Below, in pieces: positions 1 through 64,000 of a stretch of DNA of 64,000 nt (the stretch's first letter is position 1; each line of letters starts with the position of its first letter). The translations under genes were made by a program, and so were the position numbers. Under the pieces are notes generated by a model. It had not been told where the DNA came from. It worked only from the letters and a program-made list of their open reading frames with translations, and ran no database searches. Source of the stretch: Octopus sinensis (taxonomy: Eukaryota); the NCBI RefSeq assembly GCF_006345805.1, contig NC_043003.1:50158001-50222000 (forward strand), read 5' to 3'.

Positions 1-284
1 CACTGTCTGATAAGGTGGGGCGAAAAATACCTCCAAAATGCTAAGCTTAAACGCACGCGCACACACACACACACACATGCACCAAAAAACTTTTTAGTTG
101 GACCGGAAGAGCCGTGCCCGTGAGCATCTTTTGAGCTCTCGACATACGTGTGTGAAAGGAAGGTATCCAGGAACTGGAAACCTTATCCCGAAAGCTTGCA
201 ACAGAGTGAGTTCTGTTAAAGGCAACAAAAAGCCAGACATTAGTGTTAAGCCGGATCAAGCATACCGCTCAAATAAACGACTGT

Positions 285-470
285 GGGATTTCAACTCAGA
301 ATGCAAAGGGGAGGTTCAATTATCGCAAGGTACCGTATACGATTCTCTAACGCTTCCGCCAGTCTACCGCCTTGTATTGGTACTTTATTTAGCGACCTTT
401 CTTGGATGAAAATAAAATATTGACCTTGGTGGAATTTGAACAAGGAAAGCAAAGTGCCGGAATAAGAACC
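285..470 (-). mobile_element. Degenerate tRNA-derived SINE fragment (family 2)
   Basis: Reverse complement contains gttcaaattccaccaaggtcaa...tttcatcc...ggtcgctaaataaagtac, a decayed version of the family-2 body seen intact at 12735-12940. Confidence 0.5.
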
Positions 471-479
471 AGTGATATA

Positions 480-709
480 TGTGTATATAAATATAAATAT
501 AGATATATATACATACATACACTCACAAACACACACTCGCACGCAAACACACACACACACGCACACACATTTATTTGTATATGTAAATATATATATATAT
601 ACTTATATGCATACATACTTATGCATACATGTGTGTGTATAAATATATATATATATATATTTACATATATATCTATGTATATTTGCTTATGCATGTGTGT
701 GTGTGTATG

Positions 710-758
<49 letters not shown>

Positions 759-800
759 GTATGTATGAGTGGGCGTCTCTGTGTGTATGCATGAATGTAT
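480..800. repeat. Compound (TA)n/(CA)n/(TG)n microsatellite
   Basis: Visible dinucleotide runs. Confidence 0.95.
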
Positions 801-1089
801 GTCTGTGATTCTATATGATGTGTGAGCGAGTAATATGACCCATTACGTTGTTTCCGTACCATGGTTTCATATAGGTTATCGGTAGCCAGCATCTAGAATG
901 TTCAGTGGGCACAACGTTGAGATAATATAGCAAAAGTAAGACTAGATATTCTTTTATTTCGTTCCAGACGTGTTACTCAACTGTTAATAGAAGCCTTCAT
1001 TATTGTCTGACTTGCCTCACTTCTGTATTCAAAATCTAAGACTTTGAAGTTGGGTGCTTTTAAAAATTACGATGACTGTTGCTTGTCAT

Positions 1090-1148
1090 CACCGATGCCA
1101 TCGTCATCGTCATCGTCATCACCCATCACGAACGTCATCATCTTCACC

Positions 1149-1218
<70 letters not shown>

Positions 1219-1458
1219 CCACCATCATCACCACCACTACCACCACCACTACCACCACCACCACCTGCTCCACAACCCACTTGTGGGTGTTGTTATTATT
1301 GCTATAACTATTATTCTTATCATTATTGTTGTCGTTATAACTATTATTACTATTATTATTTTTAGTGTTGTTGCTGTTGTAGTTATTATCATTATTATTG
1401 TTATTATTGTTATTATTATATTATTGTTGTTGTTGTTGTTGTGTTGTTGTTGTTGTTG

Positions 1459-1522
<64 letters not shown>
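1090..1522. repeat. Compound trinucleotide microsatellite (ATC/ACC/ATT/GTT)n
   Basis: Visible runs; they produce the poly-His/Ser/Ile ORFs in the track. Confidence 0.95.
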
Positions 1523-1523
<1 letters not shown>

Positions 1524-1629
1524 CATTCGTTAGTTTGAAAGATTATCTCTACTTCTCGTCCACTGAACATCGTTAGATATTCACTTAGATAACCTACGAG
1601 GAATTATTCATTTTAATGGCTACTTTTAT

Positions 1630-1900
1630 GCACACATACATACATACATACATACATACATACATACATACATACATACACATACATACATACATACATG
1701 CATACACACATACGTCATACATACGCATTTTTGTGTGTATGCATGTATCATATACATTTATATGAATATAAATATACACACACATTTACATAAATAAAAA
1801 TACAAAAGTATGTGTGAATAAATGTGTATATAAATGTGTATATAAATGTGTGTATGTGTGTGTGTGTGTGTGCGTGTGTGTATTTGTGTACATAAATAAG
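1630..1900. repeat. (TACA)n and (TG)n microsatellites
   Basis: Visible runs. Confidence 0.9.
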
Positions 1901-2276
1901 TTGATGTATGTGTGAATGTGTGCTTGTTACTTAGTCCAAGAAAAACAGACAATGTTTCTAATTTTTGCAGGTCTTCCCAGACAAGTAAAATTGATGCGAT
2001 TAATCTTAAATTTGAATTTCTGCCGACGGATGCTGGTAGGGAAATCGTCTTCATTGTGTTTCGAGGTGAAGCAAATGATAAATACAAACATCAAGCGACT
2101 CTGAATGGAGGCTGGTGCACGGTTTGCTGGCCCAGAGAGGAACCGTCGCAATATTTGTAGAAGTGACAGTGTATGGACACACATACATATATATGCATAA
2201 ATACATACAGACAGACACACGAATGCACACATATGAGTGGGGATAATTTTTTTTTATTTGAGACCTTTTTATTCAC

Positions 2277-2336
<60 letters not shown>

Positions 2337-2405
2337 GTTATTATTATTTTAATGTCTTCATCTATAGTAGCTCACCTACCTGTTCTTCTTCAATGCAGAC
2401 AACTA

Positions 2406-2830
2406 ATGGATTCGAAGCTGCAGCAATGTGCCGTCATTGAGATGTTAGCGGAAAAGGAGCGCATGACATACAACATCCACTGAGAGCTACAAGTCGTTTA
2501 CTGAGATGAAAAGAAGAAATGAAAATAAGAATGAAGAGCTCTGTGCATAGATGGACGTAGTTTAAAGAGGTAGAAACCAGCTTTGAGGATAAATCACACC
2601 GTAGACCATCAACTGCGACCATCGACAGAAATTGCCAGAGAGGGAATGAGTTGGCTCGTGCAGGGAGAATGATGGTCAGTAAGTATTTTGTGCCAACAGA
2701 CTGCGGTCACAATGCATTACAGAATTTGAGGAAGATTTTAGGTATCGGAAAGTATAAGCGAAGTGATTACCGTGGTTGCTCATACACGATTTGAAAGAGA
2801 AAACGTTAGAAATCTGCTGTGATCAGCTGG
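2406..2830 (+). pseudogene. Degenerate mariner transposase, N-terminal HTH part
   Basis: Across stops and frameshifts it reads MDSKLQQCAVIEMLAEKE...SSVHRWT*FKEVETSFEDKSHRRPSTAT...LGYRK...LPWLL..DLKEKR.EICCDQL. This matches the mariner pattern QRAVIEFL...RW..FK.G..S.ED..R.GRP...KV.A.WVP..LT...K..R...C. Confidence 0.75.
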
Positions 2831-2960
2831 AAGCATTTGTTTCATTCATATCGTGTTCATCATCCTTTAAATCCTAAGATTTCGCAGATTTTTATAGTCC
2901 CAGATTTCGTGATCATTCATAGTATATGAATTAAGGAGTTGCATTCACTGTAAGTATATA

Positions 2961-3040
<80 letters not shown>

Positions 3041-3069
3041 ATAGATATATATATATATATATATAATAT

Positions 3070-3448
3070 ATAGCAGTATCGCCCGGCGTTGCTCAGGTTT
3101 GTAGGGAAATAACTATAAAGCATTTTTAGAGAGTTATAGCCAAAAAATAGCAAAAAAATGGAAAAAAATGATGGTAATTTTTTTTTTAGTTAAAAAAGGT
3201 GGAGTTGCGTCCCCTAGACAGTTTGCGGTTTGTGTTTCTGATTCTCGACCCCATGTCGAATTTATCGATTTTTTTCAGAACTGGGGGAACTTTTCAAAAT
3301 TTTCGCTGCGTTAGTTTTGAATTATGACATTGGGCTATGTGTGTGTCAAGTTTCATCAGAATCGGTTGAAAGCCGTGGTCAGGGTGAGGGTACAAGCAAA
3401 CAGACACACAGAAACACGCACAGACAAACTGCCGTTTATATATAGAGA
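3070..3448 (-). mobile_element. Non-autonomous Helitron
   Basis: Minus strand starts A|TCTCTATATATAAACGGCAG with a (GTCT/GT)n tract and ends with the hairpin cctgagcaacgccggg plus cgatactgCTA(t), a decayed CTAG. No TSD. Same 5' end as the element at 42115-42478. Confidence 0.8.
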
Positions 3449-4680
3449 TATATATATATGATATAATATAGTATATATTATATTATTATATTATGTTATA
3501 TTATATTATATTGCTAGTCAGATTTGAAGTCTCAAGTGTAACCGGCCGAAACTGTAAGGATAATCTGGAAACTTGACTGAGTAGAGAAGGCCACGAATGG
3601 CCTGTTCTTGTTTTGTCCTGTCCGTCCGTCTGTTGTTTTTCCTCTCTGTCTTCGTATCGTCTGTATGTCCAGATGTTTTATTACCGTCTGTTGCGTTCTT
3701 GTTCCATTTTGGGGATTTATCTATACATATAGCAGCGTACGTACACTTTTGCTCACCTTGTAAGTATATATCTAAATTCTGAACGACTTTTTTACTCCTT
3801 CTTTTAGTGCCGCTCATACTTTCTTCTTTCTTTCTTTCTTTCTTTCTTTCTTTTTCTCGCTCCCCCTCTTTCACATTTCTTGGCCTTCTCTTTCTTTAGT
3901 CTACCTATTTTCATCGTTTACCTCCCCCGTACCTTCTCTATGTCCTTTTGAATTTTTCCCATCTTTCTCGCCCTCCCGCTAATTCTTCAATTTCTTTGCA
4001 CCCTACCTCTTTCATTTCCTTCAACGTGACCGGTTTTCAGCCAAGCATGATCTTTCTTCGCTCGACTGCTAGACACGAAGCATCTCTTATTCCTGTCTCC
4101 TGCTTTTCATTTCTGATGTTCATCAATGTTCGTGCCTCAAGGCTTTCACTCCACACACCGCAGCTCAACTTGATTCGCCTCTATTAATCGAAAGGCACCT
4201 GTTGTTATTTTCTTGTTGTTTGTATTTGGAACTGAGCGACATTTTCTCCAATATTTTTTTGTCTTTGTTGTCGTACACATTCGCCTGCTTTTTTCCCAAA
4301 ATCACCGTTGACCTACAGGGCCTGTTTAATCCTTGAGTAGGAGTACAAGTCCACATAATTTCAGGCATGTTCACATAATGGCAGGTCAGTGTTATACATA
4401 CCTAGGGACCAACCCTCTTCCAAGTCCTGTATATATAAGCTACAAAACATTCTTCTGGTATTTGACACATACACACACACACACACACACACATATATAT
4501 GTTACGGAGATGTGTTTGCATAGCAAGTAAATTCATCTGAGATCGTGTGCTGAAACAAAAACAATTGCAGATTCCACTCGGGAGTACCCATCTATAATCA
4601 TCTACATGTAGACGTCCCTCATCCCTGTCTCTCATCTACATGTAGAGGTCCATACATACATGTTGAGATGCATGATACTG

Positions 4681-4751
<71 letters not shown>

Positions 4752-5885
4752 GCTATATATATCCTATGTGTAGATGTATGTGTGTGTGTGTATGTATGAG
4801 TATGTATGTCTGTATGAATGTGTATATGCATGTACGTAATTGCATGTATGTATATATATTTATAAATATTATATCTTTATATATATGTGTATGTGTATGT
4901 ATGTATGCATGCTTATATAAATGAATATGTTTATGTAAAATACACGCAAAAAGAAAAGCATTTGAGTTTAACACTTGTCTGAAAATAGAGACAAATATAT
5001 ATGTATAGATGGATAAATGCATATATGTGTATAGTGTAAGATTATGCGTATATATGTGTGTGTGTATACGTGCTTAAATTATTGTGAGTGCTTGTACATA
5101 TGTATCGCTAAGTTTATATTTGCATGTATGTATCTAAGACATTGTATTCTCCGTTAAACTGGTGAAAGAAACACATATATATATATACACAAAACATTCG
5201 ACAGAGTAACAGTTACATATATAACTTGAACAGGCACACATATCAGTACATAAACATACGTTTACATGTACATACACATATAGACACACGCAGACACGTC
5301 TATTCACTAGCATATATAAATACTCACATACATAATACATACATACATATATACGTACATACATACATACATACATACATACACCACATACATACATACA
5401 TACATACATACATACATACATACATACATACATACATACATACATACATACATACATAAACGCCATGAACTGCCTGTTACTTTCTCAGATGCAGTACTAA
5501 GTTTTGTCAGTGAACAGGTCGGGGTTTAAAGGGAAAATATTTTGGCACAAATTAAATTTAAATGTTCAAGTGAATCTAACGTTTTTTGTGTGTTCTTAAA
5601 TGGCTCACAAACAAGTACGCTGCAATTGTGTGTGTGTGTCAGAATGTACTCACCGACACATGCCCGCACCCATACCCTTCCTTAATGACCGTTTACACCC
5701 GCCGCTTACGTCTTTCACCTTTTGGTGCTTGCTCAAATTCCCCTTCTCTTTTCATGTGTTTATGTATGTATATGTATACATGTATATGCATATATATATA
5801 TATATATTCTTTTATACTTTTATTCTTTTATTTGTTTCAGTCATTTGACTGCGGCCTTGCTGGAGCACCAACAAATCGAACCCAG

Positions 5886-6389
5886 TTTTGGAGCAGGCCG
5901 AGATCCCCAGCATTGGAGCTATGCTAGTGAAGTATCAACTCCGATGGGCATGGCATGTCTCCAGGATGGAGAACCATCGCCTTCCTAAGATTGCCCTGTT
6001 TGGCGAACTCTCCACCGGCCACCGTGAGAGAGGAGCCCCGAGGAAACACTTCGAAGACTGCTTCAAAACAGTTTCCTACTGCATGTCATGTTGATCACCA
6101 ATGCTGGACAGACCTGGCTGTGGACCGTGATGCCTGGTGCCAAACGATCTTCAACGCGGTCAACGAGTTTGAAGAACATGGAAGAGACGCGCATAAAGAC
6201 AAGAGACGCATGAGGAAGGCCCGAGCTGCCTCTCACACCACACCGGATGTTATCTTCATCTGTGGACACTGCTCACGGACCTGCCTTTCCTGTATCGGAC
6301 TTGTCAGTCATGAGCGTGCCGGCAGACGACGTGGACAGTCTTCCAAATCTTCGTCCGCGAAGCCAATCCATGATGATGATCATGATGAT
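5886..6389 (+). mobile_element. RTE-clade LINE 3' fragment (pseudogenised ORF C-terminus plus short 3' UTR)
   Basis: VLEQAEIPSIGAMLVKYQLRWAWHVSRMENHRLPKIALFGELSTGHRERGAPRKHFED, one frameshift, then WTDLAVDRDAW...FICGHCSRTCLSCIGLVSHER (C2H2-like). Ends ttcgtccgcgaagccaatcca(TGA)n. Confidence 0.9.
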
Positions 6390-6699
6390 ATGTGTGTGTG
6401 TGTGTGTGTGTATGTACACACACACACACACACAAACACGTACACACATACAAGCAAGCAAGCAAGCAAACGAATATACATATACACATAGTTGCACCAG
6501 AATGTGATTAGTTGAGCTTGATAAGTCTTACGACTGCAGATCTGAAAATCGCTGATTGAAAACGGTTTCTAATGTTGATCTTCTGGAGCTAGACGTTTTT
6601 TTTTTTATATGGAGAAGGCCAAATTTGATGCCTGGCTTTGCCTCTGAATTTGCGTGCAGTAAGAAATAGTTTACCGGGCTAGTTCATTAGCAAAGAATG

Positions 6700-6812
6700 T
6701 CGCTTACACGCGCGCGCGCGCACACACACACACACACACTAACACTCACACACCCGCACCCGCACATACACAATATATTTATGTATGCGTGCGTGCATAT
6801 GCGTACTTATGC

Positions 6813-6853
<41 letters not shown>

Positions 6854-7210
6854 TATATATATATTATATAATATATATATATATATATGTATATATATAT
6901 TATATATGTATATATATGTATATATATGTATGTATGTATATATATATATATATATGCATATATATATATATGCATGCATATGCATTGATGCATATGTATG
7001 TGCATATTATATACAGATATACATACAATATGCAAAATATCTAATACATACATGCATATATAAATGCATATATATGCATATATATAAATGCATATATATG
7101 CACATATATAAATGCATACATATGCATATATATATGGGTGTGTGTGTGTGTATGTGTGTGTATATGTGTGTGTTGGTGGGTGGGTGTTTGTGGGTGTGTA
7201 TACGTGTATA
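6700..7210. repeat. Compound (CG)/(CA)/(TA)/(TG) microsatellite
   Basis: Visible runs. Confidence 0.9.
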
Positions 7211-7954
7211 TGTAGTTATTCATTTAATTATTGTTTGAAATCTAGGCCAGAGGTCAGAACTCAGACTAAATTATATTAGCAATCGCTTGAAGTCAAACTT
7301 TCGAACTTCTAGTTCCCACGTTCAATCAAAACTGCTATACGTCTGACTACTTCTCTCTCTCTCTCTCTCTCCCTCTCCCCCCTCTCTCCCCCTCCTCTCC
7401 CTCTCTCCCTCTCCCTTTCCCTTTTTTCCTCTCTCTCGCCCTCTCTCATATCTATCTTCCTCTTATTCTCTATTTCTTTCAGTTCTCTTTTAAATACGCT
7501 CTCACATGCTTCTGCTTTTGTTTCTATATACGTTTGTGTGTGTGTGTGCATATGCGTCGCCTGTGTGCTCTTAATGCTTATGCATTTAAGTGTATAGGTG
7601 CATATGTATACAAGTAAGTGTACATTTTACATGTGCGTTTGTGTCTGTCTGTATATATATGTGTGTGTGTGTGTGTGTATGCATGCGTGTGAAGTTAAAT
7701 TAATCACTATATTTTGATCGTAAATCAAATCTAAAATGACACTTGTTATCGTTAAGCCCCAGGGCAAATCAGATTGAGCTGACGTATGATCAAAAGCGTT
7801 CCAGCCACGACAAGGACACATTAATGTACTAGTACATTATCAAATGTGTTCTTGTCTTATTTAAGAAAGTAGGGTGAGATTTGTAGGAAATTTAGCTGCA
7901 ACTGCATATCCCTAACTAGATGGGAGCTTTTTGTGAAAGAGGAAGCGAGAAGTT

Positions 7955-8357
7955 AGGAGTGGCTGTGTGGTAAGTACCTTGCTTACCAACCACATGGTTC
8001 CGGGTTCAGTCCCACTGCGTGATACCTTGAGCAAGTGTCTTCTCCTATAGCCTCGGGCTGACCAAAGCCTTTGTGAGTGGATTTGGTAGACGGAAACTGA
8101 AAGAAGCCCGTCGTATATATGTATAAGTATATATATGTGTGTGTGAGTTTGTGTGTCTGTGTTTGACCTCCAACATCACTTGACAAGCGATGTTGGTGTG
8201 TTTACGTCCCCGTAACTTAGCGGTTCGGCAAAAGAGACCGATAGAATAAGTACTAGGCTTACAAAGAATAAATCCTGGCGTCGATTTGCTCGACTAAAGG
8301 CGGTGCTCCAGCATGGCCGCAGTCAAAATGGCTGAAACAAGTAAAAGAGTAAAAGAG
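7955..8357 (+). mobile_element. Full-length SINE family 1 (tRNA head, CORE-like accttgrgcaagt motif, internal microsatellite, LINE-derived tail)
   Basis: aggagtggctgtgtggtaag...ggttccgggttcagtccc head, then ...ggcggtgctccagcatggccgcagtc...tgaaacaa(gtaaaaga)n tail. About ten further copies or fragments in the window. Confidence 0.9.
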
Positions 8358-9688
8358 ACTACCTACTTCTGATATGACTATTATTTCTTAGTACTGAAAA
8401 TTGTTAGGCTTTCGTAGTTTCTGTCCCCCCCCCCAAAAAAAAAGGCCTCGCACAAAGGGCCTATCGTATAGTCTGAAGTACATCTTGTTCATATTTCCAA
8501 ACTGGTTTACACCAGCACAAGCCACGAGGGACACCTGATCTGCAAGGAAATCCCCTAGAAAAGCAATCAAGTCCTGGAAGTCGAGTCAGGTGGAATTTGA
8601 ATCAGACCCTAAAAGTACGACGAAAGGAAAAAGAAAAAAAGAAAACAAAAATACAGTTAAACAATCAAACTAACGCTCTAAAGTCATTCCACCACCATAA
8701 AACTATCAGCACTTGTTTTTTTTTTATTTATATTTATTATTTTGTTTTAATCAGCACACAAGTATAGGTTCTTTAGATTGTGCACCAGAATGAAAATTTC
8801 TCTAATAATATCATGAACGTTTCCCGTACAAGAGCTGTATATCAATTACAGACGAATTCATTCGAAAGTAATGTAGCCGCAGAGATTCAATATGTTAAAG
8901 AATTAATCACAACAATATTTCCGACATTTTATTGAAAGTTCTCCATGTGTTTGTCATCAGGCAAACACATGAATCCACAAAATTTCTGTCGGTAATTTTC
9001 AGTAATGAGCGAAAGTCAATCTGAAACAGTAGTAATTTTCTTTCCACATTTATTAAATTTATTTATTAATTATATTAATTAATTTCAAATAAAAGCAAAA
9101 AAAATATAGAAAATGAGCTAAATTGGCTTAGAAAGTGAAAAAACATTAAGGAAAAGAAACTTAAAACCACTTTTTTTTGTGTCTATTTTGATTTGTTTTT
9201 GTCGTGTTCGTAATTATAACCGTTGCAGAAAATGAGTCAACGTGGTACCGCGTTCGTCGGGGTTGTGGAGACGAAGGGCATAACGTTTCGGTTGCTTTGC
9301 TAGTACATATGTGAGGAGTTCGAATCAAATGAAGAACTCCAGAATTTTACATGTTCTAATGCTATTGTTTAGAAGTAGGTTCTCCAGTCGTGTTTGGAAA
9401 AGATACCTATGGTAACCTTGCATCCTATCTACAAAGTTAGGTTTTTATTATTATTATTATTATTATTCGGTAATCCCCTGAGTATATGAAACAAGGACAA
9501 TGAAACATTCATATGTACTGACCATATGTGTGTGTATGCATGTATTTATTTGTATGTATGTAAGTATGTATATATATATATATATATATAACGGGAAGCT
9601 TTATGAAAATAAACAAAAGACGAAGGCAGGTGGAAAACAAACGAACAATTGTATTAGTATGGCGCTCAGGAAATATAAATAAAACAAG

Positions 9689-9726
9689 TCTTTAACGTTT
9701 CGAGCCTACGCTCTTCAACAGAAAGA
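9689..9726 (-). ncRNA. Minimal type-I hammerhead ribozyme motif (A6U variant)
   Basis: tcttt-CTGTTGA-a-gagc(gtag)gctc-GAAAC-GT-T-aaaga: 5-bp stem I, 4-bp stem II, palindromic ACGU stem III. Confidence 0.6.
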
Positions 9727-10509
9727 TACACAGAGAGAGAAAAACACAGAAAGAAGGAGAGAAAAAAAATGCGTGCAGTAGCTAACGAATCAACATGGCG
9801 ATCTGATTTCGGCCAGAGGTCAAAGATCAAACATGAGACGCGAGAGCGAAATAAGGGAGATAATAGGGTTGATAATAGGGTTGAGGGACCAGCTAAAAGT
9901 GCGTGGGAGGGGTCTGGATGTGTGTATGTATAGGTTGGTGTATGTATTAGTATGTATAAGGGTGTGTGTGTGTGTGTATGAGAGAGTATTAGTGCGTAAG
10001 ATTGGTCTGGACGTGCGTATGTATGGGGTTGGTGTATGTATTAGTATGTATTAGTATGTATTAGTACGTATTGGTATGTATAGGTATGTGTGTGTGTGAG
10101 AGAGTATAAGTGCGTATGCGGGGTCTGGACGTGTGTATGTATAGGGTTGGTGTAATTATTAGTATGTACTAGTATGTATTAGTACGTATTAGTATGTATT
10201 AGTTGGTGTGTGTATTAGTATGGCACATCATATGTGATGTGATGTGTAAAGTCATGTGGTGTAGTGAGGAGAAGAGGGGGAGGAGAAGGGGGAAGAGGAG
10301 AGGATGGGGAAAAGGAAGGGGAGGAGGGGGATGAAGGAGGAAAGAGGGAGAGGGGAGAGAGGGAGTGAGGGAGCAGAGGGAAGGGGAAGAGGGAGGGAGA
10401 AAGAGGGAGAAGGGAAGGGGCGTAGGGTGAAAGGATGAAGGACTGAAGAAGTAGGGGTCGGGGGGAGAAAGGATAGGTGAGGAGGGGGGAGAGGGGGGTT
10501 AGATGAGGA

Positions 10510-11700
10510 GGGGGGAGAGTTGAGACTAAATGGCGTATAAGAGCGAAGAGAGAAGATTAATTCCTGTTCACGGCGCAAACGGGAATCCGGATGGCCTCTG
10601 TGTAAGGACAAACCGAACACAGATAGGTGTTGCAAGGAGTGACCGGTGGAGCGGAAATGGCGTGAGACCGGTGTGTCGTTCGCAAGGTGGATGTCACGAA
10701 GGTGTTCCGCGAACCGGTCAGCCAAGCGGCGTCCCGTTTGTCCGATGTACAAGGAAGAGAGAGCAAGAGATGCAATAGATAATATTGCTGGAGGTGCAGG
10801 TGAAGGAGTGGATGATGGGATAGGGTCGATGGTGGGTGCTAGTGAGGCGGGTGGTGTTGGAGAGGTAAGGGCAAGTGCGGCAACGTGGGCGGGAGCAGGG
10901 GAACGAGCCGGGTTGGGAGGTAGGGTCAGGGAAGGAGCTATGGACCAAAAGGTCTCGAAGGTTGTGGGCTCGTTTGAAAGAGGGGAGGGGTCGGTTAGGG
11001 AAGAGGTGTGAAGTGGACGGGTCGGACTGTAGATGACGGAAAGCTCGAAGAATGGTGCGTTGGAGACGTAGGGTCGTGGGGTGGTAAGTGAGGGGAAAAG
11101 GGAGGCGGGAGACTACAGGGCGGGTTCGGGGAGAGAGAGCAGATACACGGTCCACGGACCGTGCTCTGGCAAGGGCGGTGTGGATAGTGGTGGGGGGTAT
11201 CCACGTAGGGTGAAGTGGTGAGCCATACGTTGAGACTGAGTCTCAAAGTCATGGTCGTCACTACAGAGCCTACGTAGACGGAGGAATTGGGAATAGGGGA
11301 TGGAAAGCTTGGTGTGTTCTGGGTGGGAGGAAGCGAAGTTGAGGTATGAGTGTGAGTCTGTGTGTTTGTAGTGAATGGAGGTGGTAAGAGTGGAGTGAAG
11401 AATGCTAACCGAAATGTCGAGGAAGGAGACAGAGGTGTTGGAGATAGTGGAAGTGAAGTGGAGGGCTGGATGGAAAGATTGGACGAAAGAGAGGAAGGAA
11501 TCTAGATGTTCGCGGGAGAGTGAGGTGGCACCGATAATGTCGTCAATATAACGACCATATAGTTCAGGAGTGGGACCAGTGAAATTAGAGAATATTTGGG
11601 CCTCAACATAGCCAACGAACAGGTTCGCATAGTTGGGGCCCATTCGCGTTCCCATGGCCACTCCCGAGACCTGATGGTAGAACTCGCCCGCGAACGAGAA
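10510..11700 (-). pseudogene. Penelope RT-GIY-YIG polyprotein C-terminal half, two frameshifts
   Basis: FSFAGEFYHQVSGVAMGTRMGPNYANLFVGY...YGRYIDDI...FLDI...YKHTDSHSYLNFASSHP...SIPYSQFLRLRRLCS. Cys-rich linker PCSRPRCRTCPY...FTCTSSNIIYCISC. YIGQTGRRLADRFAEH...HF. Frameshifts near 11190 and 10760. Confidence 0.95.
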
Positions 11701-11764
11701 ATATATGTACGTATGAATGTCCTATGTGTATGTAGACATAAACGACAACAACAACAACAACAAC

Positions 11765-11803
<39 letters not shown>

Positions 11804-12128
11804 CTTTTCTGCTCTGAGATTTCGGGGGAGGGGGTGAGTCGATTAGCTCGATCTCAGGACGCAACTGGTACTTAATTTATTGATCCCGAAAGTCGACGAG
11901 ATTTTGTGCCAGATAAACCATCAAAGCATTCCCTTTTTACTTGTCAAGCGCAGAGCACGTATTTTCCTCTATTCACGTACAAGACAATATTTTTATGTCT
12001 TAAGCAAAGTATGTATAAAAGACATGTAAGACAGTAAGTTGGCCACTGTTGACAAAATTATTGTGTTAATCAAGATTAATATCGTTTTTTTTTTTTATTT
12101 GTATAACCTTTTTTTAAGGAGTGACATA

Positions 12129-13319
12129 CGAGGTATAGTCAAAAAGTATCCGACCTTTGGCCAAAAAAATAATATTAAAAAATTTTGATTTGACAGAATT
12201 TGATACAGTATCATTGCTCAATGCGCTCGGTCATTGCCTCAAAAAGAAAATCGCACAGCACACTCTTCACGTCTGTACTCAACGTATCACTGCGACCTCC
12301 TTCAAAGTATTCGCCTTGGCAGTCTACACACTTCTGCTAGCGTTCATGCCACTGCTGGAAACATTTCTGGAAATCACTTTTTGGGATGCTGTAGAGCTGT
12401 GCATTCGAATTTATGCTTAATGTCCTCTGTTGACTCAAATCTTTTTCCTTTGAGTGCCTTTTTTTGAGCTTTGGGAATAGCCAAAAGTCACACAGAGCCA
12501 AGTCTGGGGAGTAGGAAGCCCGACGAACAGGTGGTGTGTTTTGCTTGACGAGGAATGCTTGGACGACGTGGGCGGAATGAGCGGGTGCGTTGTCATGGTG
12601 GAGTTGCCAGTTCTTTGCTGCCTACAGGTCGGGTCGTTTTCGTCACACAGCTTCATGCAGACAACGAAGAACTCCCAGGTAGTATTATTTGTTAATTGTC
12701 TGACCTTGTGGTGCATATTTATGGCTCACTGTCCGGCGAGCTGGCAGAAACGTTAGCACGCCGGGCGAAATGCGTAGCTGTATTTCGTCTGCCGCTACGT
12801 TCTGATTTCAAATTCCGCCAAGGTCGACTTTGCCTTCCATCCTTTCGGGGTCGATAAATTAAGTACCAGTTGAGTACTGGGGTCTATGTAATCCACTATC
12901 CACCACCCCGCAATTTCAGTCCTTGTACCTATAGTAGAAAGGCTCACTGTCCCCTGAGGTGCGGCCATCTTTGAACCGGTTGTACCACTCCTTTATTTAT
13001 GTTTTCCCATTGTATCATCTCCAAAGGCCTTCTGAATCTTCTCGAGAATCTAGGCTTGCGTATCACCAAGTTTTTGACAGAATTTGATACAGTATCATTG
13101 CTCAATGCGCTCGGTCATTGCCTCAAAAAGAAAATCGCACAGCACACTCTTCACGTCTGTACTCAACGTATCACTGCGACCGGATGGCGCAACCTACAGA
13201 CACGAAAATTTTTGCGCATGCTTGGGAAGGACGTAGCCACTTCATACTCATGCGGATTTTGCGCATACATTATTTTGCGCAAATAAAACCAAGGTCGTAT
13301 ACCTTATGATTACACCTCG
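12129..13319 (-). mobile_element. Internally deleted mariner element with imperfect TIRs and TA TSD
   Basis: TA|cgaggtatagtcaaaaagtatccgacctt ... aaggtcgtataccttatgattacacctcg|TA. Minus strand encodes MTERIEQ*YCIKFCQKLGDT...KEWYNRFKDGRTS, a deletion, then YAPQGQTINK*YYL...WQLHHDNAPAH...YSPDLALCDFWLFPKLK...KCV..QGEYFEG. Confidence 0.95.
12735..12940 (+). mobile_element. Full SINE family 2 nested in the mariner
   Basis: ggcgagctggcagaaacgttagc head, B-box-like ttcaaattcc, central gccttccatcctttcggggtcgataaattaagtacc domain (resembles the Meta/MESC domain from memory). Flanked by direct repeat ggctcactgtcc (12723-12734 and 12941-12952). Confidence 0.92.
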
Positions 13320-13449
13320 TATTAGTGATGAAATAAATAAACTAAGGACTGATGAATTTGATATATGCTACAGTTAGCATCTTTTAACTTCCAGATATAT
13401 TTGTAGAGTGTGTGGTGTATCTCTGAGTCTCATAATATATATATATATA

Positions 13450-13490
<41 letters not shown>

Positions 13491-14179
13491 TGCGAGAACT
13501 ATGTTTTAAAATATTTTGTAATTACTGTATAGATTATTCTTTCATTGCTATTTGCACTGTCATTAACTTGATAAACTAACGCTTAGAAAGACATATGCAA
13601 TAAAAAGGCAGATATCAGATATAATTTACAGAGAGGAGAAGACTTTTGCGTGTTTATATTTCTACTATAAGATCAAAATAGATATAAATCTACGAACAGT
13701 TGATTTCTTAGAAACCACTCTAGATTTAGATACTGATAAATTATAGGAACCTTAACGAATGTTGTTGCATGTATACATACATACATACACAGACAGATAC
13801 ATACATACATGCATAAATACGTATGTACATACACACACATACATACATACATACATACATACATACATACATACATACATACATACATACATACATACAC
13901 ACATGCATATATATGTACTCGCACACTACAAATACAATTTGTGCGTGCAACAATGAAATTATACAAGACTTTCCTCAAGTTTAAAACGTGAAATTGCTTT
14001 TGTTATCTGCATTCTAATGATGGAGCTTTGTACCTTTGTACATGAATACATACATACATACATACATACATACATTTACAAACACACCACACACACATAT
14101 ATATATATATGTAGTTTTTTCACTTTTTACTATTTTCTATATATTCAACCACGTGCTTTCACACATCAACTTTCTCACC

Positions 14180-14262
<83 letters not shown>

Positions 14263-14834
14263 TATGTATATACATCCTGACCATTTCTAAATAATCATTA
14301 AGAACTTAGTTAATAGGATTAGCAAGCTCATACCCAAATAATCCTCTAAGGAGGAATTCCCTCATTATATTGGTTTTTATTACAATGTGACATTAAAAGA
14401 CTGTGGTACCTTTGAATGAAAAACTTCGCAAATATTAAGACGAAAAATATTCGAAACGAAATATTATATAATATGATCTTTATAATTTAGTTTTTCTTTG
14501 CAGTGATGCAGGATTATTCTAAACCTTAAAAATATACGTCCTTCATAGACTTTAGATACAAAATATTTATTTAAAAGTTTCTTGTGAGAGTACTCCAGGA
14601 CTAATAATTCTAGTGTATCCATGGCCATCCTAAGCAGGAAAAGAATTCCAGTACAAATATGTAGAAACTGTATATACACAGGCACTCAGAAAGACACCTC
14701 ACCTCTTTACTCTCTGCATACGAGAGCTATACCGAAAATAATGCAAAAAATGGTTATAACTTTTTCATGAGTTGATATAGGTTTTTCAAACTACAACATG
14801 GTAGAATAACTCCTACTTTATCGTAATCTTTCTT

Positions 14835-15775
14835 CTTGTTCTTTATTTCAAACATTATCTTTGACAAAGGAAGGATATCCAACATCTACACGAGGCCAGA
14901 GGTCGTTTGTGGGAATGGCAATATTAACATGAGTAAAGTGCGCAGATCTACGAGGGGTGCTGAAAAATTCCTGGCTTTAAAGGTATCGCGAAAGGCCTGG
15001 CTGGAGGCCCAACATTCTGAGTTCTTTTACAGGGTTTAGGAAAACTGAGGGACCGCTGCAATAAGTGTGTGAATCTGAGAAGGGACTATGTTGAATAAAA
15101 TCATAATTAACTGATCCTCCTTTATTTTTCTTTTACCCAAAGCCAGGAACTTTTCGGCATTCCTTCGTACGAAGAAGTTTCAATAAGGAGAGAGCAGCAT
15201 TGAAGAAAAACCATGCTGTAGAAGACCATTAACTACGACCGTGGACGCGGATCACCAGCAAGTGAGCAAATTGATTTACGAAGACAGACAAGTTAAAATC
15301 TGTGAGATGACTGCATAATTGGATTGCGATCTCAAAGTGTTACCGAAGACGGTGGAAGACTTTAGCCATTGCAAAAGTGCGCGAAAAGTGGGCACCATGG
15401 CAGTTAACAGAGAGATTTTAAGGAGAGAGAGTAAAAGCGTGTTCTGATATGCTGCAAGCATTCTTCCGATTTACTAACAGGAGAAGAAACGAATTATAAG
15501 TTTATGAACAAAAATACACTTCTCCGAGAACCAGCAATCAGCATGAAAAGTCATGATGACAAAATGTCATAGTGGCTGTCTGAGAGATAACAAGGATCTC
15601 ATTCATGAATTTCTGAGACATAATTGTACCATGAACAGCGAATAGTTCACTGAGATACTCGAAAGACTTAGAAAAGCCATGAGGAAGAAAAGACTGAACA
15701 AGTATCTGAAAACAATCCACGTTTACCATAACAATGAGCACACACATCTTTAGTAAAAAATTAGACAATCCATCC
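14835..15775 (+). pseudogene. Degenerate mariner transposase interrupted by a MITE
   Basis: NIYTR.EVVCGNGNINMSKVRRS[MITE]TKKFQ*GESSIEEKP..RRP...KWAPWQLTE...TGEET...TMNSE*FTEILERLRKAMRKKR...HVYHNNEHTH. Confidence 0.8.
14951..15167. mobile_element. Mariner-derived MITE (~217 bp)
   Basis: TA|cgaggggtgctgaaaaattcctggcttt ... aaagccaggaacttttcggcattccttcg|TA. Further copies at 18823 and 30795. Confidence 0.9.
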
Positions 15776-16946
15776 ATTCATGCACACACACACACATACA
15801 CATACATACATACATACATACATACATACATACATACATACATAATAAAACTATGGCTATCACTCGCAAAAGGTATGATTTTGTAGCATGTACTACGCTT
15901 TCATTATTTTTGGGCTCTTATAAAGAATGACAACAGAGTATATATATATATATAGGTATAAAAATTATATATAAAGAAACAAGAACGTGAATACACAAAG
16001 GGACGAACACAGAAAACAGACGGGTCATTCGAAGCCTTTAATCTTCAGTCAGAAACCGGATCATCATAGCAAATTTCGGCTGATTATATATAGGTCGAAT
16101 TTAAAGTTAAAGAATTAAGGTTTAGAAAGTAGGCAAGTAGGCGTTAAATGCAGTGTCCAAATCTTCTTTCAAGATAAGTCCCAGGTAGTGTGTCTGCGGA
16201 GCACGTCCACCACTTATGGCCATCAGGCGTCATCAGCGATACTTTGCATTCATCGTTGGATCTATGTTCAGAAATTCCAGGGTACACGTAGGGTATATTT
16301 TAAAGATTAAAGGAAAAGAGGAGTATAACAAAAATGCTTTTTGTTGTACTCTGTCTTCTCCATTGATCTTTAAAATATACATATACATACATACATACAT
16401 ACATACATGCAAACACACACATATATACATACACATATATACACACACAAACACATATAAACAGACATACATACACGCATACGCGCGTACACATATAATA
16501 ATTATTTATGCAATGAAATTTAAATATTACAAAAGCCTCACTGTGGATTAAATAAAAAATGTAAATACATTCTTTCTATATTGTTGTGCAGCAAAAATAG
16601 AAAGCGATATAATTAATCACCAGTAAAATTACTTTTGATTGTTTCCCCCGGAATGAAAGTTTACTATGAATTGTTAAATGTTCTCGCTTAAATTAATGAA
16701 TCAAAATTTCCTGATTGACCGTGTCACGGTTTGATGCTAGTTTCTCAGAGAAACTTACTCCAAAGCACAGAGTTTTCAGTATATATATATATATATATGT
16801 CAATCTAATCTAGGGGTGTAAAAATGTCTACCAATGTCGGATTATTGATGATCGGCCAGTTTGCGCACTTTAATGGCTGTCTTTTTGTGTCTCCGATTCT
16901 CGGTCTTTTGCCTACTTCTGTCTATGAATGGTAGTCTATGTTAGTA

Positions 16947-17045
<99 letters not shown>

Positions 17046-17244
17046 GGAAAATAGGGATGAAAACATCCAATCTTTCTTTGGCTCCCCTGTTTAATACCCA
17101 ATTTAGTAGAGAAAAACTTAACAATTCACATGGGCACATATTAAATTTATAAAAATGAAAAGAAAACGGAGATATACAATTGTCAATTCAAAAAAGAAAG
17201 TTTATTATCATAATATATTATGTTATGTTCTTATAATAATATGA

Positions 17245-17554
17245 TCATCATGTGATCATGTGACCGACCAGGCTATCAGATGTTGCTACACATCGCTGGT
17301 CACAATACACTTCGCATTGTTTTAGCCTTCAAATGACGCCACCCCGCTGGCTAAGCGAGCAGGCCAACAGAAGAAAGAGTGAGAGAAAGTTGCGGCGAAA
17401 GAGTACAGCAGGGATCGCCACCATCCCCTGCCGGAGCCCCGTGGAGCTTTAGGTGTTTTCGCTCAATAAACACTCACAACGCTCGGTCTAGGAATCAAAA
17501 CCGCGAACCTACGACCGCGAGTCACTGCCCTAGCCACTGGGCCATTGCGCCTCC
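17245..17554 (-). mobile_element. SINE family 3 (clear pol III A/B boxes)
   Basis: Minus strand ggaggcgcaaTGGCCCAGTGGctagggcagtgactcgcggtcgtaggttcgcGGTTTTGATTCC..., ending (cacatgat)n. Confidence 0.9.
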
Positions 17555-17557
17555 ACT

Positions 17558-17795
17558 TAACGTAAAGACAGACGAAATACCTATTTCTTTACAACTCACA
17601 AGGGGCTAAACACAAAGGGGACAAACAAAGACAGACAAACGGATTAAGTCGATTATATCGACCCCAATACGAAACTGGTACTTAATTTCGACCCCGAAAG
17701 GATGAAAGGCAAAGTCGACCTCGGCGGAATTTGAACTCAGAACTTATTGACAGACGAAATACCTATTTCTTTACTACCCACAAGGAGCTAAACAC
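17558..17795 (-). mobile_element. Partial tandem array of tail-B SINE-2 units
   Basis: Two gacgaaatacc|tatttcttt junctions about 180 bp apart. Confidence 0.85.
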
Positions 17796-18019
17796 AGATA
17801 ATACATGATAAATCTTGAATTTAAATCCCATACAATTGTTTCCATTCTTATCCATGTTATTATGGGTAAGAATCGAAACAATTGTATGTAATTTGTATTT
17901 AATAGTTATTATTTAATATATCATACCATATTATTATAAGAATATAACATAATATAATATTATCTTAATAATTTGAACTTTTGAATTGACAATCGTATAT
18001 CTCCATTTTCTTTTCATAT

Positions 18020-18051
<32 letters not shown>

Positions 18052-18056
18052 TATAT

Positions 18057-18087
<31 letters not shown>

Positions 18088-18090
18088 TAT

Positions 18091-18121
<31 letters not shown>

Positions 18122-18149
18122 CATATATAATATATATATATATATATAT

Positions 18150-18415
18150 ATTGATTGATTGATTGATTCTAGTTTCAGCTCACGAGCTGTGGCCATGCTG
18201 GGGCACCGCCATTTGGTGTTGCTACATGGTTTTACTTCACGAATGCTTTTTAGCAACTGCCATTTGGCGCATGAGAGAGTTCGATGCTGCTGCCCTCATC
18301 TGCACCTCCTGCCGTGAAGTTGGTTCATCTGGGATACCTGACAAGAAGAGATCCAGTTTCATTTTAAAAACATCTGCATCCACCCCATGCAGGTCTCTCA
18401 GGTTCTTCGGGAGGA
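18150..18415 (-). mobile_element. CR1-like LINE 3' end, 5'-truncated, (CAAT)n tail
   Basis: ILPKNLRDLHGVDADVFKMKLDLFLSGIPDEP...MRAAASNSL. Homologous to 23080-23315. Confidence 0.88.
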
Positions 18416-18822
18416 TATATATATGTATGTATGTATATATATATATATATACACACATACATATACACACACACATATATATACATATATATATATATAT
18501 ATGCATGTGCATGTAGATGTTAGGACGTTAAACTAAGCGGATTTTTAATTATTGTAACTCAATGTTGCTAAGATTATTAATGCAATAAAATGTGTTTTGA
18601 GATTACACACTATGCTTCAAGTATTACAGATTGAAATATATAGCGCTAAGCCTATTAATGAACAAAATGATGAAGTAAAGAACGATTAAATAATAAAATT
18701 GTGTAAAATATGGTATTAAGAAGAAAGGTAATACAAAAGTAGACCTACGATAAGAACGTTAAATAAATTATAAATCGGAGTAAATCATTAAGCATTCATT
18801 TCTACTATAGAAACAAGATCTA

Positions 18823-18950
18823 CTAGGGGGTGCTGAAAAGGTCCTGGTTTTAAGGTTATCACGAAAGGCCTGGCTGGAGTCCCAGCCTTCAGAGTGCTTT
18901 TATAGGGCTTAGAAAAAATTAAAAGGATCGCTGCAATAAGTGTGCGAATC
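18823..18950. mobile_element. Truncated copy of the mariner-derived MITE
   Basis: Matches the first ~125 bp of 14951-15167. Confidence 0.8.
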
Positions 18951-19977
18951 GACACCAGTATTCAACTGGTCCTTATTTCATCAACCCCCAAAAGATGTGT
19001 AGTAATAAGACAATACGTAGAAAGGTCACCATTGGGGGTCAATAATTTAGTGGGCTTGTTGTCACCAATTTAAAGGGTACCACTATAACGTGCATGACGT
19101 AAGTGTAAAAATGGCCTGAACTCTTTGTATGACCACCCTCCCCGTACATAACTCCCTGTCCCCCTACATGGCCTTGCTTTTGCTTTTTGAGCCAATAAAA
19201 ATTGAATTGAATTGAATAGAATAAATATCAGAAGGTATGTTGTAAATAAAATATAGTGATTTATTCCTTAATTGTTATTCACACAGTTGCAGTAAAGGTA
19301 AGCTGGTCGCAGAAAGGTTAGCGTTGATGTGTTATTCAAAGATGTAGAATAACGGGAGAAGACAAATGTATGTGCAATAGAAAATCTAACGAGTGTGTAT
19401 ATAAGAAAAATCTCTGCATGTCGTTACGTGTGACTGATATCCACTGGACAGCTTGATAAGAACGTGTTAACATGTCAGATTCGAAGCAGCAACTCTTAAG
19501 GATCCATAGCGTGTCGAGCTAGACGAGCCAGAAGCTCGTTCACAGTTTAATGCCCCGCTCGCGGGTGCAATTGCGCCCGCGAGCCCATTTTATTGAGCCC
19601 GCAGGATGATGTGCTCATATGTACAAAATATAGTAAATTTTTCATTCATAAAATTTAAACTATATTCTTATACCTATTTGCGATAAAGGTCGCGTTTACA
19701 TTACTACTTAAAGTGGTCAGAAATCGTCCGGTAATTACCAGTTGAATGGAAATTTTGTTTTCACGTGAAAACACTTATTGCTAGGTTTGTATCACACGCT
19801 TGAGATCCAACTACACTTTAGCTGGAAATATATAGAATACCTCATAATTAATATAAACGTCCCAAATTCAGTGTACGCGTTAATTTAATGTGTTAAACTT
19901 ATCTTTATTAATGTATATCAAATTATATATAGATATATACAAGATTTACACAGATAAAAGATCTAGAACTCGTGAAT

Positions 19978-20345
19978 GGTGCAGGAGTGGTTGTGTGGTA
20001 AGCACCTTGCTTACCAACCACATGGTTCCGGGTTCAGCCTTGTGAGTGGATTTGGTAGACGGAAACTGAAAGAAGCCCGTCGTATATATGTATATATATA
20101 CATATGTATGTGCGTGTATATGTTTGTGTATCTGTGTTCGTCCCCACAACATCGCTTGACAACCGATGTTGGTGTCTTTACGTCCCCGTAACTTAGCGGT
20201 TCGGCAAAAGAGACCGATAGAATAAGTACTAGGTTTACAAAGAATAAGTCCTGGGGGCGATTTACTCGACTAAAGGCGGTGCTCCAACATGGCCGCAGTC
20301 AAATGACTGAAACAAGTAAAAGAGTAAGGAGTAAAGAGAGATATA
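19978..20345 (+). mobile_element. Full SINE family 1 with 13-bp TSD
   Basis: Flanked by ctagaactcgtga (19963-19975 and 20350-20362). Confidence 0.92.
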
Positions 20346-20769
20346 AGAGCTAGAACTCGTGATCCACCCGCGGACATTTTCCTTATGAAATTTTTACCCG
20401 CCGCGCTAAAAAGTTTCCCCACCCTGGTTTAGTGTTTACATCTGAACGGGATAAAGCAAAGCAGCGACGAAAGGGAACCAGGTGCTACCTTTCTGACATT
20501 TAGACAGCGACTAAATAAGCACACTTGAAAAGTGCGCGTTGTTACTCTGGGCGTGTTATGTCGCAATACTACACAGTGGCTGTGTGAGACGAAATCCTCG
20601 TCGCCACTGTTATGTCGCACGTTCGGATGCCTCTACTACTCAACATTTTTCTCCGCTCGACTGTGCTCCTGACGTCTAGGCTTCTCCCTCTATATCTACG
20701 TATTGGGCTAGCCTACTTCATCGTCTGGGGCCGTCCACACAACAGGGCGGAAGTGACGAAATAGTTCGA

Positions 20770-21125
20770 CGGCCGGCCTACAGATGAAAGGAAAAGTCGA
20801 CCTAGTTGGAATTTGAACTGAGAATGTAAAGGCGGGCGAAATACCGCTAAGCATTTTGTCAAACGCACTAACGACTCTGAAAGCTCGCCGCCTTATATAT
20901 TCTTTCTACCACAGGAATAAGGCTGGAAATTTAGTGGGGAGAGACCTAGTCGATTACATCGACCCCAGTGCTAAACTGGTACTTATTTTATCGACACGAA
21001 AGGATTAAAGGCAAAACCGACCTCAGCGGCTTTTGAATTCAGAACGTAAAGACGGGTGAAATGCCGCTAATCATTTTGCCTGGCGTGTTAACGATTCTAG
21101 CAACTCGCCGCCTTTCGCCGCCTTA
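20770..21125 (-). mobile_element. Two adjacent SINE family 2 copies (one partial)
   Basis: Both end in gctcgccgcctt or ctcgccgcctt (head, minus strand) with the central domain. Confidence 0.8.
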
Positions 21126-21457
21126 TATATCATTAAGTATTTAATTGCTTATATCATCATCATTATCATCATCATCATTAGAGGCGTTCATGGCAGAATT
21201 TAATGACTGTTGAACTAAGCGCATTGCGGTAATTACTCCAATATTTCATTTCTTAGTTTAAATCTCACTCAAATCAACTTTAGGTCCTACCTTCTTGGCG
21301 CCGATAACATTAATACAGGATGATTTATGAAATCGATCAAATTCTAATTTCTTGTGTAATAATTTCGTGAAGCCCAGGTGTATGTTCATGACTTTGTCAA
21401 TTTAAACTAATAATCTGGTGTTAAATAGAAAAAGAAGGTCCAGAAGATGATCTAGAT

Positions 21458-21779
21458 CAACGGTTCTCAACCGGGGTCCATATAAGATTTTTGATGTCCA
21501 CACAACACAATAGTACTTTAGGGATCCACGATAACTGTTTAAGGGCCTCTGAAAAAAATTTGCTTTAGATGTATGTATTGGTATATATTGCAAGAAACAG
21601 CTAGGGTTCTTTCTTTTACATTTTACATAGTTCAAAGTTAATGTGTGAAAAACAAAATAGGAAGTTTGAAATAAGAATCTATAAAACTGGTTTTTAGACA
21701 TCGAATGGCTATGAAGGGTCCACCAGAATAAAGCTGTAATCAAAGCGGTCGATAGAAAGAAAGTGGTTGAGAACCACTG
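21458..21779. mobile_element. hAT (Charlie/Buster-type) MITE
   Basis: TIRs caacggttctcaacc / ggttgagaaccactg; 8-bp TSD atctagat / atctggat (nTCTAGAn target type). Confidence 0.9.
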
Positions 21780-22261
21780 ATCTGGATAAGTACTCACCAA
21801 AGGGAGTGACATCGCCACGTTGAAGGTGGTAAGCATCTCTATGTGGATGCAAAGGACAAAGGGATGGTAAAGGTAATAAATACCTCTGCTCATTTATTTT
21901 TTTCTTTCGTCTTCTATTTAAATATTAACTTAAAATATTCAGATGTAATATTAGGATAAACTGCTTGTTAGTCACAGTTTCTATCCTGACACTAACCTGA
22001 GACATGAACTAATGTTTGGGTCAGTAATTAAGTTCAAGCAGTAAGGCGTCAAATATACACTTTTAGTAAAGTGGTGCTGAGTGGTAGGTAGTCATTTGCG
22101 CCAAATTAGTGTCCGGAGCTATTCTGATACTTCGTATAGGAACATAAAAATGGGAAAGAGTAGCACTGAATCGTTAAACGAGGGCGTTGAAAAATTGTTA
22201 GTGAAAGAAAAGGGGTGTTAGTTAAAGTATGTTTAAGAAGTGTTGATTTAGATTTCAACAT

Positions 22262-23320
22262 GTTACGCAAGGCACTGTTTTGGGACCACTACTGTTCGTA
22301 ATGGCCCTCTTAGACATGCCCTCAGCCACACAGAGAGCCACGATCACAAGTTATGCAGATGATACAAAAGTCTCACAAGTAATATAGAATCATGAAGACA
22401 CTATGCACCTGCAATGTGAGCTGGATCAAATATACAAGTGGGCTGAAAAGAATAGCATGCTGTTTAATGCTGAAGAGTTTCAAGCCATGTGCTATCAACA
22501 TGCAAAACTAAATGCAAAACCCATTAAATACACTGGACCTGGAGGGATTGTAATCCCAGAGGCACAGTCAGTGCGAGACCTGGGCATTTACATGAGTAAT
22601 GATGCATCCTTGTAATGATGCATGTTGCTAAATTGGCAATGAAATGTAGGTGGCTGACCGGATGGATTCTTAGAACCTTTAGAACAAGAGACCAGAAAAC
22701 CATGATGGTCCTCTGGAGGACATTTGTCCTAAGCCACTTTGACCATTGCTCTCAGTTATGGTCACCAACCAGTGTTAAATTAATCTCAGAACTTGAGGCA
22801 ATCCAACGAAGCTAAACGAAGAAAATAGCCTCTATGCAGCATATAAGCTATTGGGAAAGACTCAAGAGATTAAGACTCTATTCCTTAGAGCGTAGGCGAG
22901 AAAGATATGCCATAATATAAATCTGGAAGATCCTGGAAAGACTTTGGCATCGAGAGTTACACAAATACTAGAACTGGGCGCCACTGCATAGTGCCAAGGA
23001 CTCCAAATTTGCCATCAAGATGTAGAGCAAGATATTGCAATAGCCTGGGCTTCAGAGGTCCACAGCTCTTCAATATCCTACCGAAGGACCTGAGACCTGC
23101 ATGGGGTGGATGTAGGTGTCTTCAAAATAAAGCTGGACCTCTTCCTGTCAAGTATCCCAGATGCGCGGCTGGAGGTGCAGATGAGGGCACCTGCATCAAA
23201 CTCTCTCATGCACCAAATGTCAATTCCTAAAAAGCATTCGTGAAGTAAAATTATGTAGCAACACCAAATGGCGGTACCCCAGCATGGCCACAGCTCGTGT
23301 GCTGAAACTAGATAAAATAA
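22262..23320 (+). mobile_element. CR1-like LINE fragment, RT C-terminus and 3' end (pseudogenised)
   Basis: VTQGTVLGPLLF...SYADDTKV...LQCELDQIYKWAEKNSMLFN...VRDLGI...ILRTFRTRD...FVLSHFDHCSQLWSP...LEAIQR...YWERLKRLRLYSLERRRERY, with several stops and frameshifts. Confidence 0.92.
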
Positions 23321-25344
23321 AGAAAATGTGTATTTTACGCTTTGTGGCTCTCTTTATAGCTTTTGATAAATTCATCTGGGAAAACAGTTTGATAAGTGAA
23401 TTCTCATGGGACTGTCGTCGAAGTGCGTTGCATGATGTAATAATTGTAACACGCAATATGACCTTTGTAATCTGGTCAAGTTATTAATGCTGCTAAATAC
23501 TTTATATAGCACTTTATTGCTTGTTTCATGGTTTATTGTAAATAGAAATATTTTCCAGTTTTATGTTTTTCTTTCGTGTATTTACTTTTATTTCGTGTCT
23601 AGTAGTTTCTGTAGAGTTTTGTTTCTGTTGCTTTATGTCAATGCGTTATCTTTAATGTTGTCGATGCCTTTTTATGCATTGCTATTGCAGTTGTGCAATT
23701 TGGATTATACTTTGTTCATGTTTCCTTATGAGATGTCTTTATAGGAAGATTCTGCAGTTTTATTTTTTAGATGTACAATTTGCGCTTTCTGTGTAAATGC
23801 TGGAGTGTTGTTGATCTTCGAAAAATATAATCTGGTTCTGGGTCTATGTGGCTCAACTGGGATTCTCTTACTTTTATGAGCACAGTTTTGCTTCGTTCAT
23901 CGGTGTGTAAACATGTGTGAACATATTGTCATGATGACAGTCAAGTGATGAGAGCGAAGATGAGAGACTGAGTAGCATATGGTGACTACGAATGAGAAGA
24001 GAAAATTATGTGTAGCAGGAAGTTATTGTTCCTTTGGTAAAGCATACAAGTGAGTCGATACGAGATGCTTGAAATATAAAGTCGGTTTAACTCTGATGTC
24101 ATTGTGTCTCCGCTTGTGTTATCTGCATTATATTTATATCAGAACGTATAGTAATACGTGGTGGGATTTAACGTATTGCATCTCAGTATGTAACCCGAAA
24201 AGTTGCTTTATTATTCAATCCGTGCTAATGCATGTTTGGGCCTTATTTAATCGATTTCCAACGAAAGAAAGACACTATTTATTAGGGAAAATACTAAATA
24301 CAAAAAACGATGAATACTGGATTAAATGCATAATAGTATTCAGTTCAATTTCTTTACGTTTTATGCGTAAGCCCTGCTGCGGCCTGTTTTGTCTTTCAGT
24401 CAATAAAATGTTACTGATGATTTACAAGAGTGGATTTAATAAACTACAGTCTACACCAACAACAGAAAACGCGCCAATATGGAGCGCCTATAAAGGTTAC
24501 AACCATGGCTTTTTCCCCATGACGTTTATTTAAAACAAATTGTATGGCTTTGTGCCAATGTTAAAATATCATTATGAAATGTAACGTATAAAATACAATA
24601 AACTATAAACATTCCACTTTCCAATATTTAGCCTGCATCATGTTTTATGAAGCTGGTTGTATAACGTAAAAGTATTGAGGAAATACATTCTCTGAACCGA
24701 GTCCTTATGTCGCTGATGATTGCGTTTATAATTAAGTGGAGGTCATCTCCGGGCCGAGGGCGATGAATTTAAGTATCGGCGAGATATTGGAATCTGTTCA
24801 GCAAATATATAATGCAAATATGAAAAAAAAAAAAAAAAAAAGTTACGCGTATATTGGTATATTTGTGCCTGTATGCAAGACACATAATGCATAATAAATT
24901 CGTGCAAAGCTGCGTAGATGCATACAAAAAACAACAACGACAACAGCAAAACAAAAATAAATACAAATACATAGAGTGGCCTATGAACTGCGTAATATAG
25001 AGAAAATGAAGAATAAATAAATCTTAGTCTCTCTGTTTTTGCATGCATACACACACATACATATATACATACATCGTAGCTATACACTCATATACAAGTT
25101 ATATACACACACACACACACACGCACATGTATCTATGTATGTATATCGTTTTAGTATAAATCATTATCAATAACAATAAGTTATGCCAGCAATAAGTAGC
25201 TTCCACTGTATATAATACGTATATGTATGTATATATCTATGTATGCATATATATATATATGTATGTGTGTGTATGTATGTATGTATGCATGTATGTATAT
25301 ATATATATATTATATATATATACATACATGCATACATACACACA

Positions 25345-25408
<64 letters not shown>

Positions 25409-25596
25409 TATATAAATATATATATATGTATATATATATATATACATCTCATATCGACTCACTTATATGCTTTACCAAAGGAACATTAACTTCATGCCAC
25501 GCATAATTTTCTCTTCTCATCCGTAGTCACCATATGCTACAGTCTCTCATCTTCACTCTAATCACTTGGCTATCATTATGACAACGTGTTTACACG

Positions 25597-25646
<50 letters not shown>

Positions 25647-25667
25647 CACACAGATACATATATTCAC

Positions 25668-25705
<38 letters not shown>

Positions 25706-26064
25706 TTGTGCGTGTACACACACACACACACACACAGTTATATATACTTATGATATATCATGTTAAGAACGTAATGGAGTTCAGTATAAAGCTCGCCCAC
25801 CTTCAGATTTCACCCTGAGCTAACCAGTAGTAGTATTATACGTTATTCTAGGTTTGCGTCTGGGCTTATGTCGTCTGGAGACGTTCTGGAGAACTACATT
25901 GCATAGAAACAATTGTAGTGATTGAAAATAAATGTCCGATCATACTCCTTGTTGACTTCACATTTTTAAAATTATATATATAGAAATATATATATAGTGA
26001 TTATAGAATAATTCTCCACCCATACTCCTTCTTGTTGACTCCAATTTTTTCAATTATATATATA

Positions 26065-26300
26065 TATTATTGATAGAAATGGCAAGACAACAAAAGAATG
26101 AAAGAGACCTCGATATTATACAAATGGAGGAATTTATCTGTAAATATAATGTGTGACAATTATTCGGTAGCCATGATAGAACTCCGAGTTTCGGATGCCG
26201 GGGCAGAAACTCACGCCGGCATCTCTTCAGTTATCCGGCCATCGAAAAAAATACTATGAAAATGACGTTAAAACGAAGGAAATTACTGTGTGATTGACCG

Positions 26301-26305
<5 letters not shown>
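26065..26305 (-). mobile_element. Short element between (TA)n tracts carrying a hammerhead motif (probable Penelope terminal-repeat remnant)
   Basis: Homologous to 51620-51855 over its full length. The Penelope assignment is inferred. Confidence 0.65.
26175..26235 (-). ncRNA. Type-I hammerhead ribozyme motif with long stem II
   Basis: gataa-CTGAAGA-gatgccgg(loop)ccggcatc-c-GAAAC-t(cgg)a-GT-T-ctatc. Core nucleotides intact. Confidence 0.65.
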
Positions 26306-26353
<48 letters not shown>

Positions 26354-26861
26354 CTATAAACGACTGAAGCAGATTTTGTAAGGAATATTGATTTGCATGC
26401 AACGTGGACGTGTTGCTTTAAACGCTGTTGGCTGTGGTAACAATTCGACAAAATAATCTCGTGTAGACCGTTAAAGGCTAAATAAGTACTGATTACATCG
26501 CGGCAGACGGGACTGTTGCATCACATGATTTAAGTGTGATATACGTTTCCTCAACACGCTTCCACCGATTGGCGTTCAAAATAAAACGTCGAAGTTAAGT
26601 TGAATGTGGCAATTCATATTCATTACAAAGGCTGGTTCCGTCGCTAAAGCTAATCTATATAAAGCCCACCATGTTTTTGCGACGCCATCGACTGCTTAGT
26701 CAGTGTTGAACTATAAGCGTTTGATGAATTTTCGTTCTGGAATTCGGTGGTAGGGTTCCTGTTACTGCTGAAGCTCAAATTATGCTGAAATCATGTGATG
26801 CCACAGTCCCATCAGTTGGTGCTGACGAAATTTCGTCTGCTGATATAATTGTGCTGATATA

Positions 26862-26928
<67 letters not shown>

Positions 26929-26961
26929 GAGAGACACACACACAGAGACAGAGATTCTTTT

Positions 26962-27140
26962 AATCTTTTACTTGTTTCATTCATTTGACTATGGCCATGC
27001 TGGAGCACCGCCTTTAGTCGAACAAATCGACCCTAGGACTTATTCTTTGTAAGCCTAGTACTTAATTCTATCGGTCTGGTATGTTTACGGGGACGTAAAC
27101 ACACCAGCATCGGTTGTCAAGCGATGTTGGGGGTCAAACA
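26962..27140 (-). mobile_element. SINE family 1, 3' half
   Basis: tcatttgactatggccatgctggagcaccgcc tail on the minus strand. Confidence 0.85.
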
Positions 27141-27168
27141 CAGACACACAAACACACACATACATACA

Positions 27169-27258
<90 letters not shown>

Positions 27259-27534
27259 CACATGTTTTATCTTTTATATATTCCTTAGACACTTATACGC
27301 TCAATATAACTCTCAGATGGAATAACAGGCCGAGATTTTCATTTACAAGTAAAATCGGCCCTATAGTATTATTTACAATGTCCGCCTACCCAGTTTAATT
27401 CACAAAGCTTGAGTCAATGTGATGCTTCAGAACATGACATTTGACTAGCGTACCATGAAACAGGACCGAAACCGCGATCTCGTGTTTGCAAAGCATACTT
27501 CTTAACCCTCCAACCACCAAGCGTCTACGTTCAT

Positions 27535-28456
27535 CAATACATGCATACATACATACATACATACATACATACATACATACTACATACATACATACATACA
27601 TACATACATACATACATACATACATACATACATACATACAACATACATACATGCATACATACATACTACATACATACATACATACATACAATACATACAT
27701 ACATACAATACATACATACATACATACATACATGCATACATACATACAATATGCATACATACAATACATACATACATATCATACATACATACATACAACA
27801 TACATACATACATACATACATACATACATACTACATACATACATACATACATACATACATACTACATACATGCATGCATGCATACATACATACATACATA
27901 CATACATACATACATACATACATACATACATACTTACATACATAAAAACGTACAGACACATACAGACACACACTCATACACACATACACACACATACACG
28001 CACATACACGCACACATACACACACACGGGATAATTGTCTCCGTGTGTATTGATTTTGTCTGTGCAATCTGTGGTTTTTATCGCTTTGTGAACCAATCGA
28101 ATCATCAAAATTGCAAGTATACTTTTGTATTTGTCAGAATTTGTGCGTTTGTGTTGTGTGTGTGTGTGTGTACGTAAATGCTTGTGGTATGAGTTTGTAT
28201 GTGTGAGCGTGTTTGTGTGTTTGTGTGTGTGTGTGTGTACGTCAGTGCTTGTGTGCGTGTGTGTGTGTGTGAGTTTGTATGTGTGTGCGTGTTTGTGTTT
28301 GTGTTTGTGTGTGTGTGTATGTGTATGTTGTGTGTGTGTTTGTGTGTGTGTGGGTGTGTTACAGCAGATCCTTGCCTACTCTCAAATCTCACATACACGA
28401 ATAAAAAAAGAAGAAAACGAAGAAAAAAAAACCCTGCAGACAATTTGCTGCTGCTG

Positions 28457-28489
<33 letters not shown>

Positions 28490-28509
28490 TACTACTACTA
28501 CTACTACTG

Positions 28510-28548
<39 letters not shown>

Positions 28549-28625
28549 ATAATAATAATAATGATGATGATGATGATGATGATGATGTTGATGATGATGA
28601 TGATGATGATAATAATGAGGAGGAA
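27535..28625. repeat. Long (TACA)n, (CA)n/(TG)n and (CTA/ATA/GAT)n microsatellite block
   Basis: Visible runs. Confidence 0.95.
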
Positions 28626-29135
28626 GTCTTTCGTCATGTACATATGAGATGACCTACTGACAACAGGTGAACACTTGCTTATGGGGCAAACGGGAACTTA
28701 ATAAGATGTTGCGTATAAATAAATGAACACACTCACACGGACACACATACACACACACACACACACAAAGACTCCCACATAAACACACACACACACACAC
28801 ACACATACACAGACTTCCACATAAACACACACACACACACACACAAATACACTCATACACAAATGACTGACTAACTGAATGAATGAATGAATGAATGAAT
28901 GAAAGAGGTCTTTGTCCCCCTTTGCTAACAATACATAATGATTGCTTGTGAAATAAGGGAGAATAATAAAAAAGAAGTATAATAAAAAAAAAAAGAGAAA
29001 AGAAAAGACAAAAAAAGTGCTTCGGTTTGCAGCCCTTGAAATAATTAAGTCCATTAACAAATTACAGAGTCACCTCAGGCTAAAACACAATACTCGGCTC
29101 GTTGAATATTTCAATACAAGACGCACGCATACACA

Positions 29136-29202
<67 letters not shown>

Positions 29203-29319
29203 TTTCTTTCTCATGCACTAACACATACACACGCATATATATATATATAAACGCACTCTCGCTGAATAATTGTCTCTTATGTATATATATATTTTTTTTA
29301 CATATACATTTATGTATGC

Positions 29320-29387
<68 letters not shown>

Positions 29388-29412
29388 CAGTCACTTGTGT
29401 GGTGTATATATG

Positions 29413-29448
<36 letters not shown>

Positions 29449-30794
29449 TATATACATACACACATAAACACATAATTTTCACTACTACCACACATACGCG
29501 CGTGCGCACCGATGTATTTTACTTTTCTTTGGCCACAATACTTCTACATTATTCTTTTTGCTCTTATCTCATCTAATTTACTTTTTTCTAATTTCTTTTC
29601 TTTTTATTTAATATATACATACGTTTGTTTGTTTGCTTCTTTGTTTGGTTTGTTTATCTATTCATTCGTTCATTTATCTATTCACCTTCAATGAACTTTG
29701 AATGAGTTATGAGTTGAATGGTACAACTTTTCCGCTTCTCCCCGGTTTTGTTTTCCTCTTATTATTTATTATTAAAGTAAAATAAAATTATCACTCATAA
29801 CTATCGTTTCTACTCTAGACATAAACCCTGAAATATTGAGAGGAGGGGATCAATCGATATCATTGATCGTACAATTTGACTGTTGCTATATTTTATCGAA
29901 ATGAAAAGAAAAGTTGTCCCCGGTAGAATCTCTACTACGAAGATAAAAACCAAAACAAAAGTAAGGCATCGACTTAGCACCAGTCAGAATCGACTTTGTT
30001 AAAGCATTATCAAATGAAATTTTCTTTATGGATCATGCAAAAAAAAACAAAAAAAAAGCCAGAATAAATGTCCATAGAATACCTTCTCTTCCAACTCGGG
30101 GGTGACCCAAAAAGTTTGTTTTAAAGTCTTAAAATTTTATATACACACATTACATTTTTATGATGGCTACCCGTGTCACCCTGTCCTAAAATCAAAACAT
30201 AATTTGATGTACAAGAGGAATAAAATTAACTGTTCAGTGAACAATTAAAAGAAGAAAGTGCTCCAAATACTCAAAGATGTAGTTTAGAAGACAGCGACAA
30301 TAATAGCAACAACAATAGCCGTAGCGACGCTTAGGTGATTTAAAATGTTGCAATCCGTTCATACAATATTTATGCTAAGGTAAATTCTCTCTTAGTACAA
30401 ACTGAACAAACAGAATTTGTAGACCTATCAGTGTTGTCAAAAAGAAGAAGTACGTAGGAGAATTTACTTGAACCGAATGGTGTTTCATCGCCACAGGAAC
30501 TAATGTAGAGAAGGTCTACGACAAAAATTATACATCTCTGCTTATGAAAAGACGCATGCAGATTGAATGTTCACTCACGTCAAGTAGAACTTGTTCTCCA
30601 AGGCATTTCAAGAAACATTTTCTCAGTTGAAAAAAAATAAAACATATGGTATTATCTGCTGAACCTTTACAACAATACTCAGCCAAAACACTTGCTGAAA
30701 TTGTCAGACATACTTTTGACTGTACATTTATACCCTTGTACATGGGTCAAAGAAACATGAACGTGACAATAAGAAACGTCAAAAACATGACATA

Positions 30795-31011
30795 CGAGGA
30801 GGTGTTAAAAAGTTCCTGGCTTTAAGAGTATTGCGAAACGCCTGTTTGGAGACCCAAAATTCCGAGTTCTTTTACAGGGCTTAGAAAAGCTGAAGGACCA
30901 CTGCAATAAGTGTGTGATTCTGAGAAGGAAATATGTTGAATAGAATTATATTCAATTGATCTTCCTGAAATTTCTTTTATTCAAAACCAGGAACTTTTCA
31001 GCATCTCCCTG
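30795..31011. mobile_element. Mariner-derived MITE, full copy
   Basis: TA|cgaggaggtgttaaaaagttcctgg ... ccaggaacttttcagcatctccctg|TA. Homologous to 14951-15167. Confidence 0.88.
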
Positions 31012-31344
31012 TAGATCATTGGATAGTAGTGAATTTAGTATCGCGTTATGAGAGAATGCTCAAAACACGCTTAACCCTACTTTGGCCATTCTGGAGAGTG
31101 GATGTTGAAATGCATTTGCAACTTTTAATAACACCCGATGACCATAGAGCTGTACCAGAATTGTACCCTGTAGAAAGGGCTGAAACAAAAGGCACGGGAT
31201 TGATAATACAGCGTGGAAAGCCTAGTTGGTACATTTGCTGGAAAAATTAATCTTAGAGCTGACTGCCCAGAAGAACTGAACAGCAACTGCAGAAAGAACA
31301 ACAAATCTGCTTCCTGATTACCACTAGCTGAAGCCCGTCCTATA

Positions 31345-31595
31345 TTCTTTTACTCTTTTACTTGTTTCAGTCATTTGACTGAGGCCATGATGGAACACCG
31401 CCTTTTATCGAGCATATCGACCCCAGGACTTATTCTTTGTAAGCCTAGTACTTATTCTATTGGTCTCTTTTGCGGAACCGCTAAGTTACGGGGATGTAAA
31501 CACACCGGCATCGGTTGTCAAGCGATGTTGGGGGGGGGGACAAACAGACACACAAACATATACACACACATACACATACATATATGTATTCTATA

Positions 31596-31626
<31 letters not shown>

Positions 31627-31690
31627 GACGGGCTTCTTTCAGTTTCCGTCTACCAAATCCACTCACAGGGCTTTGGTCGGCCTGAGGCTA
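31345..31690 (-). mobile_element. SINE family 1 lacking its head
   Basis: Tail, internal microsatellite and tttcagtttccgtctaccaaatccactcac segment. Confidence 0.85.
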
Positions 31691-32104
31691 CAGTTGCGTA
31701 CTGGGGTCAATCTAATCTACTGGCCCCATCTCCAAAAATGTCGGGTCTTCTGCCTAGAGTAGGAAAGAATACACAAAACTCCACACGTTTTCTTTTTTTT
31801 TTTTCGTGGGACTCGTATATGTTATATCTCATCCATGTCTTGTATTTAATAAAGAAGGATCGTTAGCAGTATTTCTTCCAGCTCTTTAACGTTTTGAGTT
31901 CAAATCCCATCAATATCAACTTTGCTTTTCATCCTTCGTGGTTCGATAAAACAAAGTCGACTACATCGACCGAAGTCCCAGTCAAATATTTCTGTCGATG
32001 TAATCGACTCACCCCTAACCCCAGATACTTGGTGTTTTATCAAAATTGGAGACGATCATCATCCATCCATCATCACCCCACCCATCATAATCCTCATTAA
32101 CAAC

Positions 32105-32295
32105 GGCGTAGGAGTGGTTTTGTGGTAAGTAACTTACTTACGAACCACATGGTTCCGGGTTCAGTCCCACTGCGTGGCACCTTGGGCAAGTGTCTTCTAC
32201 TATAGACTCGGGACGACCAAAGCCTTGTGAGTGGATTTGGTAGACGGAAACTGAAAGAAACCTGTCGTATATATGTATATATATACATATATATA

Positions 32296-32381
<86 letters not shown>

Positions 32382-32640
32382 ATATATATGTGTGTGTGTT
32401 GTGTGTGTGTGTGGTGTGTGTGTATGTTTGTGATTTTGTGTTTGTCCCCACAACATCGCTTGACAACCGATGCTGGTGTGTTTACGTCCCCGTAACTTAG
32501 CGCTTCGGCAAAAAGTGACCGATACAATAAGTACTAGGCTTACAAAGAATAAGTCCTGGGGTCGATTTGCTCGACTATATGCGGTGCTCCAGCATGGCTA
32601 CAGTGAAATGACTGAAACAAGTAAAAGAGTAAAAGAGTAA
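32105..32640 (+). mobile_element. Full SINE family 1 with expanded internal (TA)n(TG)n
   Basis: Same head and tail as 7955-8357. Confidence 0.9.
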
Positions 32641-32689
32641 CGGTAGCGACACCAGGAGAAACAGGACAAACTCGAATGGCAGCAGTAAC

Positions 32690-32819
32690 CCATCGTATCA
32701 TCAACAAACATTATCCTTACCAACACAACGAGGAAGATCATCATCATCACAGCCAAATCTCCACCAAAATCGCCATCATCATATTATCATCGTCATCATC
32801 ATCATCGTCATCATCATCG

Positions 32820-32852
<33 letters not shown>

Positions 32853-33020
32853 CCATCATCATCATCGCTTCTATCTCCAGCTCAACCACCGCCATATTCA
32901 CAACAAGAACCACCTCGACAAATTAGTTTCATTATGCTAGAAGCAGCATTCCCCATCTTCTCCCGTCCCTGCTTCTCCCTCATCAGCTTCATCATCGACA
33001 TCGTAATAATAATAATAATA

Positions 33021-33080
<60 letters not shown>
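32690..33080. repeat. (ATC)n / (ATA)n / (GAT)n microsatellites
   Basis: Visible runs; source of the poly-Ser/poly-Met ORF. Confidence 0.9.
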
Positions 33081-33081
<1 letters not shown>

Positions 33082-33805
33082 GGATAATCTTTATCCATAA
33101 GGTCATCGGCATGTCGTCACTTAGTCTGCATCGTATTGCGAGACCAGAAATTGTGTTTTTTCAATTTTATTTTTTATTTTCGAAACAAAAGAATGCACAA
33201 AGAAAATGAAAAGAAAGAAAATATTAAAAAAACAAAACAAAGAAAAGAGGAAAAGAAAATGGCGTTCGCGGGGGCAGAGGGGTGAAAAAGATGGGGGGGA
33301 AGGGGTGGAGGAAAATTGTAGACATCATATTATCAATGAACTGAATGATTCAACTCCTCGTAGTAGACAATAGAGTGTCTGCGACCTCAACAGGTTGTGG
33401 GGGTTATGTTATGTGTATAGGAGGGTGATGGGTGACTGCTTGTGAGAAAGAGAGAGATATGTGGTTGATAGATTAGTATAAGATAGTGGGTAAGTACATG
33501 AGAGAGAGAGAGAAAGAGATGAGAGAGGGAGAAATGAAAGAGGAAAAGGAGAAATAAGAGAGGAGAGGGAGTAATGAGGGGAAAAGAAATGGAAGACAAC
33601 GAAATTATTTCAACTCTGCAGTTAACAAGCCGGTTGACTTGTATTTGCAATTGCAGTATGTGTGGGGGTGTATGTGGGGGGTATTAGTATAAGTATTAGT
33701 GATGTGTTGCTTATCTTTATTTTATAGTTTCGAGGCGGGACAGTGTCCAACTGGGCTTTCGTGACACACAACATATACATATATGCACAGACACACAAAC
33801 ATATG

Positions 33806-33842
<37 letters not shown>

Positions 33843-33854
33843 TATATATATATA

Positions 33855-34048
33855 TATGGTGAGAGTTTACGAAAATAACAAAAGACGAAGACAGGTGGTG
33901 TACAAAACAAACAGATGTATTAGTATAACGTTCAGGAATAGAAAAAAGCCTTTTTACGTTTCGGGCCTACGCTCATCTACAGAAAGGGACACAGAAAAAA
34001 CAAGGAGAGAAAAAAATGTGTGTAGTGGCTAACGATCTATCATGGCGA

Positions 34049-34050
<2 letters not shown>
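33855..34050 (-). mobile_element. Solo Penelope terminal-repeat remnant flanked by (TA)n
   Basis: Homologous to 9590-9800 (aaagacgaag.caggtgg...aacgtttcg.gcctacgctc...gtagtggctaacga). Confidence 0.8.
33949..33987 (-). ncRNA. Degenerate minimal hammerhead motif
   Basis: ccttt-CTGTAGA-t-gagc(gtag)gccc-GAAAC-GT-A-aaaagg. Shares U6 with the copy at 9689-9726. Confidence 0.45.
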
Positions 34051-34085
<35 letters not shown>

Positions 34086-34107
34086 TTTCAGTTTCCGGCT
34101 ACCAAAT

Positions 34108-34335
34108 CCACTAGACCACCAACTGGCAGAGTCCTTAGCACGTCGGGTAAAATACTTACCGGCATTTCGCCCGTCCTTCGGTTCTGAGCTTAAATTCCGC
34201 CGAGGTTGACTTTGCCTTTCATCCGTTCGGAGTCGATAAAATAAGCACTAGTTTAGCAACGGGGTTGATATAATCGACTTACCCGCCCCACCTCACCGAA
34301 CTTGCTGAACTTGTGCCAAAGATTTGAAACCAATA
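34108..34335 (+). mobile_element. SINE family 2, tail-C variant
   Basis: Family-2 head and body, tail cttgtgccaaagatttgaaaccaat. Confidence 0.8.
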
Positions 34336-34930
34336 TTATAATTATTATCAACGGTGTGGGTTGGCACAATCGTTAGCACACCGGGCAAAACGCTTTGCGA
34401 CATTTCGTCCGTCTTTACATTCGGGGTTCAAATTTGCTTGTCTTTCACGGCGTGAAAAATGCGCATGTATATGTGTATTCTTATAAATAATCTTATTTGC
34501 CACAACAGGTTAAATATTTCGTTTATTCAACATTTAAGGATATTAAATACGCATTTCTATACTTGACTAAAGGAGAGTCTAAAATCTTGAATAAAATTAA
34601 CAAGAATTCGATCAACAGAAATTACTCAAGTAATTTCTTTGTAAAACCTCTCTATGTGGGTGTTTAAAAGGGAGGTAACTCTAATACGATAGTCAATAGA
34701 TTTAAAATGGGTTCCAGGAGATTTTCTGGCCATTCCGATTCACGCAAGATATCGCCTTTAGTTGTTCAAAAGATCATTTTGAATACAGAAATCTTCGATA
34801 CTTGCAAAAAACATGTCTTCTCTAAACATTTCAAGGAATGACTATTGGATTGGCGCAGCGATTGTGCACATGAAGTGGTTGATCTATTACCATGACTTGT
34901 ATTGGTTCTGAATTTATCTATCTATCTATC

Positions 34931-34996
<66 letters not shown>

Positions 34997-35477
34997 ATCT
35001 GCATATTTATGCATATATATATATATATATATTATAATATTATATATATATTATATATTATATATTATATATATATATATATAAATTTGACATGGGCGAT
35101 TCTTTCTTGTGTGTGTGTGGTATATATATATATATATATATATATGCTAATAATTATTTAAATATAAATACATAAATATATTCTTATAATTATATGATTA
35201 TACATACATACATACATACATACATACATACATACATACAGGGTTTCTGTGGAGAAAGAGGGGAGAAGAGAGAGACCTACTCTCTTACTCTAAACTTACC
35301 TCAGCTCTTTCTCTCCTTCCTCCTCCTATTCTTCCTCTCTCATATTCATGTTGTCTGAGTTGTTTCCGGTACCCATTCTTCCTTTCTTTCTCTCTATTTC
35401 TTCTTTCCTCTCTCTGTCATTCCGGTACATATTCCGGCATCCAAGGACTATCGAGTTGTTTTTAACTAAAAACTTAG

Positions 35478-35516
<39 letters not shown>

Positions 35517-35769
35517 GTTTTATCAGTTAATGCAAAAGGCAGCACTGGAAAGAAATGTTACGGTGTTTGCTTACGTCTCTTTCCGTTCTGGGTTTAAAAT
35601 CCCACCGAGATCAACCTTGGTGTTTGGGGGATCGATGAACTCAAGTACTGGGTTTGATGTAATCATTTGCACCTGTGACGTTCCAGGTGGCCCTGATGGA
35701 CCACCACCGGTCCGTACTGAAGTTTTTGCAGTCAGCTGTGTGTTTTATGTCCTACTATGTAATATATAC

Positions 35770-35800
<31 letters not shown>

Positions 35801-36124
35801 TGTATGTATGTATGTATGTATGTATGTATGTATGTATGTATGTATGTATGTATGTATGTGTGTATGTATGTGTGTATGTATGTATGTATTTATGTATGTG
35901 TGTGCGTGTGCGCGTGTGTATGTATGTGTACGTGTGTATGCATGCGTAGTTATACCTATATATGTTTATGTATGTATATATGTGTATATGTGCGTGTATG
36001 CATGTGTGTATGTGTGTGTATGTGTGTGTATGTATGTGTGTATGTCTGTATGAATGTGTGTTTGCATGTATGTATGAGTGTGTATGTATGTATGTATGTA
36101 TTTATGTATGAGTGCGTATGAAAC

Positions 36125-36371
36125 TCTTTTACTCACTCTCTTACTCTTTTACTTGTTTCAGTCATTTGACTGCGGCCATGCTGGAGCAACGCCTTTACTC
36201 GAGCAAATCGTGCCCGGGACTTATTCTTTGTAAGCCCAGTACTTATCCTAACGGTCCCTTTTGCCGAACCGCTAGGTTACGGGGACATAAACACACCAGC
36301 GTCGGTTGTCAAGCAATGCTAGAGGGACAAACACTCACACAAACATACACACACACACACACACACACACA

Positions 36372-36423
<52 letters not shown>

Positions 36424-36590
36424 TACGACTGGCTTCTTTCAATTTCCGTCTACCAAATCCAGTCAGACGGCTTTGGTCGGCCCGAGGCTATAGTAGAAGA
36501 CACTTGCCCAATGTGCCACGCAGTGAGACTGAACCTGGAACCATGTGGTTCGTAAGCAAGCTACTTACCACACAGTCACTCCTGCGCCTA
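36125..36590 (-). mobile_element. Full SINE family 1
   Basis: Head cttaccacacagtcactcctgcgcc and tail tcatttgactgcggccatgctggagc on the minus strand. Confidence 0.9.
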
Positions 36591-36869
36591 TGATCAATTA
36601 AAAATAAATCTATATTCTAGGAACCACCAAGTTTTCTCCATAGATTTAGTGATAGATAATTCTTTCTGACAAATGATTCTAAATCTGTGATCTAACAATT
36701 CCCCAAAACGTGTGGCTTTCAATCAATGCGTGTATTGGATTGTATTTGTCTTTGTCAGTGTTGTTTAAATGCAAGTCAGTCAACTCTGATGGAGCTACAA
36801 TATGTACACATACCTTCCAACCGTTACTATCCCGCGGTTTTCAGATGTCTGTAGGACTACAGAATGAAG

Positions 36870-37145
36870 GTGCATGGCTTAGAGGTTAAAATATTCGGCT
36901 GACGATTGTAAGGTTGTGAAGTTGATTCCCGACGACTTGTTGTATCATTGAGCAAGACACTCAGCTGGCAAAAATGTGTTGTAGCTGAAATTGAAAAAGG
37001 CCATCCTTAACAATTTCTGTATCACGCTGAATCTCTCCCTAAGAACTACGTTAAGGGCACGCGTGCCTGTGGAGTGCTCAGTCACATGCACGTTAATTTC
37101 ACGAGCAGAACACTCATCGTCGTAACTGACGGAGAACCAGACCAA
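36870..37145 (+). mobile_element. SINE family 5 (internally deleted)
   Basis: ggtgcatggcttagaggtt A-box-like head, gttgattccc B-box-like, cactcagctggcaaaaatg domain, tail tcgtcgtaactgacggag. Confidence 0.7.
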
Positions 37146-37219
37146 GATTAGAAGTCTCATTGATCATTGTTGTTTCGTTATTTAAAGATCTAGGCAGTAA
37201 TTTGAGGAAATCTGCTGCT

Positions 37220-37781
37220 CTTCTTCTTCTTCTTCTTCTTCTTCTTCTTCTTCTTCTTCTTCTTCTTCTTCTTCTTCTTCTTCTTCTTCTTCTTCTTCTT
37301 CTAATCAGGACTCACGCCATTAGCCACAAAGATTAATCTCTAATTCAAGCGTACTCTAAGATACTAAGAATGCGTGTGGCAACTTGAAGATCCACCCACC
37401 ACACGCGGTAGACTGGCGGTTGCACGAGTGCGAAAGCTACGTTGTTATCCTCATTCCATAAACGGTGGCTTTTAACGGGTGGAGAGCTGAACCATCCTGG
37501 GGTACAGAGGATTCGCAATCTAGACTAGGGTCTCAAAGTTTACCACACCATAGTGGGTTACAAAATGGTTCCTCTGATTTGTGGCAGAAGTAGGAAGAAA
37601 GAGTGAGAGAAAGTTGTGGTGAAAGAGTACAGCGGGGTTCATCACCCCTGCTCGCCAGAGCCTCGTAGAGCTTAGGTGTTTTTGCTCAATAAACACTCAC
37701 AATGCCCGGTCTGGGAATCGAAACCGCGTTCTTACGACCGCGAGTCCGCTGCCCTAACCACTGGGACATTGCGCATCCACT
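37220..37781 (-). mobile_element. Chimeric SINE: family-3 head plus a different ~290-bp body plus (GAA)n tail
   Basis: Whole unit flanked by tctgctgct (37211-37219 and 37782-37790). Confidence 0.8.
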
Positions 37782-37954
37782 TCTGCTGCTGTTATTTGTA
37801 GTTGGCCGTACGACCGCATAGAGGTTTCCTCGTGGGCCGGTTAATTGACGACATCGGTAAAGTGCACTAAAGAGAATGTACCTAGTCTCATCTCTCTATA
37901 TTCTCAGTCCTCGTTACACCAAATCTTTTATTCTGGTACGTCTATCAGTCATTA

Positions 37955-38292
37955 CACTGCGACCATGCTGGAGCAACGCCTTGAATTAAAAAAAAAAATT
38001 TGGTCGAATGTTGTTATTTTTTAAAAGTCTGGTACTTAGTCTTGTGATATCTGTTGCCGAACCGCTAAGTGACGGGGACACAAACACACCAACACCGATT
38101 GCTAAGCGGTAGTCGGAGGGAGGGGACAAACACTGACACAAAGACACACACACACATAGTACAGGCTTCTTTCAGTTTCCGTGTACCAAATCCACTCTCA
38201 AGGCTTTGATCGGCCTGCGGCTATAGTATAGAATTAACCCAGGACCATGTAGTTGGGAAGCAAACTTCTTATCACACAGCCACGCCTGCGCC
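37955..38292 (-). mobile_element. SINE family 1, internally deleted
   Basis: Head, middle and tail motifs are recognisable. Confidence 0.8.
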
Positions 38293-38807
38293 TGTCTGTT
38301 TTCCCTGTATATGTCAAAGGTCAGGTAGGTTGACGTGCTGGTAGAAACGTTAGAGCCTCGGTAAAATAAAATAGAACGAAACACTACAGTTTAAGGTGGG
38401 TGATTACAGCACATAACGTTTGAGCTGTTTAAGTGCGTGTCTCTACAGTGTTCGAATTCAACTGAGGTCAACTACGCCTTTTTATACTTACAAGAGTATA
38501 TAGAAGTAAAATACCTGCCAGGTATGAAATTTAATCTTATTGACCTTGATGTATTTTTATTGACACACCTAATGAACTATAGTTCGTTCCTTATACATAT
38601 GTTAGAAAAAAAATATCTAGAAGGGTGATCGACAGATTCAATGAAGTCATACTGTATTTACACACGACCCTCCAAACCAAGTTGGGTTCGGGTTCATTTT
38701 CTTCCTTACGGAGGTGATAAAATAAAGGGCCAATCAAATACTGGAATCGATATAAAATGCTATACGACATCTCTTCTCTACAAATGTACTGCCTTATGTT
38801 AACGTTT

Positions 38808-39115
38808 GGAGGCACATGGCCTAGTGGTTAGAGCAGAGGACACGCGTTCAAGGGATCACGGGTTCGAATCTCAGACCGGGCGATGTGTGTGTTTATGAGC
38901 GAAACACCTAAGCCCCACGCGGCTCCGGCAGAAAGTAATGGCGAACTTCTGTTGACTCTTTCATCGCAACTTTCTCTCATTCTTTCCTCCCACATCTTGC
39001 AGCTCACCTGCGACAGACCAGCGTCCCGTCCAGGTGGGGAACCTATACGCCAAGGAAACCGGGAAACCGGCCCTTATGAGCCAGGTGTGGCTCAAGAAGG
39101 AACAAACAAAAACAA
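38808..39115 (+). mobile_element. SINE with family-3-like head/centre and V-domain-like 3' part
   Basis: A box tggcctagtgg, B box ggttcgaatct. 3' gcgtcccgtccagg...gaaaccgggaaaccggccc...atgagcc, tail (aac)n-like. Confidence 0.85.
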
Positions 39116-40002
39116 TTTTTTACGTTTACTATTAACACTTAGGATGCTGGCTACAAAAATCCGTAGATGATCAGACTAAATGACTTTCAGGTCCCGAGAT
39201 AATACGGGTAAAAAAATCCCCGTTTTTCATCCTTCAAACGACCATGAAATGTTGTTAATTTTTTATTTGTCTAATCCAGTTAATGAAACGTAACTCGAAA
39301 TGTTCACGCCAAGTCTTTGACTGTACATGCATCCAACGATAGATAATGACGTAACATAATTTGGTCAGGATGCATCGCCAGGTTGTATGCATTTAATCCA
39401 TTGTTAAGGAGCAAACTCCCTTCTGTGAGAAAAAGGGTGTGAAAGAAAGAGATAGAGAAGAAAGGAAATGAAAGGAAAGGAGGAAAAAGTAAAATATTTT
39501 GGAGGAAGTACTGAAAGAGTATGAAGAGGGAATCCTGTAGGTGCAAAGATATGTATATGGAGATTCTCGGTTACTGACTCCCGGGCGGAGATAAAACCCA
39601 GATTTACTCGGTTTATAGATAACATGTATACGGAACGGAAATGTGCATTGGGGTTTATAAATAACTTAACTATTCCAGTGGTTCGCAAACTAAGAAATCC
39701 CAACACCAACAACAGCCCCAAATATTAGTGAAATGTTTTATTTCCCACTTTTTTGCTAATCAGAAGAAAAGTCTTTGCACCTTTGTAATCGTTTTGGCCT
39801 TAGACTACATTAAAACCATTTTCAGTTTATTGAAAATGGGGATAAGGCCAATATGACCGCCCCCTTTCAATCATCTCAGCTCCCGCCCGTACAGAAATAC
39901 TGGGGGATGGAGAGTGCTTAGAGAGGGCGTGATTGTTCTTAGAAATTTTCTTAGAAATATTTTTTGAATTGATTTCTTTTTAAATTTTGAAGGCTGCTAA
40001 AT

Positions 40003-40617
40003 ATTCTTTTCTACTCTAGGCACAAAGCCGGAAATTTTGGAGGAGGGGGCAGTCAATTAGATCGACACCAGTACGCAACTGGTACTTATCGACCCCGAAA
40101 AGATAGAAGGCAAAGTCGACCTCGGCGGAACTTTGAACTCAGAACGTAAAGACGTACGAAATACCGCGAAGCATTTTGCCCGGCGTGCTAACGTTTCTTA
40201 TTTCTTTATTGCCCACAAGGGGCTAAACACAGAGAGGACAAACAAGGACTAGCAAACAGATTAAGTCGATTACATCGACCCCAGTGCATAACTGGTACTT
40301 AATTTATCGACCCCGAAAGGATGAAAGGCAAAGTCGACCTCGGCGGAATTTGAACTCAGAACGTAGCGGCAGACGAAATACCTATTTCTTTATTACCCAC
40401 AAGGGGCTAAACGCAGAGGGGATAAACAAGGACAGACATAGGTATTAATACGATTACATCGACTCTAGTGCGTAACTGGTACTCAATTTATCGACCCCGA
40501 AAGGATGAAGGGCAAAGACGACCTCGACGGAATTTGAACTGAGAACGTAACAGCAGACGAAATACCGCTAAGCCTTTCGCCCAGCGTGCTAACACTTGTG
40601 CCAGCTCGCCGCCTTAA
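40003..40617 (-). mobile_element. Head-to-tail SINE-2 trimer (two tail-B units plus one standard-tail unit)
   Basis: One full head at 40617 and junctions at about 40382 and 40198. Confidence 0.9.
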
Positions 40618-40629
40618 AAGAATTTCATA

Positions 40630-40775
40630 TTCTTTTCTACTCTAGGCACACGGCCCGATGTTTTTGGAGATGGGGGCCAGTCGATTAGATAGACACCATT
40701 ATGCAACTGGTACTTAATTTATCGTTCCCTAAAAGATGAAAGGCAAAGTCGACCTCGGCGGAATTTGAAGACAGC
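40630..40775 (-). mobile_element. SINE family 2, 3' part
   Basis: Standard tail atattcttttctactctaggcac plus central domain. Confidence 0.8.
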
Positions 40776-40964
40776 TAAATATTGATGTATATGTTTGTGC
40801 GCGCGTGATTTGCGAACACTTGCAATATCTTATTAGTTTTATTTTAAATCTTAATTTGTAATGTTGCCCTCGGTTCTAATTTCGTTTTTGTTTACAGGCA
40901 CTAATACTATTAATTTAGTTTTAAATCTTGCTATAATTACTGCTCTTCTGTTATTATATTCAGC

Positions 40965-41290
40965 GAGGCATGGCTGTGTGGCTAAGAAGTTCGCATTGCA
41001 ACTATGTGGGTTTTGAAATCAGTCTCACTGTATAGCACCTTAGGCAAGTGTCTTCTACTGTAGCCCCAGGTTCACCAATGCCTTGCGAATGCATTTGTGT
41101 GTGCGTGTGCTCCGTACCACATAACCGGTGTTGGTCTTTTTATCCCCCCCCCACCCCGTCACATAGCTGTTCGCTAAAAAAAAAAGAGAAACAGATCAAA
41201 ATTGGATAGTACTGGGGTCAATTTGTTCGACTAACCTTTAAAGATCGTGCCTGGCATGGTCATAGTTCAATGACTGAAGCAAGTGAAAGA
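40965..41290 (+). mobile_element. Older diverged SINE family 1 relative
   Basis: gcatggctgtgtggctaagaag head, accttaggcaagtgtcttctac motif, tail catggtcatagttcaatgactgaagc. Confidence 0.7.
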
Positions 41291-41302
41291 TGTAAAAATA
41301 TA

Positions 41303-41687
41303 TTTATTTCTTTATTGCCCACAGGGGGCTAAACATAGAGGGGACAAACAAGGACTGACAAAGAGATTAAGTCGATTATATCGACCCCAGCGCGTAACTG
41401 GTACTTAATTTATCGACTCCGAAAGGATGAAAGGCAAAGTCGACATCGGCGGAATTTGAACTCAGAACGTAACGGCAGACGAAATACCTATTTCTTTACT
41501 ACCCACAAGGGGCTAAACACTGAGAGGACAAACAAGGATAGACAAACGGATTAAGTCGACCCCAGTGCGTAACTGGTACTTATTTAATTGACTCCGAAAG
41601 GATGAAAGGCAAAGTTGACCTCGGCGGAAATTGAACTCAGAACGTAACGGCAGACGAAATACAGCTACGCAGTTCGCCCGGTGTGCT
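41303..41687 (-). mobile_element. Tail-B SINE-2 dimer with 16-bp TSD
   Basis: Flanked by aagatgtaaaaatata (41287-41302 and 41688-41703). Confidence 0.9.
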
Positions 41688-42114
41688 AAGATGTAAAAAT
41701 ATAAAAGAGGGAAAACATGTGGAGGAGTATTTGTAAAACGTCATTGGGTGAACTGGGGCGCTGAACCTCGAAGGTTTGTGAACCACTCCTTTATGCAGTC
41801 AGTCGCTTGGCTTATTAGAAATAACAGCCAAGTTTTCCTCATCTCATACTTACTCTACCGTCCTAATAAAGGTGAACACACAGGTATAATGCCGTCCCTG
41901 GTATATAAACTAAGCATGATGGTGACATATGGAGCATTGCCGATCATAGGTGTCGTCGATCAGGCTTGACCGCCGACATAATATCCACGACGGTAATGAC
42001 AATATACAATATTTCCCGGTATACAAAGCGACGCAGTTAATAATAGAACAAACATAATATAAATATTCGATCATTGTCACTATCTTTCCAAATTCTGCTG
42101 CATTCTATATATGA

Positions 42115-42478
42115 CTAGCACTATGACCCGGCAACGCCGGGTCATAGTGCTAGTGCATGCATATACAGCTGCGTGCGTGCACACATACGCGCGAGTACTG
42201 CCCAAATCTCCGACCAATCACGTACAGCTAGCTGGCATTCAATTGGCGTATCAAGTTTCGGGCATTTTGATCGGGTTTTGGATAGAAAATTCACAAAAAA
42301 GTAACTTCTATTGATTTTTTAATGGCTTTGCGGGGTGAGTGGGGAAAAGTAAAGATGTGCAGGACCACCCTTGAACGGTTTTGAATGACCATTGAAAGTG
42401 CGAGCCCTCTAACTGAAAAATTGTGGATTTGTATAAAGGACACACACACAGACATTTTGCCGTTTATATATATAGAGA
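42115..42478 (-). mobile_element. Non-autonomous Helitron
   Basis: A|TCTCTATATATATAAACGGC 5' end, 3' hairpin gacccggcgttgccgggtc plus CTAG|T, no TSD. Confidence 0.88.
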
Positions 42479-42563
42479 TAATATTTGCATACTGAAAAAC
42501 TAAAGAAAAGTAACGCAACTCTCTCTTTCTCCCCTTTTGGGTAAATTATGTTGATGTTGACTG

Positions 42564-42738
42564 GTAACTTCTATTGATTTTTTAATGGCTTTGCGGGGTG
42601 AGTGGGGAAAAGTAAAGATGTGCAAGAACACCTTTGGACGGTTTTGAATGACCATAGAAAGTGCGAGCCCTCTAACTGAAAAATTGCGGATTTGTATAAA
42701 GGACACGCACGCAGACATTTTGCCGTTTAAATATAGAG
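42564..42738 (-). mobile_element. Second copy of the same Helitron 5' end
   Basis: ~175-bp direct repeat of 42301-42478. Confidence 0.85.
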
Positions 42739-42744
42739 TGATAG

Positions 42745-43155
42745 TGTAGCGTACGCTAAGTGACATTCTACGGTTGTGTCGTCTTTCTTTTCCTACTGTA
42801 AGCGCCCGTGCAGTGTATTAAAGGAATCATTCATTCGTCACCTCTCCTTCGCACGGTCGTTCTACAATTTTGGTGACCCCAACGTGGTGCCAAACACGCA
42901 GCCAGCCTTACGTTCTCACAGACGTCTACAATTTTGGTGACCCAGTGCCAGCTTAATGACCAACCGCTCTAATTTCACCTCTTCGCTACAGATATGTCTA
43001 CCTTTATTATCGTCTCTTTTGTCTTCTACAAAATAACTAGTAGAGGGCTATCTGTAGCGTACGCCTAGTGACATTTTACGGTTGTTCGTCTTTCTTTTCC
43101 TACTTGTACTCATTTATCCATTTTCGATTTTATTGTAAGCGACCGTGCGGTGTAT
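42745..43155 (+). mobile_element. Miniature LTR retrotransposon remnant (TRIM-like)
   Basis: LTR1 TGTAGCG...CTACA (42745-42866), then PBS TGGTGACCCCAACGTG (42871-42886). LTR2 starts TGTAGCG at 43053 after a weak purine tract and is cut by a MITE. Confidence 0.75.
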
Positions 43156-43581
43156 GGATCTTTTTGGTTTGAACGGCAGTTTTTTCTAGCGGTGTCATAT
43201 GAAATTGTTACCCATAATTATGACCCTAGTATCGATCTGTTGCATTTCAATCTGTTTTAGGGTTAGGGTTAGCTAGGGCTAGGGGTGGGGAGAAGGGTAT
43301 CTTTTTTTCTACAGAAATGTAAATAAACCCAATCTGTTTCTTAAACGAGGGACATATTCATACGGCACAGAATGTTTTCACCTCAATAGACGTCATTGAT
43401 TGGTTGAAATTGCAGAAATTGAAGAAAAAAACAACAAATATCTTACAAACTATAGAATTTTCTCAAAAAAGCCAAGAGAAAAAGATGTTTTATAAACACA
43501 TTCTACCAGTATACGAAGTTTAAAAGTGTTTAGTTACGTGGAAATTATTTTAAAAAACTGCCGTTCAAACCGAAAAGATCC
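43156..43581. mobile_element. Unclassified MITE with 29-bp TIRs and internal (TTAGGG)-like repeat
   Basis: ggatctttttggtttgaacggcagttttt ... aaaaactgccgttcaaaccgaaaagatcc (one mismatch). No clear TSD. Confidence 0.88.
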
Positions 43582-44174
43582 TTCGACTTGTATGTCGAAA
43601 AAATGCGGTAGTTTCATTTCTATTTTTTAATTAATTTTTTTTTTATTTATTTCGTCTGATTGCAGGAATAGAATGCTTGGAAAGCTAGAACGAAAGACTG
43701 AAAAATAAAATTGTATTTTAAAACTAAAAATTATAAATTAGATTAAATACATAAGTTAGGGTTAGCTGTGCTGGTTCGAATTACATTAAATGAAATGGCG
43801 AATGTAGGTCGATATAATAACCTAATATATAAATCGCTGGAATTCGAGGCGACAAGCGGTGGTCTAAGTCGACAAAATGTTAATTTACTAACGATTAAAA
43901 CAGCGTGGGATGTTGATATGACCATGAGAAGAAAATCTGTAAGAAACAAAATGGGTGGTCTAACTTTACCTTTTTATATATGTATATATTTCTGTCCCCT
44001 TCCTATTTATCTTAATCATGTATTCTCTCTCTCTCCCTTTCTCTCTCTCTCCCTCCCCCTTTCTCTCATTCTTTCTCGTATTCATTTGCCTTATATTGTA
44101 TTTCTCATTTCTCTCAAATATTCTCTTTTTCTCTTTTAAACATTCTCTCTCTCTCTCTTTATATTTCTCTTTCT

Positions 44175-44376
44175 TATTTCTTTATAGCCCACAAGGGGCT
44201 AAACACAGAGGGGACAAACATGGACAGACAAGGCGATTAAGTCGATTACATCGACCCCAGTACTTACTTTATCGACCTCGAAAGGATGAAAAGCAAAGTC
44301 GACCTCAACGGAATTTGAACTCAAGACATAACGGCAGACCAAATGCCGCTAAGCACTTCGCCCGGCGTGCTAACTT
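44175..44376 (-). mobile_element. Tail-B SINE-2 monomer, 5'-truncated, 19-bp TSD
   Basis: Flanked by tctttatatttctctttct (44156-44174 and 44377-44395). Confidence 0.88.
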
Positions 44377-44443
44377 TCTTTATATTTCTCTTTCTCTTTC
44401 TCGTTCTCTTTCTTTGTATATATACACGCATGTGCGCACGCAT

Positions 44444-44492
<49 letters not shown>

Positions 44493-44547
44493 ACACACAC
44501 ACACACACTCTCAGATCTTATGTTCAGTTTCCTGACAATGTGTGACA

Positions 44548-44731
44548 GGCGCGGACGTGGCTATGTAGTAAGAAGTTTGTTTCCCAACCACATGGCTCTG
44601 GGTTCAGTGCCACTGCATGGCACTTTGGGCAAGTGTCTTCTGCTATAGCCCGAATAAAACCTAATAGGTGGATTTGGTAGACGAAAACTGAATATATACA
44701 AAGGTGTATGTATGTATGTATCTCTCTCTCC

Positions 44732-44762
<31 letters not shown>

Positions 44763-45033
44763 CGTTGCTATTATGTTAAACTGTCGAATGTCCAAATTTG
44801 GCCAAATGCGCTTTTCTCAATATTTGTCTTTGCTTGCAATAGCTGGTTCTTTTGATCAAACTATCGTACCTCCAGCTGCTTCTGATGCCAAGATAGCAAA
44901 AATTGTCAATGTGTAGTGCAACTGTTTTGCTATGGAATGGCGAAACTATTTTCTAAAAAAACAAAAAAAAAACCCCTTTTGGATTTACGACACTTTTGCT
45001 TAATAGGAACGATATATAAATATATGTGCATTC

Positions 45034-45087
<54 letters not shown>

Positions 45088-45345
45088 TGTGTGTGTGTAT
45101 AACATGCATGTGTGTGTATGTGCCTTTCTGTCAGTGTTTCTACCTACCACCAACAATTGAAAAGCGGCGTTGGCACGTTTACTTTCCCGTAACCTAGCGA
45201 GACCGATAGAATTACTATCAGGCTGTAAAAATAAAAAGTAATGTACTAGTGTCGATTCATTCAACTAAAAATTCTCCAATGCGTCACCCCAGCATGGCCG
45301 CAGTCTAATGACTGAAACAAATAAATCATAAAAGACAAAAGATAA
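44548..45345 (+). mobile_element. Diverged SINE family 1 halves (44548-44700 and 45120-45345) separated by microsatellites and unrelated DNA
   Basis: Head and CORE-like motif on the left; ttcccgtaacctagcg...ccccagcatggccgcagtctaatgactgaaac tail on the right. Confidence 0.65.
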
Positions 45346-45730
45346 GAGAGTTCACGAGCAATCGATACGTCTTCGGTTTTTCCATATCTCATGAAGTCGA
45401 TCGATGGAGTTCTGATCTTGTATCGGAATATAATACCATTTCCGTTAACTCGATTATTGCATTCCATATTACTTAAAGAAGAAACCTGTGAATATCGCAA
45501 ATCAAATCTGTCGTATATATTTTGATATCAATACAACTGACCATGTTAATCAACTACATATATCTCTAGCCAGGTATTGCCGTGTGGTTAGCAATTTCGC
45601 TTTGCTACCACGTGGTTTTGAGCTCGCCCCCATTGCGCAGCACTTTTGGTAAGTGACTTTTACCATAACGTCAGACCGACCAATGCCGTGTGAATGCGTT
45701 TGGTAGGCGAAGACTGCATGGAAGCCCGTC

Positions 45731-45770
<40 letters not shown>

Positions 45771-45782
45771 TTATATATATAT

Positions 45783-46153
45783 ATACGAGCAAAACGCCCA
45801 ATTGATGGTGCTGAGCTGTCGAACATTTAAACCAAACTTTCTCAAAACAACTTGTCCGACCGTCCCATAGGCCTCCCCTTTGAGAAACACTGATTTAACC
45901 TAAATTTGAGACACCGTGCATTTTTCTCGCGTACGCGTAGTATCGATCGCAACAGCTGATGTGCTTGCGCGTACAAATACATGTTCCCACGGCTTTATCG
46001 ATCGCGTTCTCACCTGGAATCGATTAAAAAATTTTTTTCAAGACTTATGCACGCCCTGATACCATCGATATCTACACATCATTTTTGAGCGCAATTGGAT
46101 GGAGAATGCCCGAAATCCTAGAAGACACACATACAGACAGACAGAACGGATTT

Positions 46154-46160
<7 letters not shown>
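45783..46160 (-). mobile_element. Probable non-autonomous Helitron (degenerate)
   Basis: Minus-strand start tatataaaatccgttctgtctgtctgtatgtgtg resembles the other Helitron 5' ends. The 3' hairpin and CTAG are decayed. Confidence 0.5.
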
Positions 46161-46221
<61 letters not shown>

Positions 46222-46224
<3 letters not shown>

Positions 46225-46790
46225 GGTGATTGAAAAGTAATTCCATATTTTAAAATAATTATAAGTTATTTATTAATAGTAATTCTTTCCTAAAATTTTT
46301 TGTGTTGTTTCTTGAAGTATGAGAATTTAATCCGTAATCGTATTGTTCTTGTCGTTCGTAAATCGCTGAATGCCTAGTTCCCCGGAGATAGATGGGCCGC
46401 CGTGAACTTCTTAACCACACGGCTATACTTAGCTATACCGTGGTCCGCATGAGTAGCCAACCAGAAGTCCCGACTTAACACATCGTGGCTTCTTTCTTTG
46501 GGCTTGGTTAAAGGAACAAGTCTGCTATACCAAGTCAAAAACTTTGGAAGAACTTGAAGGGCGAATGCGAGAAGTTATGTCTTCTTCTATCGTATAAGAG
46601 ATTCTGTTGAAATCAATTGACGCAATTCCTGGGCGACTCAAGAATCTGGTGGCGACATCTGGAGCCCATATCGAATTTTAAAGAAAGCCTTTTGCTAAAA
46701 GCTTCCCTCAAATATCCATTTTTGTTTTGTAAAAATTACAATTGATAAACAATTTATAAGTATTTCAAAATTGTGAGCTAGTTTACAATA
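46222..46790 (+). pseudogene. Tc1/mariner-superfamily transposase C-terminal remnant
   Basis: VRKSLNA*FPG.....PTRSPDLT...FFLWGLVKEQVCYTKSKTLEELEGRMREV...KSIDAIPGRLKNLVATSGAHIEF* (46330-46685). Left end ta|cacagggtg is TIR-like. Confidence 0.8.
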
Positions 46791-46826
<36 letters not shown>

Positions 46827-47103
46827 TATTCTATATATATATCTATTATAGTATATATATATATATATATATATTAATATATATATATACAACTTATAAA
46901 CAAAGGCAAAAGAAAATTATTTATAAAATTGTTTTTAAGTTGTTTATAATTTTAACCTTAAAATATGCTGCCACTTTTTTGATGAAATTTTTTTCTGTAA
47001 AAAAACTTCATCCTATATTAGTAGTATATACATACATATATAAACATGCATACATACACGAGTGAGTGGAGAAAGGAGAGAAAGGGCAATCCGCACATTT
47101 ATT

Positions 47104-47280
47104 GGATCAGAACAGTTTAATTCAAATTCCGTGCTGCTTAAAGTTTCAAAGCCCCTAATTAGAAATTCGGGTCACTGGAAATTCAAGCTGACAAGTCAAC
47201 TTGATTCGAATTTCCATTGGTCCGATGATGAGGCCTTTGAAACTTTAAGTAGCACGGAATCTGAATCAAACTGTTCTGAT

Positions 47281-47282
<2 letters not shown>
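47104..47282. mobile_element. Fold-back MITE, ~50-bp TIRs
   Basis: ggatcagaacagtttaattcaaattccgtgctgcttaaagtttcaaag versus the reverse complement of ctttgaaactttaagtagcacggaatctgaatcaaactgttctgatcc (few mismatches). Confidence 0.85.
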
Positions 47283-47324
<42 letters not shown>

Positions 47325-47962
47325 TATATATACAATTGCAGCGTGGAAGGTGTTTATAAGCCATTTAAGAAACACACAAAACCATTAGATTCACTTCAAC
47401 ATTTAAATTTTATTTGTCAAAATATTTCCGTCGCTTTGAGACCGCGACCTGTTACTGACAAAACTTCGACGCATATTCTTTTATTCTTCTACTTGTTTCA
47501 GTTATTTGATTGCGGCCATACTGGAGTACCAGCATGGCTGCACCAATGTGTGTGTGTGTGTGTCTGTGTTCGTCCCCCCCCAACACTGCTTGACAACCGG
47601 TGACGATTTATTTACATCTCTGTATCTTAGTTGTTCAGCCAAAGAAACTGATAGAATAAGAGGCTTAAAAAAAAATACTGGAGTGAATTAGTTAACTACA
47701 CGATACCAGACGGTGCTTCAGCATAACCGTAGTCCAATGATTGAAACAATTAAAAGGTAAAAGATTAAACGCTATATATGAGGAATTCTATAATCTTATA
47801 AAAGAATACTTTAAGAGAGTCCTAAATACACTGTATCTGAAAATAAAAGATGGGATGATCACAGCAGTAATTAGAAAGGATGCCAGTCTTAACGAGGAAG
47901 CTCGTCAAAAAACAACCCGTTTCTGGAATTGTTGTGGACAGTGTGTATGTGTTTGTGTGTGT

Positions 47963-48017
<55 letters not shown>

Positions 48018-48734
48018 TGTAACTAATGAGCGTGTTGAATACAGGTATCGATGAAAACAGCGTCCTACTTTAGTCAGTGAATTTTGTTATACTTCGAGAA
48101 TATTCTATCATGCTGTCCAACATGGCTAGGCATGGAAGTGGATTATAATGGCTGGAAAATCTTTGATATGTCAGCTCCATCAGAGCTGATCGGGGGAAAA
48201 TAAACAACAACAACAACAATAACAACAACAACAACAACAACAACAAAAAACAACTACTACTGCTACTACAAACGAGTCATCGAGAAACAGGCGACTTGGT
48301 AAAAAATAGATGTCAAAACCTCTCAAATCACACCCTACACTCTTATAAAATTTAGAACATATTAACCAATGTGGACGTAGATATAATGGAAAATGTGAGT
48401 CGGTGACCTGCTTTGCTGGAAGGCATTTGGTATATTGATAAGTCTCTTCAATCAGTCAACATAGAGCTCAAGATTAACAACAGTAACTACTATAAACGAT
48501 AAATTGTTTGGATGAAAATGCCGGTTACAGATCTATAGATTTTAAATACCGGATTTATCTAGCAAAAATAAGTACCGTTGATAAACCAGCAATAATTTCG
48601 ATAGGAATATTTGTGCTTTATATACTGAATACTTGGGAAGGCCAACATGTGTCCAGAGTAGTGTTGGTATAATTATAACTAGCGGGAGTCATAGAAATTC
48701 ACGTTTTATAAATGTTCTTATTTTTGTATTCAGA

Positions 48735-49870
48735 CGGCGAGCTTGTAGAATCCTTAGCACACCAGGTAAAATGCTTAGCGGCATTTCGTCCGTCTTAACG
48801 CTCTAAGTTCAAATACTGCCGAGGTGGACTTTGCCTTTCAGGATCGATAAAATAAGTACCAGTTGAGTCCTCGTGCCGATGTGATCGGCTGTCCCCAATC
48901 CCTCAAATTTTAAGCCTTGTGCCTATAAAATGGTTTTATAGGCGCAGGGGTGTCTGTGTAGTAAGTAGCTTGCTTACCAACCACATGGTTCCGGCTTCAG
49001 TCCCACTGCGTGGTACCTTGGACAAGTGTCTTCTCCTATAGCCTCTGGCCGACCAAAGCCAAACGGATTAAATCGATTACATCGATCCCAGTCCGTAACT
49101 AGTACTTATTTAATCGACCCCGAAAGGATGAAAGGCAAAGCCGACCTCGGTGGAATTTGAGGCTCAGAACGTAAAGGCAGGCAAAATACCTATTTCTTTA
49201 CTACCACAAGGGGCTAAACATAGAGGGGACAAACAAGGACAGACAAACGGATTAAGTCAATTACATCGACCCCAGTGCGTAACTGGTGCTTAATTTATCG
49301 ACCCCGAAAGGATGAAGGCAAAGCCGACCTCGGTGGAATTTGAGGCTCAGAACGTAAAGGCAGGCAAAATACCTATTTCTTTACTACCACAAGGGGCTAA
49401 ACATAGAGGGGACAAACAAGGACAGACAAACGGATTAAGTCAATTACATCGACCCCAGTGCGTAACTGGTGCTTAATTTATCGACCCCGAAAGGATGAAA
49501 ATCAAAGTCGACCTCGACGGAATTTGAACTCAGAACGTAGCGGCAGACGAAATACCGCTAAGCATTTCGCCCGGCGTGCTAACGATTCCGCTCGCTTGCC
49601 GTCTTAATAACTACAAATAATTGCATGTAATATATATATATATATATATATAGACAGTGTTTAAAGCAGCCATGAGCTGGCAGAATCGTTACCGCGCCGG
49701 GCAAAATGCTGACAGCATTTCTTCCAATTTGACGTTTTGTGTTCACATGGGATCGACTTTGCCTTCCATCCTTTTGGGGTCGATAAAATACGTACCAATC
49801 GAGCACTGGGGTTGATGTAATGCCCCCACCCTCGAAATTGCTGTCCTTGTGATAAAATTTTAAGGTTAAA
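48735..49870. mobile_element. SINE cluster: family 2 (+, 48735-48930), family 1 head (+, 48941-49040), tail-B trimer (-, 49041-49605), family 2 tail-C (+, 49672-49865)
   Basis: Family motifs as above. Confidence 0.85.
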
Positions 49871-50106
49871 AAACCGTTAGATGGAAAAGAAAGAGCGAAG
49901 TTCACCTGCGAGACGTGAACGCACATTTTTTTTACACATATCCCGCAAGACGCCTTCGACCTTTTTGCTGTCCAATGTTTTTTTTTTTTAATTCAATATA
50001 TTTAAATGTAATTAATTGTAGCTGTCTCCACTTCGAGTCTCACACTTGAAACGATTTAATCAACGATAGGATAGCTTTTAGTTAGTTAGTTAGCAGCAGC
50101 AGGAGC

Positions 50107-50138
<32 letters not shown>

Positions 50139-51244
50139 AGTAGTAGTAGTAGTAGTAGTATAGTAGTAGTAGTAGTAGTAGGTGCTATATAACCACTGAG
50201 CAGACCTTCGACCAAAAGCATTCTACTCATGACCAACCAGTTTTTTTTTGTCTAGATGAAGTGCTTCTTGAAATACATTATGGTCTCTTTTTTTTTTAAG
50301 ATAGTAGCTGGCTTGCTGCCATTACTTATAGGTTGAGCGACTATATAGAAACACTCTCGATGGTAAGTAACGAATTTTTTCTCATGCCAGGAATTGAACT
50401 CAGACCAACTGAAAACTATTAATCTTAACCACAAGTAGTTGTAGTAATAGTAGTAGCAACAGCAGCAGCGGTGGCTGAGATGATGGTAGTGTGATAAATT
50501 AGTAAAAATTGTTGAATCTCAAATGATTTAGATCTTGAATTTACCTTTCGCCCTCCAGGGGTCGTAAAATAAAGAATCAGTAACTTTTTAAAAATTGAGG
50601 CTATCGACCAAACACTTTCTTGATGTTCCTGCCTCAATCTCTCTTTCTCTTTAAAAATTTGACCTTGTTTTTATAATAATTGGCTTAGACAAAACAAATC
50701 ATTATTTTTAGACAGGTCACAATAATGATTATTTGCACATGGCCTGTTTTTCGATTCTTCGATTTGTTTGTGCCAGAATTTCTTGTAATAACACTCTCTC
50801 ATCTCACTCGCCCACCTCACTTATCGGTCTTATTTACATTAATTATCACAATACCAATATAGCGTAGTTTGTGTATACAGTATGAAACGCATCTGCTTCA
50901 TTTATGAATATAAAATAATCATTTATGAAAGTATATGATTTCACACACATATATTTAATCTCGCGGTTAAAGAAGGCTCTGTGACCACACTATACAACTT
51001 TTGGCAGGCTGGACTGAGGATCAAACGTACGTGCATCTTATTTACGACTCATCAGGATGCGTAAAATAAGTTTTCAGTTTTGATGTTTTTGCAAGAGAGC
51101 AACGTTTTATGGTGGAGAAAGTGTATCTCAGATTTGTTTACGGAAACAGGTAAGAGACATCTGCTCTGTGCATCAGACCGTTCTTTGTCATTCAGTATAC
51201 ATACATACCTACATAGATACACACACACACACACACACACATAT

Positions 51245-51455
51245 ATAGTTAATCCAAAAAGAAAACACAAAGAGAAAACACAACAACGCGAGGACGTGGA
51301 ACAAGTATAGTGTTATTGGACGTTCAGAAAAAGAAAGAAAGAAGGAGGATTTAACGTTTCGAATGGAGCTCTTCGTCAGAAACATAGAAAAAGAAAAGAT
51401 TCAAGGAAGGGAAGACGGAGAAAGAAAATCGCCGACGATACACACGCGGTCACAT
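51245..51455 (-). mobile_element. Penelope-type terminal-repeat remnant flanked by microsatellites
   Basis: Same layout as 9590-9800 and 33855-34050 (gtatt..acg.tcag.aa...ttaacgtttcga...ctcttcgtcagaaa). Confidence 0.7.
51349..51383 (-). ncRNA. Minimal type-I hammerhead motif with canonical core
   Basis: gttt-CTGACGA-a-gag(ctcca)ttc-GAAAC-GT-T-aaat. Confidence 0.6.
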
Positions 51456-51471
51456 ATAGTATATATATATA

Positions 51472-51512
<41 letters not shown>

Positions 51513-51590
51513 CATACATATATATATATACACACATACACATATATATATACACACATAATATATATATATAATACATAACATACATAT

Positions 51591-51619
<29 letters not shown>

Positions 51620-51621
<2 letters not shown>

Positions 51622-51855
51622 TGATAAAAATGGTAAGACAACAAAAGAATGTAAGAGACCTCGATATTATGTAAATAGAGGAATTTATCTGTAAATGTAA
51701 TATGTGACAATTATTCGGTAGCCATGATAAAACTCCGAGTTTCGGATGCCGAGGTGGAAATCCACGCCGCCATGTCTTCAGTTATCCAGCCATCGGAAAA
51801 ATGCTATGAAAAATGACCGTTATACAAAGGGCAATTACTGTGTGATTGACCGTTA
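51620..51855 (-). mobile_element. Second copy of the long-stem-II hammerhead element
   Basis: Homologous to 26065-26305. Confidence 0.65.
51726..51786 (-). ncRNA. Type-I hammerhead motif, long stem II partly decayed
   Basis: gataa-CTGAAGA-catggcgg-c-gtgg(attt)ccac-ctcggcatc-c-GAAAC-t(cgg)a-GT-T-ttatc; perfect 5-bp stem I. Confidence 0.55.
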
Positions 51856-52064
51856 TTAAGACAAAAGAGCTATTTGAATGACCGCTAAGTGAGGGGAGGG
51901 AGTGAAAGTAAGGGGGTAAAAAAGTTCATTGTATTCGCATGAGTGCGCATGTTCATACCTAGCATGCGCACCCGTACACCACGTGCATGCGCCTAAAAAT
52001 ATACACTCATCCACCCTCACTTGAAACGTAAACATCCTCACCCGCACCATTCGCCAAATATATG

Positions 52065-52104
<40 letters not shown>

Positions 52105-52128
52105 CATATATATATATATATATATCTA

Positions 52129-52171
<43 letters not shown>

Positions 52172-52230
52172 CAAACCCACACACACACACAAACCCACAC
52201 ACACACAGACGCGCACCATAATGGTTCATA

Positions 52231-52356
52231 CACACGTCTATATACACAACAGCACAAGAAAAAACAGGGCTAGACGTGGTTTACTCATAGTTTTTTTTAC
52301 ACATTTTCTTGTATTTTTGCTTTTAGCCCTGTTTTTTCTTGTGTATAGACGTGTGT
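52231..52356. mobile_element. Small hairpin MITE with TA ends
   Basis: TA|cacacgtcta...cacaagaaaaaacagggcta / tagccctgttttttcttgtg...tagacgtgtg|TA. Confidence 0.65.
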
Positions 52357-52539
52357 ATAACTATCAACACTTAACTTAAACATAGTCGACAGATTATCAA
52401 GTCTGCTTCGAAATCCTCAACGTTCTTTATCTGGAGGCACTCTTTTCCCGGAATATAAACAAAGATATATCGAGAAATGCGGCACATTCTTTAGAATATA
52501 ATACAAACCAATTTATGAATAATATTAAATCGTTTGAAG

Positions 52540-52985
52540 GCGGCGAGTTGGCAGAAATGTTAGCACGCCGCGCGAAATGCTTGGCGATAATTCGACTGTC
52601 TTTATGTTCTGAGTTCAAATTACGCTGAGGTCGACTTTTCCTTTCAGCCTTTCGGGGTCGATAAATTAAGTACCAGTTGCATACTGGGATCGATTTAATC
52701 GACTGGCCCCCTGCGCCAAAATTTCGGGCCTTGTGCCAAGAGTAGAAAATAATATCAAATCGTTTGAAGGCGGCGCGCTGGTAGAAACGTTAGCTCACCG
52801 GGCGAAGTGCTTAGCAGTATTTCGTCTGCCTTTACGTTCTGAATTCAAATTCCGCCGAGGTCGACTTTTCCTTTCAGCCTTTCGGGGTCGATAAATTAAG
52901 TACCAGTTGCGTACTAGGGTCGATCAAATCGACTGGCCCCCTTCCCCCAAATTTCGGGCCTTGTGCCTAGAGTAGAAAAGAAAAT
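52540..52985 (+). mobile_element. Two tandem full SINE family 2 copies
   Basis: Each copy is preceded by aatatyaaatcgtttgaa. Confidence 0.9.
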
Positions 52986-53050
52986 GTACCCCAGGAATTA
53001 TTTTGCTTGTATTCTATTTCATATACAGCAAAATATAATCTATCTATCTA

Positions 53051-53129
<79 letters not shown>

Positions 53130-53138
53130 GTCTGTCTC

Positions 53139-53176
<38 letters not shown>

Positions 53177-54430
53177 CACACATACAATATATATTTATAT
53201 TTATATACACGCATATTCATACATGCACACATACATGTGTACTTGAGTGTGTCCTTGTGTAATCTGATATACATGCATATATATATATATATACACGCAG
53301 AACAAATATGAAAATATAAACATCATTAATATTGATATAAATATCAATTTTCATAAATATTAATTTAAGAATATAGTGAGAGCCATATTATCGTTATCAA
53401 AATCAGTGCATCGCAAACACTTTATTTAAAACGAATTAAAAATCATCCGTTTATTATAATCAAATTTCTAGATGTTCTTCTGAACATTTTTAATTAAACT
53501 ACCACATTGCTACTAATGTAATGCTTACAGAAATCGAAATCAAAGATCAAAGAAAAAGAAAAGAAAAGCTAACTACGAAGATGTGGAAGGTAAATGGTGA
53601 TGGCGTTGGTCGAATCGTATGTTGGTACAGGAAATAGAGAAACTGGTGTGTTAAATTGGTCAGTGTGATGGGAGTATATAGTGCATATGTATGTTGTATG
53701 TATGTATGTATGTATGTATGTATGTATGTATGTATGTATGCATGTATGTATGTGTGTACATAATGTATGTCCATATGTATGTATGTTTACATAGGCATAT
53801 ATGTTTAGTTGTATACACACACATACACCCAGAGAGAGAGAGAGAGAGAGAGGGGGGAGAGAGAGAGGGAGAAAGTGTGTGAGAGACACAGACAGACAGA
53901 CAGACAAATCGGCAGACAGGCAAACAGGCAGGCAGGCACACATACAGAGACAGAGAGATGATAATATCAAACGGTTATTGTTATCAAACTTTAATCTAAA
54001 ATGAACCAAATAACTATTTATTTGAATTAGAGGTCAAGATATTGTTCATCGTTTCAAAGTAATCGCAGACGGCTTCCACTGTGTCTGTATTACCATATGA
54101 ATTGTGAGGCATGTATCATGTATATTTTTTACATAGATATTAAATTACAGTTTGTGTTCTACGAAACATGTATCGGTCACTGTCTCTACAACAAAACTAA
54201 ATATGAATATGCATGTGTGTGTGAATGCATGCATGCATACATACATATGTACGTACATACATAATACATACATCTACAGCTATTGCCTAATGCGAGCATT
54301 TTCTCCATGACAACCTGCAGTGAAAATGGCCTTTTTACAAGTGAAATATTTGAACTGATTAAAAAGTTTATATACGTACGCTCGTACGTATGCATGTATA
54401 TGTGTGTGAGAAGTACGAGTGTGTGTGTGT

Positions 54431-54483
<53 letters not shown>

Positions 54484-55033
54484 ATATTCTTTCTTAGTGA
54501 ATTTTGAGGAACAGAATTGAATAAATCTTCTTTAACATGTCTTATAAAAGAGTCCTACGTAGCATATGGAAATAAATCAACAATTGCCCGAATGATTTCA
54601 GCATTACACAAGACTGCTTATACAGGATAATGATGAAACGATTGTAGATGAAGCATTAAAATTATTTACTAACTCCATTCCTTGATTTTTGTGATCTACT
54701 ACATAAGTGGAAAATCGTGTGTGTTTGTTTATGGCGTTGTTAGCTAACTCCTCCTACATCGTTTTATAGATCTTGATGAAACTTAACACGTGAGTAGAAC
54801 TCATGTCTGGAAACCTCGTGACACAGATTGTTGAAAAAAATCGATAATACGGCTATGGAAGGGATCTTAATATTTACGTCATATAACTAATTTTTTTAAG
54901 AACACTCATGGGAAATAACCCATAGAACCTGCACTTACAGTTGTTAGTTTATAGCGAAACGATCAATATTTGATTCTCACGATCAGCGGACCTAATTTTG
55001 CATTTCACCACTCACAGTTTTCAACTGCTAAAA

Positions 55034-56374
55034 AATGAAGCGACAATGAGTCTTAAGGGGGCTTTTGAGGCTCTTGACAGATTACGTCAAGATCTGAGGC
55101 ACAACTCAAGGCTAATGGGCGGCCTAACAGTACTCCTTGCAGGCGACTTTTAACAAACACTCCCAGTCGTTCCAAAGAGAACGAGAGCAGATGAGGTAAA
55201 TGCGAGCATCAAATCTTCACACCTTTGGAGCAAGGTTAGAAAGTTGAAACTCACAACAAACATGAGAGTTCAGTTAGGTGGTGATGCGCACATGGAGAAC
55301 TTCTGCAGGCAATTAATGGATATTGGAAATGGTGCTGTAATTTTTGAGCAAGATGAGAAGATTAGTTTACCCTTTTGCAATTTGGTGTCAAATATACACG
55401 GACTATTGGCGAGAGTTTTCTCCAATCTGGACGCACAATTCACACACCATTGTTGGCTGAGAAAACGTGCAATTTTGGCGCCAAAAAATGTCGCAGTCTA
55501 TGGCATAAACAATCACCTTCTGGAACAACTGCCTGGCGATCGTCGCACATACAAGTCAATTGATACTGTCCTCCACACCAATGATGCTGTTCATTACCCC
55601 GTTGAATTCCTCAATAGCCTTGCACCTTCAGGTCTACCACTGCATGAATTGCATCTAAAGGTTGGAGCCCTAGTTATGCTTTTAAGAAACCTCGATCTCC
55701 CAAATTTATGCAATGGCATGAGTCTTATTACAAAAATTGATGTAGACAGTGTTGGAGGCATCAATACTGACTGGGAAAACAAGTGGTGAATGTTTCCATT
55801 CCAAAGATTCATCTGATTCCTTCCGACACACAAATTGATTTCAAAAGGCTACAATTCCCACTGAGATTAAGCTTTGCGAGCATCAACAAAGCGCAGGGTC
55901 AGACATTGGAAGTGGTAGGCCTTAACCCCTTACCCGGCAGAAACGAATATATGCGTTTTGACCGAAATCGTTTTTTTCCATCTCTGGCGAGTTAACTCGT
56001 CAAAAGATAGACTCGCCAAAATCGACAGCAAACGAGTTCCTTCGTCTAAAAACGGGTTAACTCGTTTCTGCCCAATGCCTTAATTTAAAATCAATATTAT
56101 TGAATTAAAATTCATAATAAATAAGGTTTGAAATATACCTCGAAATCACCATTCAAAACATAGTAAAATAAAACAATTAAAAAATATGTCTGAAAAAATA
56201 CATTTATTTTCAAAATAATTGTTGGGTAAGGGGTTAATCTTGTAGGACCTGCTTTTTCTCACAGATAGCTCTATATCGGATGCTCTAGAGTTGGAAATCC
56301 TGGAAATTTATTCATCTATGCACCCAACGGCAAAACCAAAAATCATTGAGTATCACGAAGTCCTGCAAGACTGA
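55034..56374 (+). pseudogene. Helitron PIF1-like helicase, C-terminal part (stops, frameshifts, MITE insertion)
   Basis: EATMS...ALDRLRQDLR...MGGLTVLLAGDF*QTLPV...LTTNMRV...RAILAPKN...YPVEFLNSLAPSGLPLHELHLKVGALVMLLRNL...LCNG...FKRLQFPLRLSFA-SINKAQGQTL.VVGL[MITE]NL...FSH.*LYIGCSRVG. Confidence 0.95.
55926..56233. mobile_element. piggyBac-like MITE (308 bp)
   Basis: TTAA|ccccttaccc ... gggtaagggg|TTAA. Removing it with one TTAA restores the helicase frame (VVGLNL). Confidence 0.92.
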
Positions 56375-56399
56375 AATTTTGGAACAAAGATGCCTCTCC

Positions 56400-56715
56400 C
56401 TCCGACAATCTCTCTTGCTAACCTACGACAACCTCTCTCGCCAATCTCCGACAACCTCCAACAATCTCTCTCGCCAATCTCCGACAACCTCTAACAATCT
56501 CTCTCGCCAACCTCCGACAACCTCTCTCGCAAACTTCCGAAAACCTCTCTCGACAGTCTCCGACAGCCTTTCTCGACAACTTCCGACAACCTCTCTTGCC
56601 AACCTCCGACAGCCTCTCTCGCCAACCTCCGACGAACTCTCTCACCAACCTCCGACAATCTTTTTGCCAAGCTCCGAAAAGCTCTCCCGCCAACCTCCAA
56701 CAATCTCTCCCTCCT
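56400..56715 (+). repeat. ~22-nt minisatellite (11-nt subunits) in the Helitron 3' region
   Basis: Repeated cctccgacaacctctctcgccaa variants. Confidence 0.85.
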
Positions 56716-56917
56716 CCAGCTGACAGGTTTTTGTACTTTTTCGCAACGGAAAATACACTTTTGTGGCAGTTATAAAGAAATTGCTTTCTTATATCAGAGT
56801 AATAAGGCGTTTCAATAAAACAGCTTTACCCCCGGGAATTACTGGGTACACCAGCTAGTTATATACATAAGGGAATTTCACACATGATTACCATTTCGTT
56901 CTGCTTATATATATATA

Positions 56918-56959
<42 letters not shown>

Positions 56960-56966
56960 TATATTC

Positions 56967-57083
<117 letters not shown>

Positions 57084-57369
57084 ATAATATATATATATAT
57101 ATACATATACTTCTACTAACAGGCGCCATCGTGTCTTCGGAATTTTTTGACCTAACTGAGCCTATCCCCATACAGATCTGACCAGATAAATCTCTTTCGA
57201 AGCCCAGAAATCAGACACACAGAAATATAAAGAAAAGGAGAGAAGTACTGGTATTTTATTTATCGATCTCTCGAAGAAGGAACTGGAAATTTGATCTCGG
57301 TGAAATTTGAACTTGGAAAGCAGAGAGCCGGAACGATTATTCGAAGGCAATATGTCCAACACACACACA

Positions 57370-57437
<68 letters not shown>

Positions 57438-57438
57438 T

Positions 57439-57469
<31 letters not shown>

Positions 57470-57471
57470 CA

Positions 57472-57502
<31 letters not shown>

Positions 57503-57548
57503 CACCACACACACACACACATACACACACACACAAAGGTATTTATGC

Positions 57549-57775
57549 GGCGAGCTGGCAGAGACGTTAGCACGCCGGGCGAAATGCTTAGCGGTATTTC
57601 GTCTGCCGTTACGTTGTGAGTTCAAATTCCGCCGAGGTTGACTTTGCCTTTCATCCTTTCGGGGTCGATAAATTAAGTACCAGTTCCGCACTGGGGTCGA
57701 TGTAATCGACTTAATACCTATGTCTGTCCTTGTTTGTCCCCTCTAAATTTAGCCCCTTGTGGGTAATAAAGAAAT
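57549..57775 (+). mobile_element. Full tail-B SINE-2 monomer with 12-bp TSD
   Basis: Flanked by aggtatttatgc (57537-57548 and 57776-57787). Confidence 0.92.
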
Positions 57776-58624
57776 AGGTATTTATGCATATGTATTTATA
57801 TACATATATGTGTGTGTGTGTGTGCGTGTGTATGTATATACATGCACATACAGACATTCTTAATAACTCGCTGACATTTCTGCTACGTTTCAATACCAAC
57901 AGTCATCGGTTGCTTACATACATATTTATATACATACATCGTTATACTTATACATATATGCGCATATACAATATACGTAACATACACATACATCATTTAT
58001 AATTGATTATCTTTTCTATATCCTTCGTTGTCAGCGATTACCCTGGCAAAGAAGAGTAGGTGAAGAAGTAAGGGAATATAATTTCGTTTTGTCATAGCTA
58101 TAATGTATTAACAAGTCTCTACGTTTAGAAAAAAAAACTAAATAAATAAATAAAATATCAAAATTGCGAAAAGCCGGAGAATTGATATGAAATCTTGGTA
58201 ACGGAAGAGGTGAGATTAAATTGATTATCATTACCTCCGATAGAGAGTTCTTTTACTGACATTAATAAATAATTATTTATAACATTGACACAGCGCTATA
58301 GCGTGTACAGTTGTGTAAATCGATTTACAGAACTATAAATGGCACTTATTGCATCGGTCACAACGGGTGTGGAGAAAAAATGTGATTAAAGCCCGGCTTG
58401 TTGTGAGATTTTTCAATCATTGCTTCTATTAGCAGTATGCTTATACTATTTTTTTCCGGGCATGGCTGTACATTTAAGAACCTTGTGCAATCAAATGCAC
58501 GGAGTTTCAGGATCAGTCCTACTATTAGGCAAGTGTCTTCTACCATATCCCTGGTCTGACCAGTGGCTTTGAGAGTGAACTGGCAAACGGAAGCTTTATA
58601 GAAGCCTGAAAAAAAATACTAATA

Positions 58625-58872
58625 AATGCGCCCTTTTAAAGCCTAGCTAGGCTCATGGGCCCGGTTTCCCGGTTTCTATGGCGTGTGTGTTCACCAGCTG
58701 GACGGGACGCCAGTCCATTGTAGCGTTACTCATTTTTGCCGGCTGAGTGAACTGGAGCAACGTGAAATGAAGTGTTTTGTTCAAGAACACAACGCGTCAC
58801 CCGGTCCAGGAATCGAAACCACAATCTTACAATCATGATGCTGACACCCTAACCACTAAGCCACGCACCTCC
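58625..58872 (-). mobile_element. SINE family 4
   Basis: Minus strand ggaggtgcgTGGCTTAGTGGttagg...GGTTTCGATTCC...cactcagccggcaaaaatgag...ggactggcgtcccgtccag...gaaaccgggaaaccgggcccatgagcc. Confidence 0.85.
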
Positions 58873-59021
58873 ACATAGAAGCCTATCGTGTGTATATATG
58901 TATATATATGTATATATATATATAACTAGCATGTGTGATGACAATCCTTTTGAATGCTAGGATGCAGTAAAACCGTTTTACAGGGCGTACTGTAAATGCA
59001 CCAGGGGTGAGGGACCCTTAG

Positions 59022-59430
59022 CAGTAGTGGCTGTGTGGTAAGAAGCTACTACTTCTCTGTAATGCCTTGATAGCAGATTGAATGAAATAAAGAAGCTTGC
59101 TTCCCAACCACATGGTCGTGGGTTCAGTCCTACTGCGTGGCACCTTGGGCAAGTGTCTTCTAGTATATCCCCTGGCTACCAAAGCCTTGTGAGTGTATTT
59201 GGAAGACTGAAACTGAAAGAAGCCTGTCACACACACAAACACACGCATACACACACATATATATATATTAATGTGACAACCGGTGTTGATGTGTTTACGT
59301 CCCTGTAACTTAGCGGTTCGGTAAAAGTAACCGATATAATAAGTTGCAGGTTTAAAAAATAGGTACTGGCTAAAATTTCAAGGAGGTACCCCAGCATGGC
59401 TGCAGTCTAGAGAGTGAAACAATTAAAAGA
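59022..59430 (+). mobile_element. SINE family 1 relative with a 42-bp insert in its head
   Basis: Head, CORE-like motif and ccccagcatggctgcag tail. Confidence 0.8.
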
Positions 59431-60812
59431 TAAAAGATATATATATATATGTATGTATGTATACATATGTTTACACACATACACACATCCATATGAGTGT
59501 GTGGACAAATGAAATAAAGTGGCACATTTGGTGCATGTGCGTGCCTTTCTGTTTGTTCCCTTCTTTCATCGCTTGACAACCGGTGTAGGTTTTGTTGTAT
59601 CCCTGTAACCTATTTTGCAGCAAAACAAAGCGATAAAATAAGTACCGGGCTTTAAAAAAGAATTAACAATTGGGACCGATTTGTTAGACTAAACCCTTTA
59701 TGTCGGTGCTCCAGCTTTATCTCCGCCTAATGCCTGAAACGGGTTAAAGACTAAAACATAGATAATAAACTAACAACCCATCAGAAGTTAAATCATTTCA
59801 TGACCGTCATATCTTTTTCTTCAATCCCTTCTGCATATGACAGAAGCGAAGCTCAAAATAAAATCAAAAAATTGATGATGAAAAAGAAAATTAACGAAAT
59901 TTTTTTTTTTAAATGATGTTCAAATTAATTTTCTTTTGAGTAAATCAAAAACATATGTTTCGTTAAAAACGTGTTTTTCCCTTTTTTTTTTTTCCATTGC
60001 ATTGAAATTTATTCTAATTATATTTAATTATCAGCGAGAGGGGAAATCTAGAAAGTAAATTACATATGTTTTATTGACAGAAAGTTTTTTTTCAGAAGTA
60101 AGTAACCATCATCAAGTCGATCCAATTCGTAAAATAAGATCAGATAAATCTGTGTGCCATGGAGTAATTGATATCTAATATTTTGGACTTAATTTTTTCT
60201 TCTCGGAAAGCTGTGAATGAAAACGAGGCTGCCAACAAACACACCTTTCATTTCTTTGAAAAACTATCACCAAAACATCAGATCTCACCCTACGTTTTTG
60301 TGACATAGAAACTTATTTAAATTTACGAAATTTTTAAAGTATTTTTGCAGGCTCTAGCGTTTCTTTTTTAAACCTTATTTCATTAACTTAAAGAAGAAGC
60401 CCTCCTCAGAAAAAGCAGTAAACAAAACAAAGCAAATTATTTTATTAATATAGATAAGGATGGTATATACCACCGAGAAAAGAAAACTAAAGGGTGCAGT
60501 GATGTTTTATAAGCAAGAAAATTACTAACTTAATGACTTTAATTGTGTGCATTATGTTTTGTTAACGGCAATAGTTTTGCTGTCTCTTTTAGCTTCATGA
60601 TGATAGTTACTACCTCTTTCTGTAAACAAAGGTTTAATCGTTATACAAACTTTTCTATTATTTATGTAAGTTTTTAACTGTCAGATAATACCTTACACGT
60701 GTTTACCAGTAAGTGCTTGCCTGAATTTGGCTTGCCTATTCTTATTCATCCAAACGCTTGTGCGTAAATATGAACCTCGTACATTTACACATACACACAC
60801 ATACACACACAA

Positions 60813-60854
<42 letters not shown>

Positions 60855-61989
60855 TTATAGTTACAGATAATCTCTATTTCTTTATCTATGTGACCATCTC
60901 TCTTTATTTTACACGTCTAATACTCACTTATTGACTTTTTATATCTCTTCCTTACCTTCTCGTTCATTGTTCTTCTATTCACCTTATCTTATGTTTTCCT
61001 TATGTTGTTCTTTCTCCAATTCTCTCTACATCTATATCAACCAATCACTCCTTTTTCTTTTACCCATAACTTTCCCATTCTTATAAAAAAAAAATGCTCC
61101 TCTCCTTCTCTGCTGTTTCTCCTCTTGTAAGTAACCATCTTATTTATACATAAAAATGAATTTTAGCTATGTAAAAGTTAACAACCTTTCCAGCCTTTTA
61201 ATGAAATTCACCAACCTTTTACCAGCAATTTTCTTCTCAACAACATGCAAGAAACAGCGCCTGATGTTCAGTAATTGACAGTCTCTTTAAATAGTAAGTC
61301 TTACTCCACACCATCAACTATATGATGTAGTGTGCTTTCGGAGAGATTACAATTCGATTATGTGCTTTCATTGAAAGGCAAAGCACATCCAGCCGGAATC
61401 TTTTCCATATATGCAAATGTTTAAAAACTGTTAATCATCAACTAATATAATAATGTTTTTTCAAGTATATATGAATATAATTTGCTTACTTAAAATTTGA
61501 TAAATAAATATGGTCTCTCCTAAATAACTGATTAATGTGCAAATAGTGTGCCAGAGAATATATTTTGTCAATATTTCAACTTGTGTAACTTCGTTAATGT
61601 TCACTAAACTATAGTCTGTTGAAATATTTCATTTTATGTCGGTCAGTGCGCTTGCGTAGCTCAGTGGAGAGGGTATCAGAGTTTTAGAGTGCTTTTTTCT
61701 CTCTCGAAAGTGACCTGTTAGTAGCTGGTTCAAATAATTGCTGGGAGCTTGTTTTATTTTTAGGATTCTCTATGTTGTCAGTTCAAATCCCACCAAAGTC
61801 GATTTTGCATTTTTTTCTTGGATTAATTGAAATAAATACTAGTTTTATTTGTAATCTTCTGTGAATTGTAGGTTTTGTGTGTTGCGGAAGGAAATCCGTG
61901 ACTTATGAAAAGCTTAAACATCGCCACAAAAAGTTACAAGATTTTTTAAAAGACAATATAAATAGAACAAGCTTAAAGCGGTAATCCGG

Positions 61990-62190
61990 AAGAATCTTTA
62001 ACACCCCGGACGAAATGCTTAGCGTCATTTCGTCCATCTCTACGTTCTAAGTTCAAATTAAGCCGAGCTTGACATTGTCTTTTATCCTTTCGAGGGTTGA
62101 TAGAATAAGTACCGGTTGAGAACTGGGGTCGATGTAATCGACTTAACCCCTGCCCCAAAATTGCTGTCTTTGTGCCAAAATTTATAACCA
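61990..62190 (+). mobile_element. SINE family 2, tail-C variant
   Basis: gaaatgcttagc...aagttcaaatt...tttatcctttcgagggttgatagaataagtacc...cttgtgccaaaattt. Confidence 0.8.
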
Positions 62191-64000
62191 ATTTGTAAAG
62201 CAAACAGAAAGGTCCCCGCTTTTATGTCGAGAAAGAATGCAACACAGTTTCAATTTCTGGTTTAATATATTGCACTTCACTCAAACTCTTGAATGTTCCA
62301 GGAAAAGAAATTTAAGTCACAACAGCTCCGTTCTCTAACGTAAAAAAAGATTTAGATTCCGATTGGCAAGTGAGTTTCATTGACCGATATATAAGCTTCT
62401 GGCAAATAAACTCTGACCACTGAGTTCAATTTTCCGTTGCAATAATGCATTTTCACTTATGTCGGTAATACTACTGAAAAACGTTTGAATATAACAGCTT
62501 TCCATTTTCCGACTTCGATTGGCAGGCCTTGTAGAGCAAAATTTAGAATTCAAAGAAGCTATTAATGACCTGTGTTGGCAACAATTACAACATATAAGAC
62601 TTTGTAGAATTGTTCAATAAGTCAAACTGTTGTGAGAACTTGTCTTTAGTGTAAAAGCGAGATAAACAGAGAACGTGTGGCTGTTTACTTTTCGTCGGGA
62701 AGTGACAACAATTAAACCTATAGAACTCTTCTAGTGGATATTGTACCTTATCAAAGATATCAAATAAGAAATCTCTTTGTATTAGAAATCAATAATTTAC
62801 ATATGTTAGAAATCAATATTTCATCTCTCTCACGTTAGCAAGATAAGTATAACCTTAATTTCTTTTTATATACGGAAACAGAAAGAAAGAGAGTGGCTAT
62901 TTGTTTTATATTAAAGGAAAAATGAAATAATGGGATGTTTCCGTCTTTCCAAAAGGCTTTCGAAACAAAAGTAAAATAAAAGAATTGAAACAGTCTCGAT
63001 CTTAGTTTATAGGTTCCTATATACGTATCTTAGTGAAGCTCGCCATTACAGTTTTGATGTGCGTAATTAAATTTCATGTCCTTTCTCGAAACGATATTAA
63101 TTACCTAACCACCAACAGAATTGGTATTTTTTGTTTCTACAGTACTCTTTGCAGTATCTTCTGTAGGTATGGTTCTCATATCCATCACTATAAGTATCTG
63201 ATCCTTCCTCTGTAAAGAGATATCTGACTAATGGGGAAAAAATTAAATCTGAAAAATTGCTTTTTGCAAAATGCCTCACAGAGGGTGTCTTCGCTTCTCA
63301 CAGCGTTAGGAAAGCCGTCGAGTAAAATCGCTTTCCGCAGTTAACGATAATAAAATTTTCAGCGGATAGATTCGTTTTCCGCGTTGAAAGAGCTAATAAA
63401 AATCGTCGGCATTTCTTATTTATGGGTATCCATAGATTAGTTTTGCTATTAAATTCTGTGATGAGAAGGATGCAAGTTGTGAAATTTATATTTTCGGAAA
63501 AACTGCATCATAACAAGTACGATATAATATAAATAACCAGAAATAGAAAACCTTGTAACGGATTCCTTTTGCCAGGAATCTACTTCGACAGAACTGGAAC
63601 ATATCATTAAAAAAAGTTCAGAAAACACAGAACAATATTTTTGTAAACGATAGATGTAATATATTGTGTTGCTTCATTTTCACAAAAGACTTTAGGACAA
63701 CTCAAATATTGCTCAAATTAGAATTGACTCTACTGCACAATCAATTGGCTGTGGCATCCAACATCTAAAAATACATTGACTTCTAATTCTAATTTCTGCA
63801 CAGTATCACATATTTATAGAGAAAGGGTGTATAGTCTAATTTGAATTGATCCACAACATGACGTCTATATATTTTATCGATTCTCTGAGGGATCAAAGAT
63901 GCGGTCAATTCCGGCGTGTTTTGAAGATGGACGAAAATAAATACTGTAACCCGTTTAGGCCTCACAAAACTATTTCTTCCACTTCACCACCTCCATAACT

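What the first reader, a model, noticed from the sequence alone, without database searches (positions are those of the whole stretch)
40003..40617. A SINE subfamily forming head-to-tail multimers with two recurring junctions
Seen: units of ~185 bp (family-2 body plus tail ...ccccttgtggg.a.taaagaaata) restart at fixed internal points of the SINE head. Junction B (GAAATA|GGTATTTC) occurs at about 17580, 17760, 40382, 41490, 49190 and 49370. Junction A (GAAATA|AGAAACGTTAGC) occurs at about 40198. Junction B is itself a palindrome, so the tail end can pair with the restart site. Inference: either the SINE inserts into its own copies at preferred sites, or multimeric or circular RNA is reverse-transcribed processively, unlike ordinary monomeric SINEs.
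Basis: partly seen in the sequence, partly recalled or inferred. Interest (0 to 1): 0.75.

Follow-up and report, generated by a model that had tools for sequence, protein, structure and literature searches.

The report
SINE head-to-tail multimers, fixed restart point
A short retrotransposon (SINE) in this animal genome often occurs as two or three head-to-tail units that always restart at the same internal base. These multimers appear to be copied and inserted as single pieces and later resized by DNA recombination, so this is an ordinary example of a known behaviour of SINEs.

Summary
On the minus strand, a 232-nt SINE ('fam2', tail ...CCCCTTGTGGGyArTAAAGAAATA) forms arrays in which later units lack the first 48 nt. 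The junction AAAGAAATA|GGTATTTYG occurs six times at four loci (0 expected). Junction A, GAAATA|AGAAACGTTAGC, occurs once.

- **Independent loci:** the arrays share no flanking DNA, so they are not segmental duplications.
- **Inserted as units:** the 41k dimer is 5'-truncated and flanked by one 15-bp target-site duplication (TSD). The whole 40k composite, four SINE pieces, lies between one 20-bp TSD pair (18/20).
- **DNA-level growth:** the 49k trimer is a clean product of unequal crossover of a dimer.
- **Multimer RNA:** a monomer has a TSD that starts with GGTATTT, the first bases of the restart site. This fits a template RNA that ran past a junction.
- **Restart position:** base 49 is the first base after the loop of a very stable predicted hairpin in the SINE head.
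- **No circle:** there is no ribozyme, and three of four arrays begin with head sequence.

Best reading: a multimeric SINE whose junction arose by reverse-transcriptase template switching, then propagated as a unit and was resized by recombination. Whether the junction arose once or repeatedly cannot be decided from 64 kb. This is a known kind of element (dimeric SINEs, SINE-derived tandem repeats), of low to moderate interest.

The parts
40383..40614 (-). U40a: first fam2 unit, full length (positions 1-232) with head
40199..40382 (-). U40b: second fam2 unit (positions 49-232). Junction B lies at 40382|40383.
40003..40198 (-). U40c: sister-family 'fam1' SINE from about position 16 to its own tail (...GCCTAGAGTAGAAAAGAAT). 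Junction A lies at 40198|40199.
40615..40626 (-). 12-nt spacer GAAATTCTTTTA between the tail of the upstream fam1 piece and the head of U40a
40627..40763 (-). F: 5'-truncated fam1 copy (about position 84 to its tail). It is the leftmost piece of the composite in SINE orientation. TTCAAA microhomology marks its 5' junction.
40764..40783 (-). Upstream copy of the 20-nt TSD AATATTTAGCTGTCTTCAAA that flanks the whole 40k composite
39986..40005 (-). Downstream copy of that TSD (AATATTTAGCAGCCTTCAAA, 18/20 identical). Its first 3 nt overlap the fam1 tail.
41489..41689 (-). U41a: first unit of the 41k dimer, 5'-truncated at about position 23
41305..41488 (-). U41b: second unit (49-232) of the 41k dimer. 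It is the closest relative of U40b (93.5%).
41689..41703 (-). Upstream copy of the TSD TATATTTTTACATCT of the 41k dimer. It overlaps the element start by 1-2 nt.
41288..41302 (-). Downstream copy of the TSD of the 41k dimer
17559..17798 (-). 17k array: positions 198-232 | 49-232 | 49-71, with two junctions B. The 5' end is truncated inside a unit. The 3' end abuts the head of an unrelated SINE (17355-17558).
49374..49604 (-). U49a: first, full-length unit of the 49k array
49191..49373 (-). U49b: mosaic unit. Positions 49-105 match U49c and positions 106-232 are identical to U49a. It is the product of an unequal crossover.
49067..49190 (-). U49c: last unit (49-171), cut off by a CORE-type SINE in the opposite orientation
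44175..44374 (-). fam2 monomer, 5'-truncated at about position 22. TSD AGAAAGAGAAATATAAAGA at 44156-44174 and 44377-44395.
57547..57776 (+). fam2 monomer (positions 3-232). TSD GGTATTTATGC at 57538-57548 and 57777-57787. The TSD starts with the 7 bases of the restart site.

Best explanation
fam2 is a SINE with a tRNA-like head, mobilised by a LINE, that exists largely in the form 'head + n x (positions 49-232)'. The multimer itself is a unit of retrotransposition.

**Shown**
- The arrays are independent insertions with different flanks.
- Single TSD pairs flank whole multimers.
- Multimers show 5' truncation, as cDNA copies do.
- The 40k fam2 dimer and the 41k and 17k arrays contain no T4 run in the sense strand, so RNA polymerase III could read through them.
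- Unit number then changes at the DNA level. The 49k trimer arose from a dimer by one unequal crossover between misaligned units.

**Inferred**
- Junction B was created at the RNA/cDNA level. The LINE reverse transcriptase ran off a SINE RNA whose 5' end lay at G49. That base comes directly after the UAGC loop of a very stable head hairpin, which suggests an RNA nicked in the loop. The enzyme then jumped to the 3' end (...GAAAUA) of another SINE RNA.
- Multimer loci made this way were then transcribed and copied again. A few founding events could therefore account for most junctions.
- Junction A and the four-piece 40k composite are one-off products of the same template-switching ability.
For: - **Recurrence.** There are six base-exact junctions B at four loci, with 0 expected by chance.
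- **Independence.** No flanking homology exists between arrays. Dimer-to-dimer identity is about 87% and stops at the SINE ends.
- **41k dimer.** It is 5'-truncated at position 23 and flanked by the exact 15-nt TSD TATATTTTTACATCT.
- **40k composite.** All of 40006-40763 lies between 20-nt TSD copies that match at 18/20, with 6-nt microhomology at the 5' junction. No TSD occurs at any internal junction.
- **17k array.** It begins at position 198 of a unit and continues through two junctions.
- **Monomer U57.** Its TSD GGTATTTATGC begins with GGTATTT. That 7-mer occurs at only 8 non-SINE sites on both strands of the window, a chance of about 6e-5 per site. This is the microhomology expected if the template RNA ended just past a junction B. 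TATTT is reported as a pol III terminator in other SINEs (PMC8466645).
- **No terminator.** The 40k fam2 dimer and the 41k and 17k arrays have no T4 run in the sense strand.
- **Terminal units.** U40b and U41b, the 3'-terminal units of two arrays, are each other's closest relatives (93.5%). They alone share T174 and A182, and also share C221, which U44 carries too.
- **Unequal crossover.** U49a and U49b differ at 12 sites, all within positions 56-105, and at none within 106-232. U49b and U49c differ at 1 site within 49-105 and at 8 within 126-166.
- **Hairpin.** The stem 34-44/49-59 with loop 45-48 has pair probabilities of about 1.0. It appears in both the MFE and centroid structures.
Against: - **Small sample.** There are only six fam2 loci and about ten units, and no further genome sequence could be found.
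- **Mixed unit subtypes.** Subtypes do not sort cleanly by position. First units are of three subtypes, and U41a (a first unit) shares the TTAAAT variant with U49c (a last unit). This fits repeated de novo formation, or recombination, better than one master lineage.
- **TSDs do not exclude nesting.** A TSD pair around a whole array is also expected if a second copy inserted inside an older one.
- **Missing ends.** The 3' ends of the 17k and 49k arrays are lost, so their TSDs cannot be read.
- **Post hoc coincidence.** The match between position 49 and the hairpin loop edge was noticed after the fact, with a chance of roughly 0.03-0.2. The corresponding hairpin for junction A is not stable in the consensus ensemble.
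- **No RNA data.**
Confidence: 0.55

Rival explanations
1. Each multimer forms de novo. In every such retrotransposition event the reverse transcriptase runs off a SINE RNA cut in the loop of the head hairpin (5' end at G49). It then jumps to the 3' end of another, separate SINE RNA. The junction recurs because the cut site is a hot spot, not because it is inherited.
For: - The three readable dimers combine different unit subtypes: ACCTATG + GGCAAT at 40k, TTAAAT/GGTAGT + GGCAAT at 41k, and GGTAGT + TTAAAT at 49k.
- The 40k composite shows that fusions of different RNAs do occur within one TSD pair. It joins fam1 to fam2 at junction A and fam2 to fam1 across a 12-nt spacer.
- The restart lies exactly at the 3' edge of a loop with unpaired probability 1.0.
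Against: - No solitary copy starts at position 49, although run-off without a jump should produce some. The two monomers start at positions 3 and 22.
- U40b and U41b share derived sites found in no other unit.
- U57's TSD indicates that RNAs already containing junction B served as templates.
- Four multimeric loci out of six would require a very high jump rate.
Confidence: 0.25
2. Nested self-insertion. The partner LINE endonuclease prefers to nick just before GGTATTT, and the SINE carries that site at position 49. New copies therefore land inside old ones. The 5' end is resolved in register by annealing to the homologous host sequence, which leaves a seamless tandem.
For: - The monomer U57 inserted at a genomic GGTATTTATGC site.
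- About half of all GGTATTT sites in the window lie inside SINE copies.
- A true nested insertion exists in the sister family. The copy at 20899-21114 has the 14-nt TSD ATATAAGGCGGCGA, which includes the first 10 nt of the head of the older copy.
- TSDs of the host copy would still flank the whole array.
Against: - All six junctions are seamless, yet the one proven nested insertion is not. It duplicates the head start.
- The other fam2 and fam1 TSDs start with unrelated sequences: TATATTT, AGAAAG, GGCTCAC, ATATAA and AAATCG. The endonuclease is therefore not GGTATTT-specific.
- No fam2 copy has landed at position 49 of a fam1 copy, although fam1 also carries GGTATTTCG.
- The 17k array starts at position 198 with non-SINE DNA upstream. 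A host-plus-insert history cannot give that without an extra deletion.
- The primer that such a nick would produce (...AAATACC-3') is not complementary to the RNA tail.
Confidence: 0.1
3. Independent DNA-level tandem duplication at each locus, by replication slippage or unequal exchange, as proposed for the origin of SINE-derived satellites.
For: - Unequal crossover is demonstrated for the third unit of the 49k array.
- A monomer with GGTATTT both at position 49 and directly after its tail, such as U57, has a 7-nt direct repeat that could seed exactly this duplication.
Against: - The same base-exact breakpoint occurs at four unrelated loci.
- The two units of each dimer are 12-15% diverged, as much as unrelated copies, so they are not recent local duplicates.
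- The TSD after the 41k dimer does not start with GGTATTT.
Confidence: 0.05
4. A 184-nt circular RNA (positions 49-232 joined tail to G49) is copied by rolling-circle reverse transcription.
For: - The tail GAAAUA can pair with UAUUUC (positions 51-56). That would bring the 3' end next to G49.
- The array period equals the putative circle length.
Against: - Arrays at 40k and 49k begin with head positions 1-48, and the 41k array begins with 23-48. A circle would not contain these.
- No hammerhead or any other Rfam family matches, at gathering thresholds over the window or at E<=10 over 39900-41800.
- Arrays have only 2-3 units.
Confidence: 0.03

Closest known systems
SINE-derived satellites (sSats) of squamate reptiles (Vassetzky et al. 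2023, PMC10702118)
   Same: Both are tandem repeats of part of a SINE, with a longer terminal unit that reaches the SINE terminus. Both occur at many dispersed loci with the same unit structure. Unequal recombination is invoked for growth.
   Different: Here arrays have only 2-3 units and are not homogenised. The repeated unit runs to the very 3' end of the SINE. Whole arrays are flanked by TSDs, so they behave as retrotransposed copies rather than as satellites that grew in place.
Dimeric and multimeric SINEs that amplify as units or pile up head-to-tail: Alu, colugo t-SINE dimers and trimers, Dip/B2/Ves multimers (PMC8466645; reviewed in PMC4758252 and PMC10702118)
   Same: Both show head-to-tail SINE units at many loci. 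The same question applies: were they retrotransposed from a multimeric template, or did one SINE insert into the tail of another?
   Different: Those multimers consist of complete units or of two different monomers. Here every later unit lacks the first 48 nt, which removes the region where box A is expected. Only the first unit can carry a full promoter.
Chimeric retrotranscripts made by LINE reverse-transcriptase template switching: U6-L1 type chimeras and R2 end-to-end template jumping (from my own knowledge), and template switching in passerine TguSINE1 (PMC5729268, listed, not read)
   Same: Different RNAs are fused head-to-tail inside one TSD pair, with the 3' partner 5'-truncated. The 40k composite has exactly this anatomy.
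   Different: The partner LINE is unknown and is not an L1 poly(A) system. Donor and acceptor here are mostly the same SINE, which gives apparent tandem repeats.
Animal retrozymes: tandem repeats that encode hammerhead-ribozyme circular RNAs (from my own knowledge; review PMC11722881 listed, not read)
   Same: Both have short tandem units of about 170-400 bp derived from a non-autonomous retroelement.
   Different: No hammerhead motif is found, and the arrays carry a unique head at the 5' end.

Membership tests
SINE (tRNA-related head, LINE-mobilised) | Short, non-coding, dispersed multicopy element with variable-length TSDs and frequent 5' truncation | tested here: met
   About 25 fam1/fam2 copies lie in 64 kb. 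Exact TSDs of 11-19 nt flank copies at 12.7k, 21k, 41k, 44k and 57k. 5' ends fall at positions 3, 22, 23 and 198.
SINE (tRNA-related head, LINE-mobilised) | Head derived from a tRNA, with pol III boxes A and B | tested here: inconclusive
   A box-B-like GAGTTCAAATTCC at about 74-86 and a weak box-A-like CTGGCAGAAACG at about 11-22 are seen by eye only. ARAGORN finds no tRNA. Rfam finds no tRNA match even at E<=10.
SINE (tRNA-related head, LINE-mobilised) | 3' tail shared with a partner LINE | not tested
   No LINE with the tail ...CCCCTTGTGGGyArTAAAGAAATA was identified in the window. The tail pattern gave 0 hits in genome contigs and viral contigs.
Multimeric SINE amplified as a unit | One TSD pair around the whole multimer and none at internal junctions | tested here: met
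   This holds for the 41k dimer (15-nt TSD) and the 40k composite (20-nt TSD, 18/20). The 17k and 49k arrays lack intact 3' ends.
Multimeric SINE amplified as a unit | Identical junction at independent loci with unrelated flanks | tested here: met
Multimeric SINE amplified as a unit | Position-specific diagnostic substitutions: first units cluster together and second units cluster together | tested here: inconclusive
   U40b and U41b cluster (93.5%, with three shared derived sites). First units are heterogeneous, and U41a shares a variant with U49c.
Multimeric SINE amplified as a unit | A transcript that spans the junction | not testable with these tools
   Only indirect evidence exists: no T4 terminator inside the 40k fam2 dimer or the 41k and 17k arrays, and the GGTATTT start of U57's TSD.
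SINE-derived satellite | Tandem repeat of part of a SINE with a longer terminal unit that reaches a SINE terminus | tested here: met
   The first unit is 1-232 and later units are 49-232. The definition is taken from PMC10702118.
SINE-derived satellite | Long, homogenised arrays (tens to about 1000 units) | tested here: not met
   Arrays have 2-3 units, and units within an array are 85-90% identical apart from the recent crossover product.
Retrozyme / ribozyme-bearing circular RNA repeat | A self-cleaving ribozyme in each unit | tested here: not met
   No Rfam family matches at gathering thresholds over the window. Only a chance SCARNA7 hit appears at E<=10 over 39900-41800.
Template-switch chimeric retrotranscript | Two or more different RNAs fused in the same orientation within one TSD pair, with downstream partners 5'-truncated | tested here: met
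   The 40k composite reads fam1(84-196) + 12 nt + fam2(1-232) + fam2(49-232) + fam1(16-196) between TSD copies at 40764-40783 and 39986-40005. The alternative of two successive events is not excluded.

The most novel reading that the evidence does not exclude
Multimer formation could be a regular, ongoing outcome of this SINE's life cycle. The SINE RNA would be cut in the loop of its head hairpin, much as tRNA halves are made by anticodon-loop cleavage. A jump-prone LINE reverse transcriptase would then stitch the 3' fragment onto the 3' end of another SINE RNA. Junction B would then be re-created independently many times. RNAs that end just past a junction would home by microhomology to GGTATTT sites, including other SINE heads.
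Probability: 0.2. Interest if true: 0.55.

Novelty: new member of a known kind. Interest (0 to 1): 0.3.

Why it matters
This locus gives a clean small example of how a SINE becomes a short tandem repeat. An RNA-level fusion sets a fixed junction. Retrotransposition then spreads the multimer. Unequal crossover then adds units, which is caught directly in the 49k array. That sequence of steps is the proposed first stage in the birth of TE-derived satellites.

For genome annotation, repeat libraries should carry the 49-232 unit and the multimer as such, or copy counts and ages for this family will be distorted. It does not change current understanding of retrotransposition, unless the loop-cut plus template-jump route proves frequent.

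Tried and rejected
- **More copies from outside the window.** A metagenome scan with a 28-mer from the SINE body returned 66 contigs, but they share only a 34-bp core with this SINE and belong to another SINE family in another organism. Tail-pattern scans of genome contigs and viral contigs returned nothing. No genome-wide census was therefore possible.
- **Ribozyme or structured-RNA explanation.** Rfam gave no hits at gathering thresholds over the whole window. An E<=10 search of 39900-41800 gave only a chance SCARNA7 hit. ARAGORN found no tRNA.
- **Segmental duplication of one ancestral array.** I rejected this because self-BLAST alignments end at the SINE borders.
- **Deletion within a full-length tandem via the GAAAT repeats** (tail and positions 37-41). 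I rejected this because it would retain GCTTAGC at the junction, which is absent.
- **The tail/restart palindrome as a primer or annealing device.** The cDNA end, or a nicked target primer, at position 49 has the same sense as the tail and is not complementary to it. I found no role for the palindrome in priming.
- **Hairpin 1 as the site of junction A.** It is predicted for U57 and for a 3-sequence alignment, but not in the consensus ensemble, so I gave it little weight.
- **Literature on octopus or cephalopod SINEs.** The papers listed or read describe no such multimers. The 2015 octopus genome paper is not held.
- **TSD of the 17k array.** I could not define it, because its 3' end abuts another SINE whose own end is uncertain.
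- **Source organism.** I ran no further search on identifying it. 'Octopod' rests on my memory of the CORE-type SINE sequence and on base composition.

Full report
**1. What is in the sequence**

The window is AT-rich (about 37.5% G+C) and packed with microsatellites and short interspersed repeats. From memory, the abundant CORE-type SINE (...CTTGGGCAAGTGTCTTCTACT...) looks like an octopod genome. I did not test this.

The element in the finding lies on the minus strand. Read in its own sense, a full copy ('fam2', 232 nt, reference rc(40383..40614)) has three parts:
- a head, AGGCGGCGAGCTGGCAGAAACGTTAGCACGCCGGGCGAAATGCTTAGC|GGTATTTCGTC...;
- a body that contains a strongly conserved core, ...TTCATCCTTTCGGGGTCGATAAATTAAGTACC...;
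- a tail...TTTAGCCCCTTGTGGGyArTAAAGAAATA.

A sister family ('fam1') shares the head and core but has a different tail...GCCTAGAGTAGAAAAGAAT.

**2.

BLAST of the reference against the window, together with direct reading, gives six fam2 loci.

| Locus | Structure (reference positions) |
|---|---|
| 17559-17798 | 198-232, then 49-232, then 49-71 |
| 40199-40614 | 1-232, then 49-232, followed by a fam1 copy from about position 16 (40003-40198) |
| 41305-41689 | 23-232, then 49-232 |
| 49067-49604 | 1-232, then 49-232, then 49-171 |
| 44175-44374 | monomer, 22-232 |
| 57547-57776 (+) | monomer, 3-232 |

The 18-mer AAAGAAATAGGTATTTYG across junction B occurs six times, with 0.00 expected from shuffles. 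Junction A occurs once. TRF gives periods of 183-184.

**3. The arrays are independent insertions, and multimers were inserted as pieces**

- **No shared flanks.** A self-comparison of the window shows that similarity between arrays (about 87% over 390-400 bp) stops at the SINE borders. They are not copies of one duplicated chromosomal segment.
- **41k dimer.** It is 5'-truncated at position 23 and sits between two exact copies of TATATTTTTACATCT, at 41689-41703 and 41288-41302.
- **40k region.** It is larger than the finding. In SINE orientation it reads:
  - a 5'-truncated fam1 copy (F, 40627-40763);
  - a 12-nt spacer, GAAATTCTTTTA;
  - U40a (1-232);
  - U40b (49-232);
  - U40c (fam1, from about position 16 to its tail).

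  The whole is flanked by AATATTTAGC[T/A]G[T/C]CTTCAAA, 18 of 20 identical, at 40764-40783 and 39986-40005. TTCAAA microhomology marks the 5' junction. No internal junction carries a TSD. Either one retrotransposition event copied four RNAs in series, or F inserted first and the other three pieces arrived together in its tail.
- **17k array.** It starts at position 198 of a unit, directly after non-SINE DNA, and then runs through two junctions B. A 5'-truncated multimeric cDNA would look like this. Its 3' end abuts another SINE, so its TSD cannot be read.

**4. DNA-level change of unit number is directly visible**

In the 49k array:
- U49a and U49b differ at 12 positions, all between 56 and 105. 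They are identical from 106 to 232.
- U49b and U49c differ once between 49 and 105, and at 8 positions between 126 and 166.

U49b is therefore a clean mosaic of U49c (5' part) and U49a (3' part). One unequal crossover between misaligned dimers, with exchange in 106-125, gives exactly this. The array was originally a dimer whose two units differ at 19 of about 123 sites, as much as unrelated copies do.

**5. Evidence that RNAs containing junction B served as templates**

The monomer at 57547-57776 is flanked by the exact TSD GGTATTTATGC (57538-57548 and 57777-57787). Its first seven bases equal positions 49-55 of the SINE, the bases that follow the tail in junction B.

GGTATTT occurs at only eight non-SINE positions on both strands of the window. 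The chance that a given TSD starts with it is about 6e-5.

In target-primed reverse transcription, the start of the TSD is where the nicked bottom strand anneals to the 3' end of the RNA. A primer ending ...AAATACC-3' is complementary to ...GGUAUUU but not to ...GAAAUA. The simplest reading is that this RNA came from a multimer locus and ended, or was primed, just past a junction. TATTT is described as a pol III terminator in other SINEs (PMC8466645). The 40k fam2 dimer and the 41k and 17k arrays have no T4 run in the sense strand, so read-through transcription is possible. A preference of the endonuclease for GGTATTT is the alternative. The other TSDs begin with unrelated sequences, which argues against it.

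**6. Why position 49?**

Folding the monomer, three aligned full-length copies and the consensus all give an 11-bp hairpin:
- 5' arm, positions 34-44: GGCGAAAUGCU
- loop, positions 45-48: UAGC
- 3' arm, positions 49-59: GGUAUUUCGUC

Pair probabilities are about 1.0 and the loop is fully unpaired. The restart is the first base after the loop.

I infer that the donor template had its 5' end there, for example an RNA nicked in the exposed loop. The reverse transcriptase would run off and continue on the 3' end of another SINE RNA. This is an inference from one coincidence, with a chance of roughly 0.03-0.2. The matching idea for junction A (the loop of a first hairpin) is weak, because that hairpin is not stable in the consensus ensemble.

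However, the cDNA end and a nicked target primer at position 49 both have the same sense as the tail, so I found no priming role for it. At most, the junction rebuilds a short mimic of the head hairpin.

**7. One origin or many?**

*For inheritance from multimeric source genes:*
- The two readable 3'-terminal units, U40b and U41b, are each other's closest relatives (93.5%). They alone share T174 and A182, and also share C221, which U44 carries too.
- There is evidence for multimer RNA templates (section 5).
- No solitary copy starts at position 49.

*For repeated formation:*
- First units are of three subtypes. U40a groups with the monomer U57.
- U41a shares the TTAAAT variant with U49c, which is a last unit.
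- The one-off junction A shows that such fusions do arise.

With ten units, the window cannot settle this. I put about 0.55 on 'RNA-level origin, then propagation as a unit plus unequal crossover' and about 0.25 on 'formed anew at each insertion'.

**8. Rejected or weak alternatives**

- **Nested insertion at a preferred site with in-register repair** would also leave host TSDs around the array. It has four problems:
  - It requires six of six seamless joins, whereas the one proven nested insertion is not seamless. That fam1 copy at 20899-21114 has the TSD ATATAAGGCGGCGA, which includes 10 nt of the older copy's head.
  - It predicts hits in fam1 heads, and none is seen.
  - It cannot give the 17k 5' end without an extra deletion.
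  - It produces a primer that cannot pair with the tail.
- **Rolling-circle copying of a 184-nt circle** is contradicted by head sequence at the 5' end of three arrays and by the lack of any ribozyme.
- **Independent local duplications** are contradicted by the identical breakpoint at four loci and by the 12-15% divergence between the units of each dimer.

**9. Comparison with what is known**

- **SINE-derived satellites of squamates** are the closest description: tandem partial SINE units with a longer terminal unit that reaches the SINE end, at many loci, with unequal recombination proposed for growth (PMC10702118). The same paper and PMC8466645 note that proper SINEs form dimers to octamers. 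They also note that it is often unknown whether these arise from dimeric templates or from insertion into tails.
- **A limpet satellite** derived from a Nin-SINE shows the SINE-to-tandem route in molluscs (PMC11121367).
- **Template switching by LINE reverse transcriptases** is established knowledge (from my own memory).

The present case is a new member of these known kinds. Its particular features are:
- units that run to the very 3' end;
- loss of the first 48 nt in every later unit;
- short arrays flanked by TSDs;
- a restart at a hairpin-loop edge.

I found no paper that describes this in cephalopods.

**10. Verdict**

The finding is of low to moderate interest (0.3). The decisive test is a genome-wide census of tails, TSDs and unit phylogeny, which needs the source assembly.

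Noticed in passing
window SINE positions 102-135 (e.g. 40480-40513); loci L001-L066, e.g. L001:2969-3016 and L052:1075-1108 plus 1248-1281: A 34-bp core of the SINE body (CTTTCATCCTTTCGGGGTCGATAAATTAAGTA) is shared at 91-97% in most of them (85-97% overall) with otherwise unrelated SINE-like repeats on 66 JGI metagenome contigs, presumably host DNA of another marine invertebrate. This looks like one of the deeply conserved SINE central domains, possibly Nin/Deu, which I did not verify. L052 carries two such cores 173 bp apart.
   Followed up: partly
20782-21128 (-): A full-length fam1 SINE (20899-21114) inserted into the first 10 nt of an older fam1 copy. The 14-nt TSD ATATAAGGCGGCGA (21115-21128 and 20885-20898) duplicates the start of the head. 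This is a clear nested insertion that yields a head-to-tail pair.
   Followed up: yes
52518-52982 (+): Two full-length fam1 copies lie in tandem with period 230. The first is flanked by AAATCGTTTGA (52527-52537 and 52757-52767), and the second follows that repeat directly. This is either an insertion immediately upstream of an older copy or an old duplication of SINE plus flank. The second copy has no recognisable TSD.
   Followed up: partly
17355-17558 (-), 37594-37782 (-), 38807-38989 (+): A different SINE of about 200 bp has a tRNA-like head (GGAGGCGCAATGGCCCAGTGGTTAGGGCAG...GGTTCGATTCC...). At 17558 its head abuts position 71 of a fam2 unit with no visible TSD. This could be a deletion or another template-switch chimera.
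   Followed up: partly
48935-49066 (CORE-type SINE, opposite orientation), 48732-48925 (+) and 49674-49851 (+) fam1-like copies: The 49k array sits in a pile of SINEs. A CORE-type SINE replaces the last 61 nt of its third unit, and older fam1-like copies in the opposite orientation lie on both sides.
   Followed up: no
55244-55789 (+): This ORF matches the Pif1 helicase 2B domain (Pfam PF21530, E=2.6e-15). It is probably a fragment of a Helitron-type or Pif1-like helicase gene.
   Followed up: partly
10252-11661 (-): Three consecutive ORFs look by eye like a retroelement remnant, for example MYIGQTGRRLADRFAEHL..., which resembles a GIY-YIG endonuclease of Penelope-like elements. Pfam gave no hit at E<=0.01, so this is unconfirmed.
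   Followed up: partly
57538-57548 / 57777-57787: The TSD of the fam2 monomer begins with GGTATTT, the same seven bases that follow the tail in junction B. The chance of this is about 6e-5 per site.
   Followed up: yes
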